Below, in pieces: positions 1 to 50,767 of a DNA stretch of 50,767 nt (position 1 is its first letter; each line of letters opens with the position of its first letter). Below the pieces are notes generated by a model. It did no database searches. It saw only the letters and a program-made list of their open reading frames with translations, and was not told where the DNA came from. The translations under genes were made by a program, and so were the position numbers. Source of the DNA: Candidatus Bathyarchaeia archaeon (GTDB taxonomy: Archaea > Thermoproteota > Bathyarchaeia > TCS64); the NCBI GenBank assembly GCA_050014495.1, contig JBEKDF010000020.1:1-50767 (forward strand), given 5' to 3'.

Positions 1-474
1 CGAGATCTGATACTCCAGTGTACATGCGTACCGTGGATCCAGTGGCTATGGAGCCTCCTGGCGTGAGTAGCCCGCCTGGGTATCCCCATGCTAGGTTGTA
101 GTTAACCACCGGGTTAGAGTTAACCACTGTGAAGCTATTGGAGACAGTGTTTGAAGCGGATCCCCCACTCGGATCGGATACATCCACCTTAACATCGTAG
201 GAGCCCAAGGTCGCGCTTCCGGGTATCACCCAGTCGTAGTACCAGTAGCCACCGTAGAGGGACAGCCACGTGGTCGAAGTGATAGTCGTCCAGCTTCCAC
301 TGGAATGAGGCTTGTAGCTGATTTGGACGGTGAGGAGGTTAGAGGCCGTTTCGAGATCTGATACTCCAGTGTACATGCGTACCGTGGATCCAGTGGCTAT
401 GGAGCCTCCTGGCGTGAGTAGCCCGCCTGGGTATCCCCATGCTAGGTTGTAGTTAACCACCGGGTTAGAGTTAA
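1..474. repeat. In-frame tandem repeat with 351-bp period (117 aa); 1-123 is identical to 352-474
   Basis: Direct comparison gives 123/123 identical bases at offset 351; the leftmost copy is cut by the window edge. Confidence 0.95.
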
Positions 475-3400
475 AGCCGTCATTGGGGGTGACCTGGCAG
501 CTCCAGGTGTCGCCTGCCTTTAACTCGCTTGGCATAATCTTCGATGTCGTGGTTATGCTGTTCATACCTTCCTGGTAGCGTTGCTGGATCTGGTTCGGAG
601 TTAAAGCGCGGTTGTATATCTTTACTTCGTCGAGTCCGCCCTTGAAGAACCGGACGGGGTTACTTCCGCCGTCGTAGCCGATGTACACTGGCTGGATTGC
701 GGGTTTGGGCTCTGAATATATGGGTCCTGAGACGGGGAGGACCATCGAGGCGCTTAGAGCACCGTTTATGTAGATTGCCAGCCCAGTGCCTGATTGGTAG
801 GTGCAAACAACGTGGCTCCAAGTACCAGTGGGTATAACCGTTTTAGTGTTACTCGACAGGTCGTACCACGTATCATTCACTGTTACACCGAAGAATAGGG
901 TGTTGCTCGGAGGGGACGTCGCGAACCCTACCATGTAGCTTCCGGAGTCATCTGATCCCAGTTTCTTAGCGATTATCCTCGACCCCGTCTGCGCCACGCT
1001 GGGATTCACCCAGAACTCCAACGATATCGCATTCCATGTGCCATCGCCCCCAACGCTGGCCTTATCAGGCACTATTATGACATCGTTGCCATCAAACTTC
1101 ATGTATCCACCCGATATGCCGCCGGTTGACCACGTGGACCCGGTAATTACGCCATTGTTCCCGTTCCCAGAGTAGTCCGTCGCCGTTGTGGCGCTGTAGG
1201 TGTCGAATGGCATGTTGAGTCCTGTGATCGATGCACCGTTCACTAACCAATTGTATATGTTAGTGTAAGCGTCTCCGTTTGCATCACTCGTGCTAGGTGT
1301 GCATATCAGAATGGACGCGGTGTTCGAGCCTCCGCTGGTGGTTAGCACAGGGGTACCAGTCGTAGGTAGGGCGTTGTTCCTTATGGTCGTGGTGTATGAT
1401 GTCTGCATTGTTCCGAAGCCGACCCCATCTGAGGGAGTCACAGTGTAGTACCACTGATCCCCAACCGTAGTGTACGACGAGGATACGACCTTCAGATCAT
1501 TAAGGGCTGTTTGCAGCACGCCATTCTTGTACCACCTAATCTGGGACCCATTCTCAGGCTGCCCGTCGACATCGGTGTACATGTAGGAGGCCGTTAATGA
1601 CTCGGTCTTGAGCACACCTAGCTGTCCTCTTGGGGTAATCGTCAAGTTGCTTGCAACTGGAGGCGTGTTGGGGACGCTCAAGGCGTTCGAAGTCATCGCT
1701 GAACCATCAGCTAAACCATCGTTTGGAATGACTTGGCAGGTGTAGCTCCAGCCACCTCGGGTCGTATCAGCCGTTAGAGTCGAGGTCTGACTCAACCCAT
1801 TCTCAGAGTCGAGGTAATCCTGGTTGATCTGACTAGCACTCATCATCCTTCTGTATATCCTGGTGTCATCGATCATACCGGTGAAGTAGTCTCTGCCACC
1901 GATCAGGATCTCCTGTCCACTGCTCGGCTTTACCAGCCCAGTCAGATCAGTGAGAGTAGCCACCTGAACCCCGTTAACGTATAGGGTTAGGGACACTCCA
2001 TCCTTGTAGGTTAGAGCCACATGATACCATGTGTTCAGAGCCAGTGGGGTTGGATCTTCTACTGTTCGGAACACACCTGTGAACAATGGATACTGCGCCG
2101 TAGGGGCCCAGGTATCTATGCCTCCATACAACATGTTGTTTGTCTTAGGATCTATGCCGATATCGTAACTAGGCCACTTCACAAGGGTCCTAGTTCCTCT
2201 CTGATTGGCGGATAAGTAGATCCATTGCTCGATAGTGATCTCAGACCAAGTACCATCTCCACCAAATTTACTCGAGGAAACCGAGCCATTCCAGTGACCA
2301 GCACTGCCACTATCGGGTACGGAGATGTAGTCATTAACACCATCGAACATGTATGCTCCACCAACCTTCCCTGTGCTCACCCACGTCGTACCGTGAACCA
2401 CACCGTTGTTACCCAAACCAGAATAGTCCTTAGCAGTTGTGGGGTCCTTGATATCGAAGGGTAGAAGCAGATTCACCATGGCCTTTCCACCCTCCATCCA
2501 CCTGAAGACATTCGTGACCAGATCCCCATTTGGATCAGTCACCCCCTGAGTCTGGGCTAAGAACCCACTATCCACGTCACCAGTTCCGGTGGTATAGGAG
2601 ATCGTCGGGTTAGTCTCCGATGGTGGACTATTGGACTTGGGCGCATCAACTGTGACGAATGTGAACACCTGCTTGTCAACATTCGCGCCATCAATGACGG
2701 TAACGGTCCAAGTGTAGGTCGTCGAATAGTGTAAGCCACTGACGCTTACACTCTGGGCGCTGTCCCCCTGATTAGTCAAGCTTAATGATCCGATGTTGGG
2801 ACTTGTCGTCACAGTCAAACTCATCAAGTCATGCTGCTTTTGCTGGATCGAGAAGGTGAGTTGAGAAGTCGTAATCGGCACATTAACAGCATTATCAGCT
2901 GGAGACGGGTTAATTATTAGTGGCGTTACCTCCTGCCCAATTGCAGGAACGTTAACAGCTGCCCCATTCCTCCTCTCACTATAGTACTGGATGTTCGCTC
3001 TCTGCCTAGGCGTTGGAGCGATTCCAGCTGTATCAAAAGCATATATCTTATGATCTGAACTTGAGACAACAATCTCGTTTAGACCGTCACCATCAATATC
3101 AGCTATAATTGGGTTGTTAAGCTGGGCTCTCAGTCTAGGTGATAGCTCTATCAGTTTGTAGGTTGCATGATCAAAAATAAAGATGTTAGTATCGTTTGCA
3201 GCCACAATGTCCGGGACGCCATCGCCTGTGACGTCACCGACTCCAGGTGGGAACTTTTCTCTACCAGTCTTGAGAACCGCATCAATTTTTAAGGCTACTA
3301 AATCGACCATGTATGCATTTGAGGCTGAATAAGAATGTTCGCCATCGGCGACCATCTGCTCAAGGTGACCATCCCCATTAACATCAAACACGGTTGTCTG

Positions 3401-4342
3401 ATAGTGCCCAGGTAGACTTATTGGCACACCATTGATGACATCACCCGCTAAAATCTGACTGATTGTTTTACCGGTCATAGCATCTAGTACACAGATTCCG
3501 CCGGTCATGTCGCTCACAATGGCTTCGAGCTTGCCATCTCCATTAACGTCAGCTAGATCCGGAGCCTGGCTGCTACACATGAGGTCGGGCCTATCCCAGA
3601 GTAAGCTCAGATCAGTGGCCCTATATGCTCGAACACCCTTACCGTAGTCACCATCATTAGCGTAGCCCACGCTACGGTCACCTGAATAGAGCTCGTATTG
3701 ACCATCGTTGTTGACGTCAGCGAGTGAAAGCCCTCCTGAGCAGGTTCGCCAAGCCCAAGTCTGGGCCAGAATTTTACCATCCCATGAGAATTCAGTGATT
3801 TTTCCCGTCATGGTGGGTGGCTCGGTATCCTGCTCGCCCATAAAGATCTCGGGTTTACCATCCCCATTAACGTCGCCTACCACTGGTTTGCCGAAGACCG
3901 TCGGTGCACCCTGCCCATCGTAGCCTGTGATGACTCTCCAAATCAGAGTCCCATCGCTTTTGAGCACAGCTAAACCAGCGGGATAGGTAAGAGGGACTAT
4001 TACCTCTAATTTCCCGTCCGCATTGAGGTCATATAATAAGGGCTGACTGTATCCTTGTAGGTTATTATCATTGTAAGTCCATATCAAAGCACCGGTTTTC
4101 CCGTTAAGACACTGCACTGATTTTGCACCTGAACAAATTACATCAACATTACCATCACCATTCAAGTCACCGACTATGGTTCCACCTTCCCAGAGAGAAG
4201 GCGTGTTCGATGCCATCCATTTCTGGGTCATGAGGGTCGCTGCCTGAGCCTCTTGAACTTTTGGAACGAAGGGAAGCACAACATTAAACATGAATATAGC
4301 CAGAACTGAGAACGTCAATAGTCTCATTTTTTTATTTAACAT
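1..4342 (-). CDS. Giant secreted surface protein, partial (>1440 aa): signal peptide, FG-GAP-type beta-propeller, Ig/FN3-like domains, two LamG-like jellyrolls, 117-aa Ig-like repeats
   Basis: Missing from the ORF track because it has no stop in the window. Segments translated by hand share one open minus frame: MLNKKMRLLTFSVLAIFMFNVVLPF (signal), repeated GDLNGDG/ADIDGDG motifs, LPFD..DYSGxGNNG and F.G.(I/L)D..(R/K)IY LamG motifs. GGTGA RBS at 4351-4355; alternative starts at 4348 and 4327. Confidence 0.9.
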   Translation of the reverse strand, partial: MLNKKMRLLTFSVLAIFMFNVVLPFVPKVQEAQAATLMTQKWMASNTPSLWEGGTIVGDLNGDGNVDVICSGAKSVQCLNGKTGALIWTYNDNNLQGYSQPLLYDLNADGKLEVIVPLTYPAGLAVLKSDGTLIWRVITGYDGQGAPTVFGKPVVGDVNGDGKPEIFMGEQDTEPPTMTGKITEFSWDGKILAQTWAWRTCSGGLSLADVNNDGQYELYSGDRSVGYANDGDYGKGVRAYRATDLSLLWDRPDLMCSSQAPDLADVNGDGKLEAIVSDMTGGICVLDAMTGKTISQILAGDVINGVPISLPGHYQTTVFDVNGDGHLEQMVADGEHSYSASNAYMVDLVALKIDAVLKTGREKFPPGVGDVTGDGVPDIVAANDTNIFIFDHATYKLIELSPRLRAQLNNPIIADIDGDGLNEIVVSSSDHKIYAFDTAGIAPTPRQRANIQYYSERRNGAAVNVPAIGQEVTPLIINPSPADNAVNVPITTSQLTFSIQQKQHDLMSLTVTTSPNIGSLSLTNQGDSAQSVSVSGLHYSTTYTWTVTVIDGANVDKQVFTFVTVDAPKSNSPPSETNPTISYTTGTGDVDSGFLAQTQGVTDPNGDLVTNVFRWMEGGKAMVNLLLPFDIKDPTTAKDYSGLGNNGVVHGTTWVSTGKVGGAYMFDGVNDYISVPDSGSAGHWNGSVSSSKFGGDGTWSEITIEQWIYLSANQRGTRTLVKWPSYDIGIDPKTNNMLYGGIDTWAPTAQYPLFTGVFRTVEDPTPLALNTWYHVALTYKDGVSLTLYVNGVQVATLTDLTGLVKPSSGQEILIGGRDYFTGMIDDTRIYRRMMSASQINQDYLDSENGLSQTSTLTADTTRGGWSYTCQVIPNDGLADGSAMTSNALSVPNTPPVASNLTITPRGQLGVLKTESLTASYMYTDVDGQPENGSQIRWYKNGVLQTALNDLKVVSSSYTTVGDQWYYTVTPSDGVGFGTMQTSYTTTIRNNALPTTGTPVLTTSGGSNTASILICTPSTSDANGDAYTNIYNWLVNGASITGLNMPFDTYSATTATDYSGNGNNGVITGSTWSTGGISGGYMKFDGNDVIIVPDKASVGGDGTWNAISLEFWVNPSVAQTGSRIIAKKLGSDDSGSYMVGFATSPPSNTLFFGVTVNDTWYDLSSNTKTVIPTGTWSHVVCTYQSGTGLAIYINGALSASMVLPVSGPIYSEPKPAIQPVYIGYDGGSNPVRFFKGGLDEVKIYNRALTPNQIQQRYQEGMNSITTTSKIMPSELKAGDTWSCQVTPNDGFNSNPVVNYNLAWGYPGGLLTPGGSIATGSTVRMYTGVSDLETASNLLTVQISYKPHSSGSWTTITSTTWLSLYGGYWYYDWVIPGSATLGSYDVKVDVSDPSGGSASNTVSNSFTVVNSNPVVNYNLAWGYPGGLLTPGGSIATGSTVRMYTGVSDL

Positions 4343-4638
4343 ACACATTTTCACCTAGTCTTTCACACTGCTAGCTGAACTTCTATCGAATACATGCGAT
4401 TTTTGTAGAATATAAATAAATAGGTATCTATAGTTCTAATGAAAAAATCTAATTATGGAGGCATGTCCAGTCAAATATTATTTTTGCAATTATTCTAATG
4501 CAGTTAGAATAACTAATTATAATTGGGTTAATAGTTATATTTAATAAAATATCTCTTTCATATATCATTAATATTTATTATAATCTCATAAATAAGAATG
4601 AGATTAGAAAAAATTATCAATCTACAAATTATCCCTTC

Positions 4639-5766
4639 ATGGACATGGTCTCAAGACAACTCCTAAGCGCCATAATCATAAGCTTCGTACTCGGCGGAAT
4701 AATAGCCCCAACAATACAATACGAGATAAACATTAAGCCACTTGAATCCAAAGCTGAGCAAACACAAAATAGCCTAACCGAGTTAAAGAATATAGCAAAT
4801 AATGATAATCAAATTTATTCCTACAGATATGGCTTAAACTATTTATCCACAAATTGGCATTATGAAGAAAAATATCTACCCAATGACACAATACAACGAG
4901 ATTTCAATCTATTTCGAAACGAGGGAATCTCAAATATTACACTAGCCATAGTATGGTCTTCAATCGAAAGCCAAAAAGGCGTCTATAACGATGACGCCCT
5001 AAGAGACATAATAAGAGTCTGCAAAATTGCGCAGAGATACAACATCTCAGTCACCATCGACTTCCATACATTAATGCACAACAACTCCTTCACGATGCCG
5101 AGTTGGTTGACGCCTAGAAAATTTGAGACCGTCATAACAGACCCAATGGCCAGACAGAGCTGGCTAAACTTCATCAACCACTGCGTGTCTCAACTCGGAA
5201 ACGTCACAAATATCTCAAGTTGGCAGATGATGAACGAGCCCGCAATAGCAGATTGGGCTGTACAGGTGAAAATCGCGGATTTCACACAATTATGGAGGGA
5301 GATGAGATCAACAATCAGAACCTCCTCGAATAAACCAATCTCGATAAGGTTCGGAGGAGACGCGTTATCAACCGATTTTAAATACGATCCTTCGATTGCT
5401 GAGATATGTGACTACATTTCCATCAATTACTACCAAGATATTGGCTTTAATGCATTAACGAATATTGTCCAACATTATAGTGGAAAAAAGATAGTGATCA
5501 GTGAGTTTGGCTCAGGGACAAACGATGACGCCGTCCAAGGTTACCAAATTAAAGAAATGGTCCAGATCTTCCAAGAGCTGAAGATCAGTGAATGGAATGC
5601 TTACATGTGGAGGGCAGATCAAAGCTACGGAGTGCCAGATCTACCTGGTGGAGGATACAATTTGGCATTAAATGACAGCGGTGAACCAAGGCTAGCGTTC
5701 TATTTTATTAAGCCTCAATATGACATTGGCTCAATTCATACAATAATAAATCAAATCAACAAATGA
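4639..5766 (+). CDS. Membrane-anchored clan GH-A glycoside hydrolase (GH5/GH42-like TIM barrel)
   Basis: N-terminal TM; W..IE...G.Y; MMNEP acid/base motif; ISEFG nucleophile motif. Confidence 0.8.
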   Translation: MDMVSRQLLSAIIISFVLGGIIAPTIQYEINIKPLESKAEQTQNSLTELKNIANNDNQIYSYRYGLNYLSTNWHYEEKYLPNDTIQRDFNLFRNEGISNITLAIVWSSIESQKGVYNDDALRDIIRVCKIAQRYNISVTIDFHTLMHNNSFTMPSWLTPRKFETVITDPMARQSWLNFINHCVSQLGNVTNISSWQMMNEPAIADWAVQVKIADFTQLWREMRSTIRTSSNKPISIRFGGDALSTDFKYDPSIAEICDYISINYYQDIGFNALTNIVQHYSGKKIVISEFGSGTNDDAVQGYQIKEMVQIFQELKISEWNAYMWRADQSYGVPDLPGGGYNLALNDSGEPRLAFYFIKPQYDIGSIHTIINQINK

Positions 5767-5876
5767 TAAATCCAGTATAGAGGTTACCAGATTCTAATCA
5801 TTTATCCTAACGACGCATTAGGAAATATTTGACATATCATCTTATAATTCACCAAGATAATCAATCTTCGTAATTA

Positions 5877-6437
5877 ATGTTAAATCAATTATTAACATGT
5901 TTCCTAATCTTCTCAATGTTTACCCCAATATCAATACAGAGTAAGAATCAGATTACCATGGATCTGATAACAACTTCTCTACCAACAGGGACGCAAATAA
6001 AAAACATATCATTCAACCAAGAAGGAGTTTTAGTCTGCGGGGAAATGCCTCTAATTCTTGATACCCCTCCCCCACCACTCCACTCAGTGGCCTTTTTCGA
6101 GAAAATAGATTCCCATGGGAGAATCCTTTGGTTACAAAAATATTGGGGAGACGAACATAACTCCGCTGACGCATTCATAGAAGTTCAAGACGGATACTTA
6201 CTAGTAGGCAGTGCATATTCGAGATATGGAAGCACATTCATGATCATAAAAACCGACACCAATGGAAACCCTCAATGGATCCGATACTCGGGAGACGGAC
6301 AACAGGTTATAGTAAAAAGTATTTCAATCACAGGTAATGGAATGTATCTCATAAATGGAGTGATAAAAGACTGGGACTACAACTCCATCCAATACAAAAT
6401 AACAATCGACGTAAATGGAAATATGATGATTTCTTAA
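5877..6437 (+). CDS. Secreted hypothetical protein with beta-propeller-like blades
   Basis: Signal-like N-terminus; repeated KID..G..LW / KTD.NG.PQW motifs. Confidence 0.6.
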   Translation: MLNQLLTCFLIFSMFTPISIQSKNQITMDLITTSLPTGTQIKNISFNQEGVLVCGEMPLILDTPPPPLHSVAFFEKIDSHGRILWLQKYWGDEHNSADAFIEVQDGYLLVGSAYSRYGSTFMIIKTDTNGNPQWIRYSGDGQQVIVKSISITGNGMYLINGVIKDWDYNSIQYKITIDVNGNMMIS

Positions 6438-9001
6438 GAAGATTTTTTAAGGAATCCCTTTCTGCGAAAAATGTAGAATCCCAGCATAACCGCCGCGAGG
6501 AGGATGACGCCGAGAACAATCATCCCCTGGGTTGTAAATAGGAAGAATTGAGGATTAACAGTGAGCTTAATCATCTGACTCTCAGAGCTGAGGTAATCCT
6601 GATTACTGTTCACGGAGGCAACCACCTCCCATACCCCCAAATCGCTTGGTTTGAACTCGTCAGAGAATTGTCCCCCGGAATCCGGATGAACAGTTACGGG
6701 GACTACCGTACCATTTTTACTATACGTCAAATTGATTGATAATTGAGGATCATCAGAGGATACGACACCCCTCAATTCCGCTGAATCCCCAATCGGTATC
6801 ACATTATTATCAAACGAGATTGAAATTTGAACAAGGGCCTTCTTAACTGTTACATAATATGTCGGGGTACGAGAAGCCTCGCCTCCAGCACTAAACGCCT
6901 CAGCGTAATAGCTCAAGACTGAACCCGCGTGAAGTCTACCCAAGTTTACGGTCAGATTGCTCTGATTAAACGCTTCTTTATTGAGTGTATCATTGATGTA
7001 CAGTTTCAGGTCGTTGCCACCAAAAGAATTCGCAACGACTACGGATATTTCATCGGCGGCACTCGGTGCGGGGGGAGTCAAACTCGCAGTCACTTTTCCA
7101 TCAATCGGGATGCTGGAGGAGATCGTCAGATTATAATGGGGACCATTATACACGTTGTCGAAATTATCCACCGATTTCACCCAATAAGCTATAACAGTCC
7201 CAACTTTGTATGGTCCAAGTGTTTGTGTGAGGATTGTACTGTTTTCTACCCTTTTAACCTCCGTATTATTGATGTACAAGGAGATGCTGGATACCCCAAC
7301 TACGTCGTATGAAGATATCTCAAAATTGACTGGAGTCAACTCGGTTGGATTCTCGGGAGTGATCGATATCTTGACTTTGGGCAAGGTCTCATCATTCAGC
7401 ACGACGTGGATTTGGCTAAGCATCTGGTTATTCGTCTTATTAGATTCGTTGACGACGTTATCGCTGTCAATTATCTCCTCAAGGACATAGTTGCCCACCT
7501 TAATGGGTATCCAGTTAATCGTGATGTTACCGACATCAGCCAGGGACTTCTTCGCTGGTATTGGAGGGATCAAAACGGTTCCGATGAGGGTACCGTTGGC
7601 CAGCAGCTTCAATTTACATGTGGGTGAGTCAACTTCACCCAGGTTACTGACGAGAGGTGTGAAGGTGACCATCTTATTTGTCCTGGCTGGTGACGGCCTC
7701 CAGGTCAACCCCTCAGCGCTTAGATCAGTCATGTTTGCAATCGGAGGCGGCTGTGAGCTACCAATCACAGTGGCCTGTATAACATTATTTTTCTCATTAC
7801 TCTCAGCTATCAAATCACTCGAATCAACGTTAAATACGAGTTTATTTTCACCTAATGAAACAGGACCCCAGTTAAAACTAACATTAGCGTAGCTCCAAGG
7901 TATGACAGAGGGTATCGAAACATTTCTCACCAGTACCCCATTGACACTCAATTCCCCATAGCATGGTTGAGTCGTCATATTACCCAAATTCTTTACAGCC
8001 ACTACTAGGTCTATAGCCTGGCCTGAACTGGGGGAAGCTGGCGTCCACGTAATTTTGGCAGGATTAAGATCTGGGACAATGTGCCACATGCTCTCCAAGA
8101 CATTATTATTCTCATTAACCTCAGGGACATCATTGTAGATATCCAACGTCACCCTAACAGTATCATCGGGGGTTGCCAGTTGCCACCTCATGTTAAATGT
8201 TCTTTCAACAGTTTGTCCGGGCTGCAAATAAAGAGTCACGGTATCTGTGGAAGCTTGAATGTCGTTAACTTCTAATATGTTGGTAAACTCCACGGGACTT
8301 CCAGGACTACCAAGAGCCTCTACCCCAACATTACTGAATTTGTAGTGAACAAGACCATTACTCAACCAAATACTGTCAACCTTTAGGTCAGCAGCCGTTA
8401 CCTGCTCGCAATAAGCTTCCGTCCAAACCGTGTTGTCATTCTCAGTGTCTGACCCCCCACTCACATATAGGACGAATTTCCCAACCTTTCCCGCATAAGC
8501 GGATAAATCAACGGTGTACTTATCCAATCTACCATCATAATCGGCGTGAACACTAATCAGAGTGGAGAGAGTTCCACTACTATCCACGAATCTGACCTGA
8601 TAATCCGCCCCATCAACGCTATAACCCGACGACAGAAAACCAATTTCAATGATCAACCTCTCATCAGGCAAAATAGTCCTCGATGGATACGTCCCCATAA
8701 TATAACCATTCGACACGACCTCGGGATGAGTCTCGAGCACGTTTGAATACTGCGACTCATCCTCCAAATTCGCGCTACTCAGTATAAGGGCATACCCCCT
8801 TGGATCCCCGACTGAACCGGGAAACGTCACATTCCCTGATCCACTCTGCCAAACAGCTTGCCTAGCGTTCGAATCATCAATAAAATCGTACACTCCCCTA
8901 GCGTGAACCTGAGCAAGCATCTGCGTATTTGAGACTAAAACAATAAAAACAATCAGAGCCTGGATAAACGGGAAAGAAAACCTCTTCTTCAAGCTAAGCA
9001 C
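6434..9001 (-). CDS. Cell-surface protein with CARDB and Ig-like domains and a C-terminal TM anchor
   Basis: Signal peptide; three DL...N.G...D..N.(V/I).E.NE.NN CARDB-like units; C-terminal hydrophobic helix followed by RRK. Confidence 0.85.
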   Translation of the reverse strand: MLSLKKRFSFPFIQALIVFIVLVSNTQMLAQVHARGVYDFIDDSNARQAVWQSGSGNVTFPGSVGDPRGYALILSSANLEDESQYSNVLETHPEVVSNGYIMGTYPSRTILPDERLIIEIGFLSSGYSVDGADYQVRFVDSSGTLSTLISVHADYDGRLDKYTVDLSAYAGKVGKFVLYVSGGSDTENDNTVWTEAYCEQVTAADLKVDSIWLSNGLVHYKFSNVGVEALGSPGSPVEFTNILEVNDIQASTDTVTLYLQPGQTVERTFNMRWQLATPDDTVRVTLDIYNDVPEVNENNNVLESMWHIVPDLNPAKITWTPASPSSGQAIDLVVAVKNLGNMTTQPCYGELSVNGVLVRNVSIPSVIPWSYANVSFNWGPVSLGENKLVFNVDSSDLIAESNEKNNVIQATVIGSSQPPPIANMTDLSAEGLTWRPSPARTNKMVTFTPLVSNLGEVDSPTCKLKLLANGTLIGTVLIPPIPAKKSLADVGNITINWIPIKVGNYVLEEIIDSDNVVNESNKTNNQMLSQIHVVLNDETLPKVKISITPENPTELTPVNFEISSYDVVGVSSISLYINNTEVKRVENSTILTQTLGPYKVGTVIAYWVKSVDNFDNVYNGPHYNLTISSSIPIDGKVTASLTPPAPSAADEISVVVANSFGGNDLKLYINDTLNKEAFNQSNLTVNLGRLHAGSVLSYYAEAFSAGGEASRTPTYYVTVKKALVQISISFDNNVIPIGDSAELRGVVSSDDPQLSINLTYSKNGTVVPVTVHPDSGGQFSDEFKPSDLGVWEVVASVNSNQDYLSSESQMIKLTVNPQFFLFTTQGMIVLGVILLAAVMLGFYIFRRKGFLKKSS

Positions 9002-9180
9002 TTAGAAGAACCCCCTAGAAAACAGCGTTGAGTCTCTTGAAACCAAACAATTCACTCTTTTTTCAGAAACATACAGGTCAGAACTCAGTTATAAAGTAAA
9101 ACGAATGAATAATCGATACGATAAATACCTCTTATTATGGTGTCAAACTCCTTATTAATCTCTGGATAGATGCTCACACT

Positions 9181-9444
9181 ATGAACGATTGGAAAAAAAT
9201 TTTCTGGCGTTCAGAGCTACAACAACTCATTAAAGATTGCCTCAGGACGGGGGACATGACATTACTAGAAATTATCATGTTTATCCAAAAAACAGCAAAG
9301 GTAAGAATCAGCGCGCCAGCTCTAGCGGCTATCCTAAAGGTTACCGATGGAGTAAAGGTGAAAACTAAAATATTTTCGGATGCAAGCAACAAAATGATAA
9401 ACGTATACTCCATTGCCTTTCACCTTGATAATGAACGACAATAG
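9181..9444 (+). CDS. Small hypothetical protein, possibly wHTH-like
   Basis: 87-aa ORF with a helix-helix-beta hairpin pattern; no diagnostic motif. Confidence 0.45.
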   Translation: MNDWKKIFWRSELQQLIKDCLRTGDMTLLEIIMFIQKTAKVRISAPALAAILKVTDGVKVKTKIFSDASNKMINVYSIAFHLDNERQ

Positions 9445-9924
9445 CACACTACAATTTAGCTAAATATAATAATAATTTAATTATTCATGCTGCTAATAAT
9501 CGTGCGATAAATTTTAAATAGCTGATCCAGAACTCATTGCGAAATGGGTGATTCAAAACGTATAAGGATAAAACCTTAAAAATAAATAAAATTTGGAAAT
9601 TGGTGATTCACCCCCTTACAAAAACGCCGATCGAAGCTATTTTTAATAATAAAAACGATCTAAAAAATTCACTTAAAAAAATTGGATTAAATGATACGTT
9701 AATTTGGTTCTTATTTCTGAGGGGCCTAATCGAATTTAACCTATCAGGAGAAAGAGTATTAATCCAACTCGTAGAAATATTAACCCGCACCAAATAAAAA
9801 TTTTCGAAGAGATTCCCCGAGACACAACTCTTCTTTATAAAAGCGGAGCAACTTAAATAGACATAAATTCTTAATTTGAGATTAGGCATAAGCCAGGCAT
9901 AACGTTCAGAGGAATGCAACTGAT

Positions 9925-10956
9925 TTGAACCTTAACAATAAAACAAAAAAAAGAGCAATCTCCACCTTTATCGCAGTATTAATCCTAATAATCTTGACTG
10001 TTGCTGCGGGAATCATCGTATACGCATACACTATGGGATATCTAGGATCAATTTCTCTTCCTAGCGTAGATAAATCAATGCTGATAGAAGCCGTATCGCA
10101 AGATAGTTCCCAATTAACTATATATGTTAAAAATATCGGCAACATAGCCCTAAATTTAGACCCTAAATCTAATGCCCGCATATATATTGACAATGAAGAA
10201 ATATCATCAGACTCAATAAATACAACTCCTACTAACTTAGGGGAAGGTGTAACAAGTACAATTATAGTAAAGCCAATTGATCTCAATTGGAATGGGAGAA
10301 CTATATCAATCAAAATTATTGCTGATGATGGAACATTTACTCAATCGTCTATTAAGATTGAAGTAACATATGTTAACATTATATCGGATCCTGGTTTTGA
10401 AATCGCCTCTCCAGATCCCTGGCAATATGAATGGAATAATTTGTTCCCAGACACAGCAACTAGAGATTCGGGATCACAACCCAATGGTGGAATTGGATAC
10501 CGTGGACTAACAAATACATACATCGATAATCTTCCCATTCCAAATGAGGAAATATATGCGAAGATCTCACAGAACCTACCTACTCCCAAACAAATATCCA
10601 CCATACCGCAGTTAGATGGAACCTTCCAAGTGTGGCTCCGCAACTATGGACCCGCAGAAAATGGTTACGATACGGTAGAAGTCAAGATCATCTCTGACAC
10701 AAAGACACTAAGCTATATCTGGGGAGGAACACGAAGCGACGCAAACACAGCTTACATAAACATGGGAGAATTGCCAGCCCAAGATAGCTGGACACAAATC
10801 AGTCGTAATCTATACAAAGATTGGATAGGCGCAGGCTTGCCCTCAGACGCCACAATCACCGGAATCGAACTTCGATCCAACGGATCATACGTTAATGATG
10901 TTAGAATGGGCCAGATAATTCGGTGGGACGATCTAAGTCTACTTTCAACACCGTGA
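9925..10956 (+). CDS. Archaeal type IV pilin-like protein with a C-terminal CBM-like beta-sandwich
   Basis: Class III signal KKRA|ISTFIAVLILIILTVAAGIIVY; IYVKNIG pilin motif; NII.DPGFE ... WDDLSL jellyroll-type ends. Confidence 0.85.
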   Translation: MNLNNKTKKRAISTFIAVLILIILTVAAGIIVYAYTMGYLGSISLPSVDKSMLIEAVSQDSSQLTIYVKNIGNIALNLDPKSNARIYIDNEEISSDSINTTPTNLGEGVTSTIIVKPIDLNWNGRTISIKIIADDGTFTQSSIKIEVTYVNIISDPGFEIASPDPWQYEWNNLFPDTATRDSGSQPNGGIGYRGLTNTYIDNLPIPNEEIYAKISQNLPTPKQISTIPQLDGTFQVWLRNYGPAENGYDTVEVKIISDTKTLSYIWGGTRSDANTAYINMGELPAQDSWTQISRNLYKDWIGAGLPSDATITGIELRSNGSYVNDVRMGQIIRWDDLSLLSTP

Positions 10957-10960
10957 ACTA

Positions 10961-11037
10961 CCACCCAACAAGCTGGGTGGCTTCCTGCTTCACCGGGGCG
11001 ACTTGCACCTCTGTGCGCGCGCGCATGTGCACTCGCC
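10961..11037 (+). terminator. Two hairpins just downstream of the pilin gene; possible terminator or structured element
   Basis: CCACCCA/TGGGTGG perfect stem at 10961-10980; GGCGA..TGCAC / GTGCA.TCGCC stem at 10997-11037. Confidence 0.4.
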
Positions 11038-11121
11038 TTCGCCATCACTGTTTAAATATGATTAATTCACCTATAACACCGAGTGCACGTCGCTGCAGAA
11101 GATCAAAGGAGAGTATAGACG

Positions 11122-11361
11122 GTGATATCAACGAAATTTACCGCATTATTCGGGGCCCTAGGACAAGTGATATTCGTATTCGGACTTCTCGGCTGGCTAT
11201 ATGGCGTTGTAATCCAATTAACTAACCCAGAGTTGCTGACAATACAACTCTCACATCTAACCCCATGGCTGAGAATAGACGTATTCACAATATACTCCTT
11301 TTTTGCCAGTGCTGTTGGCTTCTTCTTATGGAGATTAGTCGTCTGGATCAGGAAAAGATAG
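11122..11361 (+). CDS. Small two-TM membrane protein
   Basis: Two hydrophobic helices and a basic C-terminus. Confidence 0.7.
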   Translation: MISTKFTALFGALGQVIFVFGLLGWLYGVVIQLTNPELLTIQLSHLTPWLRIDVFTIYSFFASAVGFFLWRLVVWIRKR

Positions 11362-11416
11362 AATCACCTAACTCTCGCTCAGCAATTAAATTTTTTCGAA
11401 TTAGAAAGCGATCGAT

Positions 11417-11623
11417 TTAAACCGCATCCTTCTTGGCCTTAAACGTCCAAATATAGATAACTACTCCAATAACTCCGATTATGGCGAGTGGTACCCAAAA
11501 AATGAGCCTGTCATTAGCTGAAATGCCGAAGTCATAGAAGCGGTAATACCTCATAAAAGCTACGATTACAGCGATTATAACTACTAACGCGGCTATTTTA
11601 TTGATTACCCATTTATTATTCAT
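11417..11623 (-). CDS. Small two-TM membrane protein
   Basis: Two hydrophobic segments with basic flanks. Confidence 0.65.
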   Translation of the reverse strand: MNNKWVINKIAALVVIIAVIVAFMRYYRFYDFGISANDRLIFWVPLAIIGVIGVVIYIWTFKAKKDAV

Positions 11624-11810
11624 TATTTACTTCTCATAATTCCCCCGTTGCTTGCTTATTTAAATTTATGTAGTAGTAATCAAATAGTCTATTGATAATA
11701 TTTTAGATCAATTAATAATTCCATTTTTTTGCAGGGATGATAATTTATGTCACCATAAGTTTTAGAATAATGCGGAAATTTGATGCATTCTCGGGAGAAA
11801 TTTTGTAAGG

Positions 11811-12779
11811 CTAGAAATAATTAGGCTCCCTCTTCTTTTCTAATTGATTCAGGTTGTAGTATCTTATTACATGCTTGATCTGGGATACTACAATTGCAAG
11901 TATAAGGAACTGAATACCGGTAGTAATAAAAAGTGAACCGAATACTCCGAGTTCGGGTGATGAATACCTATTAATCGTAGGTGTAATAGATACAACAAGG
12001 ATACCAAGGCCGGGAATTGCTAATAGTCCAGCCATTAAGAATGAATAAAATACAATTGGGTTGAATTGCCTACCCAAGTTCAATATTGCAGAAATAATCT
12101 TAAACCCGTCTCTAAATGAGTTGAGTTTTTGTATACCAATTCTTTTGTTGTAAGATATGGGAACTTCCTTGATACTGTTTGAGTTCGAGCAGTTAGCAGC
12201 GATCTCAACCTCGATATCGAATCCATCTGAGTATAGTGGCATATTCTTTGCGAAGTCGGTCTTCAGGCAATACATTCCTGAACACACATCTTGCAGATCC
12301 GTCCCGAAGAAGACGTTGAAGACTGTGTTTATTATGTTGTTCCCGAAACGATTTAACCTCTTGATGTTGACTCTGTCCTTTCTTGCTCCAATTACTTGGT
12401 TATAGACTGAAGCTTTATCGAGTAATCTATCTATTTCACTCGGGTTATATGTAGAATCCCCGTCAATTATCACCAGATATGGTGTCTTTATGACTTCGAA
12501 GGCAGTTTTAATTGCACCCGCTTTCCCTTTCCCTTTTTGTTGAATTATTTCAACACCAAAATTCTTCGCGTTCGTAACAGTATTATCAATTGAATTTCCG
12601 TCGACTATAAGAATTTTTGAAAATCCCTCTATTTGCAGGTTTTGTAGTACAAACCCTATTGATTCTTCCTCATTTAGAGTCGGTACAATTACAGTTACTT
12701 CACTTCTCTCTATTTGATGAGAAATCGCGTTTGTTAATGAAATCTCATCTTCTACAATATTCCCAAATTGTGAAGACAA
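11811..12779 (-). CDS. GT2 glycosyltransferase, DPM1/AglJ-like, with two C-terminal TMs
   Basis: VPTLNEE, VDGNSIDNT, GKG, DGD, DVCSG and EVEI motifs. Confidence 0.88.
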   Translation of the reverse strand: MSSQFGNIVEDEISLTNAISHQIERSEVTVIVPTLNEEESIGFVLQNLQIEGFSKILIVDGNSIDNTVTNAKNFGVEIIQQKGKGKAGAIKTAFEVIKTPYLVIIDGDSTYNPSEIDRLLDKASVYNQVIGARKDRVNIKRLNRFGNNIINTVFNVFFGTDLQDVCSGMYCLKTDFAKNMPLYSDGFDIEVEIAANCSNSNSIKEVPISYNKRIGIQKLNSFRDGFKIISAILNLGRQFNPIVFYSFLMAGLLAIPGLGILVVSITPTINRYSSPELGVFGSLFITTGIQFLILAIVVSQIKHVIRYYNLNQLEKKREPNYF

Positions 12780-13007
12780 GGATAATCACAGAGCGGTATT
12801 ATAACAATGCAGCTGTTTCTATTAATAAATTAGTAGGTAGCCTTTTTAGTCAAATTTAGTAGCAATCTTCAGTTTTTAAAAGAGTTCTTGAATAAAGGAA
12901 ATGCATTGAAAATAGTTACACATACTTTTAAAAAAGTACTCAAGCGTTCCGCCAGAGTTTATACGAATTAAGTTATTCTTTAATATCACATATGAAAAAA
13001 CGATTAC

Positions 13008-13367
13008 ATGGCTTGTCCTCTATGCGACGTATGGAATAGAGAACGTGAAAACGTTCTCTTCGAAGATGAAGGATTCGTTATCATTAGAACAAAATTTCTG
13101 AAGGGCCATAGAGAGCGTGTTATGCTGCTTTCTAAAAAACATATAAAAACCTTGGAAAACTTTACGGGACTAGAAGAGAAATATGAGCGGGAGATAAAGA
13201 AGATCTTCAGTTACACATACAAAGCTATAGTCATGGAAGGAAAGTTTGGCTCGGTCCCCGATCACTGGCACGTCTGCATAACTGATCTCGATCCATCCAG
13301 CCAAGACTTTGAACAAGTGCTGGGAACTCCATGGATTCAGGTAATAGACATCAAATCTTGGAAGTAA
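13008..13367 (+). CDS. HIT-like protein with a variant triad
   Basis: N-terminal CPLC; GH..RVMLL.K.H; HWHVC in place of HxHxH. Confidence 0.6.
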   Translation: MACPLCDVWNRERENVLFEDEGFVIIRTKFLKGHRERVMLLSKKHIKTLENFTGLEEKYEREIKKIFSYTYKAIVMEGKFGSVPDHWHVCITDLDPSSQDFEQVLGTPWIQVIDIKSWK

Positions 13368-13463
13368 CGTACCAATGACTGAAAAGTTACACTTACACCG
13401 TATCGTGTGGGTATTTTTTTAAGGACCACAATGCCTATCTACCATTGAGCGTGATTAGGCTTC

Positions 13464-13742
13464 ATGTTCATATCGAGGAAAGGCTTACAGAATCACTTTA
13501 CCTTACTCGAAAATATTATTAAATACCTATTAAAATATGGAAAAGTCACTATTTCGGACATTCGAGAAAAAACGATCTACCAATTCTCCAGCCGAGAGGT
13601 CTCCTGGGTCTTAAAGAAGCTAAGAAAAATTGGATTAGTCACCTACGAGGGAAGGGTCTGGTACCTGAATGAAACCATGATTAAAAGTATGGGCTTACTC
13701 GCTTTCCAAGAAATTCTAGCCTACGCCCTAAAGAAACAATGA
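13464..13742 (+). CDS. Winged helix-turn-helix protein
   Basis: IIKYL..YG.VT..DI ... EVSWVLKKL..IGLV...G.VWYL pattern. Confidence 0.65.
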   Translation: MFISRKGLQNHFTLLENIIKYLLKYGKVTISDIREKTIYQFSSREVSWVLKKLRKIGLVTYEGRVWYLNETMIKSMGLLAFQEILAYALKKQ

Positions 13743-13921
13743 TTTCAGTATTGTTTTGATCTTACACTTAAATTTGAGATACTCAGCTAGTCTTCTTGAA
13801 ATAGAAGATACTTATGCGTGCACAGGTTATTGAATCAAAGCATGTTGATTATGATATGAACTCAGAATTATGACTGGTTTCTTATTTCGGGCCAGATAAG
13901 AACATCACTTGATGGATTCCA

Positions 13922-14380
13922 CTAGGCTTGGTTTCCCGTAATATCGATTTCCACATTAAAAGTCGATATGTCATGGATGTCGCTTTTAACGGTTAATGTT
14001 AATGTTGCTTGTGTAGAAGCTTGTGGAGCTAGACTAGTATTTTCTTTATTCCAAGTTATAGTGATGTGGTTGGGTGCGTCGGCTGGGCTCCAGCTACTAA
14101 GAGTGCATTGTAAAGTTGCGGAGAGAGTGCCTAAGTTTTTAATATAAATCGTCTTTGTAATGCTCCCTCCCGGGGCTAAAGTTCCCCAAGTTATGCTGGT
14201 TAATGGTGTTGTACATGCAGAGTCGCTGTATATTCCGAGAGTTAGACTGTTAGTAATAGAACCTGTACTGGTGATTGACTGTTTTGTAGTTAGTAATCCC
14301 GATATCTCAATTGCCCCCACCGAACATAAAGTAATTAATATTAACACAAGAGATAACCGGAGTTTTGAAGTTCCAGCCAT
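13922..14380 (-). CDS. Secreted or membrane-anchored Ig-like surface protein
   Basis: N-terminal hydrophobic helix; Thr/Ser-rich; WG.L.PG...TIYIKN.G motif. Confidence 0.75.
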   Translation of the reverse strand: MAGTSKLRLSLVLILITLCSVGAIEISGLLTTKQSITSTGSITNSLTLGIYSDSACTTPLTSITWGTLAPGGSITKTIYIKNLGTLSATLQCTLSSWSPADAPNHITITWNKENTSLAPQASTQATLTLTVKSDIHDISTFNVEIDITGNQA

Positions 14381-14705
14381 TGAATTATGGCTATAACTTA
14401 AATTTAAAGGGGTTTATGGAGACAGTATACATATTAAATTTGATAAATATATATTTGAAGTAATTATAATGAATCAGAATCTACCACGATATAAAGTAAC
14501 ATTTCGTGAATCTGACTGACTTCAATACCTGAGTTTTACAAAAAGTATACCTAATCCTCGTTACCAAAAAGTATTTTTCTGAAAAACGGGCTTCTTTCGT
14601 AATTTAAAATATGAAAAAAAGGACTGTCATAACATCGAGTGTGATATTATTTGGAACCTACGAGAATAAACTTTGAAAGCTCTGTCAACGAAGATACTTT
14701 GTTCC

Positions 14706-14996
14706 TTAATTTGACTGCTTATCTCTCATAAAGAACCATGCCCGTAAAAATGAGCTGACCGCTAATACGATGAAAGTTATTCCAAATCCTGCACCAATCA
14801 ATCCAAGATAATTGAAGTAGCTAGTCTGAGTAGGAATATATTTTTGTGGTATCGTGCTCATTAAAGTTGTAATAAAGCTCTGGAAATTGATTCCCAAAAC
14901 AAGGGAGCCAATACCAATTATGAGCTCAAAGATACCTGAAAATATTTCTAGAAATGGGAGAACCGTTAATTTCATGGGCTTACGATTTTGAGTCAA
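14706..14996 (-). CDS. Small membrane protein
   Basis: Two hydrophobic helices. Confidence 0.55.
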   Translation of the reverse strand: MTQNRKPMKLTVLPFLEIFSGIFELIIGIGSLVLGINFQSFITTLMSTIPQKYIPTQTSYFNYLGLIGAGFGITFIVLAVSSFLRAWFFMRDKQSN

Positions 14997-15110
14997 GATC
15001 TACCACGTTTTACAATTAAATTCAACTGGTATTTATAATTTAGCGAACATTTTTGGTGGGGAGTATAAAATTTAGGGTTTCCGATAAATGACTACAGTAT
15101 TAGACGAGTA

Positions 15111-16826
15111 TCAGACTAGGTTTGCCAGACTTCGTAGCTGGTAAGCTAATAGTAGAAGTATTACAAAGATAGGCAAGATTGTTTTTAATTTCACATCTTT
15201 AATTTTTCTAAATTCAATCATCCCCATCGCAGCGTATAATCCGAAGGGAATATTGAAGAGGACCCGGGATTTAGTGTTCACGTCAACAATCAAAAAGACT
15301 AGACTTGTTGCCAACGGGAAAAGGATGAAGTAGAACCTCGAAGTTCCATTCAAGTTATGTTTGAGCAGCCCCAAAACTACAATACTCAGTAGCATGATGT
15401 TAGCAAGGGTCCCACTAAAATAGAAAATCGAGCTCACTATGCTACCCAGGAAAGTATCAAAGTTTGCTACCCCGTTGAGGGTTCTCAGAGCTCTGATTAC
15501 TCCTACGCCACCTAACATGTTGCTTTGGATGATCTCCGCAGCTCCGAATCCGATTGCAATAATGATGACCAGTGCAACTAGAAGGACTCTGGTTCTCTTC
15601 TCCTTGCTTCGAAGGAGAAGTGGAATAGCTGCGAGGGCCAAGACCGGTATGTATTGGTCGAAGGTCCAGGGATGAGTGAATAGTAAAGTGACTCCGAAGA
15701 ATATTGTTCCTACTAGATATCGCCAGTTCATCGAATCGATCCATTTGAAGAACATTGTGAGCGTTATGAAGGCGAATGCGAGACCAAGCATGTCAGCTAG
15801 AAGAAAACCGTATAACCCAGCTACCGTTTGGAAGCCCGTTACAGTGAAAAAGGAAGCCCATATGGCGCATTCGGAGTCACCTGTCACCTCTCTAGTGAGG
15901 TAAAAAATGGATAGTGCGAGTAGGGGGATGACTACAACCGGGAAGAGAGATACAGCCCAGTAAGAATTGAGACCCAGCAGTCTCTGGAATCCGAGGAGAA
16001 GTATGAATAAGACGGGCCTTGAGCCGGAGTAGACCTCGGTTATCTGCGTGATGTCCTTGTTTACCTGATCTAGGTAGGGGACATAGTGCATAACATCGGT
16101 TCCTATGTTAATGGAGTTGGGATTGACTCCTGGTAGATTCGGGTAGATGGCAGCCAGGACGCCGAGTCCAATTATTAGGGAGAGATATAGGACTATTCTC
16201 CGATCAATCAAATTCAGCTGAATAGTCGTTTTTTGGATGGGGGTCTTCTGAAGAAATGTTGTGGATTTATAGATGCTCGCGATTACAATCGCCACGACGC
16301 CGAAAATTGAGAGTGGCGCAGTGATGAAGTATAGATAAAATTCCTGGATGGCTAGTCCACTTAGTGGGTACGGCCATCCGAGTGGATAGAAGATGAGCCA
16401 GTAGATCAGCGATGAGAGGTAAACTGTTGATAATGAGACTAAAAGGATCGTGAGGAATTCGTTCAAAAGCCTAAGCCTGTAGACCCCTAATGAGACGATT
16501 AGGAGAGAAGATACGACGAGCGCTAAGTCAAAGCCGGTTATTGGGTATAGAAAAAAACCCGCCAGCGATATTACACTGAGGAGTACACTAGACCTGCTTA
16601 AAAAAATGAAGCATATCGCTGCCAACAAGGCGATAATTGGGATAACATCGAAGCCAATTGTATATATGTCCTGGTATGTTAAGCGGTGCTGCACGAAGGC
16701 GAATATTACACCAGATACTTGGACGAGATAAAGCGATGAAAGAAGGCCCAACAATGTAAATGGCAAGACCCTCAAAAGCGAATAGGATGAGCGGAAGTTT
16801 CCTATCAGCTTTCTTGGATTAAACAT
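15111..16826 (-). CDS. Polytopic membrane protein, probable GT-C fold glycosyltransferase
   Basis: More than 12 TM segments; loop GTDVMHY acidic motif; SRP; LFTHPWT; glycosylation-gene context. Confidence 0.6.
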   Translation of the reverse strand: MFNPRKLIGNFRSSYSLLRVLPFTLLGLLSSLYLVQVSGVIFAFVQHRLTYQDIYTIGFDVIPIIALLAAICFIFLSRSSVLLSVISLAGFFLYPITGFDLALVVSSLLIVSLGVYRLRLLNEFLTILLVSLSTVYLSSLIYWLIFYPLGWPYPLSGLAIQEFYLYFITAPLSIFGVVAIVIASIYKSTTFLQKTPIQKTTIQLNLIDRRIVLYLSLIIGLGVLAAIYPNLPGVNPNSINIGTDVMHYVPYLDQVNKDITQITEVYSGSRPVLFILLLGFQRLLGLNSYWAVSLFPVVVIPLLALSIFYLTREVTGDSECAIWASFFTVTGFQTVAGLYGFLLADMLGLAFAFITLTMFFKWIDSMNWRYLVGTIFFGVTLLFTHPWTFDQYIPVLALAAIPLLLRSKEKRTRVLLVALVIIIAIGFGAAEIIQSNMLGGVGVIRALRTLNGVANFDTFLGSIVSSIFYFSGTLANIMLLSIVVLGLLKHNLNGTSRFYFILFPLATSLVFLIVDVNTKSRVLFNIPFGLYAAMGMIEFRKIKDVKLKTILPIFVILLLLAYQLRSLANLV

Positions 16827-16855
16827 AAAAAAACCTAGGAAGGAAGGCTATAGAG

Positions 16856-17371
16856 CTACCAACGTGGTAAACAGAGGTCTGTGCTGAGAACGGGCCCTTT
16901 AATGCTGCCCGAACAACTTCCACATCCATCACATATGGTATAGCGGATGCATCCACATCCAATACCGTCGTAATTGTTTTCAAGCTCGAACCAGATTCTC
17001 TGAGTCGTGCATGGCTTCAGATCCATTGTGAACTTGATGCAACCAGACAACGTGTTGACAGTGGCACCCTCAGAAGATCCGATGACCACGATATCTTTGA
17101 AGGCGCTGAAGAGCTCAACCGACGTCACGTCTTTCGACCCGGCGCTCACCTCGTAGATGAACTTTACACCGGACTGAGTATTCTCAGTTCCAACGAACCT
17201 TATCGAACAGGGTGTGTTGCAGTAGTCAGACCAGTCGAATCTGCAATCGATTCTGTGGTTTTCGATTTGGTCGTAGTCTGTGCATGCCTGACTAGGAGTG
17301 ATAAGGGGAGCACAGATAGTAATTGCGAATAGTGCAATTATAGACAGGGATAGTGTATATTTTTTATTCAT
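16856..17371 (-). CDS. Secreted cysteine-rich protein
   Basis: Signal peptide; 13 Cys including CGC and CDGCGSC. Confidence 0.7.
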   Translation of the reverse strand: MNKKYTLSLSIIALFAITICAPLITPSQACTDYDQIENHRIDCRFDWSDYCNTPCSIRFVGTENTQSGVKFIYEVSAGSKDVTSVELFSAFKDIVVIGSSEGATVNTLSGCIKFTMDLKPCTTQRIWFELENNYDGIGCGCIRYTICDGCGSCSGSIKGPVLSTDLCLPRW

Positions 17372-17601
17372 TTTGCTTGCATCTTTGTAAACTACTTTAA
17401 TCTATATAAGAATATCATACTAATGTTTAGAACAATTGATTAGTGATTTAATAGATTTATATAAATATGTTGCGATCGAGTTGAATTAGTTAGTATTTCC
17501 ATAATAAAATGACTGTAAAACGTATGATATGTACCTATGATTCTTATCAAGCATCCATAACCTCTTTAAAATAGAATAACAAAGAAAAATAGGAATAAAA
17601 G

Positions 17602-17754
17602 ATGAGTTGCCCCAACTACATCAACGATTTATGTTACTTAGATCTACCCAAAAGCACAATATCTACAAAGAATTTCAACAAACGTGCAGGGAGAGTCAAA
17701 AGACCTTGCTTATCTCATAAATATTCCGTATGCCCCAGGATAAAAGACAAATAA
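17602..17754 (+). CDS. Putative 50-aa four-Cys small protein
   Basis: Hand translation MSCPNYINDLCYLDLPKSTISTKNFNKRAGRVKRPCLSHKYSVCPRIKDK; TTTAAA element ~35 nt upstream; below the ORF-track cutoff. Confidence 0.4.
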   Translation: MSCPNYINDLCYLDLPKSTISTKNFNKRAGRVKRPCLSHKYSVCPRIKDK

Positions 17755-18014
17755 AATCAGTTTCCATAGGTACCATAGACTCCTTATCTTCTCGGAACAA
17801 AAAGATAGTCGCTCTTTCAAATCACGTATGGGATAATGGGTCGTTTAGTAAGGGATTGCTTACGACTCCTGGTTAAGCGTCAAATACTTCATTCTCGTTA
17901 CTTCAGCAAATGCTGAGAATGATCTGGAATTAATAGAGATAACTATACGCAAGTTTGCGCTGGAAACACGACAACTACTCTTATATTATCCCTCCGGGCT
18001 TATCAAACGGCAGT

Positions 18015-18090
18015 AGCCCGGTCGTCTAGCGGTCAAGGATCGGGGCCTCTGGAGCCTCTGACGAGAGTTCGAATCTCTCCCGGGCTACCA
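18015..18090 (+). tRNA. tRNA-Gln(CTG), intronless, CCA encoded
   Basis: Acceptor AGCCCGG/CCGGGCT with the A1-U72 pair typical of archaeal tRNA-Gln; anticodon arm GGGGC-CTCTGGA-GCCTC; T arm GAGAG-TTCGAAT-CTCTC; ACCA end; TTATATTA upstream at 17981. Confidence 0.97.
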
Positions 18091-18486
18091 TCGCTTGAGC
18101 GGGTAGAATACCGTTTTAGGGTTTCTGGGGGCCGTTTCAGCTTAGGAGTCGCTGGGCATGGCGCAGGGTCTTCCTCACAGATCCTATATTCTACCGTGCG
18201 CGCGAGCCCAAATTTACCGGATCCTAAGGATAACTTCAGGATAAAAGGATGAGTTGAGCCCGGGGGGCGTATAAGATTCTACGCTCAAGTGAGGGCTAAC
18301 ACGGTGTATATGTGAAAGTCCTTCACTCTCCTTCAGAAATATGCCCATACGCGCGTGCGCCTGCATCGGTGCGATGCCTTCGGCCCGGTCCATATCTTCT
18401 GGTTATCGGTCCGCGGACTTAAAAGGGGTGGACTCAGGCTTTTCCGTGAAAACTGTTATCCCCTCCGCGTCCGCTTTTTCTAGGGG

Positions 18487-19119
18487 TTGGGCTTGAGGAT
18501 TCTACTCGTGGTGCCCATCAGTGGGATTAACGACGCTGAGATCGAGCTGAGGCTCAGCTTCCTCAGGTCGATCGCGGGGCCTGGGACCGAGCTGGGGTAC
18601 GTGCAGGTTAGTGGGGGTCCTCCTGCGATCGAGTGCGCGGTCGACCACGTCAGGGCGGCCGCCGAGGTGCTGAGGTGCGTCGAGGAGGAGGCGGGCCTAT
18701 GGGACGCGGTGATAGTCTGGTGCGCGGGGGACCCAGGCGTCGAGGCGGCCCGGACACTCGTCGACATCCCAGTGATCGGTCCGGGGGAGGCCATGAGGGC
18801 TCTGGCCTCGACGCTGGGGAAAAGGGTCTGCGGGGTTCCGGCTCCGCTGCCTGTGCTCGAGCTCAGGAAGGATCTGGGGAAGACGTTCGAGCTCACGAAG
18901 GCGAAGGTGGAGGGACTCGCCCGCGAGGGCTACGACTCTTTCTACCTCGACTGCCTCGGGCTCTTCGGCATGGGGAGGCCAATGAGGGAGGCGACTGGGC
19001 TGCCGGTGATCGACCCGGCTGAGGCTTCGCTGAAGATGGCTGAGGTCTCGGTCGAGCTAGGGCTCCGGCCTAGCAGGGTCGCCTATCCGAGGTATCCGCC
19101 GCCGCACAGGCGCGGCTGA
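18487..19119 (+). CDS. Asp/Glu/hydantoin racemase family protein
   Basis: GPPAIE, DAVIVWCAGDPG.EAAR..VDIPVIGPGEA, LDCLGL, LPVIDP; two catalytic-type Cys; very GC-rich codons. Confidence 0.85.
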   Translation: MGLRILLVVPISGINDAEIELRLSFLRSIAGPGTELGYVQVSGGPPAIECAVDHVRAAAEVLRCVEEEAGLWDAVIVWCAGDPGVEAARTLVDIPVIGPGEAMRALASTLGKRVCGVPAPLPVLELRKDLGKTFELTKAKVEGLAREGYDSFYLDCLGLFGMGRPMREATGLPVIDPAEASLKMAEVSVELGLRPSRVAYPRYPPPHRRG

Positions 19120-19289
19120 GTGCCGAGGCTGTACATAAGGGTTTTTTCAGGTTATTCCTTGTTAGAGGGAATATCGGTTTTCAGCGTGCTCCGTTTTGTG
19201 TTTTTATATAGATTCTATAGGATTTGGATTAACCTCGTTTTTACTCCCCCTCGGTTAAGCTTAAAGATCAATTCCTACGAAGACGCCTC

Positions 19290-19457
19290 ATGGACTCCTT
19301 CACCTCATACATCCTCAGACAAGCCTACGAGAAAGTCGGCAGACTCGGCGATGGACTCGCCAAGATAGACAAACAGATCGACTGGGAGCGGTTCCGACCC
19401 ATAATCAAGGCAATGTACAGAAACGACACCCAGAGAGAGAGAGCGCCACATGGGTAA
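19290..19457 (+). pseudogene. Truncated IS5-family transposase, N-terminal 55 aa only
   Basis: MDSFTSYILRQAYEKVGRLGDGLAKIDKQIDWERFRPIIKAMYRNDT resembles the archaeal IS5 N-terminus (LGD.L..I...IDWE.FRPII..MY); similarity ends at a (GA)n run where GGRP is expected. Confidence 0.75.
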
Positions 19458-19730
19458 GAGAGCGCATGATGGCCTGCGGAACTAAGTGGATGCTGCCCGG
19501 GCACCGTGTGCTCTGAAAACGTTTTCATAGGAGCGCGCGCCCTCGTCCGGGGGCGTCGTGCCCTGATCTTCTGGATGTGAGGTAGGATATCCCAGCGGGC
19601 GGCCGGGAAAAGGCCAAAGAATACCAACCTCCGCTCGGGCGGTGGTCTCTCCCGGGCTACCAATTTATGATCTTCTCGTGAGCGAAACGCTTCATACTCT
19701 AACATTAAATGAGGCACATCGTATACCTAG

Positions 19731-21062
19731 TTGATTCTCTTGAAGGACGCTTGGACAATAGCCATTGAGGCCCTTAGCTGGGCGGAGCTTCAAGAGATGA
19801 ATGAGGACGCCGCATTAAGAAAAACACTGAAACAGCTTAGGGTCAAGGATAGGAGCGCAGCCAATGATGCAGGAATCCTTCTATACAATGTCATGAAGAG
19901 AAGAAACACCATTGATTACCTCATCAATTCTGCCCTTGAGCCTATTGAATTTGTGACCCTCGACCTAGGTCTGAGGAGCTTCCTGAGGCTCTATACCTAC
20001 ATGATCCACTACGGTGGTTACTCCTACTCAGAGGCACACCAGTTGACGGAGCATGTCAGGGACTTACTGGGTGATAAAAAGCTCAAGCCAGTAGAGGACG
20101 CCCTTGATCTGATTCCACACCAAAGGAGACCATGGGATAAACTAAACAAGGAGGAGGAATTAGCGTACAGATGCTTCTTACCAATCTGGTATGTGAAGTA
20201 CATCTTCAGGTCCTTTGACGAGCGAACAGCAGCTGATCTAATCCAACCAATCGACACACCAAGGTATATTCACATAAACACCCTGAGAGGGGACGATTCG
20301 GTAATTAATCTATTAAATAGAAGCGGTTTTCAGTTCGAGAAAGTCCCAGAACTAGAACATACGTATCGTGTACTCGGCGACTCGATTGGTCTAACAGACA
20401 CCAAGCCTTACAGAGATGGCATCTTCATAATTCAGGATAAAGCAAGCATACTCGTAGGTGAGGTCACCGCACCCAAACAAAGCGACACTGTACTCGACAT
20501 CTGCGCGGCGCCTGGTGTTAAAACTAGTCACCTCGCGGGCATAATGGGCAACCATGGCAAAATTATCTCCATCGACTCCGATTCGAGGAGACTCGCCTCA
20601 TGGAACAGGCTAATCGATAGGATGGGGGTTACAAACGCTAAATCGATGCTAGTTGACGCCACAACCGATTATATTCTTCCCACAGGTGATGTGGACCTTG
20701 TTGTCCTCGACCCACCGTGCTCGGGTACGGGCACATTCAACAACATTCCTTCAGGTAAGTGGAGGGTGACTCGTAGATTAATCGAAGAGAAAGCGGAAAT
20801 TCAAAAGAGGCTAATAGAGAAAGCAGCACCCCATCTGAAGAAAGGCGGATCACTGATCTATAGCACATGCAGCGTGACCGTTGAGGAGAACGAGGAAGTC
20901 ATCAAGGGCTTCCTCGAGGGACATCGTGATTTTAGACTAGTGGAAGCCAAGCCAAAGTTGGGAATGGATGGTTTACTTGGGCTTAAAGAGGCTCAGAGAC
21001 TCATCCCCTCGATCCACATGTGTGAAGGCTTTTTCATAGCAAAACTTGAGAAATCTAGGTAA
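19731..21062 (+). CDS. RsmB/NOP2/Sun family RNA m5C methyltransferase with a NusB-like N-terminus
   Basis: QDKAS, DICAAPGVKT, LDPPCSGTG and YSTCS...EENE motifs. Confidence 0.93.
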   Translation: MILLKDAWTIAIEALSWAELQEMNEDAALRKTLKQLRVKDRSAANDAGILLYNVMKRRNTIDYLINSALEPIEFVTLDLGLRSFLRLYTYMIHYGGYSYSEAHQLTEHVRDLLGDKKLKPVEDALDLIPHQRRPWDKLNKEEELAYRCFLPIWYVKYIFRSFDERTAADLIQPIDTPRYIHINTLRGDDSVINLLNRSGFQFEKVPELEHTYRVLGDSIGLTDTKPYRDGIFIIQDKASILVGEVTAPKQSDTVLDICAAPGVKTSHLAGIMGNHGKIISIDSDSRRLASWNRLIDRMGVTNAKSMLVDATTDYILPTGDVDLVVLDPPCSGTGTFNNIPSGKWRVTRRLIEEKAEIQKRLIEKAAPHLKKGGSLIYSTCSVTVEENEEVIKGFLEGHRDFRLVEAKPKLGMDGLLGLKEAQRLIPSIHMCEGFFIAKLEKSR

Positions 21063-21295
21063 GTACGTAGGATTGTGTGCCTCACAACACATTGAAAAAC
21101 TACGAATTTTTCATAAAAATGCATACTTAAATGCATCCATGTGCAAAACCCCACTTCAAATTTAACATTATCTTAGTGAAATGATGGATTCCTAACATTA
21201 GATGCGTATCCATAATCGTATTTAATTAAAAAAGTCTCATTCCTTTATATGGAATCCGTAGAAACGCCCAAACTGACAATGGGATGGCTCGATGA

Positions 21296-21547
21296 ATGAT
21301 AGGAAAGAGGAGAGATAAACTCGAGGTCATCGAGGACATTCTGAAGGCAGCCGACACACCCCGTGGTGCGAATAAGACGCGTCTTGTCTACGGGTCTAAC
21401 CTCAACTTCAACCGCCTTTCGGTCTTTTTGCCCTTTCTACTTGAGAAGGGTCTACTTGAGGAGTCTGAGGATGGCGCCGTCTACGTAACAACCGTTAAGG
21501 GTAGAGAGTTCATCAAACAGTTAGCCGGAATGCAGAAGATGCTGTGA
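21296..21547 (+). CDS. Archaeal winged-helix transcriptional regulator (HTH_45-like)
   Basis: RRDKLEVIEDIL...KTRLVYGSNLN...L.EKGLL...Y.TT.KG.EF pattern. Confidence 0.85.
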   Translation: MIGKRRDKLEVIEDILKAADTPRGANKTRLVYGSNLNFNRLSVFLPFLLEKGLLEESEDGAVYVTTVKGREFIKQLAGMQKML

Positions 21548-21549
21548 TG

Positions 21550-21801
21550 CTACAGCTGAAGGTAGTCTTTATCTAGCTTCGCAGCCTCGCCGCCTATACT
21601 AATTTCGATGAATCCGAAGTCTCGGAAGAAATTCACGACCTTGAGCATCATCTCTCTGTCGAGTTTAGTTTCAGAGACTAGGTCGTCAATTAGATGCCAG
21701 TCACCGTTAGACAAAGATTCAAGGACGATACTAATCTTTGAGGCACTCATGCACTCGCCGACTTTCGGATCGTTTGTAAGCATATGATTCTTTTGAATCA
21801 T
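21550..21801 (-). CDS. Small wHTH-like protein
   Basis: VLE.L.NG.WH.I.DL...L....V.FF..FGFIE pattern. Confidence 0.65.
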   Translation of the reverse strand: MIQKNHMLTNDPKVGECMSASKISIVLESLSNGDWHLIDDLVSETKLDREMMLKVVNFFRDFGFIEISIGGEAAKLDKDYLQL

Positions 21802-22073
21802 TGTTTCTTATTTAAGATTTGTAGATTCTGGATGCATTGCGTCGCTGAGCAACACCACGAATACCATAACTCCAACGAAGCCATTAGTTCAGGTGGAATC
21901 TTAGGGGTACCTTGAGATCAAGTGCAGGTAAAAGAATCGGTATCTTCCAAACGATGATGGGGTACATGTAAATATAAAAAATGGCATCGAACAAGCGACC
22001 CCAGAGAACACGAGATGTTTGAGAAACCGGATATAACTCTTAATAATATTGAAAAGCTAAAGTTAGACGAAAA

Positions 22074-22367
22074 CTACTCCTCATCGAGGCAGAATGGGCA
22101 TAGAAGCTTCTCCATGTGCCCCGCCGGATAGTTTACAACTATACCATGCTTCTCACATCTAAAGGCGTAGAATGGCACCGCCGCTTTCCAGCCGTGCATT
22201 TTGAAATCTCCAATATGCACGTGGCCGTTTAGTGTAATCCTCAAGGCGTGATAAGGAGTAATGCCAGATGCGAGGACCTTGAGGAAGGCGAGACGCTCGT
22301 CCTTCTTGCTCTCTACGGCTAAAGGCGTAGATCCATGCGAATCCTTGACCTTATTTTCTTCGCCCAT
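22074..22367 (-). CDS. Small CxxH/CxxC zinc-finger protein, paralog 1
   Basis: FYAFRCEKHG...PAG...LLCPFCL. Confidence 0.75.
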   Translation of the reverse strand: MGEENKVKDSHGSTPLAVESKKDERLAFLKVLASGITPYHALRITLNGHVHIGDFKMHGWKAAVPFYAFRCEKHGIVVNYPAGHMEKLLCPFCLDEE

Positions 22368-22495
22368 GAGATATCAAACCATCATTAAAATAATAAAGAA
22401 ATATGTGTCTAAAGGAGATACACACATAAGGAAAAATGCTGTCCTCCATATGAAACTCTACTTAGACTAATAACAAAGAGATATAGGATACTTCT

Positions 22496-23458
22496 TTACG
22501 CGAGATACATCTTTTTCTCCAACTGACTAATATGAATATATCTCCATAGGTGCCTCACCTGCGAGATAATTATCCCAAAAAACAGAAATTCTATTCCGGT
22601 ATTAATGAATAAGCCAATGTAGAGGTCGAGTTGTGGCGACCAAAACCCACTAGTAACTAGAGTATGAGACCAAAACAGGAAAAATAGTCCGGGCACAATT
22701 AAGAGAATCGATGCCAAAAAAGAATAGAATACTATAGGATTATATTTTCTCCCAAGTGACAAGATAGTCTTCACGATTTTGAACCCGTCTCTCAAGGGGT
22801 TCAATTTCTGTACACCTATCCTTGTTCTATAGGCGATCGGAACCTCCTTTATGCTATTGGAGTTAGCAGCCTGAGCAGCGATCTCAACCTCAACATCGAA
22901 ACCTTTGCTATTGAGCACCAGTGTCTTCGCGAAATTAGTTCTGAGGATGTAAAGACCCGAACAAACGTCAGTCAAATGAGTCCCAAAAAAGACGTTAAAA
23001 CATAAATTAATCATATTATTGCCGAAACGATTCAACGGCTTAATATTAACCCTATCTCTCCTACTCCCTATCACCTGGTTAAACTTCGCGGCCTCTCTTG
23101 CGAGAAGCTCGATGTCCACCGGATCATACGTGGAGTCACCGTCAATCACAATAAAATATGGTGTCCTAACATGATTAATAGCGGTCTTGATAGCACCAGT
23201 CTTACCTCCCCCTTCCTGTTGAATAGGTTTTATCCCAAATTTCTCCACTTCTTCAACTGTATTATCCCTCGAGTATCCATCTACAACAAGGATATTCTCA
23301 AAGCCTTCTCGTTGAACCTCCGAAAGGACACTCCCTATCGCCTTCTCTTCATTTAAAGTTGGTATAACTACAGTAATCTGATTCCTATCAATTATGTATC
23401 TAGTATCATCTTCGAATATATGCTCATCAAGTAGTCTCAAATCAAGGGAGGATTTCAT
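22496..23458 (-). CDS. GT2 glycosyltransferase, DPM1/AglJ-like; paralog of 11811-12779
   Basis: IPTLNEE, VDGYSRDNT, DGD, DVCSG and EVEI motifs; two C-terminal TMs. Confidence 0.88.
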   Translation of the reverse strand: MKSSLDLRLLDEHIFEDDTRYIIDRNQITVVIPTLNEEKAIGSVLSEVQREGFENILVVDGYSRDNTVEEVEKFGIKPIQQEGGGKTGAIKTAINHVRTPYFIVIDGDSTYDPVDIELLAREAAKFNQVIGSRRDRVNIKPLNRFGNNMINLCFNVFFGTHLTDVCSGLYILRTNFAKTLVLNSKGFDVEVEIAAQAANSNSIKEVPIAYRTRIGVQKLNPLRDGFKIVKTILSLGRKYNPIVFYSFLASILLIVPGLFFLFWSHTLVTSGFWSPQLDLYIGLFINTGIEFLFFGIIISQVRHLWRYIHISQLEKKMYLA

Positions 23459-23867
23459 ATTAAATCCGCCTAATACTTGTGCGTACTTGGTGTTTCTTTA
23501 TTTATAACCCAGATGGTTTTTTATTTCTAATCATTGATTAGTTTTGGATGTGTTAATCAGTATTATAAGAACTTGACCTAATAAATGTATAAAATTAATT
23601 AATAATGAGCACAAAATTGATGAAAATCACAGTCTAATTAATAATTTCCTTTTTATTAAAATTCATTTATTTTAATTAATTGGAAAACTGTATTAACTAG
23701 ATCCCATTTTAAAAATTGACCGACAAAACTAGATTAAAACATTGATAAAAATGAGTCGAAATTTAACACATACATTGAAAAACAAACAAAGACGTTATCA
23801 AGACAAACCATCACGTAAGTAAACAATTGAGTCTCAATGAATAAATTAGTCCAAAAAAGTAACTTAC

Positions 23868-24158
23868 CTAATGTTTGATCTCCTTCAAACACTCCCCACA
23901 GATCAACTTCGACTCCCAGCCAACTGGAGCTGAGACCTGAAGGCCATGTTTAGAGCATTTGAACAGATAGAGCGGTAACTGATTGTTATTCTTCAGTGTG
24001 ATCATGCCAACCTTCGTATACCCAAATATTTTAAAGGATAATTTATTGATGACATTAAAACTGAAACTTGTAATAGAAAACGTATTGACTCTAATTAGCT
24101 TTAAAATTTCACTCCTGTTTAAAGGTAGGACTAATCGATCAGTACCCGTGGAGGTCAT
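23868..24158 (-). CDS. Small CxxH/CxxC zinc-finger protein, paralog 2
   Basis: LYLFKCSKHG...PVG...LICGECL. Confidence 0.7.
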   Translation of the reverse strand: MTSTGTDRLVLPLNRSEILKLIRVNTFSITSFSFNVINKLSFKIFGYTKVGMITLKNNNQLPLYLFKCSKHGLQVSAPVGWESKLICGECLKEIKH

Positions 24159-24595
24159 CCATTATTTACTAAAAGCATGCAAGTATAATTTCTTTTCCTC
24201 ATCAATATAGTCATTATTTTCACTTAAATGGTAATTAAGTCGAAATTATTGAAATCAAAATTTGACTAATTTGTACAATTTTCAAAGTAACGTGATAGAA
24301 TATTGTAGCATTTATTTAATTATTTTATGATGATTCAACACAATTTTTGTTAATTAACAATACTTAAGATACAATTATTAAATAATCAAAGTAACATATA
24401 TAAAACCTGATTATTATAAAAAAAGTTGAGAGGATCCAGAACCCAAGCGCTAGTTCTAAATCTGCAGAATAAATCCATTCGAATAATATCGCGCGAGATA
24501 TTATCTCAATTGTAAAGTCTCATTAAATACAAAATATTTAATATTTATTTATAATCGATAAGGAATAATATCAGCCATTACAGGTCATTTATCAT

Positions 24596-25870
24596 ATGCG
24601 TTTGAGTGTAGTTTTCATATTTGGGCTTCTCCTAGCGACGACTCTAGTTATACCTCATGTATTATCGACAGATTACACCATATCAACGCTAACTGTTACA
24701 ATAGACTCGGATGGTTATACCAACTTTGAATACAAGATAACCACAGATCCAACAGTGGCAAATATTACACTCCCACTAATAGGAAGTAACTATACAAATG
24801 TTTTAGTCACGGATCAAAATGAGACCCCTCTAGACTACCAGATCCTGGGAGACACCGCTATAATATCCTCCCTCGGCTCAAACGTTGAATTGTCTTACAC
24901 CACCCAGAGTCTCACAAATAAAAGAGGAGACCTATGGGAGATGAACGTCACTGCTCCGACCTCAATTAGTGTGCTGATTCCTCAAGGCGCGACCTTAGTC
25001 AGTTTAAGCCAGATTCCATTGGAGATTAGCACGATAAACCAGAGACAAAGCCTTCTGTTGCCGGATGGACCGAATGAGATAACATATGAGTTAGGGATAG
25101 TCGGTACAAAGGAGCATTCATTGCTTGTGATCACCGATGCCGAGACGGCTATTAATCAAGCTAAAGCGAATGGATTAGTGGTCACGTCAGCGGAGGCACT
25201 TCTTGACAAGGCGAAAAGTGACTACAATGCGGGTACATACACCTCGGCTGAGGATCTCGCGGGACAGGCGAAGAGCGCTATAACCGCAATCACCGCCCTT
25301 GCTTCGGATGCGGATACAAACATCAAGACAGCAACTAATTCGATCGAGAAGGCGACCATTGATGGCAGAACAAATGGCCTGGACAAAGCTAGCAGTCTAT
25401 TAGTTAACGCAAAAGCAGCTTACACATCAGGAAATTACACCGAGGCATCAACCACCGCTACTCTTGCGGCTGGGGATGCGGATTCGGCTACAAGACCCAT
25501 CAATAACATGGTCCTCTACCTAGGCGCTGGAACGGTTATCACTGCATTATTGATCGCGGCGGTATTACTCAGGAGGAGATCTAAGCAAAAAATATCAAGC
25601 GGAGCCCTGGAGGTTAAGGGCAAAGTCAACCTGGACTCAATTAATCGTAGATTCCCCAACCTCAGGGACGAAGATAAACAGCTCATAAAACTCCTGGCAG
25701 AATCAGGCGGCGAGGCGTACGCGGATGTGATTAGGGAAAAGCTAGACATGCCGAAGACCAGTGCCTGGAGGATGATTAGACGCCTCATAAGTCTCGGTAT
25801 AGTCGGTGAAAGAAAAGTGGCTACTAGAAGCCTCGTATTTATTGAGGTAAACTATCGATTTGATGAGTAA
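24596..25870 (+). CDS. Membrane-spanning protein with extracellular domains and a cytoplasmic C-terminal wHTH (COG2512-like)
   Basis: Signal peptide, beta-rich domain, two Ala-rich helical repeats, TM plus RRR, then GGE.Y..IREKL.MPKTSAWRMIRRL. Confidence 0.8.
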   Translation: MRLSVVFIFGLLLATTLVIPHVLSTDYTISTLTVTIDSDGYTNFEYKITTDPTVANITLPLIGSNYTNVLVTDQNETPLDYQILGDTAIISSLGSNVELSYTTQSLTNKRGDLWEMNVTAPTSISVLIPQGATLVSLSQIPLEISTINQRQSLLLPDGPNEITYELGIVGTKEHSLLVITDAETAINQAKANGLVVTSAEALLDKAKSDYNAGTYTSAEDLAGQAKSAITAITALASDADTNIKTATNSIEKATIDGRTNGLDKASSLLVNAKAAYTSGNYTEASTTATLAAGDADSATRPINNMVLYLGAGTVITALLIAAVLLRRRSKQKISSGALEVKGKVNLDSINRRFPNLRDEDKQLIKLLAESGGEAYADVIREKLDMPKTSAWRMIRRLISLGIVGERKVATRSLVFIEVNYRFDE

Positions 25871-26046
25871 GGGATGCACATCTGAATGACGAGCGAGACC
25901 ATTCTCTACGAATCGCTGGACAGAAAAGAGAAGACCCCTAAGACTGTATTTTAAGCACCTTTCCCTTTTTACAACAAGCATGCGACATCACCCGAGCATA
26001 TTATTGCGTAACAGATACGCGAGTATACTATTTCGCACACTCAGCT

Positions 26047-27366
26047 TTATTCTACTACCGCGTGCACTATCTCGAGTTTATCTAGCCCAGCACCACACAA
26101 TATTTTATCATTTTCTTGGAGAGGTATTCCAAGCGACGCAAAGAACTCGTGATGGGTCCTGCTCACCTGTCCAGATAAGTCGGACTCCATGATTTTAATG
26201 AGCTCAGGCTCACGCTGAACGGTCTCCCCTTCTACTCCGATGCTTTTACCGATACGCGTGTATGTGCAACCATACTTCCTGCATTGATTGATATTAGCGG
26301 AACCTGAAAAGGCAAGTATCTTCCCTACCCTCCTCTGAGACATTGCCTTAAGACTGACAGCCCAGTACTTTTCGTCGTCACCGAACAGATAGATGGTACC
26401 CAATCGATATTGGCGTTGAGTTTTCTCAATTATTGAGTAAAGTTTTTTCTTCTGTATCCAGCCCTCAAACTCTAACACAGCGATTTTTAGCAATGTTTCA
26501 GGTACATTATTCGTGTAATACAAAGAGTAGCAGATATTTTCCTCGGGTCTGGGCCTAACTCCCACTCGGCCCAAGAACCCAGAGATTTTGTTGGCCGAAG
26601 GGGCCGTCATCTCCCACCGCTGTGGGATCCTGGGAGCAGAGAATCCTTCTCGAGTAGCCAATTTAAGTATTGTCTCGATGTCTAACTCGAGTTCAGTCCT
26701 TGTAAGAAGAGTACAAGCTAAACCCGTCTTCGAGTTTATAGTCCCCGGTAGACGAATTATCCTCCGAGTGTCAACCGTAACCTTTTCATCAAAGAGGATC
26801 TGTTTATCCTTCGCCTCCTGAACCAGCTTCTTTCTCTCCGCGATGGCCTTCATCTCCCGTTTTCTGGGCTCCAGCTCGTTTTCCATCGAGCTCCAGGGAT
26901 CATCACATACGATGTGGAAACCCTTGCTCCCTGAGAAAGCCAGGTAACGCACCTTGAAGCCCTTTAATTCGAGGAAATCGTTTAAGGCAATAGCCTGCGC
27001 CTTTGCTTCGTCTAGTGTCTTGACTTTATTTGATACGTCTATGTCGAAGGATAAGTCGCATGATAAGTAGATGTTTTTTAGGATGTCTTTATCGAGTCTA
27101 CTGGCAATCAGGTGAGGGTTTAGCCAATTGGCCGTCGAGTAGTAAACATCTAAGGGAGTGTTCTCGATCAGACATTTGCGCAGGTCTTCTGAGTCGTGGA
27201 TCTTGTGCCTGATCTTGTAGAAGGAACCGTCCAGAAGTCTTAGGCGAAAATGTCGAAACTTGATATCAGGGAGTGGCTTCAGATCTATCAGATTTGAAGC
27301 GTAGAACAGTTTAAGTGAGTCTTTAAGGGGGTGGCTTGTTGCCTGCACCCGAGCTATTCTGCTCAT
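26047..27366 (-). CDS. Non-canonical PriS-like archaeo-eukaryotic primase-polymerase with a C-terminal extra domain
   Basis: P.DVYYS.A.W.NP; motif I DLSFDID; motif II FSGSKGFH; motif III FDEKVTVDTRRIIRLPGTINSKTG; about 190 extra C-terminal residues. Confidence 0.88.
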   Translation of the reverse strand: MSRIARVQATSHPLKDSLKLFYASNLIDLKPLPDIKFRHFRLRLLDGSFYKIRHKIHDSEDLRKCLIENTPLDVYYSTANWLNPHLIASRLDKDILKNIYLSCDLSFDIDVSNKVKTLDEAKAQAIALNDFLELKGFKVRYLAFSGSKGFHIVCDDPWSSMENELEPRKREMKAIAERKKLVQEAKDKQILFDEKVTVDTRRIIRLPGTINSKTGLACTLLTRTELELDIETILKLATREGFSAPRIPQRWEMTAPSANKISGFLGRVGVRPRPEENICYSLYYTNNVPETLLKIAVLEFEGWIQKKKLYSIIEKTQRQYRLGTIYLFGDDEKYWAVSLKAMSQRRVGKILAFSGSANINQCRKYGCTYTRIGKSIGVEGETVQREPELIKIMESDLSGQVSRTHHEFFASLGIPLQENDKILCGAGLDKLEIVHAVVE

Positions 27367-27707
27367 TCACGTACCTTTACAAGGTCACCGTATTTTCTGG
27401 TGTCGATGAATGTCCTGAAACCCCTTTTTGCGTCGCCGCTTAGGGATCCCTTCGAGTCGAGTTCGCTGAAGATTTTATCTAATTGTGCTTTAACCTCGTC
27501 ACTAGTTTGCCCATCTTTAAAGTTGGTTCCGTAGTTACTTTTTATCCACGCTGCGAGCCTACCATATTTTCCGTTTCGTCTATTCCTCTGTGGCTGAGGC
27601 TTTGAAGCTTCATTACGCTTTTGTTCTTCCTGTTTCTTGACATCTTCTTGTTGAGCCATTCGTTTTTCGGCTTCCTTCTTTATGCCACCAAGCAGATCTT
27701 TGAACAT
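27363..27707 (-). CDS. Small helical basic protein translationally coupled to the PriS-like gene
   Basis: 114 aa; its stop overlaps the downstream start (ATGA, 27363-27366). Confidence 0.75.
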   Translation of the reverse strand: MFKDLLGGIKKEAEKRMAQQEDVKKQEEQKRNEASKPQPQRNRRNGKYGRLAAWIKSNYGTNFKDGQTSDEVKAQLDKIFSELDSKGSLSGDAKRGFRTFIDTRKYGDLVKVRE

Positions 27708-27856
27708 TCATCTAGTAATTTTTTTTAATGAATAAAAGTATTCTGGGTTCCTGAAGATTTAATGCGTGTGCTTTCGAGGCATACTAGAGCATGAAAAGAG
27801 CCGCCTTCGCATGTCCTGTTTTAATACTACAACATATGCCTCTTGAATAGAATAAC

Positions 27857-29869
27857 ATGGCCAAGAAGGGCAAAGTTACCAACCAAAACCAGGATGCGAG
27901 TGAAAATAGTATCCTAAATCGTCTTAAAAGTGGAAGAAAGATAATTTACGCTACTGCATTGGGGTTAATTATAGCCTGTGCAGTGATTCTCAGGATTCTG
28001 ATCCTGAGGTGGGGATACTATCTCAACGAGTTCGACCCCTTCTTCTTCTACCGCATAGCAGAGTATGTCGCGAAAAATGGCTACGGCGCCTATTTCACCT
28101 GGCACGACACTCTGAGCTGGTACCCTCAGGGAAGGGACATAGCGCATAGCAGTTACCTAGGTAACTCGTTCACGGCCGTCTTCCTATACCAGCTCCTGAA
28201 CGCAATCCAGCTGAAGGTACCCCTCTTTAATGTGGCCATGTTCTTCCCCGTCTTAATGGCATCAATAGTCGTCATAGTCGCATACTTTTTCGGAAAAGAC
28301 TTGGGTGGTAAAGCGGTTGGCTTATTCACGGCGCTATTCATGGCGGTAAGCCCAAGCTATCTCGAGAGAACTGTCGCAGGTTTCTTCGACACTGAATGCA
28401 TAGGGTTTTTCGGGATGATTGCGACACCTCTACTCTTCCTGAGAAGCATTGAGACCAAGAAATCACTGAGGAATCGAGTTCTCTACGCCATCGCCGGTGG
28501 CCTAGTTATGGGCTACGCTTTTGCCTCCTGGGGCGCTGCTCGATACATCTCCAGTCTCCTCCTGCTCTACATAGTGGTGACACTAGTGATGGGCAAGATA
28601 GAGTGGCGACACATCATATCGTATAGTATAACGATAGGAGTCGGGTTTCTCATCGCGTTGATAATCCCCCGCCTCGGCGTCAGCTACCTCATGAACATCG
28701 AGAACCTAGCCGCCATCGGTGGCATAGGCCTATTGATAGTCTATAAGATTATCCAGGGAAGGTTACCAGAGACACAGGCTCGTACTGTGACACTAGGATT
28801 AGTCGCCTTGGCGGTTGTGGGTTTCATAGTATTACCCTACGTGGGGGTTGGGAACCCTATAGTCGGCAAATTCTTGAAGGTACTTAACCCCTTCGAAGAC
28901 GCTGGCGCACTCTACCAATCGGTCGGAGAAAACTTAGTAACGAACTGGGCAGCCTTTTTCCAGGATTTCGGAATAACTATAGTACTCGCCGCTTTAGGCG
29001 CGTTCTTTATACTACATGAAGGAGGAGACAACAAAGTATACCTACTCCTCTTCTTCCTTACAGCAATATACTTCGCAAGTACCATCGTAAGACTAACCTT
29101 AATATTGTCTTTCCCAGTCTCGATATTAGCAGCCTACTCCATTGTGAGGATCCTCGAAGGTTTCAGCGTTGTTTTCACGCAAAAAGACACATCAAAGGGA
29201 CGAAATTCGAGGAGGAAACAGATTGGAGTTAGTAAGGGTCTTAGCTTGATCTTCATACTGCTACTCTTCGGCTCCCTTGTGCCACACTTCCTCAACGCAG
29301 AAACGACTGCTGCAAGCCCCGGACCTCTAGCGTCGAGTAGCGTCCCCATCCAAATTAACGGTGGTTACCCAACTGATTGGCTCAAGGCCCTCAACTGGCT
29401 TAAGGCAAACACCACTCAGAAGTCAGTGATACTATCCTGGTGGGACTACGGCTACTGGATAGAGACTATGGCGAATCGGACGACGATCATAGACGGTTCT
29501 ACACAGAACAGCACTCAGATCAAATATGTTGCTGATATGATGATGAATCCCGAAAATGTATCACTGCCTTTGATGAAGCGCTTCAACGTCGACTATGTAG
29601 TCGTCTTCATAACCTATAACCCGAATACTCCCAGCGAGGAGTGGCCCTTCGGTGACAACGCTAAGTGGCCTCAGATGGCGAACATTGCGGGACTTAATGT
29701 TAACGACTACTATACGTATAATTCGACATCGAGTAAATATCAGTATTCGTACAAGTTCGTTAACACTACGATTGCCGGGCTCATGTATGGTTTAGCTGAT
29801 AAGACCCACTTCGTATCAGTCTATGACTCTCCGCTCGGATGGGTCCGAATCTATAAGGTGGAATATTGA
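27857..29869 (+). CDS. aglB: Oligosaccharyltransferase (STT3/AglB)
   Basis: EFDPFF, WYPQGR, GFFDTE, SVGEN and WWDYG motifs; about 13 TMs. Confidence 0.96.
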   Translation: MAKKGKVTNQNQDASENSILNRLKSGRKIIYATALGLIIACAVILRILILRWGYYLNEFDPFFFYRIAEYVAKNGYGAYFTWHDTLSWYPQGRDIAHSSYLGNSFTAVFLYQLLNAIQLKVPLFNVAMFFPVLMASIVVIVAYFFGKDLGGKAVGLFTALFMAVSPSYLERTVAGFFDTECIGFFGMIATPLLFLRSIETKKSLRNRVLYAIAGGLVMGYAFASWGAARYISSLLLLYIVVTLVMGKIEWRHIISYSITIGVGFLIALIIPRLGVSYLMNIENLAAIGGIGLLIVYKIIQGRLPETQARTVTLGLVALAVVGFIVLPYVGVGNPIVGKFLKVLNPFEDAGALYQSVGENLVTNWAAFFQDFGITIVLAALGAFFILHEGGDNKVYLLLFFLTAIYFASTIVRLTLILSFPVSILAAYSIVRILEGFSVVFTQKDTSKGRNSRRKQIGVSKGLSLIFILLLFGSLVPHFLNAETTAASPGPLASSSVPIQINGGYPTDWLKALNWLKANTTQKSVILSWWDYGYWIETMANRTTIIDGSTQNSTQIKYVADMMMNPENVSLPLMKRFNVDYVVVFITYNPNTPSEEWPFGDNAKWPQMANIAGLNVNDYYTYNSTSSKYQYSYKFVNTTIAGLMYGLADKTHFVSVYDSPLGWVRIYKVEY

Positions 29870-30067
29870 CCCAAACATGATGAATAATTACCCAAAGCCC
29901 ATTCACATAGAAGTTTTTAGCAACATATTCAAAGAGCGCACTAGTGAATGCACGACTTCAATAAAACATCTAAAGAAGGGTTGTTTTGGGTTACAAAGAC
30001 ATTTGTAATCGTTTTTAAAGTCTACATTTAAAAAACAGTGTTCCCGATGTTCATTGAGTGTATTGAA

Positions 30068-30340
30068 ATGTCCGAGAAACTTAGAGAATCGGTGATTAAC
30101 TGGGAGAAGGAAGCAGATCGACTTGCAAAGGAGGCCATGAAGGCTGGGGCAGCTGCGTCAGAGGATCTTGAGAAGCAGCTAAGTAAATCGAGGTCGGAGG
30201 GGGATAAGCTGATGAAGTCGATTGGAGACGAGTCAAGGCAAGCTGACAAGCAGCTAAGGAAAATTCTGGAGGATTTAGAATCCAGGTCCAAGATAGCCCA
30301 AGATAAGCTCACTAGGGCTTGGAATGAATTAAAGAAATAA
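30068..30340 (+). CDS. Small amphipathic helical or coiled-coil protein
   Basis: Charged helical ORF; ATG at 30068 preferred over GTG at 30038. Confidence 0.65.
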   Translation: MSEKLRESVINWEKEADRLAKEAMKAGAAASEDLEKQLSKSRSEGDKLMKSIGDESRQADKQLRKILEDLESRSKIAQDKLTRAWNELKK

Positions 30341-30609
30341 GAATTATAAATCGTTTTCAAGATTCTATTTCGTACTTAGATCAGTTCCTTTTTGTCAAGC
30401 GCTAATATGAATTGAAGTGATGGCTCTGGAGTCAACCCCGTTTCCTCCATTAAAACTCTTCACAAGGGCCTAAACATTAAGGCGCTTCATCGAATCGGGC
30501 GAGGTAGTCCGGTTTGGGAGAGTGGATTACATAACCTGTTGCATAATCGATGAGGTCACGCTTGTACATCCTTATTACTACTAGAGTTTCACGATTAGTT
30601 GGTCTTAGC

Positions 30610-31905
30610 TTGAAGAAGATAGTAATGGTTGGCGCTGGCCCTGCAAGTCTATTCGCCGCGAAGCAACTAGCAGGCAAATATGAGGTGACCATCCTTGATG
30701 AGGGTGGACACGTTGGAGGCTCCGGCCTTTACTCGGATGGCAAGCTCAACTTCAACCCCCTCATCGGAGGTGACCTCACAGAGTTCATGCCATTGAATGA
30801 TGCTTGGGAGGTAATAGACGAGATCCGTGAAACGTTTAAGGAACTGGGCGTTGACACCGAGGCCCACGGTGAGGAGGGACAGAATCAGCTTGAGCGCGAG
30901 GCTGCGAGGGCGGGGATACGATTCGTTAGGATCAGTCAGAGTCACATCGGCTCGGATCACCTGCCGGGAATCATGCAGGGAATGAGGAAACAGCTTGAAG
31001 GAATTGGCGTTCACTTCGAGTTAGGTGTAAAGGCAACTGGGCTAGAGCTAGAGGGAACTAAGGTCACGGGAGTCAAGGCGGGTGGGAGAGTGTATCCAGC
31101 TAATGCTGTTTTACTCGCCCCCGGGAGGACCGGGTCGGGTTGGTTGATCAAGTTGTTGTCCTCGCTGGGCGTGGGTATGAATTATAACCCGATTGACATA
31201 GGCGTGAGGGTGGAGGTCCCAAATGAGGTGTTGAATGAGATCGTGAATGAGCATGGTTGCTGGGATCCGAAGTTTCACATCTACACCCCGAGCTACGACG
31301 ACTTCGTGAGGACCTTCTGCGTTTGCCCGAGGGGATTCGTGGCAAAGGAGGAGTATGAGGACGGGCTATTCGGTGTGAATGGGTACTCGAATAGGGATAC
31401 GTCGTCTAAGAACACTAACTTCGCCCTGCTTGTTAGAGTAAGGTTGACTGAGCCTCTAGAGAACACTACTGAGTATGGGAAAGGGATAGCGGAGCTTGCC
31501 AACACACTAGGAGGAAGGAGACCGATCCTTCAGAGGCTTGGAGACCTTCGAGCCCACAGGAGGTCTACCTGGGATCGTTTGAGTAGGAGCTATGTTGAAC
31601 CCACTCTCAGGGAGGTTACACCAGGTGACATCTCCATGGCTTACCCAAGTAGGATAGTCAGTGACATCTCTGAAAGCCTCGAGAGGCTCGAGGCGGTTAT
31701 GCCAGGTGTGGACTCAGATTCAACCCTCATCTACGGTCCGGAGATCAAGTTCTACGCGATGAGGGTCAAGACCGATAAAACCCTTGGCACAAGCGTAGAT
31801 GATCTCTGGGTTGGTGGTGATGGAGCGGGGGTATCGAGAGGCATCGTAGGCGCCGCAGCCTCCGGAATCATAGCTGCGAAGGGTATTAAGGCGAGTCTAG
31901 GATAA
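30610..31905 (+). CDS. FAD-dependent oxidoreductase (COG2509-like)
   Basis: VGAGPA, G.G.YSDGKL, HIGSD, APGR.G, DIGVRVE, VRTFC.CP.G.V and GDGAG.SRG motifs; TTG start inferred. Confidence 0.88.
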   Translation: MKKIVMVGAGPASLFAAKQLAGKYEVTILDEGGHVGGSGLYSDGKLNFNPLIGGDLTEFMPLNDAWEVIDEIRETFKELGVDTEAHGEEGQNQLEREAARAGIRFVRISQSHIGSDHLPGIMQGMRKQLEGIGVHFELGVKATGLELEGTKVTGVKAGGRVYPANAVLLAPGRTGSGWLIKLLSSLGVGMNYNPIDIGVRVEVPNEVLNEIVNEHGCWDPKFHIYTPSYDDFVRTFCVCPRGFVAKEEYEDGLFGVNGYSNRDTSSKNTNFALLVRVRLTEPLENTTEYGKGIAELANTLGGRRPILQRLGDLRAHRRSTWDRLSRSYVEPTLREVTPGDISMAYPSRIVSDISESLERLEAVMPGVDSDSTLIYGPEIKFYAMRVKTDKTLGTSVDDLWVGGDGAGVSRGIVGAAASGIIAAKGIKASLG

Positions 31906-32040
31906 GGCTCAACTGACTGCAGGTAACTGTCAGTCTTGATCAAGAAAATTAATTTCAAAAACCCATCACATTAAGGAAATTGTTAAAAAAATAGGCGCAA
32001 TTTTAGAGATATTATTAACACTGGAAAACTAATAACAATC

Positions 32041-32847
32041 ATGTCAACCCCTAAGCATCAACTTGGGACTATAATCTATCAATCATTCATTGTAGTCCTA
32101 GCCTTAGCTGTAGTGACACTTGGTGTTTACTATTATAATAGTAACAAAAATGTGGCCACACAGGCATCGACAATTGTTTCACTCAACGCAAAGATCAATG
32201 CGACCGAACTCGAAAACATCGGGCTGCAAAGTCAGGTAACCAATCTAGTTACGGAGAAAAACACTCTACAGACTCAGGTTAGCACACTCACCAATGAGAC
32301 TGCATCCCTCAGATCTAGTGTCACCAAACTCTCTGCGAATGTCACGAACCTGACAGCCAAAGTTACTGGCCTCAATACCCAACTTACGGAAAAAAACATA
32401 CAATTAGGGAACCTGACCACTTCGAATACTAACCTGAAGAGCCAAATCACCTCACTGAATGCACAAACATCTTCACTAAATACCACAGTGAGCTCGTTGC
32501 AGAGTCAGCTGAGTAACCAGACCACGATTGTGAACATGGGGAGGACAGTGGCCCTAGAGAATGACAAACAAATCTTACTACCCAAGAACACAACAACCAT
32601 CCTCACCTACAAAACTGACTTTGCGGGCTACATCATTGTCACGTTGACATCAACGAACGGTGTGAGCTTTGGAATGGGGAACTCACAGGCCACCAACACA
32701 TGGTATGGTACATACCCGAGTACGGGAACAGTAGTCACAAGCTCGTTCAAGATCCCAGTGATAGTCGGGAGGACGTACATCAAAATAACGAATCCTTCGA
32801 TGACATCAAATGCGGTAGTCATATTGTATCTATCATATGTCTACTGA
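32041..32847 (+). CDS. Membrane-anchored coiled-coil protein with a C-terminal beta domain
   Basis: N-terminal TM; long L..(Q/S)(V/I)..L heptad run; many NxT/S sequons. Confidence 0.8.
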   Translation: MSTPKHQLGTIIYQSFIVVLALAVVTLGVYYYNSNKNVATQASTIVSLNAKINATELENIGLQSQVTNLVTEKNTLQTQVSTLTNETASLRSSVTKLSANVTNLTAKVTGLNTQLTEKNIQLGNLTTSNTNLKSQITSLNAQTSSLNTTVSSLQSQLSNQTTIVNMGRTVALENDKQILLPKNTTTILTYKTDFAGYIIVTLTSTNGVSFGMGNSQATNTWYGTYPSTGTVVTSSFKIPVIVGRTYIKITNPSMTSNAVVILYLSYVY

Positions 32848-32959
32848 CTATTGTGACGTGAATCTCGCTAAAAATCCCACATATCTCCGCTTCGGGTGAG
32901 CGCTCTCGCGCTCGTAGGTCTTCTCTAAAAACCATGCACCAAACACATTAAATCCGTAA

Positions 32960-33226
32960 CTAGGCCCTAGACGATGTAATGGTTGACATTTTTAAGCTAC
33001 CACCAGACACCCTAAACAGTAATCTGGTTAACCTCTGTAAACTCAATGGATATTCACGGGTTAACGACTCTGCTTCTCCTTTAGGCACACCCGATGATGT
33101 GAGTGCATTCTTGAAGCGCTTCAAAGCAGCCCAGCGCCAAATGGGGAAGATGAATAAAAATAAACTCAGTGTTACGAATATCTTCGCAGAAGAAAATAGG
33201 ATGGAGAGGTAATCCAGTAGGCGCAA
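32960..33226 (-). CDS. Small membrane protein with an F..L...GVP..EA..LTREY motif
   Basis: N-terminal TM; 5 bp downstream of the preceding gene; shares a motif with it. Confidence 0.65.
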   Translation of the reverse strand: MRLLDYLSILFSSAKIFVTLSLFLFIFPIWRWAALKRFKNALTSSGVPKGEAESLTREYPLSLQRLTRLLFRVSGGSLKMSTITSSRA

Positions 33227-33231
33227 TCCGC

Positions 33232-33519
33232 CTACTCATCCCTTGCAGAGTTGCGGGCTTCCCTCATGATGTTAGACCACTTAGTCAACGTCTGTAGGTA
33301 CTCCCTAGTCATCTCCTGAGCCTCGCTCTCGGGTATTCCACCCTCTATGAGGCTCTTTCTGAACACCGCGACCGCTTTCCCTATGTTGGCCGCTGCCTCG
33401 GGGGAGAAGAAGCTGTCTAGTACGCCTTTGATCAGTGTTGGGATCTTCTCGGAGACGGATTCCATGATCTCGGCGATCTCTTTTGGGTCCATTCTTTCAT
33501 GTTTCGGGTTTTGACTCAT
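33232..33519 (-). CDS. Helical hypothetical protein
   Basis: SVSEKIP.LIKG...FSPE....GKAVA.F...L.EGGIP..EA..MTREY. Confidence 0.8.
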   Translation of the reverse strand: MSQNPKHERMDPKEIAEIMESVSEKIPTLIKGVLDSFFSPEAAANIGKAVAVFRKSLIEGGIPESEAQEMTREYLQTLTKWSNIMREARNSARDE

Positions 33520-33595
33520 TTTCTTAACCTCGAGTTATAGAGGGGTGATCAATCGGTATAGGTTTGATGTCAAGAAGTGATCAAATATTGATCAG

Positions 33596-34003
33596 TTATG
33601 TGAGCTGATATCTCCCGTCCTCATTTCTGGTGACCATCTTTTTCTGTATTAGTGCGTCTAATCGCTTCTTCACGGTCACCCTTGATGCTTTTCCACGGAT
33701 GCTTGCCATCTCTCTCGCCATCTCCGAAATATTCATCGGACCCTTCAGAGCCAACGAGTTGAGTATCTCCCTTGTAATCTCGTCTCTATCATCAGTGTTT
33801 CTGTCTAGGTAGTGTTTGACCTCTATGAGCCGTTGAATCATTTTTAGTGGCTCATCGTAGAGCTGTGCACCGATCTTGAGATCATGCATCAGGGAAGCGA
33901 CCTCCGGGAATCTACGTGTCTCCGTGATCATTGCTTCGAGTGAGTTCAATCGGTGAACGACCTCATCGAGCTTCTCGTTAAGTTCTTTGAGGTCATTCAC
34001 CAT
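33596..34003 (-). CDS. Coiled-coil plus wHTH transcriptional regulator
   Basis: DEI...IL..L...GPMNISEM.RE....RGKASR.TV.KRL..L. Confidence 0.8.
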   Translation of the reverse strand: MVNDLKELNEKLDEVVHRLNSLEAMITETRRFPEVASLMHDLKIGAQLYDEPLKMIQRLIEVKHYLDRNTDDRDEITREILNSLALKGPMNISEMAREMASIRGKASRVTVKKRLDALIQKKMVTRNEDGRYQLT

Positions 34004-34090
34004 ATTATCTCACATCGTCATTGAGCGTAGTTGAATTTATATCATCTTTGCACATGCGAGGCGCGCGCTTCTCTGTAAGATATGTGCACA

Positions 34091-36088
34091 TCAATGAATC
34101 CCAAACATTAAAAGTACTCTGAATATTACTCCCCCGAGGGAGACTGCGACAGTTATCTCAATCACACTTATCAGGGCGGCTCTCCTGGCCCCAAACTCCT
34201 TTGCCAGGACAGCTATCGTGGCTATGCAGGGCACGTAGAGCATGACAACGAAGGCGAATACGAACATCTGAGCAGGCGTCAATATCAACGCAAAGTTTGT
34301 GGTGCCCATGATAGAGGCCAGTAGAATGAGAGTAAGCTCCTTCCTCAGGACACCAAACATGAGGACGACTCCAGTAGCCGCAGGCAGACCAAGCCAGAGG
34401 ACCGTCACAGGGCTCAGCAACCACTGCACAACGTTTAGGAGTCCAAGGATGTTTGCGAGATAGACGATTAGGCTTCCAGCTACCATTATCGGGAAAGCCT
34501 CGAAAACGAAGTCCTTGAGCCTAAACCATGTCCGCTGCGCAGTGATCTTCGCCGACGGAAGTTTGTACGCGGGCATCTCCATTATTAGACCCACAGGCTC
34601 ACCGGGGAGCGTCTTGAAGGCTATCCTCCCAAGCACGAAGATTAGGATGAAGTCAATCACGTATAGGGCAGCAGCTGGACCAAAACCGAGGTAAGTCGCA
34701 ACGATTCCCATGATAACGATGCTTCTAGCAGCGCATGGGACTAGACTGGAGACGAAGGCGCATATCAGCCTCTCCCTCTCAGTCTCCATGATGTTGCTTC
34801 CGAGTATCGCTGGCACGTTGCAGCCGAAACCCAGCATCATCGGGATGAACCCTTTCCCGTGAAGCCCAATCTTGTGCATCACGGAGTCCATGAGGAAGGC
34901 GACCCTCGCCATATAGCCGGAGTCCTCCAGGAGGCTGAGAGCGAGATAGAATGGTACAATATAGGGGAGTGCGATGGTAGTTCCGGCAATTACTCCTCCC
35001 GCGAGACCATTCCAGGCTAGGTATTGTAATGGCCCTAAGCCAACAGCAGTGTAGTAGGCATTCTCCAAAACCGTGAAACCCTGTGAGAGTAGGTTAGAGG
35101 TGTAGTTCCCGAAAGTGAATACGGAGTAGAACATCCCAAAGACAACGGCGACCATGAAAACGTATCCAAGGACGGGGTGGCTTGTGGCCTCCTCGAGACT
35201 CACCCATCGACTGCGTTTAGGCTCGACGTTGGAGGTAACCTCGGAGGCGATCCTGCTCGCGTTTATATAACGCTCGGAGGTGAGGGCACTCGCGGCATCG
35301 TGGCCATGAATCTCTTCAATCCTCTTCCTTGCCGTCTCTACACTATCTCTCAGCAAGGTTACCTGTGCGAATGAGACATTCTCCATCTCCTCGTCCCCCT
35401 CTAGGAGTTTTACGGTGACCCATCTACGGGGATAAGGAGTTACTACGCCAACAGCTTCTTTGGCAAGATCCGAGATTATTCCCTCGATTTCGGAGCCAAA
35501 TGAGAGTGGCTTAACGGGAGGCAATTTTTTCTCATGTAGGTCAACTACCTCCGCCATAAGTTCCATGAGGCCAACGTTTTTGGTGGCTATCATCGGAACG
35601 ACTGGGGCCCCGAGGAGCTCTGATAGCTTATCGACGTCGATTCTGATGCCTTTCTTCTCCGCGACATCCATCTCGTTTAGCGCGATAATCAAGTGGGGCT
35701 CCAGTTCCATCAGCTGGGTCGTAAAGAATAGGTTTCTCTCGAGGCTTGAGGCGTCCACGACGTTGACAATGGCGTCCGGGTGCTCCACAACTATATACTC
35801 TCGACTAACCATCTCCTCTAATCCGTAGGTGCTTAGGCTGTATATTCCCGGGAGATCCACGACATCCACTGTATAGCCACTGTAGACTAGAGTCCCTTCC
35901 GCCTTCTTCACAGTCTTACCTGGCCAGTTACCAACATGCTGATGGAGTCCGGTTAGCTGATTGAATACTACGCTTTTTCCCACGTTTGCGTTTCCAGCGA
36001 GTCCGACAGTGATTGTTGTGTTTGCACTGAAAGGTTCATTTGACCTATTAGAATCGTTTTGACGACTCAGAGGAAGGCCACTATCCAT
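34091..36088 (-). CDS. feoB: Ferrous iron transporter FeoB
   Basis: GNANVGKS, GNWPGKTV, DLPGIYS, LEDSGYMAR, GFGCNVPA and MEMPAY motifs. Confidence 0.97.
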   Translation of the reverse strand: MDSGLPLSRQNDSNRSNEPFSANTTITVGLAGNANVGKSVVFNQLTGLHQHVGNWPGKTVKKAEGTLVYSGYTVDVVDLPGIYSLSTYGLEEMVSREYIVVEHPDAIVNVVDASSLERNLFFTTQLMELEPHLIIALNEMDVAEKKGIRIDVDKLSELLGAPVVPMIATKNVGLMELMAEVVDLHEKKLPPVKPLSFGSEIEGIISDLAKEAVGVVTPYPRRWVTVKLLEGDEEMENVSFAQVTLLRDSVETARKRIEEIHGHDAASALTSERYINASRIASEVTSNVEPKRSRWVSLEEATSHPVLGYVFMVAVVFGMFYSVFTFGNYTSNLLSQGFTVLENAYYTAVGLGPLQYLAWNGLAGGVIAGTTIALPYIVPFYLALSLLEDSGYMARVAFLMDSVMHKIGLHGKGFIPMMLGFGCNVPAILGSNIMETERERLICAFVSSLVPCAARSIVIMGIVATYLGFGPAAALYVIDFILIFVLGRIAFKTLPGEPVGLIMEMPAYKLPSAKITAQRTWFRLKDFVFEAFPIMVAGSLIVYLANILGLLNVVQWLLSPVTVLWLGLPAATGVVLMFGVLRKELTLILLASIMGTTNFALILTPAQMFVFAFVVMLYVPCIATIAVLAKEFGARRAALISVIEITVAVSLGGVIFRVLLMFGIH

Positions 36089-36833
36089 TCGCTATGATGT
36101 GATGAGGACCACGTGATAGTTGGATAGTATGTACCCCATTTTCAACCTCCACGAATACGTTCTCCGCTAGTTCTCTGCCTAGGGCAAGGCTCGTGTCTCT
36201 TACTGAGACCTGTATTGGCCCGTTGAATGGGGCCGCGTTGTCGACCTTAAGGATGGTCCCTGGGCATAGGCCCATATCCATTATTCTTTGGGTCGAGGAT
36301 CCACTTCCTCTTACAAAAGCCACTCTCGCGTGTTCTCCTGGTCGAAGGTGGCTGAGCTGGGTCAGAAGCTTGAATCTCCCCCCATCAACCTCACGCACAG
36401 ACTTACACTGCGCACAGTCATTTGCATCAAGGGTGCATGCTGGGATGGGCTTGCCGTCATCTGGGCAAGTTTTAGGGCTTTTGAGAGTGTCGCAGAGGGC
36501 AGCCGCGGTCTCGTCGCTGATGCTATGTTCGAGTTTGCAGGCTTCGTCGTGCACTTTCTCTATTCTTAGCCCTAGAGTGTCATGTAGGAATCTCTCGAGG
36601 AGCCGATGTTTTCTAACTACTTTTTGGGCTCTCGCCATTCCTTTTCCTGTGAGTAAAACGCCTTTGTATGGTTCGTAGGTCACGAGGCCCTCGTCTGCGA
36701 GCTTCTTGATCATCTGTGTGACACTTGAAGGCGCGACCTTCAGCTTTTCTGAGAGGTCCTGATTCTTGGCGAGTTCTCCCCTCTCATTGAAGCTGTGGAT
36801 GGCCTCGAGGTATTCTTCGACGCTTTCACTCAT
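36081..36833 (-). CDS. DtxR/IdeR family metal-dependent repressor with a C-terminal FeoA domain
   Basis: EEYLEAI, SVTQMIKKL, RKHRLLERFL, EACKLEH; FeoA RIMDMGLCPG...APFNGPI...LALG. Confidence 0.95.
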   Translation of the reverse strand: MSESVEEYLEAIHSFNERGELAKNQDLSEKLKVAPSSVTQMIKKLADEGLVTYEPYKGVLLTGKGMARAQKVVRKHRLLERFLHDTLGLRIEKVHDEACKLEHSISDETAAALCDTLKSPKTCPDDGKPIPACTLDANDCAQCKSVREVDGGRFKLLTQLSHLRPGEHARVAFVRGSGSSTQRIMDMGLCPGTILKVDNAAPFNGPIQVSVRDTSLALGRELAENVFVEVENGVHTIQLSRGPHHIIANG

Positions 36834-36846
36834 AGAGCTCAGTCAT

Positions 36847-36886
36847 TTTAGGTGTGCCTAAATATATAAAGTTTGGTCAGCCTAAA
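36847..36886 (-). promoter_or_regulatory. Two DtxR-type operator palindromes flanking the TATA box of the dtxR-feoB operon
   Basis: TTTAGG-TGTG-CCTAAA at 36847-36862 (perfect) and GTTTGG-TCAG-CCTAAA at 36871-36886; minus-strand TTTATATA at 36863-36870, ~30 nt upstream of the ATG. Confidence 0.85.
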
Positions 36887-37007
36887 AAATTTGGTTTCAA
36901 TGCATGAGCACTCGCTCGTTTGGGTTCAAAATGAACTCTCTTGATCGATCAGAGAAAAAAGTCAAAACTCTCCTAAAATAATATTAGAATAATGTCAACC
37001 TTACTAC

Positions 37008-38012
37008 ATGTTGAGTGCCTACCTCATGTCTGACTGGAGAAAATTGCTAAAATATGATCCACTCCCCCCGCTTCTCGAGTCGAACAATTCCTCAATCATT
37101 TACTTCACAAAGCGTGATTTAATGAGGGATGATCAAGGCTCGACTGAGATACCCTGGAGCCAAAAATACGCAACCAAACTCCTGCACAAGCAGCGTGAAG
37201 ACGGCTCTTGGCGCTACCCCAGCAAAAGAAGCGGAGAAAAGTATAGGCAAGACTACGACCAGCTTGAAACCTACAGAAACCTCACTCAACTAGTAGACCT
37301 ATACGAGATCAATAGAAACCACCCAGCAATTCAGCGAGCCTCAGAGTACCTATTCACTAAGCAGACGCCTGAGGGAGACTTTAGAGGCATATACGGTGCA
37401 CAGTACACACCAAACTACTCCGCTGCAATAATGGAGACTCTGATCAAGGCTGGATACGGTAGCGACGAACGTGTCGAAGCAGGGTTCAGATGGCTAACCT
37501 CTTCCAGGCAGAGCGACGGAGGCTGGGCGATCCCCATTCGCACATCGGGGTGCAAGATATTCGAGGCCCTAGCATCAACTTCAACGGTGGTCGGCGACCA
37601 AACGAAGCCCTCCTCACACATGGTCACTGGTGTTGTTCTACGCGCCTTCGCTGCACATGGTGAATTTAGGAGGAGCGATGTCGCGAGGGACGCTGGGGCT
37701 CTGCTTAGGGATAGTCTCTTCCAGAAGGATGTCTACCCGGATAGGGCAACTGTAGATTATTGGATAAAATTCACTTTTCCTTTCTGGTTCACAGATCTAC
37801 TATCAGCGCTCGACTCTCTATCAAAAATAGGCTTCACCCTTGATGATGAGGAGATCAGCGCTGGATTGAGCTGGTTCACCGAGGAACAGAATGTAGACGG
37901 GGGCTGGAGGCTGAACCTCTTAAAAGGTAAGAGCATACCGAACCTGAACGACTGGGTGACACTGGCTGTTTGCAGGGTATTCATGAGGTTCTACGAGAAT
38001 CTGGAGACTTAA
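37008..38012 (+). CDS. Prenyltransferase/squalene oxidase repeat (alpha/alpha barrel) protein
   Basis: Repeated QW-like motifs QREDGSW, QTPEGDF, QSDGGW and QNVDGGW; start may be 37026. Confidence 0.82.
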   Translation: MLSAYLMSDWRKLLKYDPLPPLLESNNSSIIYFTKRDLMRDDQGSTEIPWSQKYATKLLHKQREDGSWRYPSKRSGEKYRQDYDQLETYRNLTQLVDLYEINRNHPAIQRASEYLFTKQTPEGDFRGIYGAQYTPNYSAAIMETLIKAGYGSDERVEAGFRWLTSSRQSDGGWAIPIRTSGCKIFEALASTSTVVGDQTKPSSHMVTGVVLRAFAAHGEFRRSDVARDAGALLRDSLFQKDVYPDRATVDYWIKFTFPFWFTDLLSALDSLSKIGFTLDDEEISAGLSWFTEEQNVDGGWRLNLLKGKSIPNLNDWVTLAVCRVFMRFYENLET

Positions 38013-38065
38013 CGTGTGCAAGCTTTGATAATGATTACAAAGATAGTAGGTGACACGGTAAAAAT

Positions 38066-39070
38066 TCACATATGGAGTAGGTGCTCCGCGTTGCCATGTG
38101 CGATACGTTCTTTGTCGGCTGGGCTCAATGGCAAATTATCCAGGAAGTTGCGGGCTTGGGACATCGACCCATATGGGTAGTCGGCTGAGAACATGATTCT
38201 GTCTACGCCAACCTGGAGCAGTAAGTCGAGGAAGGCGGGTAGGAAGTTGAAACCGCTGACAGTGTAATGGATGTTCTCACGGAGGTATGTCCCGAGTGGT
38301 CGTTCCAGTTTCGTCGCTTCCTTGGGCAGTCTTTGATCGAGTCTTGGTAGCATGAAGGGGAGTGCTTCACCAAGGTGGCCGATCACTATTTGCAAGTTAG
38401 GGTATTTGTCGAATGCTCCGCCGAGTATTAGTCGGAGTACATGGATTGCGGTCTCGATGTGCCAGCCCCAAGCCGAGGAGGCCAGTGACGCTGATACCTC
38501 GGGTGAGAAGTTGCCTATGTAGTAAGCCTCTACCACCGACCGTGGTGGACGAGTTGGATGGAGGTAGATCGGGACATGTAACGCTTCAGCACGCTCCAGG
38601 ATGGGCCAGAAGAACTTGTCGTCGAGGTATCGACCCCTGATGTGGCCGTTGATCGCTGCCCCTTTGAAGCCATAATGGTGTATTGTGCGCTCTAGTTCTT
38701 CAGCTGCTTTTTCTGGGGCTGGCGTAGGTAACGTAGAGAAACCAGCGAATCTGGTCGGGTGGCTTCTCACTGCGTCTGCGAGGATGTCGTTTGACTCCCG
38801 TGCAAGCTTCACCGCCTCAGGTGCTTCGAGCTGCTCTACACCCGGGGATGTCAGTGAGAGGACCTGCATATCAATGTCTGCTGTATCCATGTCAGCGATC
38901 CTGCGTTCGCCAAGATCGCATAGTTGATCAGTGAGTAGAGAATTGCCGCGGGGGCCGGGACCAGTCTGTGACCGTAATTGCCCTCCAGGCCCTTCTATGA
39001 ATGCTTTGGTCGAGTAATGCTCTTCAAGGGTAATCGTTCGCATCCTCTTACGATTGATTGTTGATGCCAT
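38066..39070 (-). CDS. Amidohydrolase_2 family protein, aromatic-acid decarboxylase-like
   Basis: LEEH, PIYLHP, WGWH.ET, GHLGE.LPF and FSADYPY motifs. Confidence 0.88.
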   Translation of the reverse strand: MASTINRKRMRTITLEEHYSTKAFIEGPGGQLRSQTGPGPRGNSLLTDQLCDLGERRIADMDTADIDMQVLSLTSPGVEQLEAPEAVKLARESNDILADAVRSHPTRFAGFSTLPTPAPEKAAEELERTIHHYGFKGAAINGHIRGRYLDDKFFWPILERAEALHVPIYLHPTRPPRSVVEAYYIGNFSPEVSASLASSAWGWHIETAIHVLRLILGGAFDKYPNLQIVIGHLGEALPFMLPRLDQRLPKEATKLERPLGTYLRENIHYTVSGFNFLPAFLDLLLQVGVDRIMFSADYPYGSMSQARNFLDNLPLSPADKERIAHGNAEHLLHM

Positions 39071-39222
39071 GAATCTATATTACGAGATCGAGACAGATTT
39101 ACGTTATGTCGCAATTACACGAACCAGAGTAGCCCGTCAAGATTACCTAAATAATTTTAGTAACGGGAAAACAATACAATGCCACAGCCGTTAACTAGAA
39201 TCTTGGGAGCCACTAAAAAATC

Positions 39223-40449
39223 ATGTTCAAGGATTACAGAAATATGCCGAAGGAGGCAAACTATCTAATCTACTCCATGATTTTTCCAAACCTAGCCTAT
39301 GGCATGTTCTACATGGATCTCCCATATCTCTTAACCCAAGTGAGAGGCGTCTCCGCGGGATTCATGGGTGCCTTAATAACAATAATGGGGGTTTCGATGG
39401 TAGCCTCGAGTGTACCCTTCGGCATCCTCGCCGATAGGTTCAGCAGGAGAAGGATCCTGATCTTCGGCAACGTGGTAGCCAGTGTAACTATCGCTGTCTT
39501 CGCGTTAACTGGTAACGAGGTGATTCTGCTAGCAGCAGCCCTCTTTGAGGGTCTATCGGAAGCTGCCTTCTCAGCCTCTGCGAGCGCCTTGTTGGCCGAT
39601 AAGGCAACAGACGAGAAGAGAAACAGTGTATTCTCGTTCTCGGGGTTCACGCAGAGTATAGCGTTTGGCTTGGGTGGATTCATCATTCCGGTCGTCGCGG
39701 TTTTTGAGTTGTTTGGCTACACCGTGCAGGAGTCCCACTCCATTCTCTACGTGATGATAGCCGCGTTGAGCCTGGCATCGACTATTATTATATTGAAGGT
39801 CACAGAGTCGAGAAAGCCACGTGAGAGGGTGAAAGTGACTCTTGGGAGTCTCTACCCTAAGAAGTCCGGAGGAGTCTTGTGGAAGTACCTCCTAACCAGC
39901 ATCATCATCGCCTTCGGGGCCGGGTTGGTCGTGCCCTTGATGTCAGTCTGGTTTGGCTACAGGTTTGGCGTCCCCGACACGCTAAGCGGCCCGATCCTAG
40001 GTGCATCAAGTTTGTTAATCGGCATAGCTACCCTTGGTTCGCCTCCTATTGCAAGGAAACTGGGCATCGTTAAGGCAATCGTCGTCACCCAAGCTGCATC
40101 AACCCTCTTTATGTTCCTGACCCCGGCAGCGCCGGAGTTCATCTCTGCGAGTATTGTGTACTCGTTTAGGAGTTTACTCATGAATATGGCTAGTCCGTTG
40201 CAGCAGTCGATGGTCATGGGACTGGTCCACGAGGATGAGAGGGGTTTAGCCTCGGGAATCAGCTCGGCTCTCTGGAAGCTGCCCAGCTCTCTCAGTACCT
40301 TCATCGGGGCTTGGCTGATGGGCTTAGGGTTGCTTGCGACACCATTCTATCTTGCGAGTATCTTCTACCTCGTATCAATACTGATGTTCTGGTACTTCTT
40401 CAGAAACACGAAATTACCTGAGGAGATGCTTACTGTGGTTAAAACATAG
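39223..40449 (+). CDS. MFS transporter
   Basis: About 12 TMs; motif A GILADRFSRR. Confidence 0.92.
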   Translation: MFKDYRNMPKEANYLIYSMIFPNLAYGMFYMDLPYLLTQVRGVSAGFMGALITIMGVSMVASSVPFGILADRFSRRRILIFGNVVASVTIAVFALTGNEVILLAAALFEGLSEAAFSASASALLADKATDEKRNSVFSFSGFTQSIAFGLGGFIIPVVAVFELFGYTVQESHSILYVMIAALSLASTIIILKVTESRKPRERVKVTLGSLYPKKSGGVLWKYLLTSIIIAFGAGLVVPLMSVWFGYRFGVPDTLSGPILGASSLLIGIATLGSPPIARKLGIVKAIVVTQAASTLFMFLTPAAPEFISASIVYSFRSLLMNMASPLQQSMVMGLVHEDERGLASGISSALWKLPSSLSTFIGAWLMGLGLLATPFYLASIFYLVSILMFWYFFRNTKLPEEMLTVVKT

Positions 40450-40566
40450 ACTCGCGACTAATATTAGCGCGCGTATTATCTTTTCCAGTATCGGGGACTC
40501 AGCATACAAGGGGGGTTATAGCTGTAATATTAATAGGTCGGCATGTTCGGGTGGCTCTAGATAGAT

Positions 40567-40905
40567 ATGTACCGTCCAATGAGATGGATCTGGATTGGGT
40601 TGGGCTTCCTCCTCATAATTTTTGGTGGATTATGGCTGGTGAGTAGGCTAAGGTACCCATACAACTACGGGGTGCCCATGTTTGGGTTGGGTCCTCCCTT
40701 CGGTATCTTCGGGGGGTTCTTCGTCATTATCATTATCATGTTTGTGTTTAGGGTGGTGTTCTGGGGTAGCTGGATGGGATATAGGAGGAGGTACTGGCGT
40801 GGATCGAGGGCGGAAGAGATTCTCAGGGAAAGGTACGCTAGGGGTGAGATCACGAAGGAGCAGTTTGACCAGATGCTTCATGACCTCCGCGTATCAAAGA
40901 ATTAA
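40567..40905 (+). CDS. SHOCT-domain membrane protein
   Basis: Two TMs, then AEEILRERYARGEITKEQF. Confidence 0.88.
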   Translation: MYRPMRWIWIGLGFLLIIFGGLWLVSRLRYPYNYGVPMFGLGPPFGIFGGFFVIIIIMFVFRVVFWGSWMGYRRRYWRGSRAEEILRERYARGEITKEQFDQMLHDLRVSKN

Positions 40906-41027
40906 CACTTATAGGTTTTCTAACTGACACTTTTTCTCTATTTCGAGTCTCAAACATTTGAGTACATAGAGTGCACGAGGCCGCATCTGCATTCGAATTA
41001 ATAATCCGGGCGAGTCAAGGAAAGAGG

Positions 41028-41684
41028 TCATCTTATCAGACTCGTATAAAGCATATACATCCCTGCGAGAATGAGAACTACCCCGTTCGCTTTTTTCAGC
41101 AATGGCATCGCTGCTAGCAACCAAGTGTGTAACAAGTCCTTGGCTAGAGTCAAGGTGATCGTCAATGGGATTATCAACGCTGCTGCTCCAGCTCCATAAG
41201 CGACGAATAACCAAATGACATCAACGAAACTCTTCGCTGACACGCTTTGGAGAACAACAATCAGGAAGATAGGCAGGCTGCAACCAAGGGAAGCGACTCC
41301 ATAAGCGATACCGTAGGTTAGGAAAGAGAATGGACCTGCGCCATCGATCCCAAGACCTAAACTGGGTAATCTATTCATTAATGTGGTCCAAAAGGTAAGG
41401 AGACCGATTATAATCAGGGCAAAACCTAGTACAGGGACTGCGAGCCACACAAATTTCTGGAACTCGGAAGCCATCATGGAGGGGATTATACCCACAATTA
41501 AGAAAACGAAGAGGAATCCAACTGACATTAAGAATGACAACAGAATGCCATTCACAAGTCTTTTTCCAGCCACGCTGCTGCTAAGGTAATAAGAAATGTA
41601 GCCTGGAAGCATGGGTAACGCGCATGGGCTCAAAAAGGCCAAAGCCCCAGCGATGAAAGCGAGACTCAGCTGTGCAGCATCCAT
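41028..41684 (-). CDS. ccdA: CcdA/DsbD-type transmembrane electron transporter
   Basis: AFLSPCALPMLPGYI and SLGCSLP; about 6 TMs. Confidence 0.85.
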   Translation of the reverse strand: MDAAQLSLAFIAGALAFLSPCALPMLPGYISYYLSSSVAGKRLVNGILLSFLMSVGFLFVFLIVGIIPSMMASEFQKFVWLAVPVLGFALIIIGLLTFWTTLMNRLPSLGLGIDGAGPFSFLTYGIAYGVASLGCSLPIFLIVVLQSVSAKSFVDVIWLFVAYGAGAAALIIPLTITLTLAKDLLHTWLLAAMPLLKKANGVVLILAGMYMLYTSLIR

Positions 41685-42194
41685 TTAAGATCCCATGCGA
41701 TACGCGTTAATTGTCTGGATCAGCTGCTGGTAGGAAGTGTAGAAGCCACGATATCTTATATTTCCGGACCCATCTACGATAACAAGAGTTGGTACCGCAC
41801 TCACCTTATAGATATCGATTGCTGATTGTAAATTGCCAATCCTCCAACCAATCTTATTGTTTTGGGCGAAACCAAGCAAGTCCGCCTCACTAGCACCGTC
41901 GACGTTGATTGAGACGACTACCACCCCATTTTGGCTCTGTAATGGTCTCAGGGCATCGAACTCATCGATGCAGACAGAGCAAGTGGTTGTCACGAAGTCA
42001 AGTACGACTATCTTCCCCTTTTGCCCCGAAAGGCTGAATGTTTCTCCATTAATGTCCTTTAATGTAACATCCATCGCTTTATCTCCCACATTTACTCCTG
42101 GAGGTATGAACCGACTTGATGTGACCCAGTAGGTGAACGTGGCGATCCCTACTATCAGGATGAGCATTAGGAGGAGGGTGGACTTCGTATTCAT
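41685..42194 (-). CDS. Membrane-anchored TlpA/redoxin thioredoxin-fold protein
   Basis: N-terminal TM; GKIVVLDF...CSVC; VPTLVIVD..G.I. Confidence 0.88.
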   Translation of the reverse strand: MNTKSTLLLMLILIVGIATFTYWVTSSRFIPPGVNVGDKAMDVTLKDINGETFSLSGQKGKIVVLDFVTTTCSVCIDEFDALRPLQSQNGVVVVSINVDGASEADLLGFAQNNKIGWRIGNLQSAIDIYKVSAVPTLVIVDGSGNIRYRGFYTSYQQLIQTINAYRMGS

Positions 42195-42284
42195 TCTATC
42201 AAGGTCATGGGTTCGGTCTTTAAAAACCGAATCAAATTGGTTTTCGGCCTCAAAGGGGATTGATTATATAAATATGCGTGTAAT

Positions 42285-43259
42285 TTACTCGGTGAAGACT
42301 CCTCCGATTGGAGCTCTTTGGGTTCTCCAATCTGTCCCAGCTGAGTCTTTTTTGACCCTTATGTACTGAGAGACCTTATACCCAAATAAATCAGCGCATG
42401 CCACGACTACGGACTCGGGGGTTCTCTTATAGAAGTCTGACTCTTGCTTCTCTCTCTCCTGATGGCTCAAGATTAGGTTTAGCAGTTTTATTCGAGTCAA
42501 TTCAGGGAACCCCTGTATAGAGGAGATTCTACTGGAGACGACTTCGGCGGATAGGTAAACGTGGCCCAACATGAAGCCCTCCCTGCTCTCAGTCATGCCG
42601 AGTGGCTCAGTGTTCTCCCTCAGAACCCCGACATCGTGTAGAAATGCTCCGGTGTAGACGAGGTCTCTGTCAAGTGAGGGATGGATCCTGCATGCCAGCT
42701 CGCAGTATTGAAGCACCTCCCAGGTGTGCTCTAGTAGTCCGCCGGCGCATGAGTGGTGGAACATTCTTGCGCCGTAGAAAAGCTTGAATTTGTTCATGAA
42801 GCCGGTATCCGTAATGAATGACTCCACAAGGGCCTTGAGTGAGGGATCCTTGATGGTGGCGAGTAGTCCAGTGCAGTAGTTCCACATTACTTCGATGTCC
42901 TGGTTTGACTTGGGGACGAAATTTGAGAGGTCATACTCACCAGGGACTGCGGGGCTCATCGAGCCTCCGTCTCTTGTGCTGATTACTATTTGGGGGAAGC
43001 CCTGATGAGTGTTCTTCACCCCCTTTACACGAACTACTGCACCAAGCTCTATTGAGTCGTCGAGCTCTTTGCAGTTTATGGTCGAGCCACTGAAAGCTAC
43101 GAATTTGATGTCACCTGAGTTGTCGCCAAGTTCACCAGCGAATATCTCACCTCTTCCCGTAGCTACGACTCTATGGGATTTCGATCTACATTGCAGGAAC
43201 GCTTCAACCGGCGTTCCGTCTGCTATTGCTCTTATCTCTGAGGAATCCATGAGTTTCAT
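42285..43259 (-). CDS. YhaM/Cbf1-like OB-fold plus HD-domain 3'-5' exonuclease
   Basis: N-terminal OB fold; HH...GGLLEHT, LHDVG, GHV, ILSH and PE...AD motifs. Confidence 0.88.
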   Translation of the reverse strand: MKLMDSSEIRAIADGTPVEAFLQCRSKSHRVVATGRGEIFAGELGDNSGDIKFVAFSGSTINCKELDDSIELGAVVRVKGVKNTHQGFPQIVISTRDGGSMSPAVPGEYDLSNFVPKSNQDIEVMWNYCTGLLATIKDPSLKALVESFITDTGFMNKFKLFYGARMFHHSCAGGLLEHTWEVLQYCELACRIHPSLDRDLVYTGAFLHDVGVLRENTEPLGMTESREGFMLGHVYLSAEVVSSRISSIQGFPELTRIKLLNLILSHQEREKQESDFYKRTPESVVVACADLFGYKVSQYIRVKKDSAGTDWRTQRAPIGGVFTE

Positions 43260-43405
43260 TTCAAATGAAGGCCCCCCATATTTAGAAGGTTTCCTCGAAT
43301 TTTAAAAAAATCAACTGATGCGAATAAGATTACGAATCACATGTATGCGTGCGAAGCCAGATTAACACATCATTTGTAGAGAAGATGAAATATTTTACAC
43401 CCACG

Positions 43406-43858
43406 CTAGAAGGTTTTCACGATGAAGTTTCTAAGTCTCTTGTGTCTATCAGAAAACCTAAGAAAACCCCTCGACATCTTGACTATTCTTGAGTCGATCA
43501 ATCTCGATAAGACAAGGGCTACAAAATAGGTTGCGAAGCCTAGAGCGAAGTCACCGAATACGTTAACTGTTCCGACACGCCAAAAAACCAAAAACGTGAT
43601 TATCGCCCCAAAGATAGTCATCATAATAGATCTTACATCGAAGTATATTCTCTGAGTCCAACTGGAGATGACGAATGCCTCAGCAATTTCATTCTTGATT
43701 CTCTGCAGCTCCTCGCTGTTGTTCATCTTCGTTAGAACGTTGTTTATACAGACTGGATCCGTGACCTCGCTACAAGATGCCTTTTCGTCTAGCTTGCTTC
43801 CCAGCTCCTTGAGGACCTTGCTGATTATCTCCTCCTCCACGCTAATTGTAGGTTCCAA
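43406..43858 (-). CDS. Hypothetical membrane protein
   Basis: Two C-terminal TM helices. Confidence 0.6.
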   Translation of the reverse strand: MEPTISVEEEIISKVLKELGSKLDEKASCSEVTDPVCINNVLTKMNNSEELQRIKNEIAEAFVISSWTQRIYFDVRSIMMTIFGAIITFLVFWRVGTVNVFGDFALGFATYFVALVLSRLIDSRIVKMSRGFLRFSDRHKRLRNFIVKTF

Positions 43859-43971
43859 AAAAATCCCTCAACCCAGTTATACATCCTAGAAGGAGGGTTG
43901 GCTATAAATCAGATCTGGACTCCCTAACTTGATAGATAGAGACAAATTACGTGAGAGACACCTAAACGTAG

Positions 43972-44550
43972 ATGGGCGAGACGCATCCGGTAAGATGGAC
44001 GTATATTCTGATTGTTTCGACGTTTGCCGTCTTCGTCATCCAGAATATCACTCGAAGTTGGATATTTTTCGCTTTCATACCTGCCTATGCATCACGTTAT
44101 CCATGGATGTATGTGACCTCAATATTTCTTCATGCCAGCATCGAGCACATCCTGGTAAACATGGTGGTTCTACTCGTCTTCGGAACACTCCTCGAGCGAA
44201 GAGTGGGATCACTGCAGTTTCTACTATTATTTGTACTCGCAGGGGTAATTGGAAACGTTGGCTATCAGGTAACCACAACAAGCCAATTCACACCTAGCGT
44301 AGGAGCCTCAGGGGCAATATACGGTGTTATGGGGGCACTTGCCCTCCTAGACCCTCTCCATGTGGTCTACCTCGGCTTCATCTTCCCACTCCCTATAATA
44401 GTCATTATGCCACTCTACGCCTTACTTGACTTCCTAGGGCTCTTCACAACAGACAATGTCGCGCATGGAGCTCACCTCGGTGGCTTAGTCCTAGGGATCT
44501 TATACGGAATTTACCTTAGATATGTAATCAAACCGCCCCCATCAATGTAA
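43972..44550 (+). CDS. Rhomboid intramembrane serine protease
   Basis: FLHA..EH...NM, GASGAIYG and AHGAHLGG motifs. Confidence 0.93.
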   Translation: MGETHPVRWTYILIVSTFAVFVIQNITRSWIFFAFIPAYASRYPWMYVTSIFLHASIEHILVNMVVLLVFGTLLERRVGSLQFLLLFVLAGVIGNVGYQVTTTSQFTPSVGASGAIYGVMGALALLDPLHVVYLGFIFPLPIIVIMPLYALLDFLGLFTTDNVAHGAHLGGLVLGILYGIYLRYVIKPPPSM

Positions 44551-44663
44551 AATGTAAGTAGCTATGGGGCACCTTGACCGAGTCAAAATAAAGTTGGTTT
44601 ATTCTCCGCTCATGCTTGGAATAGTTTATTCTCTGGCAAGGCAGAGGTTTTACACATAATTGC

Positions 44664-45473
44664 GTGGAGTTTAGATCGATGTATGGGAGACTCACCGTCA
44701 AGCAACAGCGAAAACTGGAGATGTACATAGCGAACGAGTCATCACTTAACAAGCGACTAGGAGACACGGAAAATAGTGAACTACTGCGATTCAATCAGTC
44801 CTACATCGCGGCAAGCGCAGTAGCTGAACAATTCTACTGTGAGAGAAAAGTCGAGCTAGAGCACATCCACGGGAGGGTTGAGACGGAGACTAAGAAGATG
44901 GGGAGTGAGGGACATGAGACCCTACAGGCTGGTTCTATCGAGGTGAATAGGGAGGAGATCCTCCGAAGAGTATTCTCCGGTGAGCCAGTCGTCGTCCACG
45001 AGTTGCCCATCCTCATGTTGTATCGAGGCGTGATCCTTGTGGGGCAACCCGACGCCGTATTGTTCAAGGATGGTAACCCCCTCGTCCTCTTCGAATACAA
45101 GTTCAGTGGATCACCCTACCCCTATAGGAGCTATCACGCTCAGGCTAGGGTTTATGACAGGATCCTAGACGGCGCTGGTTTCGACACTAGCGATCTCTTC
45201 TACGCAATTGCCGTGGCTTCTAGGGAGAGCCGAGGCGATGAGAGTCTCTTCCGGAAAGTGATTGAAGCGGTAAACGAGAATGGACCAGCGGAGACAAGCC
45301 TCACTGTGGGTGATGCACACGTGTATCTCTACGAGTATAATCAACCTATGGCGGAGAGGGACATTGACTGGGCCCTCGCATATTGGAGGGGAACGAGGGA
45401 GATAGCGCCGGTTGATAACCCCGCGAAATGTAGGAGCTGTGAGTACCGTGATAAATGCCACCTGGCCGATTAA
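44664..45473 (+). CDS. Solo Cas4/Exo5-like PD-(D/E)xK nuclease with Fe-S cysteines
   Basis: AS.VAEQFYCE, G...H, GQPD...EYK, QARVY and C-terminal CRSCEYRDKC. Confidence 0.85.
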   Translation: MEFRSMYGRLTVKQQRKLEMYIANESSLNKRLGDTENSELLRFNQSYIAASAVAEQFYCERKVELEHIHGRVETETKKMGSEGHETLQAGSIEVNREEILRRVFSGEPVVVHELPILMLYRGVILVGQPDAVLFKDGNPLVLFEYKFSGSPYPYRSYHAQARVYDRILDGAGFDTSDLFYAIAVASRESRGDESLFRKVIEAVNENGPAETSLTVGDAHVYLYEYNQPMAERDIDWALAYWRGTREIAPVDNPAKCRSCEYRDKCHLAD

Positions 45474-45570
45474 TCAGAGTTCACTTAATGTTCTAACAGG
45501 CTGACCTTTTCTTAAGAGTTCCACGGAAATCCAGAATAACCTATAACCCACCCCTCCAATCAACTCGTCA

Positions 45571-46106
45571 ATGGTCACACTAAGCGACCTCTGGAACATC
45601 ATCCCAACACTAAGCGTTGTCATCGCACTAGTCTACTACGCAGCCACACTCAGAAGCATAGATAAAACAAGAATGAGGGACCTCGTCAGCCAGAGGCTCC
45701 AAGTAGCTTCAACCGAGTCTACCAAATATTGCAGGACGTCCGTATGATGGTTGACTGGGAGACTCCGGAGGAATTCTACTCAAAATACCACTACACGGTG
45801 AACCCCCAAGCATTCGCAAAGATAGAGTACTTGCTCAACCTCTACAGTAGCGTAGGGATACTACACAAGGATGGCATCATATCGCTGGAGTGGATCTTCC
45901 AACTTTACCCACCATACACAACCATCGGCATATGGGAGCAATTCAAGCCATACATACTCAAGGCCCGAGAGACCATGAATGACCCCGACTGGCTTAAGCC
46001 ATATGAGGAACTCTACAACGAGGCTAGAAAAATGTATCCCAATACCTCAAACATGAGGGAAACCACCATAAAGATACTCAAGGAAACAAGGGAGAATAAT
46101 TCGTAA
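45571..46106 (+). pseudogene. Frameshifted membrane-anchored protein (DUF4760-like)
   Basis: MVTLSDLWNIIPTLSVVIALVYYAATLR frame from 45571 stops at 45747; adding one base near 45718 joins it to the 45729-46106 ORF. Confidence 0.7.
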
Positions 46107-46135
46107 TTAACTGCGCACGCTTGTAGTAAAGTTAC

Positions 46136-47239
46136 CTAGGAGTCTAGTGTACCATCGAAGAGTCCCAAGGGTAGAGGTTCTGGTCTGGCACAATTACTAT
46201 CTAGGAAGATTGTTTTCTCCTCGAGTGATGCCTTATGGAACGCATGCATAGCTTCGAGGATATGGTAGGTTAGGTGGCCATTCGCTCGGGGCGTCCTATT
46301 TGATCTCAGCGCTTGTGCCATGTCTGCGACGCCGATGCCTCTACTATTAGCGGTATACCCGTGGGTTAAGGGGACCGCACTCCACTCCTGTTCACCCATG
46401 CGCAATATTTTAACTGGACCACCGAAGGTGTTTGGGTCCGGGACGCTTAGGGACCCGGTGGATCCATAGATCTCTATTCTTGGTAATTGGGCAGCCCATA
46501 CATCGAAGCTAGTGATGATTGTGGCTATTGCACCGTTACGGAAGTCGATGACGCCTGCGACGTGTGTGGGGACGTCCACCGTAATCTTCATCCCATGTTT
46601 TGGCTCGCTGGTTATGGTCCTCTCGGGGAAGGTAATTCTCGCTGATCCTTTCACGCTCTTGATTGGACCGATGAGGTTGACGAGAGCTGTTAGGTAATAC
46701 GGCCCCATGTCGAACATGGGGCCTCCTCCGGTCTTATAGTAGAACTCTGGGTTTGGGTGCCATCCCTCGTGGCCATGGCAGGTCATGAAAGCTGTAGCTG
46801 CAACGGGCTCACCAATCCAGCCATCGTCTATGAGTTTCCTGCAGGTCTGAATTCCACCTCCCATGAATGTGTCGGGGGCTCCACCAAGGAGGACCTTTGC
46901 TTGTTCTGCAGCGTTTACAAGCTCCTCGCCTTCGGTTAAATCTATGGCGATTGGCTTCTCGTTATAGACTGACTTTCCTGAATCTATGGAGGCTCTCGCT
47001 ATCTTGTAGTGCGCATCGGGTGTGGTAAGGTTGAGTACTATCTCGATTTCGGGGTCGTTTAGGAGCTCCTCAACGCTGCATGCTTTGGGTATGTTGAACT
47101 CCTGTGCCCTCTTGTCAGCCCTCTCGGGAACGAGGTCTGCGCAGGCTGTGACGTCCAGAATTTTGAGAAGTTTACTGTTCTTGAGGTATGTGCCACTTAT
47201 GTAGCCACACCCTATGATGCCAACTTTAACAGGATCCAT
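46136..47239 (-). CDS. Gfo/Idh/MocA oxidoreductase
   Basis: GIIGCG, EKP and GGGPMFDMGPYY motifs. Confidence 0.93.
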   Translation of the reverse strand: MDPVKVGIIGCGYISGTYLKNSKLLKILDVTACADLVPERADKRAQEFNIPKACSVEELLNDPEIEIVLNLTTPDAHYKIARASIDSGKSVYNEKPIAIDLTEGEELVNAAEQAKVLLGGAPDTFMGGGIQTCRKLIDDGWIGEPVAATAFMTCHGHEGWHPNPEFYYKTGGGPMFDMGPYYLTALVNLIGPIKSVKGSARITFPERTITSEPKHGMKITVDVPTHVAGVIDFRNGAIATIITSFDVWAAQLPRIEIYGSTGSLSVPDPNTFGGPVKILRMGEQEWSAVPLTHGYTANSRGIGVADMAQALRSNRTPRANGHLTYHILEAMHAFHKASLEEKTIFLDSNCARPEPLPLGLFDGTLDS

Positions 47240-47248
47240 ATCACCGAC

Positions 47249-47893
47249 CTACCTTGATGCCCAGAGCATTCCCCTCTTCATGATCTCCTTAGCCTCGGGC
47301 ACGTTGAAGTCTGATGCGACGTGGCCTAGGGACGCGTAGAAGACTCTCCCATTGCCGTACATTTTCTTCCATGCGACCGGCATCGTGGTGCCTTTGATCC
47401 AGGGGGCATGTTCGCCTGTGAATGTGGTCGTAGCGAGGACTTTGATGGAGGGGTCTATGTGCATGAAGTATTGCTCTGAGTGCATCTTGAAGTCTCGTAG
47501 ACCATGTGTCACCGGGTCTTCGTGGTCAAGGATGTTCACCTCGTAGTCTATGATGTTTCCTGGATGGGCGACCCACTGACCACCTACCATGAATTGGTAC
47601 TCTACGTTGTCTCGGAAGGAGTCTCCCATGCCTCCGTGCCACCCGGCTATGCCTACGCCGGATTTAATTGCGTCAAGAAGCCCCCTCTCCTGCTCCGGAG
47701 TTATCGTTCCCTGGGTCCAAGATTGGACTATGAGGCTTAGATTAGCCATCTTCTCATGGTCTAAGTAGGCGTTTAGTGTGTCTTGTACATCGACACTGTA
47801 TCCCCTGTCCATCAGCCAAGGAGTGAAGATGTCGATGCACTGCTTAGGTTCGTGACCGGGCCATCCACCCCACACAATTAAAGCGTTCTTCAA
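47249..47893 (-). CDS. ThuA-like (class I glutamine amidotransferase fold) protein
   Basis: [26 protein letters not shown] and GRVFY.SLGH motifs; upstream of Gfo/Idh/MocA. Confidence 0.9.
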
Positions 47894-48006
47894 TGGGTAT
47901 CAAGTATAATTTGTTTTAGTACCGCTTAAGACACTTCGCGCTAATTTGATTGACTCAACCTTATCGTGCACATATATTTTTATTTTTATTAATCGGTTTC
48001 CATTTG

Positions 48007-48462
48007 ATGACTATGGATGAAGTTAAGCTTCTTTATGATCAGATAGAGACGACCTTCAGGGGTAAGTCGTGGCATGGACCTAACATGATTCAGGTCCTAG
48101 AGGGAGTCTCCGTGGATAAGGCGAGATTACGACCTCTATCTGGGCGACACAGTATATGGGAGCTCGTTAACCATATGAATTACTGGATGCTCGCCGCGTT
48201 GAAGGGGCTGAATGGTGGAGAGGTGCCTAGACCTGAGGGGTTTGAGGATTGGCCACCTATTGGTGTGACCTCGGAGGAGTGGCGTACATCAGTCGCTGAT
48301 TTAGAGGGGACTGTTAACTCAATTCTTGATACTTTGATGGGTTTCTCGAATGCCAGACTCGAGGAGAAGGTCCAGGGTAGGGACTATAGCTATCGTAGCC
48401 TTATCCATGGAGTACTGCATCATAATCTGTACCATATGGGTCAGATCGCTCTTCTGAGATAG
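48007..48462 (+). CDS. DinB/YfiT family protein
   Basis: WHGP, HSIWELVNH..YW and HNLYHMGQI motifs; ATG at 48007 or 48013 preferred. Confidence 0.88.
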   Translation: MTMDEVKLLYDQIETTFRGKSWHGPNMIQVLEGVSVDKARLRPLSGRHSIWELVNHMNYWMLAALKGLNGGEVPRPEGFEDWPPIGVTSEEWRTSVADLEGTVNSILDTLMGFSNARLEEKVQGRDYSYRSLIHGVLHHNLYHMGQIALLR

Positions 48463-48521
48463 ATATTTTTGCGACCTCGTGTGGGACGTTTAAGTGTGGT
48501 TTGGGAAAAACATCTGGATGT

Positions 48522-48996
48522 TTAGTTGTCTGGGGCGACTGGTTTGGGCTGGTTGGGCCCGACTTGGCCGGGTTTTATTTTAGCGTGGATGAAGTTCTCA
48601 GATGGCACGGGTGATCCAGCGAGTCGACGGAGCATGAGGGAGTTGGCCAATGTGTGCCATGGAATCGCTGAGTGGGCCTTGGAGAAGCTGCTCCTCGGTG
48701 ACCCCACTGGGTTTACCCTCATGGATGGAGCTGTCTAGCTTGGCGAGGGTCACATAGAAATTAGTTATCTCTTCATCCCATGGTTTGAGGGAAAACCATG
48801 TCATGTCGTAGTGTTGGTAGAAGCTGTGAGCGTAGGTGAGGACGCTAGTTATATGGTGGAGAAGCTCCCGTGGTGTTCGGGCGTCTTTGCCTACATCTAG
48901 TTCAGGGTAGTTTTCAGGAGCATCTTTGAGGGCCTTAGTGGCATGGTAGGCGATTGAGGCTAGGAAGTGTCGAAGCAGCTCACTCTTCTCGGCCAT
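48522..48996 (-). pseudogene. DinB-like protein with a +1 frameshift near the C-terminus
   Basis: ...QGPLSD.MAHIGQL continues as LMLRRLAGSPVPSENF in another frame; one extra base in the GGG run at 48638-48640. Confidence 0.75.
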
Positions 48997-49083
48997 AATT
49001 CTTTGGGGGTGTTTGATGGATTTTTACTTTTTCTGTTTGTGTGGGAAAAATTTTTTCTCAGGTATAAGACTAGAAGTATATCG

Positions 49084-49581
49084 ATGGGAAATAGGAAGAA
49101 GACTTGGCAGGAAAAACTAGCAGATAAGGAGGGGCTACCTAAGACCCTTGAACTGAAGCAGAATTTTCCATGCTTTAACGCTTTGCACAAGATGGGAGTT
49201 GAAGTGGGGGAGACTGTTGTCCTTGTCAACCCGAGGGAAGTGGTTGAAGTCATGAAGCAGGTTCCTGTGGGTAGGCTCGTAACTATGGTTGATATCTGTC
49301 AAAAGATTGCTCGAGATCATGAGGTCAAGGGCTGTTGTTCGCTTACGTCGGGAATCTTCATCATGACTGCAGCAAACGCGGCTGAGGAGGCTCATAAAGA
49401 GGGAAAGGATCTTGGCATCCCATATTGGCGGACCTTAAAGGCAGATGAGTACTTGAATGCGAAGTATCCTGGAGGGGAGGAGGCTCATAAGAAACTGGTT
49501 GAAGGTGAGGGCCATGTTGTTACTAGGCAGGGTAGTCATTATAGGGTAGTTGATTTCGAGAAGAAGTTGTTGAAATCATAG
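49084..49581 (+). CDS. MGMT/alkyltransferase-like DNA-binding protein (PYWR type)
   Basis: MK.VP.G.LVT, C.LT.GIF, IPYWRTLK...LN.KYPGG, EGH; lacks the PCHR catalytic motif. Confidence 0.75.
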   Translation: MGNRKKTWQEKLADKEGLPKTLELKQNFPCFNALHKMGVEVGETVVLVNPREVVEVMKQVPVGRLVTMVDICQKIARDHEVKGCCSLTSGIFIMTAANAAEEAHKEGKDLGIPYWRTLKADEYLNAKYPGGEEAHKKLVEGEGHVVTRQGSHYRVVDFEKKLLKS

Positions 49582-49738
49582 AAATTTGCGGTGTTCACTT
49601 TATGTTCGTATGCATATGATCACTCGGGTTTCAAAGACCGCTTCAGCGAGAGCGTGCGCTCTCGAATTCTAATCGAGTTGAAGAGTTTCTCGTTGATAGC
49701 ATCCTCACGCTTGCTTTAAAGGTCATTAAACGTATGAT

Positions 49739-50386
49739 TTGCCGATTGATCACATGAGGATCGTTGTTTTCGGGGCAACAGGAGGCACAGGCAAACAACT
49801 TGTTCAAGAGGCAATTATGGCGGGTAATTATGTCGTGATTTACGCCCGCGATCCTTCGAAGATAGATATTAACAGTGAGCGTTTAACCGTCGTAAAAGGG
49901 GAGCTGACTGACGAGAGATCTATCGAGGAGGTGATTAACGGTGCAGACGCCGTATTCAGTCTTCTTGGGCCTAGAGGAAGCTCAAGTCACAGACCGCTTA
50001 CAACTGGTATGCAGAATATCGTCAAGGTAATGAAGGCTAAAGGTGTTCGAAGACTCGTTGCTTCGTCGACTTTAAGCGTAAAAGATCCGGAGGATAAACC
50101 AAATTTGATGACTAGTCTTCTCGTAGGAATCGTCAAAACTACAATGCGTGCTGCCTACGAGGACATCATTGGGATAGCAGAGACTATACGTGGCTCCGAC
50201 CTCGATTGGACCATAATTAGGATTGCATTACTAAATAACAATGTTAAAACTGGAGTCGTTAGGGTCGGATACATTGGTACCGGTCAGGTGGGTCTGGGCG
50301 TCTCTCGTATTGATTTAGCCAATTTCATGCTCGAACAAGTTGAAGACAAGAAATACCTAAGGAAGGCTCCCGCAATCAGTAATTAA
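49739..50386 (+). CDS. NAD(P)H-binding atypical SDR (biliverdin reductase B/flavin reductase-like)
   Basis: VFGATGGTG, ARDPSK, LDWTIIR and SR.DLA.FML motifs; start may be 49754. Confidence 0.9.
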   Translation: MPIDHMRIVVFGATGGTGKQLVQEAIMAGNYVVIYARDPSKIDINSERLTVVKGELTDERSIEEVINGADAVFSLLGPRGSSSHRPLTTGMQNIVKVMKAKGVRRLVASSTLSVKDPEDKPNLMTSLLVGIVKTTMRAAYEDIIGIAETIRGSDLDWTIIRIALLNNNVKTGVVRVGYIGTGQVGLGVSRIDLANFMLEQVEDKKYLRKAPAISN

Positions 50387-50409
50387 CACTCGAGATTCGC
50401 ACACTCGGA

Positions 50410-50767
50410 CTAGGGTGAGGTTCTTAGGGAGATACTGCCGACGCCGAGGTCTAGCTCAAGCTCAATCTTTGGCCCTGATGAACTTTCATAATCCTCTGTT
50501 TGGTACTCTGAGTCGCCGAAGCCCCCTCCACTCCTAAAGAATCCGCCATAAGTTCTCACACTCGTTAGCCCTCTGATGCGGGCTCTTGCGGGGATCCCCT
50601 TACCTACTGTGACGGTAACTCCGCCGACTCCGCTTCCAACATTGACTTGGGCGTCTCTCTGGAGTTTTTCCCCAGCGAAGTCGAGGTCGATGCTACCTAC
50701 GGCGCCTTTGATTCGCATCTTCTCAAAGTTGGCGTTAAGTAGGCCGGAGAGTTTTAGCTCACCTGCG
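50410..50767 (-). CDS. Toast-rack/adhesin-like beta-repeat protein, 5' end outside the window
   Basis: Frame is open to the window edge; GAVG..DLDF.G, GVG.V.V.V and LGVGSI.L repeats. Confidence 0.7.
   Translation of the reverse strand, partial: AGELKLSGLLNANFEKMRIKGAVGSIDLDFAGEKLQRDAQVNVGSGVGGVTVTVGKGIPARARIRGLTSVRTYGGFFRSGGGFGDSEYQTEDYESSSGPKIELELDLGVGSISLRTSP

Follow-up and report, generated by a model that had tools for sequence, protein, structure and literature searches.

The gene pair and the question it raises

A PriS-like enzyme of the AEP type, encoded beside a small basic protein and away from priL, raises the question of whether it is a primase in the ordinary sense or part of a system of another kind. 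The answer developed here is that the gene pair and an element nested within it are a real, conserved three-part module, to which no described system corresponds. In the window (the whole stretch of 50,767 nucleotides that was analysed), the initial annotation had described two ATGA-coupled minus-strand ORFs of 114 and 439 aa, whose coordinates were confirmed (Table 1), and both genes are under purifying selection. Pfam places PF01896 in the 439-aa ORF and returns no family for the 114-aa ORF. Around the pair lie genes for aglB/STT3, a membrane HTH protein, a glycosyltransferase, and an RsmB methylase, which have housekeeping and membrane roles and no relation to it; as had been stated, these flanks contain no priL, replication, CRISPR, or ligase gene. 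Upstream of the small gene, a T-rich box occupies positions -30..-28 in 32-37 of 42 homologous upstream regions and is preceded there by A-rich BRE-like positions; the operon transcript is predicted to be leaderless.

Table 1. Features of the module in window coordinates
Feature	Position	Strand	Basis or remark
Operon TATA box, predicted, TTTTATTC	27730..27737	-	-30 to -23 from the ATG of the small gene
Small basic partner gene, 114 aa	27363..27707	-	dN/dS and co-occurrence
Two-domain AEP gene, 439 aa, ATGA-coupled to the small gene	26047..27366	-	
N-terminal PriS-fold AEP domain, residues ~10-240	26647..27339	-	VIA, Foldseek, motif invariance
Internal TATA box CTTAAAT, predicted, codons 234-236	26661..26667	-	30 nt upstream of the RNA element
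Nested structured RNA element, ~93 nt, predicted	26545..26637	-	conservation and covariation
C-terminal domain, residues 276-439, likely degenerate AEP palm	26050..26541	-	

The AlphaFold model of the full-length enzyme shows two domains with a low-confidence stretch (246-275) between them, and, the pTM being 0.55, predicts no inter-domain contact. The "~190-aa extension" described at the outset thus exists as additional C-terminal sequence, yet not as a single unit, since it consists of this low-confidence linker of ~35 residues followed by a folded domain of ~164 residues.

An intact AEP domain distinct from the replicative primase

The three AEP motifs reported for the 439-aa ORF are all present, with D108 and D110 (FDID), H151 (SGSKGFH), and D199 and R205 (DEKVTVD..R.IRLP) each invariant in 92/92 aligned homologs. 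The N-terminal domain (N-domain) aligns with 1zt2_A in VIA at Z 19.9 (rmsd 3.2, 212 aligned), and with 5of3_A in Foldseek at E 3.4e-9. Its model and motifs point to an intact PriS-fold AEP, for which nucleotidyl transfer is predicted. The reported absence of a Cys/His cluster after motif I was also confirmed, while the canonical PriS of the genome has one.

The source genome contains four PF01896 matches and one PF04104 match. A canonical priL-priS pair is located on contig C1, followed by a gene that we take to be GINS-like, and the 439-aa enzyme is therefore not the replicative primase. Another match is a LigD-type polymerase on C3 (L002, G000:C3:65223-68582), beside Ku-like and ATP-dependent ligase-like ORFs named from their motifs, in what appears to be an NHEJ cluster of bacterial type; C53 carries a PriS-like gene of 268 aa, in the vicinity of an integrase-like ORF. 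A canonical priS separate from the enzyme was found in 5/5 other carriers tested, 3/5 of which also have a detectable priL. The search for a separate priS/priL proposed in the initial annotation thus bears out its view of a second, non-replicative AEP. Against the PriS equivalog NF001641 (cut-off 326 bits), the enzyme scores 78 bits over partial stretches, whereas the canonical C1 copy scores 230 bits across the whole profile, itself below the cut-off.

In trees of the catalytic domain (a first of 48 rows, after one fragment and 19 redundant rows were dropped, and a second of 36 rows, after 12 further rows were dropped), the enzyme family forms a single clade on a long branch (SH-aLRT 99); its link to the C53-type proteins has an SH-aLRT of 88-92 and carries a long-branch warning. 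An AU test did not reject grouping with, or descent from, the PriS of the same genus (p 0.156). The C53-type sister clade (L004:1210-2016, L199, L201) comprises PriS-like proteins of 268-299 aa with His/Cys after motif I, and in the source genome an integrase-like ORF lies nearby.

A probably degenerate AEP palm at the C-terminus

The C-terminal domain (C-domain), folded alone, reaches a pLDDT of 90.5. The structural check suggested for it gave a divided result: the best 9/9 VIA rows are AEPs (105-125 aligned), at Z 5.0-6.2 against a typical chance best of 7-8 for the tool, and Foldseek returned nothing at E<=0.001. A profile search with the C-domain retrieves a family of standalone proteins of ~180 aa (range 163-214 aa), which retrieves the C-domain in reverse; hhalign joins the two at 96.4% (E 1.3e-9). 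This one-domain family (alignments A4/A5, 393 homologs) has a D-x-E, an Arg, an Asp, and an Arg that are nearly invariant across 111 sequences. At the corresponding sites, the C-domain reads E299-x-(G/E)301, with E299 kept and Gly at 301 in 59/92, has A336 at the motif II residue and N358 at the motif III Asp, and keeps R371, alongside the invariant basic motifs RR..K and K.G.C. According to section 8 of PMC5862659, the acidic residues are nearly universal among AEPs, and replacement of the motif II His by Arg is known from DR0530-like AEPs. The C-domain is predicted to be inactive because the catalytic acids and the motif II residue are eroded, and on profile and model evidence it is probably a degenerate AEP palm.

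The initial annotation had proposed such a second AEP, which remains likely, as its assignments of IAVLEFEG to motif I, IYLFGDDEKYW to the motif II strand, and TYTRIGK to the Arg strand fit the profile alignment; its "late SRTH" motif has no equivalent in the aligned one-domain relatives. The proposed origin by tandem duplication fails, given that the N- and C-domain profiles do not align (hhalign probability 2.8-3.5%). Duplication of one AEP within the gene is thereby ruled out, and acquisition of the C-domain by fusion is favoured.

The C-domain does not match PF24387 (cut-off 27 bits), against which the standalone relatives score 13.6-15.1 bits; a link of the A4/A5 family to PF24387 is only a lead (Pfam E 0.057; Atlas 0.95, with a low recognition score). 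No significant match in PDB or Pfam came up by sequence for the C-domain, the standalone family, or the small protein, an Atlas search with the C-domain gave unnamed clusters only (all <0.8), and a search with the C-domain of the divergent locus L105 returned itself alone. C367, H405, C424, and H435 (window 26060-26270) are near-invariant (92, 92, 89, and 91 of 92, respectively) and could form a zinc site; in L105 the set reads C/H/H/H. The one-domain AEP-like genes (L128:1498-2049, L130:1492-2124, L132, L134, L135, and L144; alignment A5) lie among small ORFs of provirus-like regions in Bathyarchaeia; the next gene is usually a basic one whose product begins DRFPEAF, and a C2C2 zinc-finger ORF often comes before.

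A structured element nested in the linker

The linker is conserved at the nucleotide level, with base-pair covariation. In 54 full-length genes, the fraction of synonymous differences falls to 0.19-0.25 at residues 241-280 against 0.48-0.64 (about 0.55) elsewhere, with an intermediate 0.37 at 231-240, where a TATA-like box lies. Pairwise dS, for those pairs in which it is computable (L007 is saturated in both domains), is 0.06-0.31 in the linker versus 0.8-2.4 in both domains. Identical linker nucleotides encode EMTKDFV in some homologs and DDQGLR in others, indels compensate one another, and the overall frame is kept in 61/63 distinct linkers, the exceptions being frameshifts at or directly past the element (L093, L096); the linker is thus translated and yet selected as nucleic acid. 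An overlapping ORF was ruled out, every other frame having stops in 42-54 of the 54 genes, as was a -1 frameshift site, the TTTAAAT run being out of register for a slippery heptamer. The reading of this segment as plain protein extension had overlooked a conserved structured nucleic acid, and the nested RNA with its predicted promoter makes the system different from the one first envisaged.

The predicted element consists of a 5' pseudoknot strand (26637-26632), hairpin P2 (26626-26613), the conserved junction GAGAUGAC, hairpin P3 (26605-26593), a conserved CAAAAU junction, and hairpin P4 (26580-26545), the loop of which (26563-26558) pairs with the 5' end of the element in a 6-bp pseudoknot. 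There are 63 distinct linker sequences; in the 49 from which this structure was drawn, and on which it was also counted, 95.7% of cells are paired. Two-sided changes occur at 9/25 pairs, including 5/5 pairs of P2 and 3/9 of P4; the pseudoknot is 99.3% paired, with one two-sided change among the 49, plus one in L114. None of 500 shuffles, which ignore relatedness, equalled this result, and slid controls reached <=57%. RNAalifold recovers P2 and P4 unaided. P3 varies in sequence but persists as a hairpin (mean z -2.46, 27/35 below -1.5; flanks 0.1 and -0.33). The closing helix P1 is uncertain, being 90.6% paired without a two-sided change, and RNAalifold favours another pairing there; the window stretch including flanks has ordinary folding stability (z 0.30).

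G-U pairs exceed A-C mismatches by 56 to 13 cells, although 27 of the 56 stem from one pair, and this excess favours a sense-strand RNA; folding energy favours the sense strand in just 22/49. The best independent test is L114 (39% identity, outside both alignments), which matches the covariance model at 51.5 bits; in its pseudoknot one C-G pair has become G-C by compensatory change, and a TTTAAA box stands 30 nt ahead of the element. Of 46 sequences scored (49 examined), 42 have a YTTAAAT-like box at this upstream distance of 30 nt, a pyrimidine-purine step coincides with the first base of the element in 44/46, and codon 234 of the box is NTT in 48/49 while its residue varies among L, F, I, and V. 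The spacing is the same as that of the operon's own predicted promoter, and a promoter internal to the gene is predicted on these grounds. The RNA structure is well supported, and its separate transcription and role are predictions.

Rfam 15 gave 0 matches at E<=1 for window positions 26000-27900 and 12 homologous loci. A covariance model built from 28 sequences, with 27-150 candidates scored per genome, found one strong copy in the source genome and placed the element in 5/71 family and 2/146 class genomes, always within the enzyme gene; no copy was detected at the loci of canonical priS, LigD, C53-type, or standalone genes, and none in L105. In L105, the linker is 60 nt shorter, and element and small gene are both missing, so that a joint loss would concern a single locus. 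A hammerhead ribozyme (CUGANGA core in 0/49, GAAA in 1/49) and a box C/D sRNA (RUGAUGA in 0/49, CUGA in 9/49) were ruled out, and four matches to the P4 pattern in viral_contigs, of 20-32 nt and 14-18 bits, were treated as chance.

The small partner protein

The small protein comprises an amphipathic N-terminal helix, a variable linker, and a conserved helical domain of ~70 aa (~45-114), which is basic (pI 9.85). The first helix has a moment >0.5 in 47/58 sequences, from which membrane tethering is only an inference. The gene is constrained (dN 0.035-0.049 vs dS 0.6-2.0) and accompanies the enzyme in 78/79 loci with upstream DNA; the 88 loci examined, which are not independent because they are related and some come from the same genomes, divide into these 78, nine that are truncated or without the N-domain, and L105, which has no small gene. 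Among 401 class genomes, it occurs in exactly the seven that have the full C-domain. The notion of a dedicated companion that co-occurs with enzyme homologs has therefore held, with L105 as the single exception. Sequence searches found no likeness of the small protein to PriCT, PriX, or PriL. Fusions of its core occur as well (L077, L081, L082, and L205): three loci add a double zinc ribbon at the C-terminus, and G577 has a long domain at the N-terminus.

Distribution of the module

Among 7999 scored candidates, 320 enzyme homologs were found at E<=0.001, and four relatives at 65-74% identity are labelled Bathyarchaeota/Bathyarchaeia. Full-length copies occur in 4/17 same-genus genomes, plus one remnant, in 7/401 class genomes, and in 2/401 phylum genomes, with the source genome included in the last two counts. 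The neighbours in 46 loci and the window include neither a third co-travelling gene, the next-commonest cluster occurring in 6, nor a conserved mobile-element gene. Word-limited viral scans with A1, L126, and A4, and a word-limited tblastn against phages, found no relative.

Comparison with known systems

The N-domain shares its fold and motifs I-IV with archaeal PriS (Saccharolobus/Sulfolobus solfataricus 1zt2 and 5of3; Pyrococcus 1v33). However, the enzyme lacks the Zn knuckle and an adjacent priL, and differs in its extra C-domain, nested RNA, and patchy distribution. The nucleotide-binding signature of archaeal PriS is H-R-H (PMC5862659, section 9), whereas that of the enzyme is H-R-N, with N211 in 85/92. 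PolpTN2 and the PriCT/PriX-assisted primase-polymerases likewise combine a PriS-like domain with a non-catalytic helper, but the helper here is an AEP-like palm together with a separate small protein in which no PriCT/PriL likeness was detected. Reverse transcriptase and nucleotidyl transferase activities are reported for the N-terminal domain of PolpTN2 in PMC5862659, and the sections consulted describe no RNA component for PolpTN2 or PriCT/PriX enzymes. The C-domain is homologous to the A4/A5 family (compare Pfam PF24387, "AEP 1D-like"), but of that family's residues it no longer has the second acid, the Arg of motif II, or the Asp of motif III. LigD PolDom and Prim-PolC are also non-replicative AEP folds (N-domain Z 13.8-14.1); however, the enzyme falls in a separate tree clade with no Ku, ligase, or PE gene nearby, and the genome's own NHEJ locus lies elsewhere, on C3.

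Retrons and DRT2 are defence reverse transcriptases that use a noncoding RNA (ncRNA), and DRT7/UG10 are RT-primase fusions. By analogy, retron/DRT systems also unite a polymerase, a structured ncRNA, and an accessory protein in a small, patchily distributed module. In contrast, the polymerase here is an AEP, the RNA is nested in coding sequence, and PADLOC gives no match; no RT family matched within the module. A literature search that covered mainly freely accessible papers found neither an AEP with a dedicated structured RNA nor a two-AEP fusion of an active and a degenerate domain.

Proposed mechanism and alternative explanations

We propose, tentatively, that the enzyme, its partner, and the nested ncRNA form a ribonucleoprotein that acts as an RNA-dependent nucleotidyltransferase. 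This is likelier than an ordinary primase because the gene carries a conserved RNA, predicted to be pseudoknotted and to have a promoter of its own, and it is the simplest account since enzyme, dead palm, basic partner, RNA, and nested promoter stay together. The operon promoter would yield both proteins and the internal promoter a separate RNA of ~93 nt; the eroded C-domain, through its RRM-like palm and invariant basic residues, and the basic small protein would grip this RNA, and the N-domain would add nucleotides, the RNA acting as template, primer, or acceptor and standing in for PriL. For a PriS-like domain, synthesis on an RNA template has a precedent in PolpTN2 (PMC5862659). Its scattered occurrence and unrelated surroundings suggest that the module is accessory and most likely serves defence or repair, where defence is read solely from the patchy, context-free distribution; PADLOC did not match the enzyme. 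Integrative elements are the proposed source of additional replication genes in archaea (PMC3914693). More speculatively, and by analogy, the module might be a retron-like defence system built on a primase, in which the AEP would copy or extend its own nested-promoter ncRNA, held by the dead palm and a membrane-tethered partner, into a defined DNA or RNA product.

The structure might instead act in cis, setting the ratio of N-domain-only to full-length product as an autoregulatory site for the small protein or C-domain, a processing site, a pause element, or an unrecognised ribozyme, and leaving the enzyme a protein-only accessory polymerase. This is a serious but minority possibility: the element occupies precisely the sense-strand stretch that separates the two domains, the two frameshifted loci break at or just past it, and its three-way-junction layout resembles that of a hammerhead. 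Against this, a cis element would have no need of a pyrimidine-purine start or of a TATA-like box held at 30 nt, the pseudoknot employs the first nucleotides after the putative start, the hammerhead core is missing from all 49 sequences, and the frame is otherwise intact. Rather unlikely is a second mRNA from the internal promoter, of which the structure would be a riboswitch-like leader controlling the C-domain alone from Met253. An AUG within the GAGAUGAC junction is in frame in 78/92 homologs, and standalone relatives of the C-domain exist; however, the Met253 position is Asp or Asn in 14/92, where those letters fall in a different reading frame, and the AUG lies inside the structure, upstream of P4.

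The model of the initial annotation, in which an active and an inactive AEP work in repair or nucleotide synthesis and a protein partner takes the place of PriL, would make the linker conservation incidental. The protein anatomy agrees with it, and in other AEPs the part of PriL is taken by small helical domains (PMC5862659, section 19), but it leaves the synonymous-site dip, the frame-independent conservation, and the covariation unexplained, no resemblance of the small protein to PriCT, PriX, or PriL was detected by sequence, and Ku-LigD is already in the genome; we regard it as unlikely. A site for the primase in the form of a single-stranded DNA hairpin, left by a mobile element, has a model in RepB', which recognises ssi sites. 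Covarying hairpins whose folding energy has no strand preference would suit it, as would the grouping of the N-domain with integrase-adjacent PriS-like proteins, yet G-U tolerance and the promoter-like box indicate RNA, and the lack of a conserved mobile-element neighbour (46 loci and window) and of a viral relative among the patterns searched makes it improbable. Least credible is that the enzyme is the replicative PriS or a working substitute: PriS is its nearest fold, the AU test leaves same-genus grouping standing, and priL is detected in only three of the five other carriers, but the canonical second copy on C1 largely refutes it, and the low NF001641 score and occurrence in only 4/17 same-genus genomes also speak against it.

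Should the RNA of the proposed ribonucleoprotein prove to be a cofactor, the primase superfamily would join retrons and telomerase in carrying out RNA-programmed synthesis. Even as a cis element, the structure would be an RNA motif not in Rfam, and the module shows that an RNA gene can leave its trace in a protein as a "disordered linker". At 1.7 kb, the three-part module is compact and easy to express and assay.

Further observations at related loci

The same-genus locus L015/L208 (G015:C1:45563-45706) retains only the last ~48 codons of the C-domain and is likely a deletion remnant. L105:4253-5512 encodes a divergent 419-aa homolog with both domains, without RNA element or small gene, oriented divergently from an nrdD-like gene named from its motifs. 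In the window, a small HTH gene lies at 21296-21547, and two related small ORFs at 22074-22367 and 23868-24158 end in a C..H-x-C..C motif; a homolog of these ORFs adjoins the module in L008 and L038.
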